64,000 nucleotides of DNA from contig OX597815.1 in the NCBI GenBank assembly GCA_951406725.2, positions 83,204,001 through 83,268,000 on the forward strand, in the 5' to 3' direction. Every line of letters begins with the position of its first letter. Positions within the stretch are counted from its first letter, which is position 1. Below the pieces are notes generated by a model that was not told where the DNA came from, searched no databases, and saw only the letters and a list, made by a program, of their open reading frames with translations. The position numbers were made by a program, and so were the translations under genes. Shown here one piece after another: positions 1 to 64,000 of the stretch. This DNA comes from Octopus vulgaris. Lineage: Eukaryota.

Positions 1-450
1 ATCAATGATCTCTCTCATATGCTTGAATTTACCTCAATTTTCCCTTAATATCTATTACGAAAACATTTTGTAGAAAGCAAGGCGCAATATAAAATTAATG
101 GAAAAATCCAATCGTCACTAATTGTGGCTATATTCATTTATTTGTTTTTGTATACGCATTAGCATTTCGTTAAATCATACAGAGATTTCTATGGTAAATA
201 CATATATGCTGATTAGCGGAATTAGCCGACACTAACCGATTCGATTGCTCTTACTAAAAAAAGCCTACAAAAATATCCGAAACTAGACGTCAAGTCTGAA
301 AGATTCACGATTCAGTCACGGTTCGGTTTCTTCCCCTGTTAGCGTATGCGTATACATCTGCGGTCTTCCTACAGTACAAGAAGTATTTCACTCCTATTTC
401 TAGCAATGTACGTGTCTCGGTACACTTGGTCACATTTATGAGGCTACTGA

Positions 451-459
451 ATATATATG

Positions 460-518
<59 letters not shown>

Positions 519-547
519 GTGTGTGTGTGCGTGTATGTGTGTGTGTG
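451..547. repeat. (TA)n(TG)n compound microsatellite
   Basis: Direct reading; representative of dozens of similar tracts in the window. Confidence 0.95.
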
Positions 548-1216
548 GTGTTTTGCTAAGTGTTGCAGTTTAGTTGTAATAGTAAGATACTAGGACCAAA
601 CAAAAGAATTAAATAAATTTATTAGGTTACATATTTAATATGAATAGTTACATTCCCTTCATTCAATATTCTGTTAAATATGGATATGTTTTGATGCGAT
701 TCCAGACATTTTGGGCTGGCATGGTTGCTACTTAGAAAAGGATCTTTAGAAATTTATTATATGTTAAAGAAGTATGATAAACGTTATATGATAAACTCGT
801 CTGCTAATAGTTTTGAATCAATTAAATAATAACGCAGTTTCAGTCCTGATTGACAAGTTTCAAACTGAGCACGATCATAATACGCATAACTGATTGTAAT
901 TGAACTAACACATTAGGTTAAAGAGTGTAAGATGTGTGTGTGTTCAATAAAGAAATGTTTAAGATTTAAAAAATTATATGCAATATAAGAATTCACATTA
1001 ATTCAAGAGCGATCGGCACAAATTCAATTTCACTTTGGTTTTTTGCAATAATTTGCTTCATTAAGCTTGTAAGATTTACGCTTCGGTGTAAATTAAATTT
1101 CATATGACTTGAGATTTCTTCTGTCTTCAAATATCAGCATTTCTTGTAATGATTTTCCTTCCATTGAATGTTCTGTCACGTCCATCGAGAATGGAGATTC
1201 TCATACTGATATTGTT

Positions 1217-1256
<40 letters not shown>

Positions 1257-1560
1257 TCTAAGAGGGATAACCACTACATGGACATCCATTATGCTACAAG
1301 TAGATCCGCTATGGTCTTGCCTCTAAGAAAGGAATGTTCTCAAGAAAATTTCGCAAGCGGCAGAACGTAAGCGAGCAAGACAAATGAAAAGAAACAAAAT
1401 ATAGATTAATCATAAACTTACGTAATTGTCCGTAGCTTATCAGTATGATCGCCTTTGGAAATATAATTTACAGAACTTTACACGAAACGTCCGCATGAAA
1501 TTGAACATGTATACAGTTCTACCAATTACACTTGGGGTTATCTTTCAAAAGTCTTCTAAT

Positions 1561-2363
1561 ATGGAAAAGCCGATATATTTATTCACTGCCGACAGGGAGC
1601 TGCGCTTGCGAGGTAGATTTGAAAAATTAGAATGTATAAGCACGGGGCATATACTGGATTGTATCGTGTATATATATTTAATCTAAGGTGTACCTGCTGA
1701 GGAAGGCATCGCCTAACAAATTATTTTGTTTGCTAAAAGAAGTCTGAAAACTTTGTTTCAGGAGTTAGATGGTAAATGTTTTTACTTTTCATTCCCTTTG
1801 ATATTTTATCTCTAATTGTGGTTCATAATTTAACTGTCCTCTCTAGCGTGCAGGTAGTCCTATGATTGCTAACTCTTATGTGTTTAAATGTACACTGTAT
1901 TTATATGAATAATATATAGTCTATTGAGTAAATATTTACACACTAGGCCATTGGAAATGGAACTTTCTAATATTTCCGATAACCCTTTGATATTATTAAT
2001 TATTGATAATTTTTTTGGATAATTTTCGAAATGAAAAAGCCAGCATATTTATTTACTGCCGATAGGGAGGTGCGCTTGCGCAGTAGATTTGAAAACTTAG
2101 AAAATATAAGCACGGAGCATGTACTGGATTGTTTCGTGTATATTTATATAATCTAAGGTGTACCTGCTAAAGAACACTTCACCTAGCAAATTATTTTATT
2201 TCCTAAAAAATGTCTGAAACCATTGGTCTAGGAGTTAAATGGTAAATGTTTTTTTATTCATTCCCTTGGATATTTTATCTCTAATAGTGGTTCGGAATTT
2301 AGCTGTCCTCTCTAACGTTCAGGTAGTCCTATGATGGCTACTCTTATGCGTTTAAATGTAAAC

Positions 2364-2367
<4 letters not shown>
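1561..2367 (+). repeat. Diverged direct duplication of a ~337-bp unit (1561-1898 and 2031-2367)
   Basis: Collinear copies 470 bp apart, e.g. actgccgacagggagctgcgcttgcg vs actgccgatagggaggtgcgcttgcg, and aatctaaggtgtacctgct and caggtagtcctatgat in both. Confidence 0.9.
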
Positions 2368-2433
<66 letters not shown>

Positions 2434-2687
2434 GAGAGAGAGACATGAAGTGTTTTATATATTGTACACGTACATATTTGTAAAATCTATTAAACGCGTA
2501 TAATTGTGAATAAATAATCCCGACTATTTTTCCAGTCTCCAGGTTTGATAGGTAATTACTCTGCAAGACATATTCTCCATTGTTTCCAACTCTTATGCAT
2601 TTCTCACAAAAATATAATGTCCGCACAGAAAAATATTATCGGAATATATAGATTGTGAACCTTCAGTTTTATAAACATATCTACATA

Positions 2688-2748
<61 letters not shown>

Positions 2749-2808
2749 TCTGTCTGTGTGTCTGTGTGTGAGTGCGAGTGTGTGTGTGTGTGTGTGTGTG
2801 TGCGTGTG

Positions 2809-2876
<68 letters not shown>

Positions 2877-2884
2877 CGCGCGTG

Positions 2885-3268
2885 TATAGGGAAGATTCGT
2901 GAAGGTCTAGCTCCAAACTTTGGGATTAAAAGCTATACCAACCATCGAGCCTGAGGTACGGCATAATACCAAATATACCGTCTTCTTCTCAAATAAGGAG
3001 ACCAATATTGCAACAGCCTGGCTTTCAGGGGATCACAACTGTGTAACATCCTGCCAAGGAACCTAAGGGATCTGCAAAGTGTAGATGCGGAAGCGTTCAA
3101 AAAGCACGTGGACAAATTTCTCTCTAAAGTTCCAGATTAGTCCACATCGCGACAGGAGGCACTTTAAAGAGTAGCATCTTCGAACTCGCTTCTTCACCAA
3201 AAACAATGTCGCAAGGACGGTGCCGCAGCATGGGCCCAACCTCTGGCTGAAGCCAGCAATAGAATAAA
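2885..3268 (+). mobile_element. CR1-group LINE 3' end relic (ORF2 C-terminus plus 3' UTR)
   Basis: Translates [15 protein letters not shown] ... QYCNSLAFRGSQLCNILPRNLRDLQSVDAEAFKKHVDKFLSKVPD* ... SNSLLHQ, the typical CR1-like ORF2 tail (GxxLFNxLP...FKxxLDxFL..PD); interrupted by stops. Confidence 0.8.
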
Positions 3269-3294
3269 CGAACATATATATATATATATATATA

Positions 3295-3411
3295 TTGGCC
3301 TGCTCGCTTAGCCAGCGGGGTGGTGTCATTTGAGGGCTAAAGCAATGCGAAGCGTATTGTGACCAGCGATGTGTAGCAACATCTGATAGTCTGGTCGATC
3401 ACGTGACGTGA
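3295..3411 (+). mobile_element. Probable SINE/LINE 3' tail fragment between (TA)n tracts
   Basis: GC-richer 115-bp island ending ...ctggtcgatcacgtgacgtgat and flanked by (TA)n; resembles an abundant octopus retroposon tail (from recall, not searched). Confidence 0.45.
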
Positions 3412-3417
3412 TATATA

Positions 3418-3462
<45 letters not shown>

Positions 3463-3806
3463 GTGCGATAGTGCCTGCATGGCCAAAAGCTTGCTTCCCA
3501 ACCTCACGGTTTAGGTTCAGTCCCACTGCGTGGCACCTAGACCAGTTGTCTTCTACAATAGCCTCGGGCCGAGCAAAACCTCGTGCGTAGATTTGGTAGA
3601 CGGAAATTGAAAGAAGCCCGGCGTATGTATATATACAGAGAGATGTGTGCGTGTGTGTGTTTGTGTGCTGTGTGCGTGCTTGTGTGTCTGTGTTTGTGTC
3701 TCAACTATCGCTTGACAACCGATGGTGTATTTACGTTCCCGTAACATTAGCGACTCGGCAAAAGAGACCGATAGAATAAGTACTAGGCTTACAAAGAATA
3801 AGTCCT
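3463..3806 (+). mobile_element. tRNA-derived SINE family A (internal microsatellite), 3'-truncated
   Basis: B-box-like ggttcagtccc; body collinear with copies at 10183-10772 and 52143-52546 (gatttggtagacggaaa, cgcttgacaaccgatg, gagaccgatagaataagtact). Confidence 0.9.
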
Positions 3807-3807
3807 A

Positions 3808-3990
3808 CGAGCTAGAGAATGAAGATGGAAAGGTATCACCAGTATCAAAGCATAAAACGCATTCTAAACGCTCTGAAATCACCAGAACACCTGAATTTAC
3901 TCAGCGAGTTTAACAGACCATTGATTACAACTACATAAAGGTCATGAGGTCAATTGCAAAATCTCTCCATGTATCAGAAGGAACAGTAAC
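3808..3990 (+). mobile_element. Tc1/mariner (maT-like) transposase N-terminal HTH fragment
   Basis: HKTHSKRSEITRTPEFTQRV*QTID...MRSIAKSLHVSEGTV resembles the paired-like/HTH region of DD37D transposases. Confidence 0.65.
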
Positions 3991-4082
3991 TTTTTTGATA
4001 AATAAAGCTATTATCTATTATTATATATTTGTTTTTTTTTATAAACATAAATTTGTCCTCAAATATCTTACGCACGCTGTAT

Positions 4083-4147
<65 letters not shown>

Positions 4148-4186
4148 GAGAGAGAGAGAGACATTGAAAGATAAATAGATACATAC

Positions 4187-4226
<40 letters not shown>

Positions 4227-4328
4227 TCAATATAGGGTGGCAAAAAAAATTTTGTAGAATTTTTTTTGCCACCAGCGGCCTAGTGGGAAAAAATTAAATA
4301 GTCATAGACCATTTATAAGAATATATAT

Positions 4329-4388
<60 letters not shown>

Positions 4389-4631
4389 TATATAGAGGCA
4401 TGTATATTATTCAAAGGAATTCCAACTCAGTCTGTTTTTTGTTTTATTTATATTCTTTATAATATTAATGTAGAATATAGAATATATAGTATAAATATCA
4501 TATATAGTAAAATGTAACGAAATATTGATTGTCTTATTGAATAAATGAAATATTGAATATCAAATATTAAGGGAATAGTATAATTTCTTGCATTAAAACA
4601 GTCTTCAAGGTTCCAGGTTGTGACAAGAGTG

Positions 4632-4751
<120 letters not shown>

Positions 4752-7700
4752 CATACATATATATACATATATATATAATTACATTATATATATATATGTA
4801 TGTATATATATATATATATACAACCATACATACATATATACATACGAACATATGTCCAAATATACATATTGATAAACGCATGCTGATTCATATTTTTATG
4901 CATAATGTGAAATTGTTTTATAGCATCTGGAATAACTCTTTATTATGATAACATCGACAAAGGAGAATTCTTCCGTAACAGCATTAGCGTTAACACTAGC
5001 AGTAACAACAACAAGCAATAGCATTGTTAACACGAATAACAGGAATAATATCAAACAGAACTGCTGAAATATTTGCAAGAGGGACTAGAACTGCAGTGAC
5101 AACAAAGGAATCAAGACACTTAGCAGCAAAAAATACGGAAAAGAACACACGTCGCGAAAAACTGAGTTGGAATCTATCTATCACTTGCGTATTTACATAA
5201 CTAAAGCTTTCAACAATATAGTGTCTCAATTACAATTCATTATGGCTTTTCCCGCAGCTTTTAGACAGCAAACCTCACCGGAAGTGTTCGTAACCGGACA
5301 TACCGACACCGGAAATTGTATACAATTCCCAATTACTTAACTTTTTATCTTGTTGAAATTCAATCCCATGTAAACCGCTAGAAATCACAGATGTATCTCG
5401 CCCTTTATGTAACGCTGGTAATATTTCATACGTTCTGGTGCCTGCTTGTACGATAGTTTCACAGGCCATTAAATGCCTCAAAACACTTTCTCTAAGCCTT
5501 TCTCTCTTGTTTTAGTTCTCTAATTTGTTTTTAGAAAAGTATAATAGGAAGGACTTACACGTCAGATCTCAAATTATACACGCTGGTTTCACAAGTTATC
5601 ACTATGTTTTTGTAGCTACTATAGCCCTTATTATTTGCATTATTAAACGTGTAGCTCTGTTTTCAAATGCATCTGCTGATTTTGCCTAGTCATTTCAGTT
5701 TGAATTGAACCATGCTACGTTGTTAGCTTCGGATCATCCCACAAAATCATTATACCGCAACGATGGTTGGTTTAAGTCATGCTGTGACATTAATTTACCA
5801 ATACAATTTCTTTTCACATACATCTAACTACTCGTATGTTACCTAATTACATGGTTTAAGCAATCGTAAAATTTAAGGACCAGATGTTCAAAATGGAGTC
5901 AAGTTAACCTCATTTTGTATGATAACATGCTTTGAAGTTACTGAAAAATTTGGGGCAGACACACTGTAACCCCGTTAGGACTATTATAGTGGGCGTAATG
6001 TATATGTTGTTCACTACTTTCTTCACATAAATAAGAGTCCAGCTCACATTATCGGGTATTCTATTAAACATGGTTTCGTAAATATTTACAAGAAGATCAG
6101 ATTTATAGAAATGCAAAAATTGGACTCTGCGATGTTAAAAAATTACCTCCACCCCACACTTTTTTGGTTTTTTGTTTTTTTTTCAAGAAATCAGCTTACG
6201 TTTATTTTGAATATTATGTATTCATACAATTACGAAAATTCCGGGCAAGAGAAGATGCCTCTCTACCATCTACCCACTCCCCTCATAAGCTAATATTCAG
6301 ACTATATTCGCATTTGTTCAGACGTTGCAGACTAGAGCGATAGTGGTGATGGTTATGATCAGGAATTGATCTGGCGAAAAATATTTAAAGTTAAGATAGA
6401 AAAGGTGTCCCACTGACATGAGTAAATAAATATTCATAGAATTTCGTATAAATGTGCACGTTTGGCGCAGATTCCTCAAAACAAATTATCGCGGTCTGTG
6501 ATCGATGAGAAACAAAGTAGTCTGAAATTAGAGCATAAGCAATGAACCTACAATGAGAGATACACCACTATTTCATCACGCTTCTTTTTCTAAGCATTAT
6601 GCAACATGGTATCTTACCTCACGCAGATTGCTTTGAGCAGTTCTCTAAAAATCATCATTAATAAATACTTCAGAGGTTCTTTTTGCCTGAAACACAAGGA
6701 AATTTGACGTAAGAAAATTATAGGTAAAGACTGTGTATTGAAATCGTGACATTACTACATCTCTTGCAAAACAAAGCTATCCAGTTTATCAGGTTATTGC
6801 AGCTGCTATCTTCTAATATTCTTCTGACTGATGACCTCTAATCTCTATATACTTGATATAAAAAAAAAAAGAACAATAACACTATAAATAATTTATCGGT
6901 GGATATGGAATAACAATCTTTGACATTTTTTTCACTTTTGCAGGTATAGTGTGCCATGCTGCTATATATTAACTGAATTGAAACCCAAGATGGATCTGAA
7001 TTAATATTTCACAAGACAGCTGAGTTATTTGCAGCATAAACTTTTGTACATAAATAATCTGAGGATAAGACCTCCTGTAGCCACACAGAAATCCTTCCTA
7101 TAATTGGCGTTTTCCAATTATGTTAGTATTTTGTGTTGAATAAGCATCGGGAGTGCTGTCGGAAAAATATATTTTTCTGTTTTCTTTTTTGTTTTTTGTT
7201 TTCTTGGGTTTTTGTTTTTACTTTTCCATACGAGGGTGAGTTTTCTCGAGAAAATAAAATGTCGTTTGATAATGCGAGTAATGAACTAGTTTGATTTCTT
7301 TCTCTACTATGAACAAAATTGTGGTGTTATGAAATATATTGAAATGCTTGGTAGTAATAAAGTTCAAGTACCAAATATAGCGATTTGTTGTTTCTTGTAA
7401 GTTGAAATGACCTACAAATGCTCGCTACATATATATTAGAAATAATAACTCCATATACTCTTGTTTGTTTTAAGACCTGAAGCATGTAAATAGACATGAA
7501 TACTACTTCTTTTGTGTAGGCCTGACAATCTATTGTATATTGTGTGCCTGTTGTTTTGAGTCAAATTTGTTCTTTCGTTAATACTGAGTTAGCTAGATTA
7601 TTGTTAAAATATTATGTTAATATATTTATGACATTTGGGAGCATAGAATAATGCAAATATCTCCAGACTAAATATTCATATCTTTTCTCTCTGACTTATT

Positions 7701-8099
7701 TCAGTAAATTCCGATTTTCACAAATATATTTTCGTAGGTCTAGTTATTTAAATTAAATCTTGCTTTGAAATTATAATACAATCAAAGTAAAAGTTCTATT
7801 TATGATGTTATCTGACAAAGTTCAGGAAAAGGGGCAAATAACTAAGGCTTTACGTATTCAGACAGAAGATTTAAATTCCAAATCAACTGCTGGCAATTTC
7901 GTGTTATATTTTAGAGTTTGGTAATTCATTCTATGATGCTTGACAAGTTCACCTGCTTGTCAAGAGTTGTTATCAGCTATTCTAGCCATGCTGCCAACTT
8001 CTGTTATAACCAAAATAGAGAGGCACATTTATATCTCATCAAATTAATACTAGGGCAGTACTTAAGAATGTTTTAAGTATAATCGAGACATTTACATAA

Positions 8100-8460
8100 C
8101 ATCTGATAAAAAAACGCATATACATACTAATAATATGCTCCAAGAGTAACAACAAGCGAAATTTTGTAAAGATTTTGTTCCGAGGACTATGTAAGAAAAT
8201 AATGATAAACCAACAAACAATCGTCTAAATAGTAAAAGCAGAAATATTGGTATAATCATTTGAATAGGTGTTAAGGCAGAACAGCATAATATTTCTTGTC
8301 TGAAATAAGTGAAAGAGATTGTCAGTGAAAGAGATTGCACACTGAGTAAGTTCTTAATGTTTAAATGTAATAGCAGTAGTACCAACATATTCCAGATGGG
8401 GGAACCTTGTATTGAGTATCGTGTAACACTTATCAACATCATCTAAATTAAACGCCATCT
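8100..8460 (+). mobile_element. Heavily decayed Penelope-like GIY-YIG C-terminal relic
   Basis: Fragments FLMFKCNSSSTN and a ...KLN ending resemble PLE endonuclease C-termini; many stops and frameshifts. Confidence 0.3.
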
Positions 8461-9429
8461 CCAGTCTAAACCCTCTAAATCGACATGTTGGCTGTTATTT
8501 CATATATAGGAAAAGAGAAAAAGAAATAAAGGTAGCAGATAAGAAAGCCAAGCAGAGGGAAAGAAAGGATTAAGAAACAATTCAAGGGAGAAATAAACAA
8601 CTAAGTTAAATTGTCTAATAATGTCTGACTGATATGTATTCCCGGAAGAAGTCTCCCCATTCATACTATTTTAAATTACAGTAATCGGTTTAGTCCAAAT
8701 GCAGTTAATACTAATGAAACATTAGGAGGTAAAAGAAATACAAACTTTATTCCCCCACCCCAATACCCAAATAGGAGACATATGTCAGAAAACACACATG
8801 TACACGCAATTATATTTTAGCATATGCTCAAACATCCGCAAACAGTTTTTTAAATTACTTTTAGAATTATTGCACTATCCAACATATTAAATAATATTCT
8901 GAAAAGATTAAGTTAGCCAAATCTTTCATAACCCAAGCCCCACTGATTTGCATTTTGAATTATATGTTATATATATATATAAAAAAAACCTTCTTCCTAT
9001 TCATGAAATGATAAGATGACCGGAATATAATTGGTCTTCACTATTTGGTTAGCTAAAAAGAGTAGCATAGAGCAAAACAAAACTCATAAATGTCTTTATA
9101 TCTGTTATGTAGTCCAGGTCAGCAGTAAGCCAGTAGTACCACTGTATGCTTTTTGCTTTCCATAGCCATGTCATTTCCTTTCTTGTGACAATTTGTTTCC
9201 GTTAATATTTTCTTGAAGATTTGGGACTTGAAAGTAGCACGCTGTCTTACATTCAATAAAAATAAACGTTGCAAGTTTTTGTTCATTTAGTTATTATCGA
9301 TTTTCATAGTAAAAGTGAAATAGAGAATGTTCGTTTCCTCTCATTCTTTAAGCAGCAAATTGGCATTTTCCTCTCAGAAATAGGATTGTAGATGAATCGT
9401 CAGGTCTACTTCCGATAAGATTACATATG

Positions 9430-9495
<66 letters not shown>

Positions 9496-9521
9496 TACAT
9501 ACATACACTTATATATATATA

Positions 9522-9855
9522 CCGTGGCAATCCGTCGGTTACGACAACGAGAGTTCCAGTTAATCCGATCAACAGAACGGCCTGCTCGTGAAATTAACGT
9601 GCAAGTGGCTCATCACTCCAAAGACATGTGTACCCTTAACATAGTTCTCGGGGAGACTCAGCGTGATGCAGAGTGTGACAAGGCTGGCCCTTTGAAATAC
9701 AAGTACAACAGAAACAGGAAGAGGAAGAAAGAGTGAAAGAAAGTTGTGCTGAAAGAGTACAACAGAGTTCGTCACCACCCCTGCCGGACCCTCGTGGAGA
9801 TTTAGGTGTTTTCGCTCAATAAACCCTCACAACGCCCAGTCTGGGAATCGAAACA
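9522..9855 (-). mobile_element. tRNA-derived SINE family C
   Basis: Minus strand starts with B-box gtttcgattccc; tail shares gccacttgcac...ttgatcggattaactggaactctcgtt with the copy at 57926-58232. Confidence 0.8.
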
Positions 9856-10182
9856 GTGGGCTCAATTTGATTCGTTAGTTGAAACTGGTAAAAAGGTCAG
9901 GGTATCATGTGGCTGTATTAATGATACTTGCGCCATAATATTTCAGTGACTGTGTAACGTGACAACGTGATTAATGACTGGGTTTAAACTCATCTACTTG
10001 ATCACGTAACAATTTGAACCACAATTTCCCTGAAACTCAAGGTTGTGTTAATTCAGTGATTATCTTTTGTGATATTACAAACAAGAGATTGCCAAAATAG
10101 CTAAAAATTATGAAATTCCTTACTTGTATACAAGGGATAGGGAATTGTGTATATAGTTGCTTTGTGTTGAAGATAAACTTTG

Positions 10183-10772
<590 letters not shown>

Positions 10773-10879
10773 TTATGGTACCAGCTTTCAATGAATTGAT
10801 ACAGCGTCATAGACAAGAGATCGAAAATCTAGCTGCTAATAGAATACAACCTGACAGAGAACAGATATTCAACAACTAC

Positions 10880-11500
10880 GATGGACAAGGCAAAAAAAAA
10901 AGAAACGAACCGATATACGTCAAATACTCTCCCTTACATTTTAACACGCACATAACCCATCGCTATCCATTGACACATTACAATATGTAGTCAAGATCTA
11001 AGATTGCAAAAGAGAAAGCAAAACAAAAAATGTTATTTGAAATACGTGAAATAATCAAAATCAAAAGAAATCCAAAATATTGAAAATAGTTACTTTCCAT
11101 CGCCAATTGTCTAAAATCTCAACACCAAATAGTCAAATACTACGGTCACTCTAACTCCAAAAAAATCATCAATCGTATAGAATACACGTCTGATAAAATT
11201 TAATGGAGATATATTTTCACTGAAAAAAATCACGTCCGAAATTCATCAAAAATATTTCGTATGCTGTTGAATTTAATAGATGTAGCAATGATTACATAGG
11301 TCCGGTCAATATTTATAGGCAAAACAAAAATGGAATCTTAATACTAAATAGATTACACCGAGAAAACATTTAGATTTATATGCAACAGAGTACCTATATT
11401 CCTAAAATTTTCACTTTTCAATCGTCCTCAGAAATCAAATATCAAACAAGCAAATAAAGAAAATGTGTAAATTAAAAATACAGCTAATCTATAACAACAT
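10880..11500 (+). mobile_element. Decayed Penelope-like element (RT-EN linker plus GIY-YIG endonuclease)
   Basis: Fragments LPYILT..HNP, EIIKIKRNPKY*K*LL and NISYAVEFNRCSNDYIGPVN (GIY-YIG-type YxxxCxxCxxxYIG), then HLDLYA, in PLE order. Confidence 0.65.
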
Positions 11501-12188
11501 ATTAGGTAGAAAACTTACTCTATTGTATTTATCGTTCTCGCATACACATAGGCATATACAAATCTGAATTTCATTCGCAGAGAAGTAAATAAGCGAATTC
11601 TTTCTTTTAACTCTTTTGACGACTAAAACACGATTTATTGGCTCGTAGATTAACATAGATTTAACTTTTGGCACACATGTTATCCATATTATTGCGTGAT
11701 ATATCACGTGCACTTAATGTCCATATGTTATCCATGGTGCTATATGGTAAGTATATTAGATCAATACAGTTTAAATGTACGACACAAACATCATTCTTAT
11801 AGAGACAAGAACCTTTGGTTATGTGATCAGTATCAACTGGTCAAACTCTGCCTCTACTCGTGACGATTTGAGTCAAAATCTTTTCACAGCAAGTCCATCG
11901 AAACGCCAAGCAACAACATTGCTACGATAATCATTGCCATGTAAAAGACATTTAGGCCTATCATCGTGAAATACATGAAGTGGGAATTTCAAACTTGCTC
12001 ATTCAATCGATTATAAAAATAGATTGTTGACGTATCTAGTAATATCGTGCTGTAAGCTATGGCAAATACACGTACACTGCTTAAAGCCTCTCTTTTTTTC
12101 ATTTACATTCATATTTTCGAACATCTTAACGTGAACGACCTCATTTCAAGTGTACAATACTGTATAGGTATAGTGATTATGCACAAAC

Positions 12189-12221
<33 letters not shown>

Positions 12222-13689
12222 CACACTCACGTGCACGCACACATACACACACGTACATATATGTTTGTGTGCACGCGCGTACATACATATCTTAATATAG
12301 GTACGTAATTACATCAAATTTTTTTATTGTTTATGTAATAATGTAGATATATAGTAGATACATGCTGCCTCCATTCGAACGAAGGTACATTTTTATATGG
12401 GTTTTCATATAAACGTACGCAAAATCTTATTTGCTATTGAAACTTATTTTCTTGACCCAAGAAAATTGACATAAACATTAGTTTCCGATGGTGACTGAAA
12501 CTAGAGTCTAAATATACTTATTTAGACTCACAAATGTATTTAAGTTACCACATTATACTTTCCGCTACTTATTGATGCAAGACGCATATTTATTAAAATT
12601 GTTATAAGTGAAAAAATGGTCTCTCCAGTAGAGGTCCGGTATGAGAGCTCGAATAAAATGTGCTTGCTATTGCTTTTCATATATGCGAGTGAAATAAAAT
12701 GAAGACCGGTAACTTAGTGCACGGTAAAATATTATATCTCCTGAATAATAATATTAGTCGTTAAAGATAGGAAACAGAAACATATTGATAAATGAAAATC
12801 TGTGTACGTAAATGCCTATATATTTATAAGAGTGTATAATGACTGTAGGCTTCTATACAAAGCCACATTGTAATAGAAGAGGAGTATGATGTCCAAATTG
12901 AACGATTATACTTCACAGGTACGTCAGTGCGCACGATTACAGAAGGAAAGTCAATATCTTCTTTGGCTTAATTTGAACTCATTCCGAACGGGACGAAAGT
13001 AAATACTGCAAAACATTTTCTGCGCATCTCTGCCATTTCCTTCTCTAAGTCACGTTTGTTTATGTCAGTGTGTTTCCGATTTTGAGAAGGATGAACATTT
13101 AACTATTCACTGGTTTAAGCCTATTTGTATACGTGAATATAAATCTTCTATTTCTCTGTAATATTCTTTGAACTCTGGCGCCCATCACAGTGTTAATGGT
13201 CCGTATATTCTAGAAGAATCGAAGGATCGAAATAGCCTTGTGTTTAGTTCACAGGCAAATATTAAACAGACCGTGATGGAAGAGCTTTTTAATTTGTCCA
13301 GTCATACTTAATAGGTCTGTCACCCCCACCATAACTACTGCAACTAGCGAAACTATCCACAGCGAACATAAACAGGAAATATCAAAGTCAACTACCACGT
13401 ACACTATCATTAGGCTGATGCAAGCTGATGTAGATGGTGATGACTATGCAGAAGACGATGGACATGGTGGCGACGACAATGATGATAATGATGAGTACGA
13501 CGATGTCGCTGATGATTTTACTGATCATGAAGACGAAGGTGATGTTGATGGTGATGTGAAAGTCGTAGTGAAAATAAAGTTAATGGTAATATTAAGAAGC
13601 ATCTTAGCTTTGTCGATATTGATTACGCTGAAGATGAAGCACACCATCCTCAGTATCATCGATATGATAATAATAAATATTATTGTTTC

Positions 13690-13915
13690 TAATTTAAACA
13701 CAAAGCCAGTAATTTATAGGGAGGAGGTTTCTCTATTAAAGCCGCCCTTAGTTACTTAATTGAAGTAGGCCCCGTACTTGACTGCTGATTTCTTTTACTG
13801 ACCCGGGAGGATGAACAGCAAAGTTGATCCCGGAGATGTTTGAACTCATAAAGTAAAGGAATGCAACAAATACTGCAGTATATTTTGACTGACGTTTTTC
13901 TGATTCTGTACTGTC
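13690..13915 (-). mobile_element. Degenerate SINE family B
   Basis: gacccgggaggatgaacagcaaagttgatccc...tttgaactc is the reverse complement of the family B core seen at 54131-54338. Confidence 0.6.
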
Positions 13916-13998
13916 GATTGTAAAATGAAATAATTAAAAATGGGGGTACAAAAACGTATGAGAATAGTGAAAGAATTTTAATATACATACCTATATGT

Positions 13999-14070
13999 AA
14001 GGCGGCGAGCTGGTAGATTCTGGCAATAATATGCTTAGCGGTATTTCGTGCGTCTTTTCATTCCGAGTAA
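13999..14070 (+). mobile_element. SINE family B 5' fragment
   Basis: aggcggcgagctggtaga...atgcttagcggtatttcgt matches the head of 54131-54338. Confidence 0.65.
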
Positions 14071-14961
14071 ACTGAGGTGGAATGCACAATGTTTGTAGGT
14101 TCTGCGTCTGCGGAGTCTAAGTCGATCTGCCACTCTGCAAAACTAAACAATGTTTTCTAACTATATGGTAGAAGGCTAGCAATTTTGAGACAAGGAGTTA
14201 GTCGATGCATTCGATCCAGTACTGACTGGTTTTATTCTATCACCCCAGGATAATTTATATACAATGTTGACCACGGCGGACCACTATTATATCAATGTTG
14301 ATCACAACTGGTTTTAACTATATAAATAGAAAATGTGAAAACGCTACTAAGTCATAATGTTTCTGCCAATCAATCATACAATGAAACTATCACTTTTTGG
14401 CCACAAAATCATGAGATGCTAAGACATGCATTCTAGTTAGCTAGAGAGTGCCATTTTACTTTGAATGCAAACGCAACAAATTTATATATAAATAATATTT
14501 TTCACCGTTGCAAGGGAATGATATCCAGAAACGCTTCTTAAGTGCCCTCACCTACACTTCCTTAGCATATAGCTCATTTATATGTTGCAAGAATTCACTC
14601 GTTTATCGATGCTGGATAGAGAAAATGATCGTTTCTCATTTAGACATAGAGCCACTAAATTTTAAGGGACAGATCATACGCTGTTCGCCGACGAAATAGC
14701 ATAGAAAGTCTTTTATTTTATCGACTGCTAATGGATAAAAATCAAAGGTGACATCGGGATTTGAATACCATCGGGATTTGAATACGACAATTTACTTATT
14801 CTTTCAATCTGCAGGCGTTACTGACTAGACCACAGTTGTGCCACGAAAATTGGATCCCGCATGAAGAATAATTCCTAATAAAAGTAAATTTCACAACTTA
14901 CATCAAGAATAACACTTTCACTATGTAGTTGCTCTATTTTCAGACCGTAATGTGTGTGCGG

Positions 14962-15019
<58 letters not shown>

Positions 15020-15208
15020 GTTATCGCCATACTAATATGGCATTCTTATAAAAATAAGAAAAAAGCTGTCCGCTTATTAGCTCCATGAGGCCATCGCCTT
15101 AAGTTAGCTATTTGATACACAAACTGTATCCATATAACCTTCGAACAAGGGAGGTCAGTCGCTCCACACTACTTGACCGGCAGCTACAGAGATTGTCGGA
15201 AGCGACAC

Positions 15209-15279
15209 CTACTGGCTGGCTACGCTGCATTGAAAAGGGGCAATACCCCGAAACGCGTCTGTAGCTGCCGGTCAAGTAG
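15209..15279 (+). ncRNA. Type I hammerhead ribozyme, U3:A8 core variant (copy 1); predicted cleavage after C15259
   Basis: Stem I GCUGCA(15224-29)/UGUAGC(15260-65); core UUGAAAA; stem II GGGG-CAAUA-CCCC; GAAA; palindromic stem III ACGCGU; GUC triplet; stem I extends GGCUGGC/GCCGGUC and CUACU/AGUAG past a UAC bulge. Confidence 0.88.
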
Positions 15280-15570
15280 TGTGGAGCGACTGACCTCCCT
15301 TGTTCGAAGGTTATATGGATACAGTTTGTGTATCAAATAGCTAACTTAAGGCGATGGCCTCATGGAGCTAATAAGCGGACATCTTTTTTCTTATTTTTAT
15401 AAGAATGCCATATTAGTATGGCGATAACTATTATTTTCCGGGAACGCTGCCGCTGTTCTCTTTTAGAGAGACTTAGTTATTTTAATATTTCTATTATTGA
15501 AAACAAGTGGATGTATTCCACCGAAACTAGGTAAATAAAACCATCGAACAGAGATTGTCGGAAGCGACAC

Positions 15571-15641
15571 CTACTGGCTGGCTACGCTGCATTGAAAAGG
15601 GGCAATACCCCGAAACGCGTCTGTAGCTGCCGGTCAAGTAG
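15571..15641 (+). ncRNA. Type I hammerhead ribozyme, U3:A8 core variant (copy 2); predicted cleavage after C15621
   Basis: Identical to copy 1, 362 bp downstream. Confidence 0.88.
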
Positions 15642-15853
15642 TGTGGAGCGACTGACCTCCCTTGTTCGAAGGTTATATGGATACAGTTTGTGTATGAAAT
15701 AGCTAACTTAAGGCGATGGCCTCATGGAGCTAATAAGCGGACAGCTTTTTTCTTATTTTTATAAGAATGCCATATTAGTATGGCGATAACTATTATTTTC
15801 CGGGAACGCTGCCGCTGTTCTCTTTTAGAGAGACTTAGTTATTTTAATATTTC

Positions 15854-15890
<37 letters not shown>

Positions 15891-15901
15891 CATATATACA
15901 T

Positions 15902-15960
<59 letters not shown>

Positions 15961-16551
15961 AAAACATACATATATATATATACATATATATATACATATA
16001 TTATATATATTACAATTTTTCACCCTCATTTTGATTTTAATTCTTAATTAATATTGTTCTCAAACCGGCGTTAACTACTGCAGTGAATTGTTTATGTGGT
16101 ATTTATATCCGAGAATTTGGCGCGCTAGACGAGGGCATTTGAATATAACTATGGATGTAATAGGCCGTACTGCTCGCATTTTTGGCCACGTGTTAATATA
16201 CGGCGTGCAGTTCGACAAATTATATTCTTTACACACTCTACTGACGATCTGCAAATTAATTGTGTAAATAAAATTGCATAATTTATTAACAATGAAACAA
16301 TTATATGGGGTTAATCTATATTTTTGTTATTTATCATTTGTCCTGCCCGCTTCCATTCATGGCGTGTTAAATTTTTTTCTTGAGAACAACTTTTAGTGGC
16401 TAGCGTAAGGGAGTTCACTTTTAGTGGATTCCCTCTCATATATGTATTAATAATATTTACTGAATCTCAGTTTTTTATATGCTAAACCATTGGTGTTAAA
16501 CTAATATTATTAAATTAATATCCAATTGTTCATCCTCATTTTGATTATACA

Positions 16552-16614
<63 letters not shown>

Positions 16615-16633
16615 CATATATATATATACATAT

Positions 16634-16681
<48 letters not shown>

Positions 16682-17374
16682 GTAATTACTTATGTCTTAT
16701 ATTTATATATATATATATATATACAAATATCTGCATATATATGTGTGTGTGTGTGTGCGTATATATATATATGTGTATATTTTCACGTATGTATGCATAC
16801 ATTTATGGATGTGTGTATGAGTGTATGTATCTAATGGTACATACGCAAAATAAGGACACCGAGTCACACAATAGGATTTTAAATATGCGTTCTTTTCATT
16901 CTTTCTTCTTTTCAGTGATTTTTTCTTTCTCTGCTCGTTTCAGATATTCGTTTCCTATTTGTCATCGGTTTTGACATCTCCTTCGTTACACCTTTTGATC
17001 TGACTTTCCCTCCACCGCTGGCTGTTGTCTACTAATAATCTTTCACACAAATACAAAACTTAATACCGTCCCCCATTAGCTTATACATTCGCAAAGATCC
17101 ATGATCCTCCCTCACCTACCGATATAATACTCTATCAATAAAACACCCTTCTATGTATGAATATTTCTGTATACACACTCACAGACACACATATATATAT
17201 ACATACACACGCGCGCAAACACACACATACAAACATATACATATATGTTTGCGTACATGTTTGTGCGCGTGTACTTCAATGTCTATTTGTGTGCGTAAAG
17301 CCAGACATACATTACATGTGAACGTATTTACATATATATGTATGCACATACACACGCACTCGCACACACACATA

Positions 17375-18088
17375 CAGTGTGCGATGGGTAAATTGTTTCC
17401 AATTTATATTTTAATTTCGCTAACGTTCTTTTGTCTTAGATTTTGTCCACTACACAGTATAGTAGAGTCAGTTGGGCACCATCTCTGAGAAAAACAGTAC
17501 CATAACGCAATCGCTCTTCCAGACTGCTGTATTGCTTGGTATTAGTGCCGGAAATTCTAATACGAATTTTTTCGAAGTGTTTGGGTGTGAATCTGAGGAC
17601 AGTGCATTCTGAGAACATGTACCGAAAATGATAAAAATCAAACATGCAGTCAACATCATACTGTTTAGTCATCACTAGTGATGGCGACGTCATGCCTCCA
17701 TTTAGCTTCCCTTACGGCATCATACTCAACACCGAGGCCTACAAGAAGTGCCAGGAGGAGGCAGTGGTGCCCTGGATCAAGAGAGTGGCTGCTGGAAGAC
17801 CCTGTGTCTGCCAACATGAATTTGCGTCATTCCACACAAGCAGGAGTCCCTACTTGTGACTGTCAGACAATTTATGCATCCACATCACCCCTAACATCTG
17901 GGCAACTAACTCCCCAATCTGCAACCCTTTGATTATTGTGTATGGCGCAGTTGAGTGAGAGACCAAGAAAACTCCTTGTAACACCAACTAATAGCAAAGA
18001 TTATGGGTGCGTTCATCAATTCAAACAAGGAGACCACCCAGAAGAGTTGCAGGAGATTCCGAAGTCGTCTGGTGGGCATGGCTGAAGC

Positions 18089-18090
<2 letters not shown>
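17375..18090 (+). mobile_element. Internally deleted Tc1/mariner DD37D (maT-type) transposon relic
   Basis: TA|cagtgtgcgatgggtaaattgt terminus; SDGDVMPPFSFPYGIILNTEAY...VVPWIKRVAAGRP...HITPNIWATNSPICNPFDY matches the maT catalytic region (WPPNSPDxNPLDY). Confidence 0.85.
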
Positions 18091-18152
<62 letters not shown>

Positions 18153-18223
18153 CTGTGTGTGTGTGTGTGTGTGTGAGTGTGCGTAAATGTTGAAATTAAT
18201 TAGTAAACAATAATATGGTAATT

Positions 18224-18500
18224 AATTGCAGCGTGGAAGGTGTTTGCAAGCCATTTAAGAAATTTTCGTCGCTTTAAGACCGCAACCTGTTCACTGACAA
18301 AACGAATTTTTGTCAGTGAACAGGTCGCGGTCTTAAAGCGACGAAAATATTCTGACAAATTAAACTTAATTGATGAAGTGAATCGAACGGCTTTTGTGTG
18401 TTTCTTAAATGGCTTACAAACACCTTCCACGCTGCAATTGTTTTCGTTTCAGCACGCGATCTCAGATCAAATCACTAGCTATGCAAGTACATCTCTGTAA
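18224..18500 (+). mobile_element. Penelope-like pseudo-LTR fragment with nested inverted repeats
   Basis: Outer inverted repeat 18224-18262/18401-18439; inner 41-bp hairpin 18262-18302/18308-18348; carries an HHR. Confidence 0.75.
18309..18359 (+). ncRNA. Type I hammerhead ribozyme, G3:C8 core variant; predicted cleavage after C18352
   Basis: Stem I UUUGUCA/UGACAAA (7 bp); core GUGAACA plus one extra G; stem II GUCGC-GGUCUUAAA-GCGAC; GAAA; palindromic stem III AAUAUU; UUC triplet. Confidence 0.75.
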
Positions 18501-18671
18501 TATGGTAATTGACAATATGGAACACGATAATTGATACAGAGCAGGATGGATGTAATCAGTTTGTAAGGATTGATCCTTCGTTGATTGCCATTATGTAAAG
18601 ATGAAAGAACAGTGATTGACGTCGTGAAAAAAATATTTATTTTACCGTTACATTATACAATACCTTGCCTC

Positions 18672-18746
<75 letters not shown>

Positions 18747-18796
18747 GTCTCTCTCTCTCTGTATATATATATATATATTTATATATACACACAGAG

Positions 18797-18835
<39 letters not shown>

Positions 18836-18984
18836 CGTGTATGTGTGAGTGTACGCGTGTATGTACATTTACATATACACATATATATTTACATATGTAT
18901 AATATATTCACGTAAGTAGTTATACTTATATGCATATTTACATTTATTCCTAATTATAGATATATCAGTAAGTATGTGCGTGTG

Positions 18985-19209
<225 letters not shown>

Positions 19210-19210
19210 T

Positions 19211-19242
<32 letters not shown>

Positions 19243-19570
19243 GTTACTTTTCTACTTCTTTTAGTCATTTGACTGCGGCCATGCAGCCGCAATCGCTTTG
19301 AATGATCTTAGTTGAAGAAATCAACAATAGAATTTATATTTTAAGCGGTGGTGGGACACAGGCACATACACAGTCACACGCACATAGATATATGCGCATA
19401 TATTTATATCTATTTGTGTATCTATCTGTCTATATATTTATATATTTATATATATATATATAAATATTTATATATTTATATATACAAGTAGAGACACTTA
19501 CCTAAGGTGGCACGCAGTGGAACTGAACTCGGATCCATGGATTTGGGAAGCAAACTTCTTAACACGCAGC
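19243..19570 (-). mobile_element. Degenerate SINE family A
   Basis: agtcatttgactgcggccatgc tail and ggtggcacgcagtggaactgaac head. Confidence 0.75.
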
Positions 19571-19609
19571 TAGGCTTATATATATATGTGTGTGTGTGTG
19601 TGTTTGTAT

Positions 19610-19812
19610 TCTTTATTCTTTTATTTATTTCAGTCATTTGCCTACGGTCATGCTGGAGCACCGCCTTTAGTGTAACAAATAGACACCAGGATTAATTCTT
19701 TGTGAGCCTACTACTTATCCTACCGGTGGCTTTTATCGAGCTGCTAATTCACGGTGACATAAACACACCAACATCTGTTGTTAAGCGATGATGGGGGACA
19801 AACATAGACATA
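19610..19812 (-). mobile_element. SINE family A 3' half
   Basis: tttcagtcatttgcctacggtcatgctggagcaccgcc ... aaacacaccaacatc ... gcgatgatgggggacaaac. Confidence 0.8.
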
Positions 19813-20974
19813 CAAGCATACACACACATATATATTATATACACATACATATAAATACACACACAAGTATGTATATATGTATATATATATATATATGTAT
19901 ATATAGTAGATTCTGTTCAAAACTATATGAGTGCATATTTTCACATATTTACATGCGTGCATGTGCATATATATATATATATATATACGTATGTATGTAT
20001 GTATATGCACGTGCACGCATGTAAATACGTGAAAATATACACTCATATTGTTTTGAACAGAATCTACTACTACACTTACGTACCAGACAAACATATTTAG
20101 GTCATGCCATTTCCCTATTTCTCATTGTCCTTTTGTAGCTGTTCCGTCCATTATTTGATATGACAACATTCTTGCAAACCTTGTATGCCATTTGTTATAA
20201 CGCTTTCCCTTCTTAGCGGATAATGCTTTAAACAACATAATAATCTATCACTCACATTCGCTAACAAATCAATGCATCAATTCAGAAAATACGTGATCAT
20301 ATATTTCAGATACATGCATCAATGTGTCTGTGTGTAATATAAATGTACGCATTTGCATATCTGTTTGTACGTATGTATGTGTGTGTGCGTGTGTGTGTGT
20401 GACTGTGTGTGTGTATAAAGATATGTAAATATATAAAGATATTTAAAGATATGTATGCGTGCATGCATGGATCAATTTATGAATGATACTTCGTCCTCTT
20501 TATGCGAACACCATCAGTATTCTGTACAAATCGGATATCGGATTTTCCCTCCATGCTCTTCCTTTGTAGCTCCTCCCGATTTCCGCCTTTCGCTGTTCCT
20601 CCTTAGTTTTCTGCCCCTCTCTCAACTTACAAGTTTTGATGTTCGACCTTCCTCACCAAACTATACACATGCACGTATATATCTATCTAGATTTATATAT
20701 GTGCGTTTGCATGAGTGTGTATGCATGTATATATACACGTATGTATATACATGTATGCATATATCTATATATGTATCTATGTATGTATATATATATATAT
20801 GTATTTATGTGTGTATATATATATATGTGTGTGTGTGTGTGGGTGTGTTTGTGTGTATAAATGTATATATATAATATATAGTTATATATATACATTTATA
20901 TTTATATATATACATATATAAATATTTATATATACATATACATATACATATATATATATATATATATATGCATG

Positions 20975-21015
<41 letters not shown>

Positions 21016-21869
21016 GCGAAGAAAGAAAAACGTGGTGTATATATACATCAGGATACAGAGAGCGACTGAGAAGGAAAGGGAGAGAAATAGAGGAAAGCTT
21101 GCAATCTACTTTAAAGGAATGCACAAACCTACACACATCTACAAAAATAATACCAATGTAATATGATTGATGAAGTGTTCTCGACGTATTTTGAATATTT
21201 ACCGTTAGATTTATACATAGTCGAACGCTTATTTTGTTAGTGATCAATGTGTATTTATTTTAGCTTTGTACAGACTTATGGCTATTGATTTCGTTATTAA
21301 TCGTCCATTTTTGTGTAAAAGTTTGGCATAAGACGTACGTGCGCATTGTTTACCAATATTTATGTACCCTGCTTTGCTTTATATTCTGTTATGCAGTGCA
21401 TTGTAATTATGTATTTTTGTCAGTTCATAGCGACCCGGTGATGAAAATCCAAACGTTTATGAAAAAATATCGCTGTTATCATGAAGATTACAATGTTTGG
21501 TTTTCCACATTATATTGTTGATAGCAGTCAGCAATCTAGACTCTATTGTGAGTTTCAAAATGAGGAAGCAGGATGTTTGAACATTACTGTTCCGAAAAAC
21601 CTACGGGAGAATCATAAAATATAAGTAAAAATTATAAATAAACGGGCATATTACTAAAACTAGAAGAACGCAGCAGTTTGTTCATAAAAACATTTATAAA
21701 CGAAGAGTTGTTCCTCTTAAATGCTACTGTAAAATCTATTAACTATATATTACATACACATATACTATATACACATATACTATATACATTTCTGAATCTG
21801 TCTATTTATTACTCCATATTTCTATCTATTTATCAGTCTGTCTGTCTATCTATTTATCTCTCTCTCTCT

Positions 21870-21947
<78 letters not shown>

Positions 21948-22298
21948 GCATTGAAGCAATTTGAGTAAACGATCCGTACTAACACAGATACCACCTATAT
22001 TTTTATGAAGAAACAAGCACCAGCTGGAATATACAATTTCTTATAAGTGGATGTCATACAATCTTCTTCGAGAACATACTCATTTGCTTGAATGCACAGC
22101 CAATGTAAACTATTGAATTCTTTGTATTATCCGAAGATCTTTCACTGAATTTCGTTTATATTAATATCGACAATTAAAGTTTTATATCGATACAATTTGT
22201 ATTTTGCATGAAGAGGCCGAATTATATATTTTCTACCCAACGATTATGCATAAAACGGTAGCAACTTTATAATTCATTCTATATTGCATTTATATACA

Positions 22299-23523
22299 CA
22301 GGGTCTTGCAAATAAATTGATAAAAATTTTAAGCAGTTGGGTTTATGTTAGATTAATATTTCATTTTTGATAAAACCTCGCTTGCTCAAAAATATAATCC
22401 TCTTCTTTATTTTTCTGGTAAATAGCGAACAACAGAATCATTCCGCCATTGTTGTTTTGGCGCACGCTGGGCACACTGCCAATACAATTGTTAAGTTGAC
22501 GAAACTTCCAAAAGCAACAGTTTATCGTGTGTATCAACAATTTAAGAAGGAAAGATTGATAGAAAAGAATACAAGACACGAAGTCATTCCGAGAGCAATC
22601 TAAAGCTTCTCTCTGGCATCAAATGTTCGACTGAAGCCAACCCATCGACATCCATGACAACTATTGCAAAGAAATGTAAGGTATTCCTTTCATCGGTGTC
22701 CAAAGCTTTGTACAGGAACTGTAGCATAACTAGTTATTTCAACAACACCATCATCGACTAACAGCCAAAGCAATCGAAACCGAGAAATGCCCAAAGTTTC
22801 TGTCATTCATCAAGCATCAAGGTGCAGGAAAAACTCTCCTGTTTGTGGACGAGAAGATGTTTACTGTGAACGCTGAGATGAATCGCAGTAATTCTCAACT
22901 GATTGAAAACAAACCTGTGTTTGTAACTAAGAATCCTGCCTCTGTGATATATTTAGAGCCGTGGCTAGCGAAGGACCTCTCATGGATCCACACTTCATTT
23001 GGTCTGGCACAAAGGAGTATCTGGACATTCTGAAGAACTCTCTGTTACATTGGCTGGAGCAGAGCAGAAGTTTGTCTTGACTACGTAGTGCTTATCCAGG
23101 ATTCCGCACCATGCCATGTTTCAAAAGCAACACATGTCTTCCTTGGTGAGCAGGTGCCATTTCTTGTGAGGGCCAACATCAGGCCCAGTAATAGCCCAGA
23201 TCTCAAACTTCTCGATTACTTTTTATGTTGCGTACTTCAACCAAGGACCAATGCTTCACCACACTCGAATGTCAATAGTTTGAAGACCTGCATCGTGCGT
23301 GCGACACGCCAAATGAAAAAGATGAAGGTTGCTGCAGCTGCAAAATGATTACATTCGCGTATGGAGGAAGTGATTACGCAAAAGGACGGCTATATTATGT
23401 CATAAATGTTTTTGTTGTAATAAATGCTACATTAAAATTATATCTGTTTACAACAATTATTTTAGTATTTATAACCAGTTTTACGCATCGTAAAGATTGT
23501 CTCAATTCATCTGCAAGACCCTG
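22299..23523 (+). mobile_element. Near full-length Tc1/mariner DD37D (maT) transposon, inactivated
   Basis: TIRs cagggtcttgcaaataaattga / cagggtcttgcagatgaattga (reverse complement); HTH AIVVLAHAGHTANTIVKLTKLPKATVYRV; FVDEKMF; QDSAPCH...SPDLKLLDY with exactly 37 residues between the last two D; frameshifts. Confidence 0.92.
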
Positions 23524-24521
23524 TATATATTTGGGGATGTTCATTTGTTTTTCCTTTTGACAAATAGCTACACACACTATATATTCGTTCTTCACTTCAG
23601 ATTTATTATGACTATATTAGTTTCTATTTTAATATCTATTGTCTAAAATCTTTCATCACCCATCCGGTGACCTCCTCAGCGACTCTCCATCCCACATGGA
23701 GAGGTGTGTATCCTTATTTGCACATGCGTTTGCGTCTATATTTGCGTGTCTGTATTTAGTATGTGTGCTTTGCCAGCGTGTATATGGGTTTACTTACTAC
23801 ACTGTTTGTACCTGCGTCATTATTTAGCTGTTTTTTATATACGTCATTATTTAGCTGTTTTTTATAGATGTTTCTTCCTTTTTTCATTTCTTCTTAAGTA
23901 TTTATATCTGGCTTTGTGTCTGTGCTTATGGGTTTCTGTATTATACTGTCTGTAACTATGTCTATTTTTCTCTCGTTCTGTCTGTAGTCGTCATGTTGCC
24001 TAGTTTGGTGGAGGGGTGCTCTGTTCCATGAATGGAGCTACAACAACAGTAATACACATCCACCACTGTACGTAACATGACTTATCCGACTTCGTATTTT
24101 CGTATAAATCTTATTGTCAATTTAAAATTATTATATTTCATATTATCCGACTTGCTTTCGTGATAGAGTTCCAGCATTTTCACCGCATGCTTATTACGTA
24201 GCAAATTTCACATTCCATTTTTTATTGTCGCCTGAAAACCAGAAGCGAGAAACACATTTTGAATTTTCAAAGGCCGGTAAATTATATATCACTACTATCT
24301 GTATTGGGAATATTCTTTCCAGTCTCATATTTACATTCTAGTTGTAATGCCACACATACACACAAATGCAAAAATACGCTTTCTCATACACATATAGGCA
24401 TGGATATGTATATGCATACATATATTACATACGTATGTATGAATCTATGTATGTACGTATGTATTCATGCATGCATTCATGCATGCATGTGTGCATGTAT
24501 GTATGTATGCTTGTATGTATG

Positions 24522-24555
<34 letters not shown>

Positions 24556-24692
24556 TGTATGTATGTATGTATGTATGTATGTGTGTATGTATGTATGTAA
24601 TTATGTATGTGTGGCTTGTATGCGCAATAATGTGATACTTGCAGGAGATTAAAGCATATAAAATTCCGCAGTTGGTATCTCCAGGAAAATAT

Positions 24693-24750
24693 TCTTTTAT
24701 TCTTTTATTGGTTCATTCATTTGACTGCAGCCATGCTGGAGCACCGCTTT
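24693..24750 (-). mobile_element. SINE family A tail only
   Basis: catttgactgcagccatgctggagcaccgc. Confidence 0.7.
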
Positions 24751-25904
24751 GAATACATAACTTTATTATACAAGTTATCGTAATTAAATCAGCTATTATT
24801 ATTAACTTGAATAAATCTATCCTTTTGGTGCCCTTAGAATAATTTTGACACCCAACCCATTCCAAAATAAATTATGAAAAAATTCACATATATAATGAAG
24901 TATGTTGTATTTTCTATACCTAAATAATACAAGACAAAAGAGAGTATGCATGTGTACATATATATGTATATACATACAAATATATGTACATAAATACATA
25001 TGTATCTATATATGCATATATGTCTGTATGCATGTATATATAACTGAAAGGATTCAGTTTTTTATGCAACGTTCATCAATGCTTGTGAATATACAATATA
25101 TATATAATAGGAAATTGTTCTTCAGATAGCAAGCACCTGCACTAAGATAGTTACTTGTTGTAACAGGTAATTGTTCGGTAGAGTCGAGGTTTATATCTTA
25201 TATATAGTCAATGCCAAATTTTCCTGAGAACGTCTGCGCAGTCTATTGACCTGCTAGGAATAGCAACTAAATCTTCTTCAAATTTCAGCCAACCACCTTA
25301 AGCAAGAAAGTACATACTGTACAATATTGAGATGGATGTATCAAGGAATATCTCTGATCGTAGAAAATCAGTAGAAGTTAAAATTTTCAACAGTATTTAC
25401 AACAATCTAAAGTATAGATATATCAGACAAAAATTGGTGAAAACGATGAAATTTGACATCTCGGAAACAAACTGAAGAACTGAAACGGTCTGAGATGTTA
25501 CTGACTTGATAACACACGCCTTAATTGTAGGAATTTATTATCTTGTTGCATGTTATTCAATTTCTTGGTTTTTGAAGATAGTAGAATATGAATTGGGTGG
25601 TATCCAGCAGATATCCTTCATCATATGAAATGTGCTGCCCTACTGGTTGTGGTTCAACCTGGACTCAGCTTTGATTAAGCAAAACTATGATCAAATGACT
25701 CCAAGTATAATTCTATCGTCTTATGATTTTCACGGGATTGTTTTATGTAATGGGTTAGTTAATTTTCTTCTCGTTTGTTAGATGGTCATGTATATGAATT
25801 TGCTTAGGGAAATTTTGAATATTCTCATATGAAGTGGAAAATGTCACACAGCAAATTTCGTTACGTTATGAATAACATCTAGTCAGTGTATAACTATCTC
25901 TCCT

Positions 25905-26100
25905 CCTATAGGCAGAAGGCCTCAGATTTGGGGAATGGAGATTAGTCAATTTCATCGACTCCAGTGCTCGTTGTGTACCTATTTTATCGACCTTAAAATC
26001 ATGAAAGGCAATGTCGAGTACGGTGGAATTTCATCTCATCATATTGTCCTACCAAGCATATTGTCCGGCTTGCTAATACTTCTATCTGCTCTCCACCTTT
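25905..26100 (-). mobile_element. SINE family B, diverged
   Basis: catcgactccagtgc...tacctattttatcgacc...atgaaaggcaatgtcga...ggaattt is the reverse complement of 54131-54338. Confidence 0.75.
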
Positions 26101-26974
26101 AGCCAGAGTATAATAATATTATAGATAAATTATACCATCTTTCCATAATGGAAGTTATTTAAAGCTCACAGTTGTATTTAGTCCTTTCTAGGTTGCATTC
26201 AATTCATGACATATAGGTAAAAATTATTGGTTAAAACCCCTCATATGTTATGTGAATAACAAAGAATAATGTTTTCAGAAATGTTATCTCCAAGTATTGT
26301 AACTTATATATGGTCATTTGATCTTTAGATATTCTTCAGAAAAATTTATACTTATGAAAGAAATTATATATATTTCATGGTTCCTTATTAACTTCAAATA
26401 ATCTTATAGGATTCGAAATAACCATGGTATTCTATTGGGTAGCATTAGTTTGTAATATTGCCCTAATCTAAGAACTTAATATAGTCGCTACGAACAGAGC
26501 AACAAGAGTGTAGACTATTGGGTCTAAGTTATGGATGCAGTATTTTTGATATGTGTCTTTACGTCGAAATCTCGCTTGTACTGAGATTTATTTCCATTCT
26601 ATAGTTCCCATGAAATAAGGAAATTATATGCAGCTTTCTACATGGTTATAGATATCTATGGATCGTTTCCCTTCCTTCTAATTTCATATCGTACCGGGAT
26701 TGATTGTGTCGTTAAACATTCCCTCTCATGTACTGCAATGCATCCAGCTTACTTTACCTTCTCTTCAAATACACTTTCAAGCATCGTTAATGACATACAT
26801 CGTAAGTATCTATTGTTAATGCTTTGATTTTATTATGTCAGTTACTTGCCGTTACGTTTTGTGTATTAAATGTTCGATGAAATATATTGTGAATCAAAAG
26901 TAGTGGACGTCAATCAATGTTAGAAATCTTAATTAAAAGATATTCTTGTTATATTTTCTGGAAACTTTTGTTAT

Positions 26975-27492
<518 letters not shown>

Positions 27493-27879
27493 GTTGGTGA
27501 ATGCTAGTTAGTTAGCAGATATTTTATCATGTAATTTGGTGGCAACAAGGTTCTTCAAAACTCAAAAACCCTTTCAGGATCTTCACAGTCTCCTTATATA
27601 GGATTCATAGACTGGGAACCGACCACTGGAAGCTGAAGGTCTCTCTCCTGATGCGAAGAAACCGGATCAGCGAACTCGCCAAGAGACATCTGACGAGAGC
27701 AATATTCAACAAACAAGACGTGAGTAATCCTGAAGAGGGCACTTAAATATGAGTCCATAGCAATTAGTAAAGAGCATGTGATAGAGAGAAATATATTAGA
27801 AGAAGACCCACTTAGTAAAGAAGAGGAAGAGGCAATTAGAAGTGGCATTGTGACCAGTGTATTAGCAGGAAGAATTAAC

Positions 27880-29215
27880 CCTCCAGCATTTCTTCAATGC
27901 AAAAGGGGAATGCAGCTGCATTGTCAGCTCGAGCACGTGCGCTAAATTGGGAAGGAACGAAACCTCTCCGATGGGCTCGGGTGGTGGAAGGACTGACGTG
28001 GCAATCTAGCCACACTTTATTCATTGACAGATCAGGCTGGGTGTATAATCCATTGTTCCAAGCAAATGTATGCAGCCTTAGAGCTGCATTTTACCAAATC
28101 TTCAGAGAAAGCGCTAGGAAGCACAGAGAAATATTCACTTCCGTACCTAATTGGCTTCTTGCTGCAAGCCGAGATACAGGAATAATTGAATGTTTGCGGA
28201 AAGGACAAATCGCTCGGTTTGGATGGTCTGCTCTATAAGTTTTATGGTTATAAGTAACTGGTTATAAGCTAATTTGGTGACTTCTTGGTAAGTGTCTAGC
28301 ACAGCTGACAGCAAAACAGGAGAATTCCAAGGGCTGTGACCCGAGGTATGTTAACTTTGCTGAGAAAGGACGCCAGTACAGAGGATATTATAGATAATTT
28401 CCGGCCCATAACCCTGCTAAATGCAGAGATTAAAACTTTAGCCATAATATTAGCAAAGAGATTGACTCTTGTCTAGGTTTGGTCAAAGAAGCTGAAACGT
28501 ATGCGTTCTCGTAATAGATCTATATATGACAGCCGCTGCCTCATGCATTATAACATAGGATGTATATGCCAGATATAGCATATCTGGCATAGGTTGTATT
28601 CTGATCAATTTAGATCAGTCAAAACGGTTGAAAAGACTCGACCTTCACTACTCGGCAGTAGTCTGTTGCCGACCTGTTTTCAGTGGCCTGTTCGCAGCAA
28701 TGTGCACCAACACTTACCCAGTTTAAAAGTAAACTGCCACCTCTCAGAACTGTTTGACATCTAGTGCTCAGTCCGTTAGGAGTAGCTTCTCTTATTTTTT
28801 CTATACGCTCTGGGGCTCGAGCTCTTGCTGGAAGAGCTAGAAATATTGAGGTTTATTCTCTTCAGAGTGGTGTGCAGGTGAGCCGTGTCTTCGCTGAATC
28901 TCTCATCGACGTTGTAAGTTCCTCTTGAAAAGAATACTGAGGTGGGAGAGGGTAGTGCCCTCTTCCAATGAATTTGGGAAAATATCTGAGCCGGCGAATC
29001 CTGAATCGTTGGGGTTCTTTGATTGGACCTGGTCGGAGTTTCTCCTGTATCCGGAGGACTGTACTATTCTTGTTATGACATTGCATATCATGTATACTTT
29101 TATCATATTTCACTGTCTTTACCATTTTTTCTCCTTACACTTTATGTAAATTCCCACTTAAATTTTCTATCCCTTTGGTGCCCCCTTATATATGCCCATG
29201 TGACTAAGAGATTTA
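27880..29215 (+). mobile_element. L1/Tx1-clade LINE relic (RT domain plus pyrimidine-rich 3' UTR)
   Basis: KDKSLGLDGLLYKFY; RGMLTLLRKD...IDNFRPITLLNAEIKTLAIILAKRL; LINLDQSK; KVNCHLSELF..SVR: RT subdomains 0-4 of the L1/Tx1 clade with many stops. Confidence 0.88.
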
Positions 29216-29737
29216 GAATTATTTCTGCCATTATCATTGTTGTTGGTGTTGTTATCATTAGTTCATTGTCAGTCAACTTAGGTGGTAAAACAGAAAAGAG
29301 AGGAGTATAGTTTTGCTTGAAAGATTGTGAAATGCCATGATTGGATATGAAATCTTCACTAACATCTAAGATATGAGTAATGGCGAATTGCAACTATGAT
29401 GCGACTTGTTACATCGGTGATTCATTTCTATGGCGTGTTAATTTCTGCCACACGGTTTATATTGTTTAAAATTATCTGTTAACTGTAATCATAGCACAGG
29501 TACTTGTGTAATATTCATTATTTGATTCATTGAGTTTTTGCCGGTTATCTTCATTACTCAGTCATACTTCATGTAAATTTGCTGCTGCAAACAATATTTT
29601 AGCTAATTTTATTATTCTGCTCTTATTGAATCATTTCATGTTACCATCTTTCCCATTGAACTTTTTCCATGTCATACTTGACTAAAACAAGAACTGATCA
29701 AACATGCTCAAACCTTTACTCAGCAGTCCCGTTTTAA

Positions 29738-30400
29738 CCCTTTATTAGTCCCATGGGGTGTGTTGTCACCCCATTTCTTTTTAAATACAAATAATTTTTA
29801 GTAGGCATCTTCTTTCTTTTTTTTTATTGATGCCTTCTTCAGACTCGGCAAGAGTGTGTTGCTGGTAGTCCGGTGGTGCAGTCGTGGTTCGATTTATTTA
29901 TTTTCTTTTCTATTTGGAGAGAAAAAAAAACATTTCTATCGATGTGTTTCACTTAAAGTATACCCCATCTGCTTATGTAACAAATTTATAGTCATTTTCA
30001 TTTCAATAAATAGTAATATCTTTAGTTGAAGTTTTGATTTAATGCATAATGTAGCTGAAATTGCCTGTTGTGTATTTTTTTAAATGTTAATATTCATCAT
30101 GGATATTAAAAAGTTCCACAAATGGTGTATTCTGAGGGAATTTTCAAAATAAATGTGTTCTGAATCTAAGAGTTTTTAGTCTTCCATTAATTTTGTAATT
30201 CATTTTATTATATTGTTTTATATTATCATCAATCAACTACAGGTTTTTCTAACTTCTCCGCAGTGATTGCAGATATACCCCGAAAAAACAGATTGAGTAT
30301 ATTTTACATAATACTAAAACTATAAGCATTTTTGTATTCGGGTGTGTAAAACCCCCATTTAACTAACCATGTTAGGGAAGGACAGTTGACTAAAGAAGGG
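29738..30400. mobile_element. piggyBac-type non-autonomous element (MITE), 663 bp
   Basis: TTAA on both sides (29734-37, 30401-04); TIRs ccctttattagtc / cccttctttagtc (reverse complement); subterminal inverted motif atggggtgtgttgtcacccc / gggtgtgtaaaacccccat. Confidence 0.82.
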
Positions 30401-30593
30401 TTAAATATAGTGTCTCTAGGAGTACATTACGTAATTTTTTTCAAGATAGACGGGTCTGAGATATTGCTGATTCCACTGCTATTTATAATGGCTTACATGA
30501 CTGTACATCGTTTCGTATTTAAAAAAAGAGAAAAAATATTTCCATAGTTTTTGCAATATTTTTACTTTATCATAATCATTACTCTTTTTAGCT

Positions 30594-30658
<65 letters not shown>

Positions 30659-32523
30659 TAGCCGCTTCTGATGCTTTTTGCAGCTTCTCTTGACATTCCT
30701 GTTAGTGGTTTCTATTGGTAGAGATGTCATTGACTGCTGATTTTCATGTTACTGCTATTGACTTCACCATGTTCTCGCAAGCTGTTGTTACTGTTGCACT
30801 TCAGACTGGAAATGTTACTTACACTCGGGTTTCTGCTATTCTACTTGATACAGCTGCTGTGTCTACCGTTGCCTATTGCTTTTGTTATTGACATTGCTCT
30901 TGTTGTTATTCTTGTATCTGTTTTCAACGTGTAGTAAAAACTGTAGCTGTTTTTTCTTTATATTATTATAAGTCTCTTTTCTTGTTGTTATTTATCTTGC
31001 ACTTGTCGATGATGATGAGGATGATGATGATGACGAGAGAGACGTCAACAATGATGATGTAATTCATGACTTTGCTATTGTTGTTGGTTGTGGTGTTACT
31101 GATTCCAGCACAGCTGTAACATCAATGCTGAAAAAATGTAATTTCATGCTAAATTCTTCTAGACCGTTTGTAATTAATTTAAGGTTGCTAACCTGGATAT
31201 TTTCTGCATGCTTATTATGTAGCATTCACAATTTACCAGCTACGCAAACCAAATTTCTTGAAACTACACAGACATTAGCGGATAGGCTAATCTATAGTTA
31301 CATAGACATTCAATCCCGCCGTACTGAAGCTCTGCTTTTATACTGACAGCAAACACTAGCAAAACACATAAAATGCACAAATAAAGCACAAGGAATAGAA
31401 ATTTAAATATGAACCGAATGTTCTAACTCTGTAGATTTAATTTTCTTTGTAGACCTTTGAACAGAATGCGGAACGTTAACATTCCGGACGAAAACTTTTC
31501 CTTTGAATTTTATCTCGCATTAATTATATTGATCTGAACCATTACCATTTATATGCCATATTAAAAATTGCGTCACATCATATTATAAAGAGGCAACAAC
31601 ATTGTAAACAGTTACTGTTCTTAAGCTAGCTACACTGAATACATTTCCCTTGGGTATAGTTTAGAGAAGAATCATTTCCGTCCAAATGTCTTATGTTGTT
31701 AAGTCTTCAAGGGTCAAAATGAGTCAGTCGATTATGTGACTTATCAATCTCTATTAAAACCCACTCACAGATTTAATCGCATAGAAATATATTCTGATTA
31801 CACTAAATGACCGGTCTTTATTCTACGTGTTTCTCGTTGTAATGAATTATCTCATATGTGTCACAAATTAAGTGCTTGTTTCATCAATTAATATTTGTTC
31901 CCCCACGAATGTTTCATAGTAAGCTATAAAATTCATATATGATATTTAAGCCATGAAATGCACAAATAAAACACATTGAAAAGGAAACAATTACGATAGC
32001 TAATTAAGTCATTTAGACATCAGAAAATTATAGTCCGGATGACGTACCTGCCTCTTCAGTTTTGTATAGATGCTCTCTATCGCTCTAATGTTAAAATCAT
32101 CTTTAACACAACGTTAAAATCTACCTGGCAGCTGATTTCAAATACTTGCATTATTTCTTTTCTCTGTTCCTAATCATTATGTTAGGTGTATCAGGCTTTC
32201 ATTTTCTGGAAGACACGACAAGAATATTGTACCAGTACTCTTTCAAGTAATAACTAAAAAGACTTATATTTGATTCTTCCGGATTATCCATCTTACAGAT
32301 TTAATTTTATAATTTTCTAGCTACTACATGATACCACATAGATACATAATGCGGTGAGGACATTTTTATTGTGAACCGGTTTTCGTACATTTGCTCTATA
32401 TGCACAGCCGTCTCCCAGGGCAGATACTTGTATCATGTTTTATCGACTGATGGCTGAGGCGTCTCACTAATTGTCCTCGAAGAGCTGTTTGGGATATGAT
32501 CAACGGTCACTATTTGTGTGTAC

Positions 32524-32612
<89 letters not shown>

Positions 32613-32621
32613 ATACATATA

Positions 32622-32950
32622 TAACAAAGTGAAATTGTAAGGTACCGCACGAGTGGAAATATATCTGAAAGAAGGTTTAAAAATGCAATTTTAAAGATGT
32701 TTATTCATTTGACCGGTTTCACTTATTTAGGAAAAGATCGTCAAAAGTAAAATGTAAAGCTTTTTAAAAGCTTTGTTGTGTTAAGTACTGGTTATCACAA
32801 AATATCAGAATACACATATACATTCTTTGATAATAATAAGAAAATATTAAAAACAGTTTACAAGGAAATATCTTGAAAAAATATTAAACAAAAAACTCAA
32901 TAAAAATGTTAGGGTTTCATTAAAAAATCATGTTAGTTTGGAAGTATCTA
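32622..32950 (-). mobile_element. Penelope-like pseudo-LTR relic next to (TA)n with a degenerate HHR (32708-32746)
   Basis: Minus strand reads UUGACGA-ucuu...aagu-GAAA-CCGG-UC (palindromic ACCGGU); stems I and II are imperfect. Confidence 0.5.
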
Positions 32951-33314
32951 TATATATACACTGGAAAGTATTAGTTCAAACAAAGTCATGTTTGGTAGTA
33001 TATATATATACACAGATGGAGATATATTTAGGAGTTTACCAAAAATTTGAGATGAACTGACCTATTTTCATATATATATATATATATATATATAGAATTG
33101 CTGAAGGTGAGGCAATGAGCAAAAATAGCCTACGTTTATGGGAGTAAACATATGATACTATATGCTTTCAACAGTAATATGTGTGTCACAGGTGATTTAG
33201 AGTCCTTTTTATTTCTATTTCTTGCACCCTTCATTATAATTGTATATATTTACATATCATTATAGACTTATATTAATTTTCACCTCTACGATTTTAACGT
33301 ATGCTAGCCACTGA

Positions 33315-33387
<73 letters not shown>

Positions 33388-33449
33388 TATTAATTGTATC
33401 ATTTATATATACACACACATATATATCTACGCATATATATATACATATA

Positions 33450-33962
33450 CTAGCAGTATCGCCTGGCGTTGCTCGGGTTTGTAAGGGAAATAACTATATA
33501 AGCATTTTTAGAGAGTTACTTCCCTTATAGATGCCAATTCGGGCTTTCTTAGCCATTTCTGTTTTGGTGTCTTCAAGCCATGAAGTCGTTGTTCTAAAAG
33601 AACGCTGGTCTCCTTGACAACGCTTTACGACGTTGATTTCCTTACACTGCCTTCCCCACAGCTTCACAAGGGAGGGAAGAAGGGGGAGAAGCAAACAGGA
33701 GCAGGTGTGACCATGGACGCCAACTCCGCCGCCATCGACACACGAAAAATTATGCATTAAAATAGAATAAAAGATGATGTTAAATTATTTTTAAAATCAT
33801 AGCCTCATCGTAGACGCGCGCTAATACTCAGACGGACTCGATATGAATCACGACTTTAAGATACCCGAATTTGGTTAAACTGCACCGCAAAATGTGGGAG
33901 TAGTTAGGGATCTAAATCGAAGGGGACAGACACTCACACAACTACAGTTTTATATATATAGA
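33450..33962 (-). mobile_element. Non-autonomous Helitron, copy 1 (513 bp)
   Basis: Minus strand 5' TCTATATATATAAAA ... hairpin CCCGAGCAACGCCAGG, 8 nt, CTAG-3' followed by T. Confidence 0.88.
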
Positions 33963-34474
33963 CTAGCAGTATCGCCCGGCGTTGCTCGGGTTTGTAAGGG
34001 AAATAACTATATAAGCATTTTTAGAGAGTTACTTCCCTTATAGATGCCAATTCGGGCTTTCTTAGCCATTTCTGTTTTGGTGTCTTCAAGCCATGAAGTC
34101 GTTGTTCTAAATGAACGCTGGTCTCCTTGACAATGCTTTACGACGTTGATTACCTTACACTCCCTTCCCCACAGCTTCACGAGGGAGGAAAGAAGGGGAG
34201 AAGCAAACAGGTGCAGGTGTGACCATGGACGCCAACTCCGCCGCCATCGACACACGAAAAATTATGCATTAAAATGGAATAAAAAATGATGTTAAATTAT
34301 TTTTAAAATCGTAGACTCATAGTAGACGCGCGCTAATACTCAGACGGGCTCGATATGAATCACGACTATCAGATACCCGAATTTGGTTAAACTGCACCGC
34401 AAAATGTGGGAGTAGTTAGGAATCTAAATCGAAGGGGACAGACACTCACACAACTACAGTTTTATATATATAGA
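33963..34474 (-). mobile_element. Non-autonomous Helitron, copy 2 (512 bp)
   Basis: Minus strand A|TCTATATATATAAAA ... hairpin CCCGAGCAACGCCGGG, 8 nt, CTAG joined directly to the TC of copy 1. Confidence 0.88.
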
Positions 34475-34514
34475 TATATAAATATATGCCTATGTGTGTA
34501 TGTATATATAAATA

Positions 34515-34547
<33 letters not shown>

Positions 34548-34558
34548 GCCTATGTGTG

Positions 34559-34596
<38 letters not shown>

Positions 34597-34599
34597 TAC

Positions 34600-34660
<61 letters not shown>

Positions 34661-34809
34661 TGTACATATACAAATATCTGTTCAGATTGCTAACGGGAAA
34701 CGTTACTGAATATCCATATAAAATCTATTTTATTATGCCGTCTACAGCTTAATGATAGCAAGTGGTTTTTCATGATTACATGAGCTCTGTCGATATAATG
34801 AAAGATAAA

Positions 34810-34826
34810 GGTAGTAGTAGTAGTAA

Positions 34827-34875
<49 letters not shown>

Positions 34876-35022
34876 TGTGGTTTTGGTGGTGGTGGTGGTA
34901 GTTGTAGTAGTAGGAGGAGGAGGAAGAAGAAGAAGAAGAAGAAGAAGAAGAAGAAGAAGAAGAAGAAGAAGAAGAAGAAGAAGAAGAAGAAGAAGAAGAA
35001 GAAGAAGAAGAAGAAGAAGAAG
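34810..35022. repeat. (TAG)n/(TGG)n/(GAA)n trinucleotide array
   Basis: Direct reading. Confidence 0.95.
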
Positions 35023-35024
35023 AA

Positions 35025-35915
35025 TATTATTAAAGCGGCTAGAGTCACAGCAAGACATAAGGAGGTCAAGAACCGAAACGAAAATAAGAACCAGAAAAAA
35101 GAGCAGAAGTTATCTAACTGGCAGGAGAAGGCCTTGCTGGCTGTTCACAAAGATAGTTGCAGTAAATAGTAGTAGTGAGACATGGTTATGTTTGTAGAAA
35201 GGAAGGGTAAAAAGGAAGACAAAAAGTGTGTTAGTAGCAGCACAAAATCATGCATTAAGGACTAATTGGATAAACACCAGGGTCGACAAATTCCAAATAG
35301 ATTCCTAATGTAGGCTATTCAAATCAAAAGAGGAAATCCCTACTGATATACTAAGTGAATGTATCATGCTTGCACAGAAATACAAGAAAAGACATGACAA
35401 CCTAGGGACAGTAATCCACTGGGAGTTATATAGAAAGCTAGGATTCGAACTTACTGATAAATGGTATGAACATGAGCCTAGTCAAGTACTAGAAAGCAAG
35501 AAATACAAGATGTTGTGGGACTTTAACATTCTGACCGACAGAGTAATAGATGCTAGAAAGCCTGATGTAGATGCAGTAGATAAAGACAATAGAAAGTGCC
35601 ACATAATTAACTTTACAGTCCCAAATGATGAAAAAAATCAATATGGGAGGTATAGAAAAAATAGCAAAAATACCAGGACGTAACTCTTAAATTACAAAGA
35701 CTAAGGAAAGTGCGAGTGAAATGTATCCCAGTAGTTATAAGCTGCATTAGAAACTTGCTCGAAACATTTCAACATATGCATAGAGGAAAGAGCTATAACA
35801 CGTAGTTTAATACAGCTCCAGTATTATTAGGGACAGCTAGAACACTTGGTGGGGTTTTAGGCATCTCAGGATACTCGTTGTATCCCGATGCTATGAATAT
35901 TTATTTTCCAATAGT
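35025..35915 (+). mobile_element. Dong/R4-clade non-LTR retrotransposon 3' relic (zinc knuckle plus restriction-like endonuclease)
   Basis: AAQNHALRTN...CRL...ILSEC..LAQKYKKRHDNLGTVIHWEL...KWYEHEP...LWDFNILTDRVIDARKPD...EKIAKYQD...LLGTAR; flanked by trinucleotide arrays. Confidence 0.9.
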
Positions 35916-35946
35916 TTAATCTATTGCATGTATATCATCATCATCA

Positions 35947-36002
<56 letters not shown>

Positions 36003-36150
36003 ATTATTATTATTATTATTATTATTATTACTTTTTTTTTCTTCTTTCATATTTGCTTCCATTTCTTGCCGAGTGTCTTCCCGACTCCTAGGGCAAAGAA
36101 ACTCATAGTATACATTGGTAGGCCAATTAACTAAACTCAATAGTTCGTTA

Positions 36151-36225
<75 letters not shown>

Positions 36226-36465
36226 TATAAACTATGGATTGAATTTATAAATATTTTAATGTACCGCAATTATTCCTCGAATACAGACTATCATCAGAAA
36301 TAACGTGATTTCTGGAAACGCATGTACTGATACATTAAATTATTTATGAATTCCATCCATTGATTATCATCATTATTATTACTACATGTTCGTGTGGTGG
36401 TTATGTACGAGTGTGTTTGTGTGTGTGTGTGTGTGTAAGTATGCGTGTATGCATATATACTTATA

Positions 36466-36947
36466 CAAGTGCATTCCTGATGTTTTGGGGCGTTTTCAGT
36501 AGAGGTTGTAATGTCAAGTACCAAATTCTTTTCTATTCCTAGGTAGGGTTATTTGACTTCAAGGAAGTTTGTTGTAGCGCTACACTCATTTCGGGTAGGT
36601 CCTATGGATGCTCTCCACTGTGAAGGTATACATGACCCTTATTATAGCCCCCTTGTAGCGTTTTAGCCGTGTTTAACACAGAACTTTATTGCATAGCTAG
36701 ATTTCAAAGTGCCTTCACATCCCGACTGCACTCTGCAACCTCGTCAGCTGTGACAAGCTATGTTAGTAAATTGTGTTAAAAGTGTTGTTACAGCAGTCCC
36801 CTTATGTCTGAATTTTAAAAAGAAAAACAGCAGTGTGCAGGTCAGCTTATTAGATACATATTTAGGATATAGTAGAATTACAATGATCTTGGACAGTTGT
36901 AACTGTATCTCCTAAATAAAGTCTCAAAACCTTTGGAGTGCTCCTTG
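36466..36947 (-). mobile_element. mariner-derived MITE
   Basis: TA-flanked diverged TIRs caagtgcattcctgatgttttggggc / caaggagcactccaaaggttttgagac; minus strand YAIKFCVKHG*NAT matches a mariner N-terminus. Confidence 0.7.
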
Positions 36948-36954
36948 TATATAC

Positions 36955-37029
<75 letters not shown>

Positions 37030-37751
37030 GAGAAGCGTATACTTGTGTTTGCTTTCGTACTTGCGCACTTACATATCTTCTACTGTATTCGTATACATAA
37101 AGGTGAATGCCTTGCAGACATACACTACAAATGTTTCGAATCTCTTCAACTGCCGTGACTTCTATAACGAATTTGAATTAAAAAAAAAAAACTTCACATA
37201 CTAATTTCAGTAGTTCTCATAACAAAACTGCTTTCTAAATCAAATTTAATCCAAGGAAAATTTACGATCCTATATGAATTGCGTGTTCAGTCGCACCTTT
37301 ACATCTCTATACAAATAATTAATCTTTCAGAATAATCAGTTTAAGCCAATAATGAGAAATGATATGAAAGGAAAAGAAAAAGGCGAAAATTAAATACGGA
37401 CAAAAAGTTTAAAAGAAATGTTAAAGATGCAATTATTGTAAAGATAAAGGAAAAGCAACTCTATTTTCTAATATTAATCCCGCTTTTTTATTGGATCTTA
37501 TTAATTAAACATTCTTGTATTTGTTTGCAAAGATTTGTCTGATAACATTAAAGTGCATTGCATTTTATTTCAGAACTTTCGCAATAGAAATTCTATCAAG
37601 GGCCATAAAGCAAGATCGTAAGTATATAGTGGGTGCGTTGACACCATTAGTTGCTTTCTTTCTTCGGTTTATGAGTTTACAACTAACGACTCTAGTTGAT
37701 TATGAAGTGAACTACATTAATTATTTATGACACAACACAGTCATATTGATC

Positions 37752-38108
<357 letters not shown>

Positions 38109-39911
38109 TATGAATATATTTGTATATGTATGTATATTTTTTTAATTTAGAAAATCCTTCTTTATATGTTTGCGCAATGTTGAATGAATTGTTCATATTT
38201 CTAGCTACCGAATTCCTATGTCGTTATGATCGAAGGAAATCGCAAATCAGTTTAATTAGATCAAAGACATTAGACAGCATCGAATAAAAATCTACCTTCT
38301 TGTGACAATAAATGCACCTAAAGTCAAATAGAAAAAACTTGGTACACGCTACCTGGTCATTCTCTCTTGACAGTGATAGTTAATCAAAGATTATATAAGC
38401 AAGAATGTAAATGTATATCGAGAATGACGAAGAAGTGAGAGAAATAATGAGCAGGAAAATTGAATTTTATTTCATGAAGCTTCTTTGATACTGGTTTCTC
38501 GAAGGAGTACAGCATTTATCATGATGCGATTTAGAATAACATGTACACTACAACGTGAATCTTAGTCTTTCTCTCACCCACAATCAATTTCTTGTTGCTC
38601 TAGATTGTTTTGAAACAATGTTTTAACAACAAAATTTTTATATTTTCTAGAGGAAATAAGCTAGGAGATATATTTTCTGCTATAGAACGCTAGTGAAAAT
38701 CTTCTCATTTATTTCGTACCTATTTTCTAAAATAACATCAGTAAAGAGAATTGTAGTACTCTTTTGATAGGAAAACGTGAATGTTAAACAATCATATAAA
38801 TGTATAAGTTTCCTTTCAATCTTAATGTTACAAAATATTCCAATATCTAATGAATTAATATGTGACAGTGTGCTTATAAGTATATGTGTAATAACGAGGT
38901 GTACATTAATTAAAATGTACGTATAAGGTCAGAAAAGCTTTTGCTCTCAGATAAACTATCCAAAGTTATCAAAAAGTGTTAACAAAAACTAAGAAAGAAA
39001 AAAACCCGAGAAAGTAGTCGGCGAATTGTCAAAGTGATTCGATCGGAATCGGTTACAGTAGGGACAAATACCCACTGATCTAAATCTAAATATTTCTTCC
39101 GTTACAGAAATCCCTAAACAAACCAGTCAACGACTTTTGGGAAAGACGGTGAGTTTAAAATTCATTCAATATACGTACTTAACACATTGAAATAAACATT
39201 ACATTAAAATTGAGACCAGTTTAAAATAACGAGGTTTATAACATTTATCTGTATACACACGTAGAATGGCGCAATTGATTTCGTGATGAGTATTTCGATT
39301 AAACTATTCGTTACTTGGGGAGTCCAAATCAGATGGAACAATCAACTGACGGCCTTCTTTCTGAAAGAAATTTATGGCTTTCTTTTTAACCAACATGTCT
39401 CTGAGGAATTTCTCCAAGATAAACTGTTACAGGTATTTCCGTTCTAAATTTGTACGCACATTATAAATGAAATACGCATTCTTTTGATCAGATGCTATTT
39501 GAATTGCATATATTGATTTATTCTTAATCTGACTAACCTTAACACCAGTCAGCGAATGATTTCTTTACAAAGATTTTTATATGAGAAGAAAAATAACGTT
39601 GTGTCATAACTCTGGGGTTGTTTTGCTCACTGAGGAGAACAAATGAGATCATAACCCCGTACTTGACGAATCACAGGCGACTTTTGAGCCTTCTGTATGG
39701 TGTTACGTCTTTTTTTTTTAACATACAAGAGTTTTTTAAAAGTTTCTCAGATAGCGACGTAATACTTTTGCATATATATTATAAAAGCGATCTACGTAGT
39801 TGCGTTTAATTTAATTCTGTTTCAAGTAAGTTTACTGATTTGATTATTTAATTACATGAACCATGAACATATATATATATACACATGTGTGTGTGTGTCT
39901 GTGTGTAAGCG

Positions 39912-40590
39912 GGAGGGTACCCATAAGAACCGGGATTTTGCATTATCGATTTATTCACTTAATTTTCCATGTTTACACTTTTGTGGCCTTCAAAATATTT
40001 TCCATTTGAAGCAGTGCATCGGTACAGACACGTTTTCCACTGTTCAAAGCATTCTTGGAATTCTTGCGAAGTGATGCTTCTTAACATCTCCGTCGTTAAG
40101 TTTTTTATTTCGTTACCTCTTCGACATCTGTAAAACGTTATCTTTTTGTAAAGCCTTTTTTCATTCAGGAATGGAGCAAGGAGCAAGATCGGAGCAAGGA
40201 GCAAGGTAGTGTGCATAGGCGCATTGTCGTGAACAAACCACTACTCTCCACTTTGCCACACGTCGGGTCGTTTTCATCTCACAGCGTCTTGCAAACGCTT
40301 CAGAACTGCCAAGTAAAATGTCTTGTTAACAGTTTGACGAGGAGGAACAAATTCTGTGTGCACCACTCCTTTTGCATTGATGAAACAAATCAGCATAGCA
40401 ATTCCAGTTGAAAATTCGTTGGCAGGATCGCTAGGACACACCAGTCATATAAAAGAATCTGTCAATCAATTGTTTGGCGACGGTCCTCAAAGATCAGTTC
40501 ATGAATTTTTATGTTGTTTTCATTCGTTCAGTAGGTTCACCCCTGAATTAGGTTGGTCTTCAAGCAACAAGTGACCATTCCTAAAGCATG
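39912..40590 (-). mobile_element. Internally deleted mariner transposon relic
   Basis: Minus strand IHELIFEDRRQT, HDNAPMH, and C-terminus SITSQEFQECFEQWKTCLYRCTASNGKYFEG. Confidence 0.85.
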
Positions 40591-40779
40591 AAAACTACAA
40601 TCTGCGTAACAGTACAACTTCACTATACGACATCGGTCAGCATACTGATGCTCGTAGGCCGCATTAAGTGCGCGCATAGATACATATGCTTACAAATATG
40701 CAATTTGCATTTTTCATTACATACACGGCAAAGATCGGCCTTTATCTGTTTTATTTAAGATTTATTTTCTAATTAGCTT

Positions 40780-41232
40780 TTACATATGGCTAACAACTAA
40801 GAGCTTCTAAACCTATATCCAACGTTTCTAGGGTTACATAGTCAAATTTTCAAAGATTAGACTAAACAAGGAAACATTCTTCATTGAAAAATGCAAGCCC
40901 AAACTTAACCATTCCAACATACTTATACAGAGAAATTCACTCCAAAAGAAAGGCAAGAAATTTTAAGCGATTATCTTCCTTACACCGGAAGAAATCACTT
41001 ATTACCTCCCGTTATCTGGAACTCTTCTCAACGTAAACATAACGATAACTCTCCTCAACGTAAACATAACGATGTAAGAAATTTGAAAAGCTGAACGCGA
41101 AACCGGTCATTTCTTCAAAAACTATGTCATTGTATAAAAACATTTATAACATTCTTCAGACATATTGACTCAAATATATATTTTTTAACCTTTTAAAACA
41201 AGCCTTCTGTAGTTTTTTCACTTTTTACTATG

Positions 41233-41237
<5 letters not shown>
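40780..41237 (+). mobile_element. Penelope-like element 3' end (GIY-YIG C-terminus plus HHR) ending in (TA)n
   Basis: 40856-40909 translates IRLNKETFFIEKCKPKLN (RxxKExxFIxxxKPxLN motif); HHR ~170 bp downstream; 27-bp tandem duplication at 41020-41073. Confidence 0.78.
41076..41115 (+). ncRNA. Minimal type I hammerhead ribozyme, U3:A8 core; predicted cleavage after C41108
   Basis: Stem I AAGAAAU/AUUUCUU (7 bp); core UUGAAAA; stem II GC-UGAAC-GC; GAAA; palindromic stem III ACCGGU; GUC triplet. Confidence 0.82.
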
Positions 41238-41284
<47 letters not shown>

Positions 41285-42012
41285 TTATTGTTTGCCGCAC
41301 ACTGATTAAATTTCCTTAGACGTCCCCGCCAAAAGTGTTTAGATTGTTAGCACCATCTATCAGCATGTTTTGAATTGATTGCAAGAGTAAAAGTTTGACC
41401 GTTAGGTTTTCTTTCTTATATATCTGATTTGACTGCAGCAAGGAAATCAACGCACGATTCTTGATGCATAATACTAACGGTTAAAAATCTTTTGGTGATA
41501 AAGGCTAAAAAATAAGAGAAACATGACAAGCGCCAAATTATTCATTTCAGTTCTTTAAAATGAAGTATGAAGAACTAGAATTTGTGGATTGAAGATTTCT
41601 AGTGATCCATTACGACTGAAAAAAGTAAGTAAATATATAAATAAATATAAATATCTCTATTAAAAAAAGATCAAACTTTAAATATAATTCATGTTTTTAA
41701 AGAAATATGCATACAAATATGAGATTCCCTATATATACATTATATATGTGTTTGTGTGTAATGTGTGTGGTTGTGCTTGTGTACGCATGCGCGTTTGTGT
41801 CTTTGTGCGTCTTTATGTGTGTGTGTTTTCAGATCTTTATGGAAGTAAATCGAGACTTCTTACAAAAGTGATATTAAAAGTATTATATAATAAGGATGTT
41901 TTGTTGTTACAGTCATTGGTAGATATACATTATTACAACTGTCTCGTCCACGTTTCACAAGCTGTTTACCTCTAAATACTGTATATATTTGTCCGTGTAT
42001 GCATTTCTTGCA

Positions 42013-42071
<59 letters not shown>

Positions 42072-42129
42072 CTTTCATTCTATGCGTGTCTGTGCGTGTG
42101 TGCGTGTGTGTGTGTATGTGTGTTTCGTT

Positions 42130-42480
42130 GTCGCTATCCGTCGTAGGTCGTCATTGTCTGTTCTATTCAAAGATTAAGCCCAACTGCCTCACTTAACCTG
42201 CTATCCGAAAAAAAGGTCTTTGGACGTTAGTAAGGTCGTTGGTGTCATCCTCCACCCACCGCAGACTGCTTCCCTGTGCCTCCACACCAAGTACCATCTG
42301 GTGTACGAGAGTGGAACTATCATGGTCGAAGTTGAATAAAACCTCTGATTCTGCTAACTATCATTTAGTTATACTCCTTCCAATGTGTCAAATGTGCCAG
42401 AAACATTCCAAATGACATTGTCCGTCATAATGAATGACACCCTGCGCTTACTGATCAATGTCCGGCTTTACTAAAGATAT
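42130..42480 (-). mobile_element. Possible RTE-type LINE 3' relic
   Basis: Minus strand DSSTLVHQMVLGVEAQGSSLRWVEDDT resembles the RTE C-terminal GRPxxRWxD motif; weak. Confidence 0.3.
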
Positions 42481-43716
42481 ATCCACTTCATACATATTTT
42501 CTTTTTTACGCAGAAGTGGACGCACACCTTTCAGGAATTTAAAATTAAACAGAATGTTACGCTCCACATTACTTTCGACCTTGTCCTGCAGACAAGTAAA
42601 GACTAGCTAAAACAACAAATGTAATATTTTATGACTTCGTTTCTCATCCTACATGAAATAGTAGCCAAATCCCCCTCAAACTGGGTATTACCATCTTCAA
42701 AAAGAAGAAGAACTGGGAAAATTTGTAATCCAGGTTGCAAAGACATTCAGTTTGTTCATGTGTCTGATCATAAACTTGGTTTATTTAGGGCTCTCCATAC
42801 AATTTTATATTTCATCGGTTGTTCATATAAGCTTTTGAAGAAAAATATTCCAAAATATAAACATAGGTAAATTATATATTAGATAAAGAAATATATTACG
42901 TAAACAATTATATAAACAGCACAAATAAACACAGAACCCATCTATATCAGCAATAACATAAGTCTAAAAAAATAATAAAAATATGCGAAAAATACTTATT
43001 CAGGAAATGTATGATAAAAAGTGTATGTGGTTATTTTCAAATTTACAATTCCCATTACTCTAAATTGCATTATGACATCTGCTCCCGCTCATATTTCAAA
43101 CGTAATTCCTATACGAAGGAAAACATAGATAAACAAAAAAACAGCATATTTGCAATTACTTCAATAAAGAACATTCATATCTTTCATATGGAACTTTTTT
43201 TTGTTCTGAAATATGTTACAACATTCTTGTTATTTTACGTAAACAAATGTTAGTTAAGGACATTTCATGACACTATTGATCAAATTATTAGTGTATTTAG
43301 AAGTTAAACGAAAACTTATTACGCATCTTAAATATAACATAAGTAAATCCGAAGAGAAACGCATCTAAGAAACCGATTTCCGATAATAAAAACAGAGAAA
43401 ACATTTCTTCATTCGCACATGAGAATTTAGTGGGAAAGTAGCAGTCGGTTAAATTGAACATAGTACCAGTTCCTCGACAACGAAAGTTTGCAATATAAAG
43501 TTCATGCAATATAATGAACGGGCTAGTGATAGAATCGAAGTACAACGAACCTCAAAACTGATGGCGTATCAGTATTTTTCCTCGAAAAGTTTAAAGGGAT
43601 TTACATCATTACTTAGAGCTAAGAAGTCTATCTATGACGGCTGTACAGGTCGCAAATTAACGGTCTGTGCAGCCGAGCATTTTGAACTATTGACATCTTC
43701 TGCTCTGCCCTAACTG

Positions 43717-43932
43717 CGAGGGTGTGCTGAAAATTTACTGGCTTTGAGTGAAAGAAAAAACAGGAGAATCAGTAAATTATGATTTTATTCAACATATTCC
43801 TCTCTCTGATTCATACATGTATTGCAGCTGGCCTTCAGTTTTTCTTAGCCTTGTTAAAGAACTCGGAAGGCTGGGCTTCAGTTAGGTCATTCGCAATATT
43901 CTTAAAATCAGGAAATTTTCTGAACCCTTCCG
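43717..43932. mobile_element. mariner-type MITE (~216 bp)
   Basis: Diverged TIRs cgagggtgtgctgaaaatttactggcttt / cggaagggttcagaaaatttcctgatttt (reverse complement); TA at the right end. Confidence 0.7.
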
Positions 43933-44199
43933 TACTGGCCAACAAAATACTCTAACAAATTACGAGCTGTATTAAAAAATGACATTTGCCTGTTTACACA
44001 CAGAAACACCACGTTGGTAGAAAGGAAGTAGAAGAAACAGAAATTGGTTGCTTATTCAGTTTGTAGTTCTATGGACATCAGTTTTTTTAAAAAACTTTTC
44101 TGCATCTTATCCGCAAAATCTTTAGAGTGAGAATGCTTTGTTAACGTTGCGTTTGTTTGTGTCTACTGATGCTGCTTCGGTGTATGTTTCCTTTATATT

Positions 44200-44922
44200 G
44201 AGATGGTATTGTGTTAGGGTTGAGGTTGGTGTGGAGATTTCCATACTGTTGTTGCGATTATGTGTTCCCTACTGATGTTGGGACTGTTATATCGACATTG
44301 GTAGGGGCGTCTTCCCCACCCCACACTTTTTTTTGAGGACAGAAAGTGCTTCAGTGACACACCACACCGCACAAGTGACATCTTAGCATATTGTCCACGA
44401 CCGTAGTTCCATTCAATTGGGAACATTTCCACCACCAAAAATTTCGTCTCGACGAGGTTTTTCACAGAGGCCTCAAACCAAGGTCCATCTCCAGTCCATG
44501 TCTAGAAGTTTCACAGCACTCCACTAAAACACAAACCTACAGCCATCAAATGTCCGAACCAGGTGGAACACTTTCTATCTCAAAGCAAATGGTACTTCCT
44601 GCTATATATGCTGCGTAAAAGATGAGTTACTTGTCAAATATGGGAGAAATGGAATGCGTTAGTACGAGGACTTCACTCTTAAGGTAGATTTCAACGCTTC
44701 CACATTGCCTCACCCAGGTCACACGATCTATAACCTCCCATATTTCTTTAAGGGACGCTTCCATCTTGTCGTGTGTTGTTGTTCCTAGCCGACGTGTTTT
44801 AGCCGGCATACAGTGACACTCTGTAGATGCTACTTAACGTCGTCTGAGATAACGTGTTCCCTTTTTATTCCACTTGATTAGCGGCTTCGCCTGAGTCAAG
44901 CGTCTCAACTTGTCGCTTAAGC
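44200..44922 (-). mobile_element. Probable L1/Tx1-type LINE 5' end/ORF1 relic
   Basis: Minus strand RCHLCGVVCH*STFCP (CCHC knuckle) downstream of LGTTTHDKMEASLKEIWE..GSVEIYL; begins next to (CT)n. Confidence 0.5.
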
Positions 44923-45467
44923 AGAGAGAGAGAGAGAGAGAGAGAAGGGGGGTAGCGCGTTGATATCACTGCCAATAACAGTAAAAGACTGCTACCAGCT
45001 TGCGGTACTGCTCATACCACTTACTTTGTCATTTTCGTATTTGTAGTTGTTGCTATTGCCGCTGTAGTTGATGCGTATCGCTTTCTCTTGTATTGCTAAA
45101 ATCATTCTACTATCGTTGCTGTTACAATTGCTATTATTGTACTTGTTTTTCTTGTATTCCTTGGTATTGTTATTCGCGTGCAACAGTTCCCTTATGGAAC
45201 TGAGAGTGGTATGATAATATTTCCGTGATACCTTACCAATGAGTTTGATAGTGGACGGTAACACAACTGCTATTCTAAACGAGGGATGCGAAAACCAACG
45301 AAATCAAATATGTGTTGTTTCAGGCAAAATGATGCAGTCCCCATCTTCATTCAATGATATCGAGGTACTTAGGTAAAGTGCCCCTACTTATTTTCACAAA
45401 GACTTACAAGAAATTTTTTCAACGAAATTAAACAAATTTCATGAGTGTATGATGATGATAATAATAA

Positions 45468-45557
<90 letters not shown>

Positions 45558-45565
45558 TGATGATG

Positions 45566-45642
<77 letters not shown>

Positions 45643-46129
45643 TGATTGTAAGTGTTATCATGTACATTGTTTTGTCTTGGTATAAAAGATGGGCTACAGC
45701 AAATATTCTGCTCAATACCACAGATTTGCTTGTCAGATGTTTGACCTTAACCAGTTGAGCATGTCCCTTAGTGGATGACGATATGTGCACCTCTGATCAC
45801 GAACAGAAGTAGTGGGGGAGCATCATAGCCATGTGTTAAGAAGGATTCACCTCTGGAGACATGGATGTTTCGTTCAACATACTTAAACAACCCTTATTCA
45901 GAGACCTTTTGAGCGGGATGGGTTACTCGACAAGAAGAAAATTCTAACAGGGCCCCACTTGCAAGGTCATGTGCTGTTTATCTTGATGTGAGATCGCCAT
46001 GTCGCGCACATATTGTTGTGATGCATGTACCTAGTGTACCCTCATCAGATGGGTAGTCATGATGGTTATACTGGGCTTCGTATATTTTACACCAGTGTCA
46101 CTTTGATGGCATTCACTGCTCGCTCACTC

Positions 46130-46130
<1 letters not shown>
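45643..46130 (+). mobile_element. ~490-bp non-coding interspersed repeat embedded in (TAA)n
   Basis: Collinear inverted homolog at 53312-53790; (TAA)n on both sides. Confidence 0.85.
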
Positions 46131-46189
<59 letters not shown>

Positions 46190-46470
46190 CTTGAAAAGTA
46201 CGTGGAACAAACCGGTGCTGCAATCTCGAGAATTACGTGGAACTTAGGTGCTGCAATCTCGAGAAATATATGGAACAAATAGTGGCTGCAATGTCGAGAA
46301 GCACGTGGAAGAAATAGGGGCTGCAATAAGGGTGGATCATTTGCCCTGCTTGGAACCGCTCAAATACCCCGGAAGGTGCTCGAATATTAAGTGGTGTTAC
46401 CTTAGTTCACTGGTAGTGAACAGCTGACACTCTAGTACATCTCTAGCGTTAGAAGCTGTGCAAAAGCAAT
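46190..46470 (+). mobile_element. Dong/R4-type extreme 3' end with a 4x reiterated 33-35-bp 5' segment
   Basis: LEKYVEQ.GAAI repeated four times, then LLGTAQIPRKVLEY*, 3' UTR and a TAA-like tail. Confidence 0.7.
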
Positions 46471-46719
46471 TATAATAACAACGATAATAACGATGATGAT
46501 GATGATGATCATGATGATCATGATCATGATAATGACGTTGATGATGATGATGACGACGACGATAACGATGATGATGATAATAATGATAACGATTGCTTCT
46601 ATATTTTCAAATGGATAGCAGTTTCCAAGTGAGATAAATCTAATACAGGGTCCCTGAACCTTGACTGATACTTTATCCTAACGACTTAGATTTTTTTTGA
46701 CGCATAAATGTTTCTGCAA

Positions 46720-47460
46720 TCCCACTGCCTTAACAACAAGAAGCAAGATGGAGAACAAAGATTGACAACAGAAAAGTGAACGCGAACAATTGGCAATGCC
46801 TCAGAGGAATGAAGGGAAAGACAAGATAAAACTTGGAGGTGGCGGAAGGAATGTGGTCTGAAGGGATGCACCGAGGCTTTGATATGCAGTGCTCAAGAAC
46901 AAGCTAAGATAAATAGAGTATTGAATTGCCTCTTTGTAAGACTTGTAGCATGGAAAATGAATCAGTCCCACATACCATGAGTGAGTTGAGCAAATTAGCG
47001 CAAAAGGGTTACAAAAGGAAGCATGATAACATAGCTAGGTATGTTCATTGGAGATTAAATGTGTAACACGGTCTTGCAAGGACATGTAAATGGCACGAGT
47101 ATACACTAGAAGGTATCATCGAGATTATGACATCTTATGGAAGTTTACAATCCAGTGTGATTCAGTGATTTTTGCTTGGACACAGGCATTGTTGTTGTTG
47201 TTGTTAAATCATGGAGGAAGCCAAAAGCATAGATATTGCCATACCTGAGAATGTACGAGTGGATGATAATGAACTGGAAAGATTCAGAGCAACGAAGAAA
47301 GTAGCTGTCATGCAAGTAGTTTCTATGGAAATTAGGAACAGTAAGAATCGGGTTCGAGAAGTTTGTTGGAGAAATCGGGGAGGACATAAAGATAGAACAT
47401 GATCAAAAATCAGCTTTATTGGGGATAGCGAGGATTTTAAGACTGGCACTTGGATGTCAT
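46720..47460 (+). mobile_element. Second Dong/R4-clade 3' relic
   Basis: EGCTEALICSAQEQA; CSMENESVPHTMSELSKLAQKGYKRKHDNIARYVHWRL; KWHEY; LWKFTIQCD; IDIAIPENVRV. Confidence 0.85.
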
Positions 47461-50400
47461 GTGTAGTGCAAGAAGACTGTGTGAGACACGTTGTTGTCCT
47501 CTCTCACAGAAATAGCAAGAGAAAATGAGATCTCTTTGAAGTGAAATGTATAATAAATATACTGAAGTGAAATGTATAATAAATATACTAAAAGGAATCA
47601 AAAATATATTTCGAAGGTAAATTTACAAATTGCAACCTTATTCGAAGTGGCGGATTCACAAACGTTAACTCAGAGGAAGATTCCACAAGCATCGGTAGCA
47701 TGTATTAAAAATTCTATAGAAGCCCAATCGTATGATGGGATAAGTAGAAGTATATTAAATAAACTAACAATTTGAAGCTTATTACTTCATTTTTGCATGA
47801 TAATAAATTTCCACCTCTCTGAAAACAGATATGGTAAAATCGCGGTGTTATTTCTACATCAAGACTATTATATCAATTTTGCATGTCTCGAAGATTGTTG
47901 ATGTCTCATCAGTGATCAGTTATTCATAGTTGTCATCAGCGGGTTCAATATATATTTTGGGCTACATACACTGATGAACGTTAGTACCAGTGTACAATTT
48001 ACGACAAGGATTTAACAAATACCCCACACAGCAGTAGGGTGAGTAAAGCTGCAAACGCAAAATTTAAAAGTATATATTCTTCAAATAAATACTGAGTACT
48101 ATATTATATTTCAAGGACAGTCTTTCACTTATGCCTCCATAAAAAAGATTGACTGATGTAGTTTCACTGTTCCCTAAACTACTCATCAGGAAACTGAAAA
48201 TCTTTTCTTCACGAGCCATGTAGTTCGTAATATATTATAAAAATCAAGAACTTACTAAATCGGCCTGCATAGATTTCATAAACGTGCATAGACACAGAGT
48301 ATATATTATTTAATAAATACATGCACTGCATCGCTTTATGATGAGTAGTCATGTGAGGAAAATTTACGCAAATATGCACGTTTATTGCAAACATCGTTCT
48401 AAAAAGTAGTCAACACGATTCAACTATATAATAAATGCTCTGTCTGTCTGCTTCTCCCTGTCTCTCTCTGTCTCTCTCTCTCGCTAGCTCTCTCCTGCGC
48501 GAGGACGTGAATTGCTTCTTATTTTCGTTAACGCTTTACCATGCATCACTTTGTCATTTCTGCCAGCGGAGAGGATATCAGTTATACCCATTTGTATTAT
48601 GCAAACCAAGCAAGAACACCATTAGATTGGACTATTTAATTTGCGACTGTAATCAATATAATCGTTTGACCTAGTCAGGTAGACCTATTTTTGACAGTGC
48701 TAAGAAAACATTGTGGTTTTGTACAAAAACGCGAAAATTCCGTTTATTTAAATCGAAACAAGCACTCGATATTTTACAGGATATCCCTATTTACACTACT
48801 GCTCTGTAGTGATTTTATTAATCGTTTATACGCAAATTACACAAAACCTTTCGATCTGTATGACATTATGTGAATGTAACTAGAGACTGCTATTTTCTCA
48901 ATGAAAAGAAATGAGTAACCTATCACTGATGATACGATAATATATTAGGAAAATCTTCAAATAGCTCTATATCTGAGGTGACAAAAAGGGAAGTTAAAAG
49001 CCGTGTGATTTAACTGCAGTGGTTCATTTTTATAACTACAGCGCAAATTTGTATCACCGAGAAAAAGTTAAAAGAAAAAAGTCACTCATAATTTTTACTT
49101 ACACCCCTGATTTTTCTGCACTTATGTAATATTTAACCATCTATATATCTATTTAGCTATTTATTTATTTGTCTATCTCTGTGTGTGTACATGTATGTAT
49201 GTATGCATGCTTTAAAGCACGTATGAGAATGTTTGTGTGCGTATACATAGATGATAAGACGGTCAGACAGATAAATTTTATATATTAAGTCTACAGTTTG
49301 TAAGGCTTAACTTCATTAAATTAATTTTAGATCTTATAATGCATGCTGTTGTTGTATGAAAAAGTACATACAGGTGCATGTGTGTCTAATTGTGTGTGTG
49401 AAATATTTTGAATATGTCGCGATGGTTACAGGCTTCAAGATATTCCACTATACGAATATCAATGAAGACCCTCACTTTCATTGTCCTCTTCTTCTTGTAA
49501 CCAGTAATATTGCTTACTTTCACTGTCGGACATAGTCATCTATTACGATAGATTCGTTAGTAGATAATATTTACAACACTGTATTTACGATAAATATAAA
49601 GTATATATCTCTAATATCTTGGCACAAAAATCCCTAGAATACCTTTCCGCATACAATCACAAATAAAAGAAATGAATTTAAAAATTGTGTCCGTTTCCTT
49701 GGTCTTCTTGATCTATCAAGTATTCTGATGCATTTTTAATGTGATGTAACCCCTTTAATATTAACTCTGCTGCCATAATGTTGTTTTCATGTCGAAATAA
49801 TAAAATGTAACCCTAGCAACTGCATAATTAAGCAATGCTAGTGTTGCAACATATGAATATACAATTTTTTAATATCTTTGTGCATATAATGATTACTTGG
49901 AACGAAGATTATTTTTCATATTTTCTAAGAAAATAATAATACGTTGCTACTTATTATTAACACCGCTGCAAGTAAAAGGTATATTTAACAATATCTAAGA
50001 ACTGATAAGAGAAATCAACTCCGATGGGATTTAAACTAAAAAAAATAAATTAAGACTAATATTAAAAACAGTTAATAGGTCTGAGCCGTGTCATTAGCGT
50101 TACTGTCATCGTAGCAGATGCTATCGGTTCAGATACAACTACACTAAGTTTAGGTCATTATAATTGCTGACGATGAATGCATTACTACCCTGGTAGTTGT
50201 ATCAATTAGGCTGCAGCCACATGCCAATGTCTAGTTGAGTCAGATTGGATGTTATGTACCACTACTACATCGTACGATTGCTAAAGCTACAGTTGCAAAC
50301 CGATGTTAATAGTAGTTCCATTGGTCGGCAAAATCTGTGCGCTGCATCAGTTGAATACAGTTATATAAAAACATATGCTTCTACTGCACCTACCTGCTAC

Positions 50401-51870
50401 TGCTGCAGATATTTCAGCTGCTCTAGCTACTGCAGTAGCCATTATATCATAGTATTGCTGATACTGCTCTGTTGCTTACTGAATCAGATTGCTACTTAGA
50501 TATTATGGTATTCGTGCTAACATTGCTGACTTTAATACAGCGTTCATGACACACGGTGTACCTTGTAACGCTTTTTCTTTCAGTCATATAACTGATTCCG
50601 TAGCTAACTTTAACAGACAAATTTCAAGTTTACTGCACCATATACGATATTACGTTAAAAGTGATGATATTGCAAGAATATGTGTTTGTAGCATCAAAAA
50701 TGTTGCTCGGTTATGGAACAACATTTATTTATTGCTAACAACAGGAAATAAATGCACCAGTTTTATTCAAATTTAGCGTTCATAAAATTATGTGTATTGC
50801 AGTAATCTTAAATTATCATTTTTCTTTTTAACATAAGCCAGTACCACGTTTACAAGCAGGTCAGGGTATAGGTAAATTCCTAAAATACGGTTTCTCTGAA
50901 TGATTTTAAAACAGAATCTAAATACAATTCGTTATATTTTGGGATGGTCATCCTTTTCTCTTGCTATATAAATACACGGACTATGTATTCCTTCACTTCA
51001 GACTTCTTATCTTATGTTCTTTGTCTCCGTCCCATGTCTCCTCCAGTTCAGGAGTACAGGAGGAGACACTTGAGATGGAGAGACGTTGAAGTGGTAACAT
51101 AATGTGACGAAAGATTTCCAGACAGCGAACATAAAATTTAGAACAATAATAAATCTAAAGTGAAGAACGAATACAGAGTGCATGTAATTATTTGGCATGA
51201 CAAAAAAAAATGACCGTTCCAGAATAGAACATGAAATGCTGTGGTGAGACGGTTGCACTGTTCCTAGACCTCGAAATGCAGTCGAACTTCCTGGGCGTCG
51301 GCGTTGAGTTAGTGTTTCTGGGTTTGATCAGCAGTGTAAGTGTCATTTAGGCTAGTCACCGTATATGACATGACTGGGGCAGAGCAGCCAGATAGCTTCA
51401 GATGCCTGGAACTTTCCCCAGTAAAGTCTTGCTATTTGATGTATGAGGGCGACGGAAGCGTTATCTTGGATACGGGTGTGTTGTTCTAGCTGACATGAAA
51501 GTGGGTTTAAGTGCCTCACAAAACTACTTAGTCACTTCTAACTGACAAACAGAAGCCTTTGAATTGCTGAATGCGTCAGTATGACCGTGGGCAAACATCA
51601 TCGACTCAGTTAGACCGTATAAGGTGGATGTATTCTATAGACAAGTAAACAGAGAAATCGCAAGTTATCCACATTTCAACATCATCAGCTACACAGACCA
51701 CAAATTTGTAGCGTGTACGATTGACCTAGATAGACTGCACAGTCAGGGTCCTGGCAGCTAAAAACTAAACACACCTTTACAACGAGCCAGGATTACAGTA
51801 ATCAGGTTAAAAGAGGTTTATTAAAAAACAATGTCCACTACCACAGGCGATGCATTGCATGATACCTGAA

Positions 51871-52097
51871 AGAAAGCCTTCGGACGGAGGTTAGGAGGCA
51901 AAACTTCGAAGCCCCTGTCATCCCTTACTTTCTAAAATTTTAATAGACATATGTGTATATATATGTGTGTGTGTGCCTGTGTGTGTATGTGTTTGTGTGT
52001 TTGTATGTATACACACATACATCTATAAGATTTTAGAAAGTGAGGGATAACAGGGACTTCGAAGTTTCATTTCCTACCCTCCGTCCAAAAGCTTTCT
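51871..52097. repeat. Fold-back inverted repeat, ~85-bp arms around a (TG)n-rich spacer
   Basis: agaaagccttcggacggagg...aacttcgaagcccctgtcatcccttactttctaaaat vs attttagaaagtgagggataacagggacttcgaagtt...cctccgtccaaaagctttct. Confidence 0.85.
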
Positions 52098-52142
52098 ATA
52101 TAATACACACACACACACATACGTACATATATATATACTCTC

Positions 52143-52358
52143 TTTTACTCTTTTACTTGTTTCAGTCATTTGACTGCGGCCATGCTGGAGCACCGACTTT
52201 TTAGTCGAGAAAATCGACCCCGGGACTTATTCTTTGTAAGCCCAGTACTTATTCTATCGGTCTCTTTTGCCGAACCGCTAAGTGACGGGGACGTAAACAC
52301 ACCAGCATCGGTTGTCAAGCAATGCTAGGGGGACAATCACAGACACACAAACACATAT

Positions 52359-52391
<33 letters not shown>

Positions 52392-52546
52392 CATATATAC
52401 GACAGGTTTCTTTCAGTTTCCGTCTACCAAATCCACTCACAAGGCATTGGTCGGCCCGGGGCTATAGCAGAAGACAGTTGCCCAAGATGCCACGCAGTGG
52501 AACTGAACCCGGAACCATGTGGTTGGTTAGCAAGCTACTTACCACA
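52143..52546 (-). mobile_element. SINE family A, best-preserved copy
   Basis: Minus strand tRNA-like head tgtggtaag...ccgggttcagttcc, internal (TA)(TG) tract, tail cggtgctccagcatggccgcagtcaaatgactgaaacaagtaaaagagtaaaag. Confidence 0.92.
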
Positions 52547-52639
52547 TAAATATATATATATATATGCACATACATACAATAAATATAACATATTGCTGTC
52601 TGTTTCATACTTCATTTCTTCACATACACTTTCTTCCAG

Positions 52640-52725
52640 ACGCTATTTTGTTAATGGCTTCGGGTATGTCACTTACAGTGACATTGATAAGCATTATCCA
52701 TTTACATGGATGGCAATTCCTGTAC
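52640..52725 (+). other. Candidate 86-bp internal exon of an unidentified gene
   Basis: Pyrimidine-rich acceptor ...ctttcttccag| and donor |gtaagt; two of three frames open (RYFVNGFGYVTYSDIDKHYPFTWMAIPV or AILLMASGMSLTVTLISIIHLHGWQFLY). Confidence 0.4.
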
Positions 52726-52764
52726 GTAAGTTTTCGTTTGCTTTCCTTTCTTTTCTCCTTCTTT

Positions 52765-52766
52765 TC

Positions 52767-52797
<31 letters not shown>

Positions 52798-52821
52798 TTC
52801 TTCTTCTTCTTCTTCTTCAGC

Positions 52822-52853
<32 letters not shown>

Positions 52854-52863
52854 CTTCTTCACC

Positions 52864-52895
<32 letters not shown>

Positions 52896-53006
52896 CTTCT
52901 TCTTCTTCTTCTTCTTCTTCTTCTTCTTCTTCTTCTTCTTCTTCTTCTTCTTCTTCTTCTTCTTCTTCTTCACCTTCTTCACCTTCTTCACCTTCTTCTT
53001 CTTCTT

Positions 53007-53075
<69 letters not shown>

Positions 53076-53146
53076 CTTGTCATCGTCGTCCTTGCTGCTG
53101 CAGTTGTTGTTGTTGTTCTTCTTCTTCTTCTTACTACTACTACAAA

Positions 53147-53187
<41 letters not shown>

Positions 53188-53230
53188 TTGTTATTATTAT
53201 TACTACTATAGTAGTAGTAGCAGCAGCAGT

Positions 53231-53311
<81 letters not shown>
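52765..53311. repeat. Compound trinucleotide array (CTT/ATT/ACT/GTA/GCA)n
   Basis: Direct reading. Confidence 0.95.
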
Positions 53312-53312
<1 letters not shown>

Positions 53313-53790
53313 CAAACCAAAAATGACAATGGGATAAAATATACGAAGCCCAGTCTACCCATCATGACAATCCATCTGATAAATGTACACCAGGCACATG
53401 CATCATAATCATATGTGCGGGACATGGTGAACTCACCTCAAGATAAAGAGCGCATGATTTTGCAGGTGGGGGTCCAGTTAAAAATTTCTTCAGGTTGAGT
53501 TCAAAAGGTCCCCGAATAGCGGTTGTTTAAGGATGTTGAGCGAAACACCCATATTTCCAGAGTTGAATTATTCACACCCCAAAGAATTCCTTTGGTTATG
53601 ATGCTTCCCCACAACTTCTGCTCGTGATCAGAGATGCGCATATCGTCAGCCAACACGGGACATGCTCAAATAGTTAAGGTCAAGCAAATGACAAGCAAAT
53701 CAGAGCAGAATATTTATTGTAGATCATCTTTTATACCAAGAAAAAACGTGTACATGATAACACTTCCAATCATTTAAGATCAGAATCTGT
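53312..53790 (-). mobile_element. Second copy of the ~490-bp trinucleotide-associated repeat
   Basis: aaatatacgaagcccagt, ctcgtgatcagag, ggacatgctcaa, tacatgataacactt are reverse complements of 45643-46130. Confidence 0.85.
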
Positions 53791-53859
53791 TACTCCATCA
53801 GAGTAGGTATTATTATTATTATTATTATTATAATTATTATTATTATTATTATTATTATT

Positions 53860-53922
<63 letters not shown>

Positions 53923-53940
53923 GCTGCTGTTGTTGCTGCT

Positions 53941-53996
<56 letters not shown>

Positions 53997-54005
53997 TGTT
54001 GTTGC

Positions 54006-54119
<114 letters not shown>

Positions 54120-54130
54120 CATTATTATAA

Positions 54131-54338
54131 AGGCAACGAGCTGGCAGGATCATTAGCACGCCGGGTGAAATGCTTATCGGCATTTCGTCTGCCGCGACGT
54201 TCTGTGTTCAAATTCCGCCGAGGTCGACTTTGCCTTTCATGTTTTCAGGATCGATAAATTAAGTACCAGTTATGCACTAGGGTCGATGTAATCGACTTTC
54301 CTCCTCTTCCAAATTTCAGGCCTAGTGCCTATAATAAA
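54131..54338 (+). mobile_element. tRNA-derived SINE family B, near complete
   Basis: Head gagctggcaggatcattagc, B-box-like gttcaaattcc, central gaggtcgactttgcctttcat...gatcgataaattaagtaccag (resembles the Meta/MESC-type SINE core, from recall). Confidence 0.88.
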
Positions 54339-54478
54339 TTCACTGGAATATTTAGTCATCTATCAAATCACAACACGGACATCAGGCAGATAATACATTT
54401 CTTAAGATATGCACTGTCATTTTTGCAAGACATCAATCTTGCATGGGATTTTCAGTTCCCTTAAGAGTGGTGGTGGTG

Positions 54479-54549
<71 letters not shown>

Positions 54550-54569
54550 CGATAGACAAATTTTATGGC

Positions 54570-54860
54570 CAGACAACGCAGCCGTTTTACATCGCTTGCC
54601 CAGTCCGTTCTGAAGGTCCTGTCTCATCCCTTGAGCTGACACACGGGAGAGCTAGGGGTGGGGGCTGATGCAGACGACAGTGACGTAATGGTATCCGACA
54701 CCACGAATATGCAGCTGGACGATTAAATTCTAAAAGAATATGAGGCGATGGTAGTACTAAAGAAAAAGAGAACCCGGACAAGTCGGTGGACTTGGGAGGC
54801 AAGTCTATGCCATGAAGCAGCAGAGTATATCGCTGGGATAGCGGACCGCTTTAGTTATTC
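54570..54860 (+). mobile_element. L1/Tx1 RT fragment
   Basis: ADADDSDVMVSDTTNMQL..ILKEYEAM...NPDKSV matches YADD...LxxYExxxGxxINxxKS. Confidence 0.7.
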
Positions 54861-55319
54861 GCGATCTGGATTGGTCCTAAACCTTAACTTTACAAACAGT
54901 GTAGCTGGCTGCACTCTTTCTTTACATTCTAATATATAATGATTTAAGCTCTCTAGTGATTGCAATCAACCCCGAGGTAACAACTTCATTGAAAGGAGAA
55001 TATATTTCATGTCTGATAACAAGGAACATTATTTCCCACGTTATACCTTATCAAAAATATGTTACCAGAAACGGTGTATAGCATATATGATAATATTCAA
55101 ACATTAGTTACGCCAGCAAAACACACCAAACGGCAGACCTCACTCACTTACAGCGGAGATTTGTCGGCTATTGCTCATTAAACTCATTGTCTAAATTAAT
55201 GATTTGAAGAACTCTGTGCTTAAATATTTATTAAATGAAACAGATATGAATAGATAAATGAATAAATGTGTGCGTAGGTATGTATGCGCAAACAGAATAA
55301 GAGAGACAGGAGTAAAAAG

Positions 55320-56572
<1,253 letters not shown>

Positions 56573-57270
56573 TAAATAAATCTTCAGGCAGGTAATGCTA
56601 TATAAAGTTAGAAGGCATGAAACTGAGAAACTTGAGGTTAGGAGATTTTTTAAAAGAAAGCTATGTAGCTGTTTTGATGTATCAGAAAATATATTATGAC
56701 ACAGTAATGCTTAGTGACGCAAGGACGATGTGGTGCAATACAGTACAGAAAGTTATATAATGCTGGAAAAGTTTATAATAAACTTAATATTATATATTTC
56801 ATCATAAACATCAATGTATATAAATAGAAAATATATTACAGAATAATATTGGTTACTGAAATACAGATTTCGAGAGAGAAGCGGGAAGGGACAGGAAAGA
56901 GAGACGAAAAAGGAAAGAGCAACAAGAACGTAATACAATATAAAAAACTACATACAAGCTAATAAAACTAATACTGTGAATGCTTGACTTGTGTTATGGA
57001 GTAAGATTATTAAAATTTTAAAATTCACGCGCAGACGGTCACATATTTATGATGTATGCAATTACGAACACTCGTACTCAATAATCTCTTTTAAAAACAC
57101 TTTACCCAGACACACACATGCATATATCCGTATATGCTCACATATCACCATATATTAGCATACGCCCATACACACATACACATACTTGCATATATATATA
57201 TATATATTATTCGAGACATTACCTGAAGACACACATACTTGAAATTATACAGAGTATGAACACTTTTTTG

Positions 57271-57301
<31 letters not shown>

Positions 57302-57394
57302 ATTTATATCTATCTATATATATATATATAAACACACACACACACATATTTATATATATGCGTGTGTGCGTGTGTGTGGGTGTCGGAGGGTGTC

Positions 57395-57585
57395 ATTAAA
57401 TCACAGGCATGATGTAGCACAGCCTTCCATTTTTAGTCAAATGAATCGATCCCAGTACTTATTTTTTAAAGCATGCTACTTATTATATCGATCTCATTTG
57501 ACGAACCTTTACATTACGGGGATGCAAACACACCAACACCGGTTTCAAAAGTGGTGGTGCGGAAACAAACACAAACAGAATGATA
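57395..57585 (-). mobile_element. Degenerate SINE family A fragment
   Basis: cccagtacttatt...aaacacaccaacaccggtt...gtggtg. Confidence 0.6.
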
Positions 57586-57625
57586 TACACACACACACAC
57601 ACGCACACACACACACACAAACACT

Positions 57626-57663
<38 letters not shown>

Positions 57664-57747
57664 GATTATAATAATAATATGAGGCAATATTATTCCAAAC
57701 TTACAGGGAAAAATTCAATTTAGAAATACTAAATCAAATATCACAAA

Positions 57748-57784
<37 letters not shown>

Positions 57785-57925
57785 TAGAAAAAAACACCTT
57801 TTATCAATTCAATTATGAAAAATTAAACATATATATATATATATATGTATATACGGAAAGTACCTCGTCCTACATGTATCTGCGCGTGTGCGCGTGTGTA
57901 TGAATACATATATATATATACATAT

Positions 57926-58232
57926 GCCTGAGTGGATTATGTGACAGTGGTTAGGGTATTTGACACCCGTTTGAGAAGCGTCGAGTTCGATTCCCGGCGG
58001 CGCATTGTGTCCTTCAGCAACCCGATAAATTTCTCGTTCCTCCAGTCCACGGAACTGGCAAAAGTGAGTAGTACTAGTATATAAAAGGGTCAACATTTTC
58101 ACACTCTATGTAACGCTGAATGTTTTTGAGGACTGCGTATGAGTATGCGTATCTGTAAAGTGCTCAGCCACTTGCATGAACAGGTTGTTCGGTTGATTAG
58201 ATTATCTTGAACTCTCGTTCAAGGTAACCCGA
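57926..58232 (+). mobile_element. tRNA-derived SINE (family C-related)
   Basis: cagtggttagggtatttgac...gagttcgattcccgg (A/B boxes), then tgtgtccttcagcaa; tail related to 9522-9855. Confidence 0.8.
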
Positions 58233-58619
58233 TCACCGCTAAAGATAGCTGTCAAAACGACTCAAGACCACAGTTTTCACTTGTACACGAGGGCGAAACT
58301 TTTGGCCCTGGGTCAGTATTACTCACTAATGAGAACTAAGTGATCATCCACAAAGTTCGAAATCACTGTGATATGGGTATGTCTTATTTTATGTTCAATT
58401 ATTTTCATCTATGGAAAGGGCCTTAAAATTTTACTACCCGCTTCCTCGATTCCGCCCTTGTGAACAAGAAAAATCTGTGATTTTGAGTTGTTTTTACTGC
58501 TATTTTTAGCATGCTGGTGCTACATATAGCACCGTTCATTATTAATTGCTAATTTTGCCTTAAAGGTTCTTTTATTCATCATAGCCACTCACATTATTGT
58601 AAATTATTAACTGTTATAT

Positions 58620-58689
<70 letters not shown>

Positions 58690-58690
<1 letters not shown>

Positions 58691-58930
58691 CAGGTCATTT
58701 CATCATGTTAACCGTTAACCCTTTCACATTTTTCTTTCTCTCCATTTCTTTCACTTCTCTCTCCATTTTTCCTTCTCTCTATATGTTTTTCTCAACGCTT
58801 TTTCGTCAAAGATCATAGGCTTGAAACGTCAAACACTTTTCCATTCTCGCCGAGCGTCATATTAATACACTTGATTATTGTTCCCTCACTTGTTTTCGTC
58901 ATCTGTTCTCTGTAAATTTGAGTTATATAA
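58690..58930 (+). mobile_element. Probable PLE-type relic next to (TA)n with an eroded HHR remnant (~58800-58835)
   Basis: gatc-atag-gctt-GAAA-CG-UC remnant; CUGANGA box not intact. Confidence 0.35.
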
Positions 58931-60064
58931 ACTTTCGAGCGTGTGTTATTGTGCGTGTTTGCGTTTACGTTTGTGTCTCTGTGTCTAATTGTGCGTGTTT
59001 GTATGTCTAATTCTGTGTGTGTGTGTGTGTTTACGCTTGTGACTGTGTGTGTATATGTGATTAATGAAATGGATTATGATTAAAATTTCCTGAGACTTTA
59101 GGGCTATTCGAAAAGTGAACTGTTTAGTGCGGTTATGACTGAGTATTCCCAAGATGATAACGTGTATCTTTAATGTAATTTTCGCAGTAATCAACATAAC
59201 ACATTTTGGCAATGTTGCACTTTGAATTTGAGCGACAATTCTTTAGTCCGGTTTCAGCACGTTTTAATACACCTAATTTTATCCACTATATGTAAGTCAA
59301 CCTCGAGCTATATAACAAAATCTTTCTCGAAGATTTCTCCCATACATAGGAAATACATATTCATTCATATAATGAAATATATATTGCTTGCAGGCCCATA
59401 ATACTGAGTATATTAAGATTTTATATATTCCTTGAATATATATATATATATATATGTATATACGTATATGTGTCTAAGTGTGTGTGTATGTTTGTCTGCC
59501 TGTGTGTATACATGTAGTCATATGTATTTTAATATATACTCTGAATATCTATGTTTATAATGCAATATGACAAAATGTATTTGTATATGTATAATAATAA
59601 GAATTAGTGATTAGCAAATATAAATAGACAGAAAAAAATCATCACGAAATATATATAATTTATAATATATATTATAAGAATTCAGTTTACATTTCATACC
59701 TTATGTGTTATTATCTATCTATAATATATATTTTGTCTGTATGTGTCATTGTTTAAGTCACTTCTTTTATTTAATTTCAAAATTTGAAATGTTTCATTAA
59801 CTGTAACATGAAACTACACTGAGCTGTAATTTGTGAAATACGTACGATATACACAATCATATTGTTAAATTTAGTACTGTTCTGGTTGTGGGTTTTAAGT
59901 TTTCCCAAAGACCATTCCGTTTCGAGTTATTTTTCCTTGATTCGTTTCAACTTCCTAACAACATTGTGGTCTTTGATACAACACCAACGACGTTATTTCA
60001 TAAATTGTTTTCTCACTGATGATCATGACGAAACTTATTAATGCGAGGTTTAAATGAAATTTAT

Positions 60065-60420
60065 ACTTCTCTTTTATCTCTATTCAGTCCTTAGACTTCG
60101 GCTTTGCTGAAACACGTACCTGAATTTTCTTTGATGAAATGAAACGACCCCAGTACATATTTATTTATCTTTAAGGGTATTTATTTTATTGACCTCCTTT
60201 GCAGAACCGCTAAGTTACCGACATGGTGGTGCGTCAAATGCAAACACAAAGACATGCACATATACCTACCTGCATAATACATACATACATGCACGACAAG
60301 TTTCTTTCAGTTTCCTTCTACCAAATTAATTCACAAAACTTTGGTTGGCCCGCCGTAGTGAAACTGAAATCGAAACCATGTGCTCGAGAAGCAGACCTCT
60401 TACCATACAGCTACTGCGCC
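60065..60420 (-). mobile_element. Degenerate SINE family A
   Basis: gaccccagtac...gaaccgctaagttac...ctttcagtttccttctaccaaat...gaaaccatgtg...accatacagc. Confidence 0.7.
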
Positions 60421-60675
60421 AATATGATATAAATTAAATTTTATTACTTATTTCGTATTTTCGTTTTCTTTGTTCTATCGCATCAATATAATATAAACGA
60501 AAAGAGAAAAAATAATGAATGAAAGAAGAAAAACACAGAGAAAGTGCAATAGCTCACATGACTTCTTTGGTTAAATTACATCAACTAGAGTCGAAAGTAT
60601 AAATATTGTAATGAATTGCGTAATAAACAACATTTTATTACAAATATGTATGTGTTTGTGTATGAGTGCGTATAC

Positions 60676-60763
<88 letters not shown>

Positions 60764-61285
60764 GCGTGTGTGTGTATTGACGCCTATGTGTAAACGAATA
60801 GGGAGGGATATTGATGGACAGAAAAAACAAAATAGGGAATGCATTACTGCTAAAAGAGTATCAAGTCATTAATATAAATACAAAACATGTCTGCAATATT
60901 AATAAACAATGGTCCATATTTAAGTACATACAAAAAAAAGAATATGGTGATTTAGATAGTATAATCATGACGACATATACGTCATATATATGGCGACTTC
61001 TATTATTCAGTTACGGATTGCATATTTATCGCGTTATCTATGGAACGAAATCAAAGTCATTCACTATTTACTCAATATTTGTCCGCTAGATGGTTGGCAG
61101 ATACATTATGAAAGGAAGTCAATGAAAATAATGCGTTCTATATACAACGCATATTATTCTTCAGACTGATGCACAAATATTTTGAGTTACGTATAATATA
61201 TATTTTACTGGTAAGTTTCTTAGCTCTTACGACTTAGTAGAACAATGGGAAAAGCGCTCCGTTGCACTTTCCTCTGACCTATATA

Positions 61286-61598
61286 TATGGTTGATATATA
61301 CGGAAAAAAGCAAGGTAAAAAATTCTAAAATTATTTTATAAAATACATTTCAGTAACAGTTTCAGTCATTGAGACGTTTTCAATTGTAAGTATGGAATGC
61401 AATTAAATTTTGGAAAAATTAAGAGAAAAGTTTTTTAAAAGAATATTTGCATAGTGTTCAAATACAAGTGGCATTTTCCTTGTTTCTGTCTCTCGTGTTC
61501 ACTCTTGTTGGTTCTCCAGCCCACAATAGTAAATAAGAGAGACAGAGACAGGCTGAATCAAGGAAAATGCCACTTGTAATTGAACACTATGCAAATAT
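61286..61598 (-). mobile_element. Penelope-like pseudo-LTR relic with 40-bp inverted repeat and degenerate U3:A8 HHR, in (TA)n
   Basis: Inverted arms 61443-61482/61559-61598 (1 mismatch); minus strand 61347-61389 reads UUGAAAA-cGUC-UCAAU-GACu-GAAA-cugu-UA. Confidence 0.62.
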
Positions 61599-61855
61599 AT
61601 ATATATATATATATATATTTACCACAAAATTTTACCCAAGGTTTTGCATCCACAAAGCCAAAGCCTTTTCCTCGTCAGATTCTATATAAAGACAAAAATT
61701 AAAAATTTCTACGTCACCCCCTCCCTTGTATTGTAGGTACTTGTTAAAATGTTGTTTTAGGTTAGGTGCACAGCTGAATGAGACTCTTAGGATGTGTTTG
61801 TTAAATAATGCCTGTATCTATGTGTGTGTATGAAATCTCAGGAAAATCTTTCCTT

Positions 61856-62880
61856 TCAAAAAGACTGCATTATCGGAAAGAGATGGAAGTTAGATGATGC
61901 GCGTTCGGGAGCGCAAGGGGAATGAGGAAGGATTTCAAAGCCGATGGAGTGTGCATTCATTTGGGTACCATGCGCATTGTGACATGCGGCGTTGTCTTGG
62001 AGGAAGTGAATTTCTTTGGTCAGCATGTAATGCATGTCTACCTTGATGGCGTCTTGAAATTTCTGCAGCAGAAAAGCATATTCCCCGTTAAATGTGGTGC
62101 CCTTCGCCAAAAAATCCATTCTCAATACTCCACAAGGGTTTCAAAAGACTGTGAGCATCACCTTGCTGAGGGTTGGTGACGAGCCTTCTTTGGAAGTGGT
62201 GAGTTATCATGCTTCCATTTCTTCGACTGGACTTTATTCTCAGGATCATAATGATGTATCCATGTTTCGTCCTGTGTGATAAGTGTGCCAAAAACAGTTC
62301 TTTTCGTTTTCTTGGTACATTGCTAAAAGATCCTGGAAGTAATTGACTCGTTGTTGCTTCTGAAAATGTGTGATTATCCGGGGAATCCATCGTCCAGAAA
62401 ACTTCCACATGTGCAAATGGTCGTGAATGATTTTTTCCACGGACCCAACACTTATCTTCACTTCTTGGGATAGTTGCCGAATAGTTATGCGGCTACCACT
62501 TTATGGATGATGTCGGCATCAATGGCGGAATGTGGTCGTCCAGGAATAGGAGCAGTCTCCACCGATGTCCGATCACATTTCAACTGGTAATGCCAGTGCT
62601 TGACTATGGCGTATGATGGTTTATCGCCATTGTAAACCCCTTTCATCTCATCGAAAGTCTCTTTTGGTGTACGACATTTCAAGTATAAGAACCTGGCCAC
62701 TGATCTGCATTCAACTGCCTTCATTATAACACCTTAGTCCAATTCAGCAGCCGTTAGTGACATGCGAACACTAGTGGACAGCTGCAATTTACGATGTGAC
62801 GTGTCGAGCGATATATGATAAAGGCTGTACAAGTTCCATTTCCTGGAAGAACTGAAAGTGGGTCAGGGGAAATACTGAAC
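61856..62880 (-). mobile_element. mariner (DD34D) transposon relic
   Basis: MKAVECRSVARFLYLK..TPKETFDEM..PGRP; RWIPR; ITQDETW; LQDNA...HSPCAPERASSNFHLF with 34 residues from D2 to the D3 position (now N); frameshifts. Confidence 0.92.
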
Positions 62881-62904
62881 GAAGAGCTGGACGGAATGTC
62901 GGTC

Positions 62905-63008
62905 AGTCGCAGGTTTACTCATTTTAATTAGCTGAGTTAACAGGAGCAACGTAAAACCACAGTCTTACGACCATCAGTCCAACACCTTAACCCCTAAGTT
63001 ACGCGTCT
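62905..63008 (-). mobile_element. Deleted tRNA-derived SINE
   Basis: Minus strand gagacgcgtaacttaggggttaaggtgttggactgatggtcgtaag is a tRNA-like head. Confidence 0.5.
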
Positions 63009-63015
63009 CTCTATA

Positions 63016-63060
<45 letters not shown>

Positions 63061-64000
63061 CCGCACACAAACAAACTTACGTCCATAGATTCCAGTTAAA
63101 GTTATTTCTTTACGCTTTATATGGCACAACTTTTATTAAAAAACGATTATTATTGTTTTATTACATCACAATTTTTAAAGCACTTGCTGTTGAAGTTAAC
63201 TTTATTAAAAATCAAAACTAAATAAATTAGAAAAAAATAACAATTTTTCGATATATGAAGAGTTCCTTTGTTGTAATAAAAGAGAAGAATTCTGTCTGTA
63301 ATTACGGTGTAGCCTGAAATATATTTAATTATTCATAACTCATTTATATTTTGACATATAAAGTGTCAGAATCAAATTTTGTTATATGCCCATGACTATG
63401 TACAGTATTATTAATATAGGGTTTATTAACAGTCACACAACTGCAGATCTCATTTCTTATAAGTGGTGTTAGCATACAGATTCCCATTTACCGCTTTTTT
63501 ATAAAATTGTTTACATATATTTGCTCAAGTTAGGATCAAAATTAGATTACATTAGATTAAGAAGGCTTATATAACACAGTCATAACTATGCGTAGTATGT
63601 AATATAATTTAATTAAATACTGAAATATACGATTTACTCTCATTTTACTTTTCTTTTTTTTGCTTAGCTACGGAAGAAAATAATACAAGATAATGATTAC
63701 TTTTTTAAACTGCTTAAGTAATAGATCTAATACTTTGGCATATTACAATGTTAACGAACGCTAGGAAGTTACTCTTTTTATCTACAGCAGAGGTTCAGAG
63801 GCTGGTGTTTTCGGATTATCTTTCCTTGACACGTTCAGGAAGGATTCATATACCACAACACGGGGTGACACAGAAACTGTGGCCTGAGAATTTCAATCAA
63901 TTGAAATGTATATGACATGGATAGGTTTAGAAACAATAGGATGAATCATCACAGTGCTTAGTGTGTAGCTATATATTGCATACGCTTCTGTGTGTATGAA

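Follow-up and report, generated by a model that had tools for sequence, protein, structure and literature searches.

A young retrozyme with predicted hammerhead ribozymes in the Octopus vulgaris genome, its Penelope-type insertions and a site-specific LINE

The 64-kb stretch of Octopus vulgaris DNA analyzed here (hereafter, the window) contains a two-armed insertion of a young, non-coding repeat with predicted hammerhead ribozymes. Judged from its sequence, the repeat is a real, young retrozyme and would add a new member to a known class, the non-LTR retrozymes. We consider it probable that the repeat has an snRNA-type promoter, that its RNA cuts itself through double hammerheads to give 362-nt circles, that these are recopied into (TA)n by a Penelope-like element (PLE), and that a LINE parasitizes the repeat.

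The insertion is flanked by (TA)n at 14966–15016 and 15857–16010. On the left, an inverted arm of 177 nt (15014–15190, minus strand, unit positions 73–249) lies with its short end against (TA)n, shows one mismatch to each unit copy and overlaps the forward arm by 5 nt. The forward arm consists of unit 1 of subfamily A (15186–15547, plus strand; 362 nt, non-coding, 41% GC) and unit 2 (15548–15859, plus strand; 312 nt, positions 1–312), which meets the right (TA)n with its long end. The two units form a direct repeat with a period of 362 and exactly two differences (15334/15696 and 15382/15744), and the longest frame from stop to stop in a concatemer of the unit is 55 aa. The inverted arm, the (TA)n setting, about two differences between the direct repeats and the absence of a long ORF had been described in a first-pass annotation and were found again here, as were two identical type I hammerheads with a U3:A8 pair located 362 nt apart. 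That annotation overlooked the rule of one long and one short end and the site-specific LINE.

Hammerhead 1 (15214–15273, plus strand) has an extended stem I with a UAC bulge, the core TTGAAAA with U3:A8 (15230–15236), stem II GGGG-CAATA-CCCC (15237–15249), GAAA, CGCG and TC, with the palindrome at 15253–15258 and GUC before the predicted cut at 15259/15260. Hammerhead 2 (15576–15635, plus strand; core TTGAAAA at 15592, predicted cut at 15621/15622) is identical. Both show the type I layout, namely, a YUGANRA / GAAA / UH core with a 3:8 pair, an open stem I and a closed stem II. Their loop elements presumably resemble the tertiary-contact elements of the Schistosoma Sm-alpha hammerhead; PLE hammerhead dimers were reportedly the subject of work by Lunse et al. 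in 2017.

According to the folding analysis, stem I including the UAC bulge has z-scores of -3.1 (71 nt) and -4.6 (115 nt), and the 362-nt monomer has a z-score of -6.2. For a transcript with both motifs, the unconstrained prediction gave a double hammerhead (z -7.0) with both cores open and the stem III palindromes ACGCGU, which the earlier annotation had pointed out, paired between the two motifs. An Rfam hammerhead match, proposed earlier as a check, did not appear: the search found no family at the gathering score and no hammerhead family at E ≤ 10. The motif is not a product of chance, because 1,528 exact matches (754 + 774) were found genome-wide and none for the reversed-pattern control. 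Covariation in the stems among genomic copies, also raised earlier, was found in a comparison of 16 rows, where 90% of the cells were paired versus 21–45% in slid controls. Three pairs were altered on both sides (outer stem I, the closing pair of stem II and the palindrome, ACGCGU/ACAUGU), these compensatory changes representing few events between two or three subfamilies; conserved core positions were invariant and N7 was variable.

The U3:A8 pair is present as first described and was overrated there, being a published natural and active variant with approximately 1,300 hits in S. mansoni according to PMC4209133 and reported as natural and active in PMC3088659 as well. Within the same genome, two autonomous PLE families carry it in their terminal repeats. 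The ribozyme and its U3:A8 pair are, in short, ordinary and already published features. As for activity, PMC4209133 reports poor cleavage of minimal PLE-type hammerheads, and 1/9 Xenopus retrozyme dimers cleaved in a recent test (10.64898/2026.07.22.740005).

Several other strings were seen in the window. A degenerate second hammerhead-like string at 15496–15535 starts exactly at the long end and overlaps the promoter-like motif described below; it was rejected as a second hammerhead, its stem I being out of register and its core broken in subfamily B. There is a single weak hammerhead-like match at 41083–41115 (U3:A8, 2-bp stem II, palindrome ACCGGU) and a tandem repeat of 35 nt with 4.1 copies and 78% matches at 46187–46327. 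The 124-aa frame at 35309–35683 (plus strand) may resemble the restriction-like endonuclease region at the C-terminus of a non-LTR element.

A search of the 2.8-Gb genome with the unit gave 188 matches in the 40 scored of 1,012 candidates, with full units 99–100% identical on many contigs, which bears out the earlier description of a young tandem unit and shows it to be dispersed. Sister subfamily B (2,724 candidates, 40 scored) is 82% identical and shares the 362-nt period and the ends, and a third subfamily has the loop CAAAUA. The family thus consists of non-coding tandem units within the 150–450-bp retrozyme range, each with a hammerhead, dispersed, recently mobile and without an RT of their own; any target duplication, which in retrozymes exceeds 4 bp where present, would be masked by (TA)n at most ends. 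The earlier proposal of a retrozyme candidate stands with regard to independence from a coding PLE, and is less novel than supposed, since mollusc (mussel) retrozymes of 350–390 bp have been published together with their circles (PMC7229834).

The non-LTR retrozymes of coral, mussel and axolotl, as described in PMC7229834 and 10.64898/2026.07.22.740005, resemble the octopus unit in being non-coding 150–450-bp tandems with one type I hammerhead per unit (helix I of 6 bp, helix II of 4 bp, palindromic helix III), in the self-paired monomer and in the presence of PLEs in the same genome. The octopus unit differs from them in the U3:A8 core within a canonical-shaped motif and in its arrays, which are short, dispersed and two-armed, lie in (TA)n and combine a long end with a short one; moreover, units of kindred type in mussel, coral and axolotl accumulate as circles (PMC7229834), whereas cleavage and circles are predictions for the octopus unit. 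It has no homology to the sampled pseudo-LTRs (pLTRs), in contrast to 24/57 homologous Xenopus families in 10.64898/2026.07.22.740005. A literature search, with Repbase, subscription journals and supplements outside its scope, found no cephalopod retrozyme, no LINE targeting a retrozyme, no account of two-site PLE-type mobilization and no paper joining 'retrozyme' and 'Tx1'; the supplements of PMC7229834 and PMC4209133 may list such repeats.

The insertions have a regular anatomy. Among 109 distinct complete arrays, 77 are two-armed with the arms pointing outwards. Outer ends fall at unit positions 240–256 (short) or 300–316 (long), approximately 60 nt apart, and both are CTATTAT-like and run into (TA)n; TA-rich DNA adjoins 148/166 canonical ends versus 3/32 5' ends. 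A long end is paired with a short one in 63/64 two-armed arrays in which both ends are canonical (p 7e-18 versus independent ends), a count that leaves out 13 two-armed arrays with a non-canonical end, comes from samples biased to complete copies and should be read with L071/L085 looking like a segmental duplicate. Arm lengths range from 22 to 1,827 nt, the longest comprising five units, and many junctions overlap by 1–10 nt.

Recurrent variants were present in both arms in 39/55 cases (shuffled arm pairs: mean 6%, maximum 32%); in 16/55 they were confined to one arm, mostly as single-copy changes. One array (L117) carries five private variants in all its units, and another (L027) mixes two haplotypes. 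That both arms share one haplotype points to twin priming from a single template; a circle would be the simplest such template and is the probable one, with homogeneous linear multimers as the alternative. In L027 (L113:2699–2818), three variants belonging to another haplotype occur in a single stretch where the arms meet, which suggests that copying switched there from one RNA to another.

No enrichment of inner arm ends was seen at the cut site (positions 73, 77, 77 and 78 among 114 ends). An arrest of the arms at the point of cleavage was accordingly rejected; 12 ends scored '1' proved to be blast edge effects located slightly upstream. Hot spots of inner ends were observed at unit positions 106–130 and approximately 325–362 (15291–15315 and 15510–15547 in the window), at the base of the long hairpin that bears the hammerhead; RT pausing and annealing of complementary cDNA ends are candidate causes. 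Taken together, the insertions show an inverted 5'-truncated copy, a one-ended tail and a microsatellite target, the tail exceeding the published 30–40 bp. The one-sided tail with an inverted copy is the footprint published for PLEs (PMC8557442), and the genomic evidence that the unit is mobilized in the PLE manner, by a two-site mechanism, is strong.

The genome contains autonomous PLEs with intact RT-CxxC-GIY-YIG frames of 781 and 784 aa, U3:A8-type cores and (TA)n ends, one long and one short. The two autonomous insertions examined follow the same long/short rule as the unit, with tails of 38 and ~31 nt. By family, the tail measures 38 nt for both the 781-aa and the 784-aa elements and ~31 nt for a third family, compared with ~60 nt in the retrozyme. 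The EN+ PLEs with Neptune/Naiad-type insertions, as described in PMC8557442 and PMC4209133, share with the unit partial tandems, an inverted 5'-truncated copy (PMC8557442), a one-ended tail, a (TA)n bias and a U3:A8 hammerhead variant. By comparison with them, the unit has no ORF, a tail of ~60 rather than 30–40 nt and a canonical-shaped rather than minimal hammerhead.

An autonomous PLE using the unit as its pLTR, which the first-pass annotation had envisaged, was not found among 72 PLE loci or four families: BLASTN of the unit against the 72 loci matched only an independent neighbor in L049, and no sequence is common to the unit and the four sampled families (781-aa, 784-aa, L060 and a very abundant GC-rich one). 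Screens of 61 and 70 unit-bearing loci, duplicates included, likewise showed the unit joined to no RT-GIY-YIG frame. The unit neither flanks an RT + GIY-YIG ORF nor shows pLTR homology within the four families sampled, and a GIY-YIG family search with two protein searches revealed no coding parent. PLE-like hits in five loci (L064, L092, L126, L154 and L161) are separate neighbors across (TA)n or a decayed fragment. Mobilization by Penelope proteins in trans, as proposed earlier, is thus backed by PLE-type ends and by intact RT + GIY-YIG frames in the genome, while no helper was found among the four sampled families, which share no sequence with the unit and, where measured, differ from it in tail length.

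Three apparent links to coding elements were rejected. A 13-nt word common to the unit and the abundant PLE family is part of a simple repeat and is on the opposite strand, and just one kind of end was seen in that family. At C1:162.62 Mb, two motifs separated by 5.7 kb were considered as pLTRs but actually flank a LINE. In L126 (830–1013 and 1739–1922), a decayed N-terminal RT fragment of a PLE is joined directly to a subfamily B unit as an inverted duplicate; this copy is decayed and the join is not decisive.

Some details of the coding families were recorded on the way. In the young, Neptune-like 781-aa family (L054:768–4468; G000:C6:133.34 Mb), an upstream ORF, open for 479 aa and containing coiled-coil-like and repeat regions, precedes and overlaps the RT-CxxC-GIY-YIG frame. 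Copies of the 784-aa family (L329–L343, 3' ends) have a hammerhead-like motif with U3:A8, GCAA replacing GAAA and the palindrome ACCGGU, and two ends ~38 nt apart. In the very abundant family (L304–L323, 3' ends; 15,820 candidates), the hammerhead-like core lacks A6, and every copy seen has just one (TA)n end.

The LINE between the two motifs 5.7 kb apart is a 5,352-bp element with a zinc-knuckle (CCHC) ORF1 and a 1,140-aa APE-RT ORF2 with a zinc motif; the nearest solved structures of its endonuclease are L1-type endonucleases. It is a low-copy element, with 40 candidates for its 3' UTR genome-wide. Among 30 fetched 3' ends, the 20 with at least 96.4% identity were all followed by unit position 13 versus 0/10 older ones; 11 weaker partial 3'-UTR matches were left unfetched, and one of these turned out to be an additional insertion. 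Altogether, 21/21 young insertions, at 16 places, end at unit position 13, and 17 of them (16 full-length and one 5'-truncated) have the full 17-bp duplication. The remainder comprise three copies with altered 5' junctions and, within an inverted arm, a 69-nt copy whose duplication spans 10 bp; one tandem consists of five copies.

Because the duplications carry a local G/A variant on both sides and near-identical LINEs lie in different subfamilies, the insertions represent independent targeted events. The target 17-mer occurs 1,237 times in the genome (control, 0), and an endonuclease search found no near-identical LINE copy elsewhere. The presence of a site-specific LINE in the retrozyme is, at the level of genome sequence, well supported. 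In one locus (L195), a PLE-type inversion lies inside the LINE, which suggests that the LINE and the retrozyme are sometimes copied together as a composite.

Relatives of this LINE end exactly at the first bases of the U1 and U2 genes (identified by Rfam), in (CT)n or in another hammerhead-like repeat, and the RT of a U2-sited relative is 99.6% identical to those of two copies in the other hammerhead-like repeat. The closest relative, located at a non-U1 site, carries U1 +1..+17 at its 5' end (L244:533–549), which suggests that its RNA began at the start of the target. A sister lineage (L246, L247, L249, L262, L263 and L248) occupies a second hammerhead-like repeat and U2 with 99.6% RT identity, and other lineages in the group of L246–L249, L262 and L263 are found in (CT)n and at an unidentified 16-bp site in tandem arrays. 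Copies of the U1 lineage at non-U1 sites (L183, L185–L193) have 3' flanks that mostly start with ATAC.

The Tx1-clade LINEs described in PMC4494074 (Tx1L in Tx1D, Keno in U2, Kibi/Koshi in microsatellites, Tx1-Mar) resemble the resident LINE in that they are low in copy number, occupy a fixed site of an snRNA gene or of another repeat, re-insert in tandem at the duplication and encode a zinc-knuckle ORF1 and an APE-RT ORF2; the relatives of the resident LINE lie at U1, U2 and (CT)n. The resident LINE differs in that its target is a hammerhead retrozyme, at the probable start site, and its lineage in having copies with 99.6% RT identity in both U2 and another repeat. The label 'Tx1' denotes resemblance here, as the 66 homologues compared include no named Tx1 reference.

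The LINE site draws attention to a putative promoter. A matrix built from 14 distinct U1/U2 upstream motifs has its best site at unit positions 314–331 (10.5 bits; the next, 4.4). In the window copy, the sole proximal-element-like motif of this kind is at 15499–15516 (plus strand). The 10-nt word at 15506–15515 is identical to U2 upstream DNA, a length reached by 23 of 2,000 shuffles; the motif is a modest one, without the ATCA start of the U1/U2 motifs, and overlaps a hairpin. It lies 57 nt before the LINE cut in the unit, as in U1, and the distance is 56–57 nt in the retrozyme, U1, U2 and a fourth target. The insertion point of the LINE probably marks the transcription start of the repeat. 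A contig of depth 3.6 (X14) that covers the LINE 5' end from unit position 13/14 was set aside as evidence of the start, since contigs cannot show one.

Two empty 17-bp LINE targets are present in the window (plus strand): the first, at 15198–15214 (unit positions 13–29), has no promoter-like motif upstream, and the second, at 15560–15576, would contain the predicted start at ~15560. With the sole promoter-like motif in unit 1 and one hammerhead downstream of that start, the 15260–15621 RNA would arise only via read-through from outside. The predicted cuts after 15259 and 15621 agree with the release proposed in the earlier annotation, except that the copy's own promoter-like motif precedes one hammerhead only; if that motif acts as the promoter, the window copy is probably unable to free the monomer by itself and is probably a non-productive daughter. 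Arms long enough for the promoter and two hammerheads were found in 20/49 short-ended and 13/48 long-ended cases, in a sample biased to complete copies.

An snRNA-type promoter has been reported for newt satellite 2 (Coats et al. 1994, as cited in PMC2220036), which like the octopus unit is a tandem repeat with hammerheads; for the octopus unit, the promoter is a prediction. R2 co-transcription (PMC4494074) offers a parallel for the LINE, which would be transcribed from the promoter of its target, its site being the start of the repeat; in contrast to R2, the nearby ribozyme belongs to the host repeat and not to the LINE. The hammerhead lying 62 nt downstream could trim the 3' end left on the LINE RNA by read-through, and this end could pair with the next target.

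The following cycle may be proposed for the repeat itself. It is likely transcribed from the snRNA-type promoter; the transcript is predicted to be cut by the double hammerhead into 362-nt monomers, which would then be closed into circles, and a Penelope-like RT/GIY-YIG protein likely copies the repeat back into (TA)n. The endonuclease would cut (TA)n, both target 3' ends would prime on one template at UAUUAU-ending sites (unit positions 249 and 312), the number of times that each cDNA passed round the unit would vary, and a few complementary bases would serve to join the cDNA ends. Sequencing-run contigs were rejected as evidence of circles: the head-to-tail joint was bridged in 4/4 runs and the sole contig of X10 was a 392-nt closed loop, but tandem DNA gives the same result; all 20 runs containing the unit are guessed RNA or of unknown kind and are represented by contigs only.

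Other explanations were weighed against this cycle. The main one is that PLE twin priming acts on a linear uncut multimer from a few long source arrays, with a slow or dispensable hammerhead and no circle. Such a course agrees with arms that traverse the cut site repeatedly without stopping there and with the existence of 5–8-unit arrays, homogeneous source arrays would likewise give one haplotype per insertion, and most of the Xenopus dimers tested in 10.64898/2026.07.22.740005 did not cleave. We nevertheless hold it to be unlikely: compensatory change keeps the core, stems and palindrome across 18% divergence, several haplotype lineages have arms of four to five units and a long master would be needed for each, and 5' truncation would be expected to shorten the arrays with each generation; in addition, the mussel, coral and axolotl units of PMC7229834 accumulate as circles. 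Local growth of a satellite by unequal crossover or slippage after single-unit insertions, a route proposed for retrozymes in 10.64898/2026.07.22.740005, would explain variants common to the units within an array, but the arrays are short and dispersed, and crossover accounts neither for variants common to both inverted arms nor for the long/short end rule, which leaves this route with hardly any credibility.

That the copies are ordinary 5'-truncated pLTR fragments of an unsampled autonomous PLE family might be argued from the inverted arm, the tail and the (TA)n target, all PLE features (PMC8557442), from the sampling of only four of the PLE families of the genome, and from the Xenopus retrozymes homologous to pLTRs (10.64898/2026.07.22.740005). 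This view is already largely refuted and very unlikely, as the arms are head-to-tail 362-mers of up to five units without coding DNA between them, the PLE-like hits in the five loci are neighbors or a decayed fragment, and the 72 PLE loci yielded only the independent neighbor. Mobilization of the unit by the resident APE-RT LINE instead of a PLE appears extremely improbable. In favor of this route, the LINE is a young element whose frames are intact and which is found physically linked to the unit, and LINEs are named as possible helpers in PMC7229834; its insertions, however, have 17-bp duplications at a fixed site, whereas those of the unit have (TA)n ends, inverted arms and a tail. Most of the sampled arrays lack the LINE (~21 insertions versus 1,237 target 17-mers), and none of the 109 arrays contained unit copies ending at position 74 with LINE-type duplications. 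Self-cutting to circles with PLE recopying thus remains the preferred reading.

A broader view, which we advance tentatively and with more doubt than confidence, is that of a three-level RNA parasite, in which a circular hammerhead RNA with an snRNA-type promoter is primed by a PLE at two sites and a LINE finds its targets by promoter or read-through RNA. If this is true, two fixed priming sites 60 nt apart on a circle would explain the PLE tail and inverted arm; the LINE would reach its targets via a 56–57-nt ruler from the proximal element or via pairing of read-through RNA, and would have switched from U1 to the retrozyme, where the host promoter and hammerhead make both ends of its RNA. 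As to which element helps animal retrozymes, PMC7229834 and 10.64898/2026.07.22.740005 have so far made proposals only, and PMC8557442 states that the mechanism by which PLEs produce tandem and inverted insertions with a one-sided tail is unresolved. Both questions find a small, defined test case in the octopus unit, a non-coding substrate of 362 nt that has two fixed proposed priming sites and is present in many near-identical copies. The U1, U2 and retrozyme targets, at 90–99.6% RT identity, form a matched set for asking whether the protein, the promoter position or the read-through RNA sets the target, and the LINE shows that the repeat is a target stable enough for specialization.

What the first reader, a model, noticed from the sequence alone, without database searches (positions are those of the whole stretch)
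18224..18439. G3:C8 hammerhead variant locked in a nested fold-back
Seen: an HHR unrelated in sequence to the 15-kb one, with core GUGAACA (inverted 3:8 pair), an extra G after A9, a 5-bp stem II, palindromic AAUAUU stem III and a 7-bp stem I. Its 5' three-quarters is duplicated in antisense immediately upstream (41-bp hairpin, 5-nt loop, 1 mismatch), inside a second 39-bp inverted repeat. Established: G8 supplies the general-acid 2'-OH and 3:8 swaps keep partial activity. Inference: a distinct PLE family with a rare core; here the hairpin would mask the ribozyme and yield a pre-miRNA-sized dsRNA.
Basis: partly seen in the sequence, partly recalled or inferred. Interest (0 to 1): 0.72.

Follow-up and report, generated by a model that had tools for sequence, protein, structure and literature searches.

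The report
Swapped-core hammerhead in a Penelope retrotransposon
A short fragment of a jumping gene with thousands of copies in this (likely octopus) genome carries a hammerhead RNA motif whose two paired core letters are swapped across the whole family; it would be a new natural ribozyme variant if it still cuts, while the hairpin around it is likely just the ordinary head-to-head way these elements insert.

Summary
The motif and both inverted repeats are real. The locus (18224-18497, 13-bp target duplication) is a 5'-truncated, head-to-head insertion of an endonuclease-bearing Penelope-like element (PLE). The family has about 8,000 exact motif matches, and ORF-bearing copies (RT, CxxxCxxC linker, GIY-YIG) carry the same hammerhead. 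G3:C8 is the family state (94 of 100 listed matches, none C3:G8). Sister PLE families keep C3:G8 in the same architecture, with two-sided changes in stems I, II and III. I found no natural G3:C8 core in the papers I could search. The 'nested fold-back' is one inverted, truncated copy missing 52 nt. 42 of 79 sampled insertions are head-to-head, and 38 of those join the two PLE reverse-transcription start points, so a locus-specific lock or pre-miRNA is unlikely. This copy has a rare C17 (family U17, 90 of 92), predicted to trap G3. Cleavage is untested, and copy 5' ends do not pile up at the cut site. Two extras: G3:G8 copies are about tenfold above the decay expectation (possible intermediate), and some insertions carry arms from different subfamilies (two templates).

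The parts
18211..18223 (+). Left target-site duplication (13 bp)
   Evidence: identical to 18498-18510
18224..18302 (-). Inverted, 5'-truncated copy of the element: begins at the first reverse-transcription start point (equivalent to 18439), lacks 52 nt (equivalent to 18349-18400), ends inside stem I
   Evidence: arms 39 bp and 41 bp, one mismatch each; start point shared with most head-to-head copies
18303..18497 (+). Direct, 5'-truncated copy: 3' end of the PLE pseudo-LTR, ORF start and tail
   Evidence: 92% identical to the HHR-ORF junction of the ORF-bearing copy L138; 93-97% to the 39 other best copies
18309..18359 (+). Type I minimal hammerhead motif with G3:C8 core pair (18316:18321), bulged G, 5-bp stem II, palindromic stem III; predicted cut after 18352
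   Evidence: covariation across sister families; cleavage not tested
18352..18352 (+). C17, a rare variant in the family (U17 in 90 of 92 sampled arms, C in none); predicted to pair with G3
   Evidence: PMC3884650 passage
18349..18400 (+). Segment missing from the inverted arm; its absence makes one inverted copy look like two nested repeats
18409..18497 (+). Start (about 30 codons) of the PLE ORF from the ATG at 18409
   Evidence: same reading frame continues into the long ORF in L135 and L138
18440..18497 (+). PLE 'tail': sequence between the two reverse-transcription start points, present on one arm only
   Evidence: 3' ends of arms cluster at two sites about 60 nt apart; concept from PMC11167929
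18498..18510 (+). Right target-site duplication (13 bp; its first three bases also match the element end)

Best explanation
This is a short, likely dead-on-arrival, head-to-head insertion of a Penelope-like retrotransposon whose family carries a minimal hammerhead motif with a swapped G3:C8 core; the motif is likely a weak ribozyme that needs a dimer or the element's protein, and the hairpin is likely a by-product of insertion. Shown: family, copy number, linked RT/GIY-YIG ORF, family-wide G3:C8 and U17, canonical C3:G8 in sister families, arms ending at two fixed sites, target duplication. Inferred mechanism: the GIY-YIG endonuclease nicks both strands of an AT-rich target about 13 bp apart. 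Each nick primes reverse transcription at one of two internal RNA sites (about 30 and 90 nt into the ORF). The two cDNAs point towards each other and are joined at their truncated ends by microhomology, giving an inverted repeat with a tail on one side; at least sometimes the two arms come from different RNA molecules. The left arm lost 52 nt, by RT jump or later deletion. The templates were mostly uncut. In the master RNA the swapped pair likely keeps position 8 in place, so some cleavage after U17 is plausible (about 50%). This copy's C17 is predicted to trap G3, so it likely cuts worse than the family.
For: ORF-bearing copies: 839-aa open frame followed by a pLTR with the same G3:C8 motif (L132). 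HHR-ATG-ORF continuity in L135 and L138. GIY-YIG above the Pfam cut-off in L091 (24.9 bits vs 22.6). 7,939 exact matches of an ORF-start 22-mer, control 0. Core: 94 of first 100 of 6,144 matches G3:C8, 0 C3:G8; 70 of 78 arms in a sample chosen without using the core. Sister families with the same layout and C3:G8; 98% of cells paired and 5 of 11 pairs with two-sided change, including 3:8, 10.4:11.4 and 15.2:16.2. Head-to-head in 48 of 85 loci (42 of 79 after dropping 6 segmental duplicates); 44 of 48 (38 of 42) have one arm at each start site. Mixed-subfamily arms in 4 of 16 pairs by eye, 2 of 11 by strict pattern. C3G/G8C partly restores a PLE hammerhead, which needs protein (PMC11167929). 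A G3-C8 variant is less active with C17 than with G17 (PMC3884650, 'data not shown').
Against: No cleavage data. Only 2 of 119 arms start within 2 nt of the cut site, about what even spread predicts (2 of 41 over 93 positions). About 210 G3:G8 copies, a mismatch expected to be inactive, were amplified or arose recurrently. A very young sister family has A9 changed to C in all 51 motifs read. These points say cleavage may not matter. ViennaRNA still pairs G3 with U17 at P=0.67. The covariation set is 10 hand-picked, related copies, the structure was drawn from them, and 15.2:16.2 is broken in 2 of 10. Arms of one insertion are far more alike at diagnostic sites (30/207 = 14.5%) than random pairs (50%), and the strict count of mixed pairs (2) is below the 4.4 expected for independent templates.
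Confidence: 0.68

Rival explanations
1. The motif is a catalytically dead or irrelevant relic: the fold is kept for another job (binding the PLE protein, RNA-RNA pairing through the palindrome, or translation control) and the G3:C8 pair is drift or structural only.
For: No 5'-end pile-up at the cut site. G3:G8 copies are about tenfold above decay. A highly active sister family has C at position 9. HHR mutants do not affect insertion in vitro, and no RNA ends were found at the cut site for PAc (PMC11167929). G3 can pair with N17.
Against: Both partners of the 3:8 pair changed and Watson-Crick pairing was restored. U4, G5, A6, G12, A13, A14 and A15.1:U16.1 are invariant across the 10 aligned copies. 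U17, not C17, is the family state, as would be expected if a G3:C17 trap were selected against; other sister families also have U17, so this point is weak.
Confidence: 0.35
2. One reading: the nested fold-back is a functional lock that masks the ribozyme and yields a pre-miRNA-sized double-stranded RNA.
For: If transcribed, the region folds into a very stable hairpin (-130 kcal/mol for 18224-18439) that excludes the hammerhead fold. PLEs give rise to small RNAs in a rotifer (PMC3846280).
Against: Over half of sampled family insertions are head-to-head, with variable junctions. The nesting is a deletion. The copy lacks the upstream pLTR (about 1 kb in L132). It is about 80 bp of stem with a 52-nt side loop, more like an endo-siRNA source than a miRNA precursor (own knowledge).
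Confidence: 0.07
3. The inverted arm arises by fold-back self-priming of one cDNA or antisense template (proposed in PMC3846280), not by two separate priming events.
For: Palindromic junctions with short loops as here (5 nt). 14 of 29 pairs are identical at all shared diagnostic sites.
Against: Arms end at two different fixed sites in 38 of 42 pairs. Either arm can be the longer at the junction. Some pairs carry different loop II haplotypes, including an indel, in both S1/S2 combinations. 6 of 7 two-armed G8 loci have G8 on one arm only. Ectopic gene conversion after insertion is not excluded.
Confidence: 0.2

Closest known systems
Minimal type I hammerheads of metazoan Penelope-like elements (Cervera and de la Pena 2014, PMC4209133)
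   Same: In the pLTR; extra base between 9 and 10.1; G10.1:C11.1; palindromic minimal stem III; mostly single truncated copies; natural 3:8 covariation exists (U3:A8 in Schistosoma).
   Different: G3:C8 instead of C3:G8 or U3:A8; bulged base is G where their consensus has H; longer stem I (7 bp).
PAc Poseidon element of Anolis (Frangieh et al. 2024, PMC11167929)
   Same: Two internal RT start sites in the ORF start define a tail; AT-rich targets; HHR next to the ORF start; no RNA ends at the cut site.
   Different: Their C3G/G8C is an engineered rescue mutant; here it is the natural family state. This element has the CX2-5CxxC linker that Penelope/Poseidon lack. Here the ATG lies 57 nt 3' of the cut site rather than inside the HHR; the tail is about 60 nt.
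Neptune/Nematis clades of C-terminal EN+ PLEs (described in PMC8557442)
   Same: RT followed by a C-x3-C-x2-C linker and GIY-YIG; (TA)n-biased targets; inverted 5'-truncated copies; tail at one end.
   Different: Clade not resolved: no tree against named references was built.
Non-LTR retrozymes (PMC7229834; bioRxiv 10.64898/2026.07.22.740005)
   Same: Short, high-copy, non-coding-looking units with a type I HHR, related to PLE pLTRs.
   Different: Not in tandem arrays in the sampled loci; copies are truncated pieces of an autonomous PLE that include the ORF start.

Membership tests
EN+ Penelope-like element | Single ORF with RT and C-terminal GIY-YIG endonuclease linked to the repeat | tested here: met
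   L132 839-aa frame (RT-type YVDD motif seen directly; relatives named 'reverse transcriptase domain-containing') followed by the pLTR with this HHR; GIY-YIG Pfam hit in L091. The window copy itself holds only about 30 codons.
EN+ Penelope-like element | pLTR repeated at ORF start and end; inverted 5'-truncated copy; tail on one side | tested here: met
EN+ Penelope-like element | Intron in the pLTR/5' UTR | tested here: inconclusive
   Acceptor-like sequence just 5' of the HHR in 412 exact matches, and 50 of 119 arm 5' ends lie there; no donor or spliced read found
Neptune/Nematis clades | CX2-5CxxC linker between RT and EN | tested here: met
   C-x3-C-x2-C in P0002; definition from PMC8557442
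Neptune/Nematis clades | RT phylogeny places it in one clade | not tested
   no named reference sequences at hand
Hammerhead ribozyme (minimal type I) | Three-way junction with U4 G5 A6, A9, G12 A13 A14, A15.1:U16.1, H17 | tested here: met
   sister-family alignment
Hammerhead ribozyme (minimal type I) | Canonical C3 and G8 identities (CUGANGA) | tested here: not met
   G3:C8 family-wide; the 3:8 Watson-Crick pair itself is kept; no Rfam hit at gathering score
Hammerhead ribozyme (minimal type I) | Helices supported by covariation | tested here: met
   across about five families, 5 of 11 pairs with two-sided change (small, related, hand-picked set); none within the family
Hammerhead ribozyme (minimal type I) | Site-specific self-cleavage | not testable with these tools
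   needs a bench assay; genomic 5' ends show no pile-up at the site
Non-LTR retrozyme | Tandem head-to-tail monomers each with an HHR | tested here: not met
   sampled loci are single or head-to-head
miRNA or siRNA precursor | Transcribed hairpin with processed small RNAs | not tested
   the read-laying request for this locus did not complete; the runs on offer were contigs, which cannot show small RNAs

The most novel reading that the evidence does not exclude
A natural, active G3:C8 hammerhead whose origin is recorded in the genome as a two-step compensation (C3:G8 in sister families, then an amplified G3:G8 mismatch state enriched in older copies, then G3:C8). It sits in a PLE whose head-to-head insertions are built from two separate RNA molecules, each primed at one of the two RT start sites and possibly held together by the hammerhead's palindromic stem III, in the way retroviral genomes dimerise.
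Probability: 0.25. Interest if true: 0.75.

Novelty: new variant of a known kind. Interest (0 to 1): 0.5.

Why it matters
Natural hammerheads were reported with C3:G8 and rarely U3:A8; G3:C8 appeared only as an engineered rescue in the papers I could search. Descriptors built on CUGANGA, and Rfam here, miss such motifs, so PLEs scored as hammerhead-less may need a second look. One genome offers C3:G8, G3:G8, G3:C8 and C9 versions in related elements of different ages. That is a ready test of the open question of whether PLE hammerheads must cut at all. Thousands of two-armed insertions with subfamily markers also let one test how PLE inverted repeats form. The hairpin at this locus is itself ordinary.

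Tried and rejected
Rfam scan: no hit. Two independent nested repeats: rejected, one arm with a deletion. Deletion edge as a trace of ribozyme cleavage: rejected, since the edge (18348/9) is 4 nt 5' of the cut site and the other edge is 48 nt 3' of it. G3:C8 as decay of this copy: rejected. Retrozyme tandem array: not seen. Metagenome relatives: 7 loci, none with a convincing hammerhead on my scan, so the core state outside this genome's families is unknown. Sequencing runs: no RNA holder listed. Contigs of four coded organisms showed no other letter at 5% or more at core positions 3 and 8; this is weak, as no row does not prove sameness. Reads on the window locus itself: requests did not complete, so transcription is open. 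G3:G8 as a clean separate subfamily: not shown. No other column separates it fully, 4 of 25 copies are of the young type, and old-type G3:G8 copies are not more diverged than old-type G3:C8 copies (p=0.21). Splice donor and first exon: not found. Lunse et al. 2017 (PMC5785218) is not held. The Terminon paper was not looked up.

Full report
Observation. The hammerhead layout lies at 18309-18359: 7-bp stem I, core GUGAACA, one extra G, 5-bp stem II, GAA, palindrome AAUAUU and C at position 17 (18352). There is a 41-bp inverted repeat (18262-18302/18308-18348, 5-nt loop, one mismatch) and a 39-bp one (18224-18262/18401-18439, one mismatch). The left arms abut and share one base, so together they are a single antisense copy of 18308-18439 lacking 18349-18400. 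The direct copy continues to 18497, and a 13-bp direct repeat flanks the whole unit. Rfam reports nothing in the window at gathering thresholds.

It is a repeat family. The 201-nt stretch has 457 first-look candidates, 40 scored, at 93-97% identity apart from itself. Exact patterns give 3,175, 6,144 and 7,939 matches, each with 0 in the reversed control; two arms of one insertion count twice. The genome encodes, at 100% identity over the matched part, a protein that NCBI labels Octopus vulgaris, so the host is likely an octopus.

It is a piece of an autonomous PLE. Longer copies extend 5' into about 1 kb of microsatellite-rich sequence that ends in an acceptor-like site just before the hammerhead. 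Widely spaced head-to-head pairs enclose ORF fragments with a GIY-YIG domain (L091: E 2.6e-5, above cut-off; L093: below cut-off). L132 has an 839-residue open frame, with RT-type motifs (recognised from my own knowledge), a C-x3-C-x2-C linker and the endonuclease, followed by the pLTR with the same G3:C8 motif. L135 and L138 show the pLTR running through an ATG (18409 in the window) into the ORF; both have a stop further on. The linker fits the CX2-5CxxC motif of Neptune and Nematis (PMC8557442, passages); I did not resolve the clade.

The fold-back is the normal insertion form. I sampled without using the hammerhead: the first 100 listed places of an ORF-start pattern (all in the first 33 Mb of one contig, exact match, so biased to younger copies). 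I fetched 99 of them, which make 85 loci after merging 5 overlaps. 48 of 85 are head-to-head, and 44 of 48 have one arm ending at a site about 30 nt into the ORF and the other at a site about 90 nt in. Six loci with the same coordinates as another look like segmental duplicates; without them the counts are 42 of 79 and 38 of 42 (and subtraction). The window copy fits: left arm from 18439, right arm to 18497. These are the two internal RT start sites that define the PLE tail (PMC11167929, parts 1-2 of 4 read), and inverted 5'-truncated copies are typical of PLEs (PMC8557442, PMC3846280, passages). A loose search found shared flanks of 8 nt or more in 26 of 42 pairs and pure (TA)n in 12. A read-through RNA would bury the hammerhead, but nothing marks this hairpin as selected, and I have no expression data for it.

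Two templates. Arms of one insertion differ at 30 of 207 subfamily-diagnostic positions (14.5%), against 152 of 3,087 other positions (4.9%) and 50% for random pairs. In 4 of 16 pairs where both arms span the hammerhead, the loop II haplotype differs, including an indel, two in each S1/S2 order (by eye). A strict pattern read 12 pairs and found 2 of 11 young-type pairs mixed, against 4.4 expected if independent and 0 if copied from one template. This favours two priming events, sometimes on different RNAs, over the self-priming proposed in PMC3846280. The numbers are small, and gene conversion is not excluded. One search for a prior two-template model found none.

The core. G3:C8 is the family state: 94 of the first 100 matches, with 2 G3:G8, 2 G3:U8, 1 U3:C8, 1 C3:C8 and no C3:G8; and 70 of 78 arms in the unbiased sample. 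A sister PLE 54% identical in protein has a hammerhead at the equivalent place with C3:G8. A pattern excluding G3 and C8 gives 2,310 matches against 172 in the control, most of those listed being C3:G8 motifs of the same layout. On 10 hand-picked copies from about five families, 98% of cells pair and 5 of 11 pairs change on both sides, among them 3:8. The copies are related and the structure came from them, so this supports the fold without measuring it; for three of these families I saw no linked long ORF, only a similar ORF start. Within the family there are only one-sided changes. The simplest reading is that G3:C8 is derived in this lineage.

A possible intermediate. With G at position 8 there are 218 matches, 97 of the first 100 G3:G8 and none C3:G8. 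By comparison, G3 with U8 or A8 totals 144 (71 U, 29 A of 100, my count), and C8 with A3, U3 or C3 totals 164 (62, 26, 12 of 100, my count). The neutral C-to-G rate (5 of 1,645) predicts about 18, at most about 54. G3:G8 copies are enriched in the older haplotype (21 of 25 vs 24 of 69, p=4e-5) and more diverged (3.2% vs 2.0%, p=0.005), but not more than old-type G3:C8 copies (p=0.21). 4 of 25 are young-type, and 6 of 7 two-armed loci have G8 on one arm only. An ancestral mismatch state and a recurrent hotspot both remain open; I put the former near 45%.

Does it cut? Untested. For: the swap is compensatory; the engineered C3G/G8C double mutant partly restores activity in a PLE hammerhead that needs its protein and in general (PMC8495972, one passage); PLE minimal hammerheads cut weakly as dimers (PMC4209133, parts 1-2 of 4). 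Against: 78 of 119 arms contain the whole core and only 2 start within 2 nt of the cut site; G3:G8 copies exist; a very young sister family has C9 in all 51 motifs read. The window copy has C17, seen in 2 of its 29 closest relatives and 0 of 92 sampled arms. ViennaRNA pairs G3 with C17 at 0.98 and with U17 at 0.67 (no tertiary terms), and PMC3884650 notes, without showing data, that a G3-C8 variant works better with G17 than with C17 (passage).

Novelty. Natural U3:A8 is reported (PMC3088659, section 8 and passages; PMC4209133). I found no natural G3:C8 in seven searches, in keyword passages of PMC6155905, PMC6765202 and PMC7229834, in part 1 of 5 of bioRxiv 10.64898/2026.07.22.740005, or in the searchable supplements of PMC4209133 (one file not searched). 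Figures are not held, and Lunse et al. 2017, with its many PLE variants, could not be read, so prior notice is possible. An unchecked note from this scan describes a G3-C8 candidate in a protist element; it is a lead, not support. Verdict: new variant of a known kind; the hairpin is ordinary; interest 0.5.

Noticed in passing
window 15014-15859: The other hammerhead family: two motifs with U3:A8 core (15230, 15592) in a 362-nt direct repeat, preceded by a 177-nt inverted arm; same head-to-head plus partial tandem layout, unrelated in sequence.
   Followed up: no
L159-L188 (e.g. L164, L172): Very young sister PLE (about 99% identical copies, open frames up to about 1,310 residues, Asn-rich insert) whose hammerhead has C instead of A at position 9 in all 51 motifs read, while older copies of that family have A9.
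   Followed up: partly
L216-L245: About 210 family copies with a mismatched G3:G8 core, roughly tenfold above decay and enriched in the older haplotype; 14 of the 100 listed lie in the first 5 Mb of contig C16, perhaps duplicates.
   Followed up: partly
L263, L266, L282, L285, L244: The two arms of single insertions carry different subfamily haplotypes in loop II.
   Followed up: partly
L014, L027, L050: Arms that skip the hammerhead core or join at stem I, apparently by its self-complementarity.
   Followed up: no
L138:660-682 and L061-L090: Branch-point-like and acceptor-like sequence right before the hammerhead in long copies; short copies mostly begin there, several with the same few different bases, as if spliced; no donor found.
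   Followed up: partly
window 17500-18090: Decayed reading frame resembling the C-terminal part of a Tc1/mariner transposase (translation; label recalled, not searched).
   Followed up: no
window 35309-35680: 124-codon frame resembling the restriction-like endonuclease end of a non-LTR element (label recalled, not searched).
   Followed up: no
L262, L301, L302, L306, L307, L310, L333: Seven loci share one insertion structure within 29 Mb of contig C1, suggesting a segmental duplication or a larger repeat carrying it.
   Followed up: no
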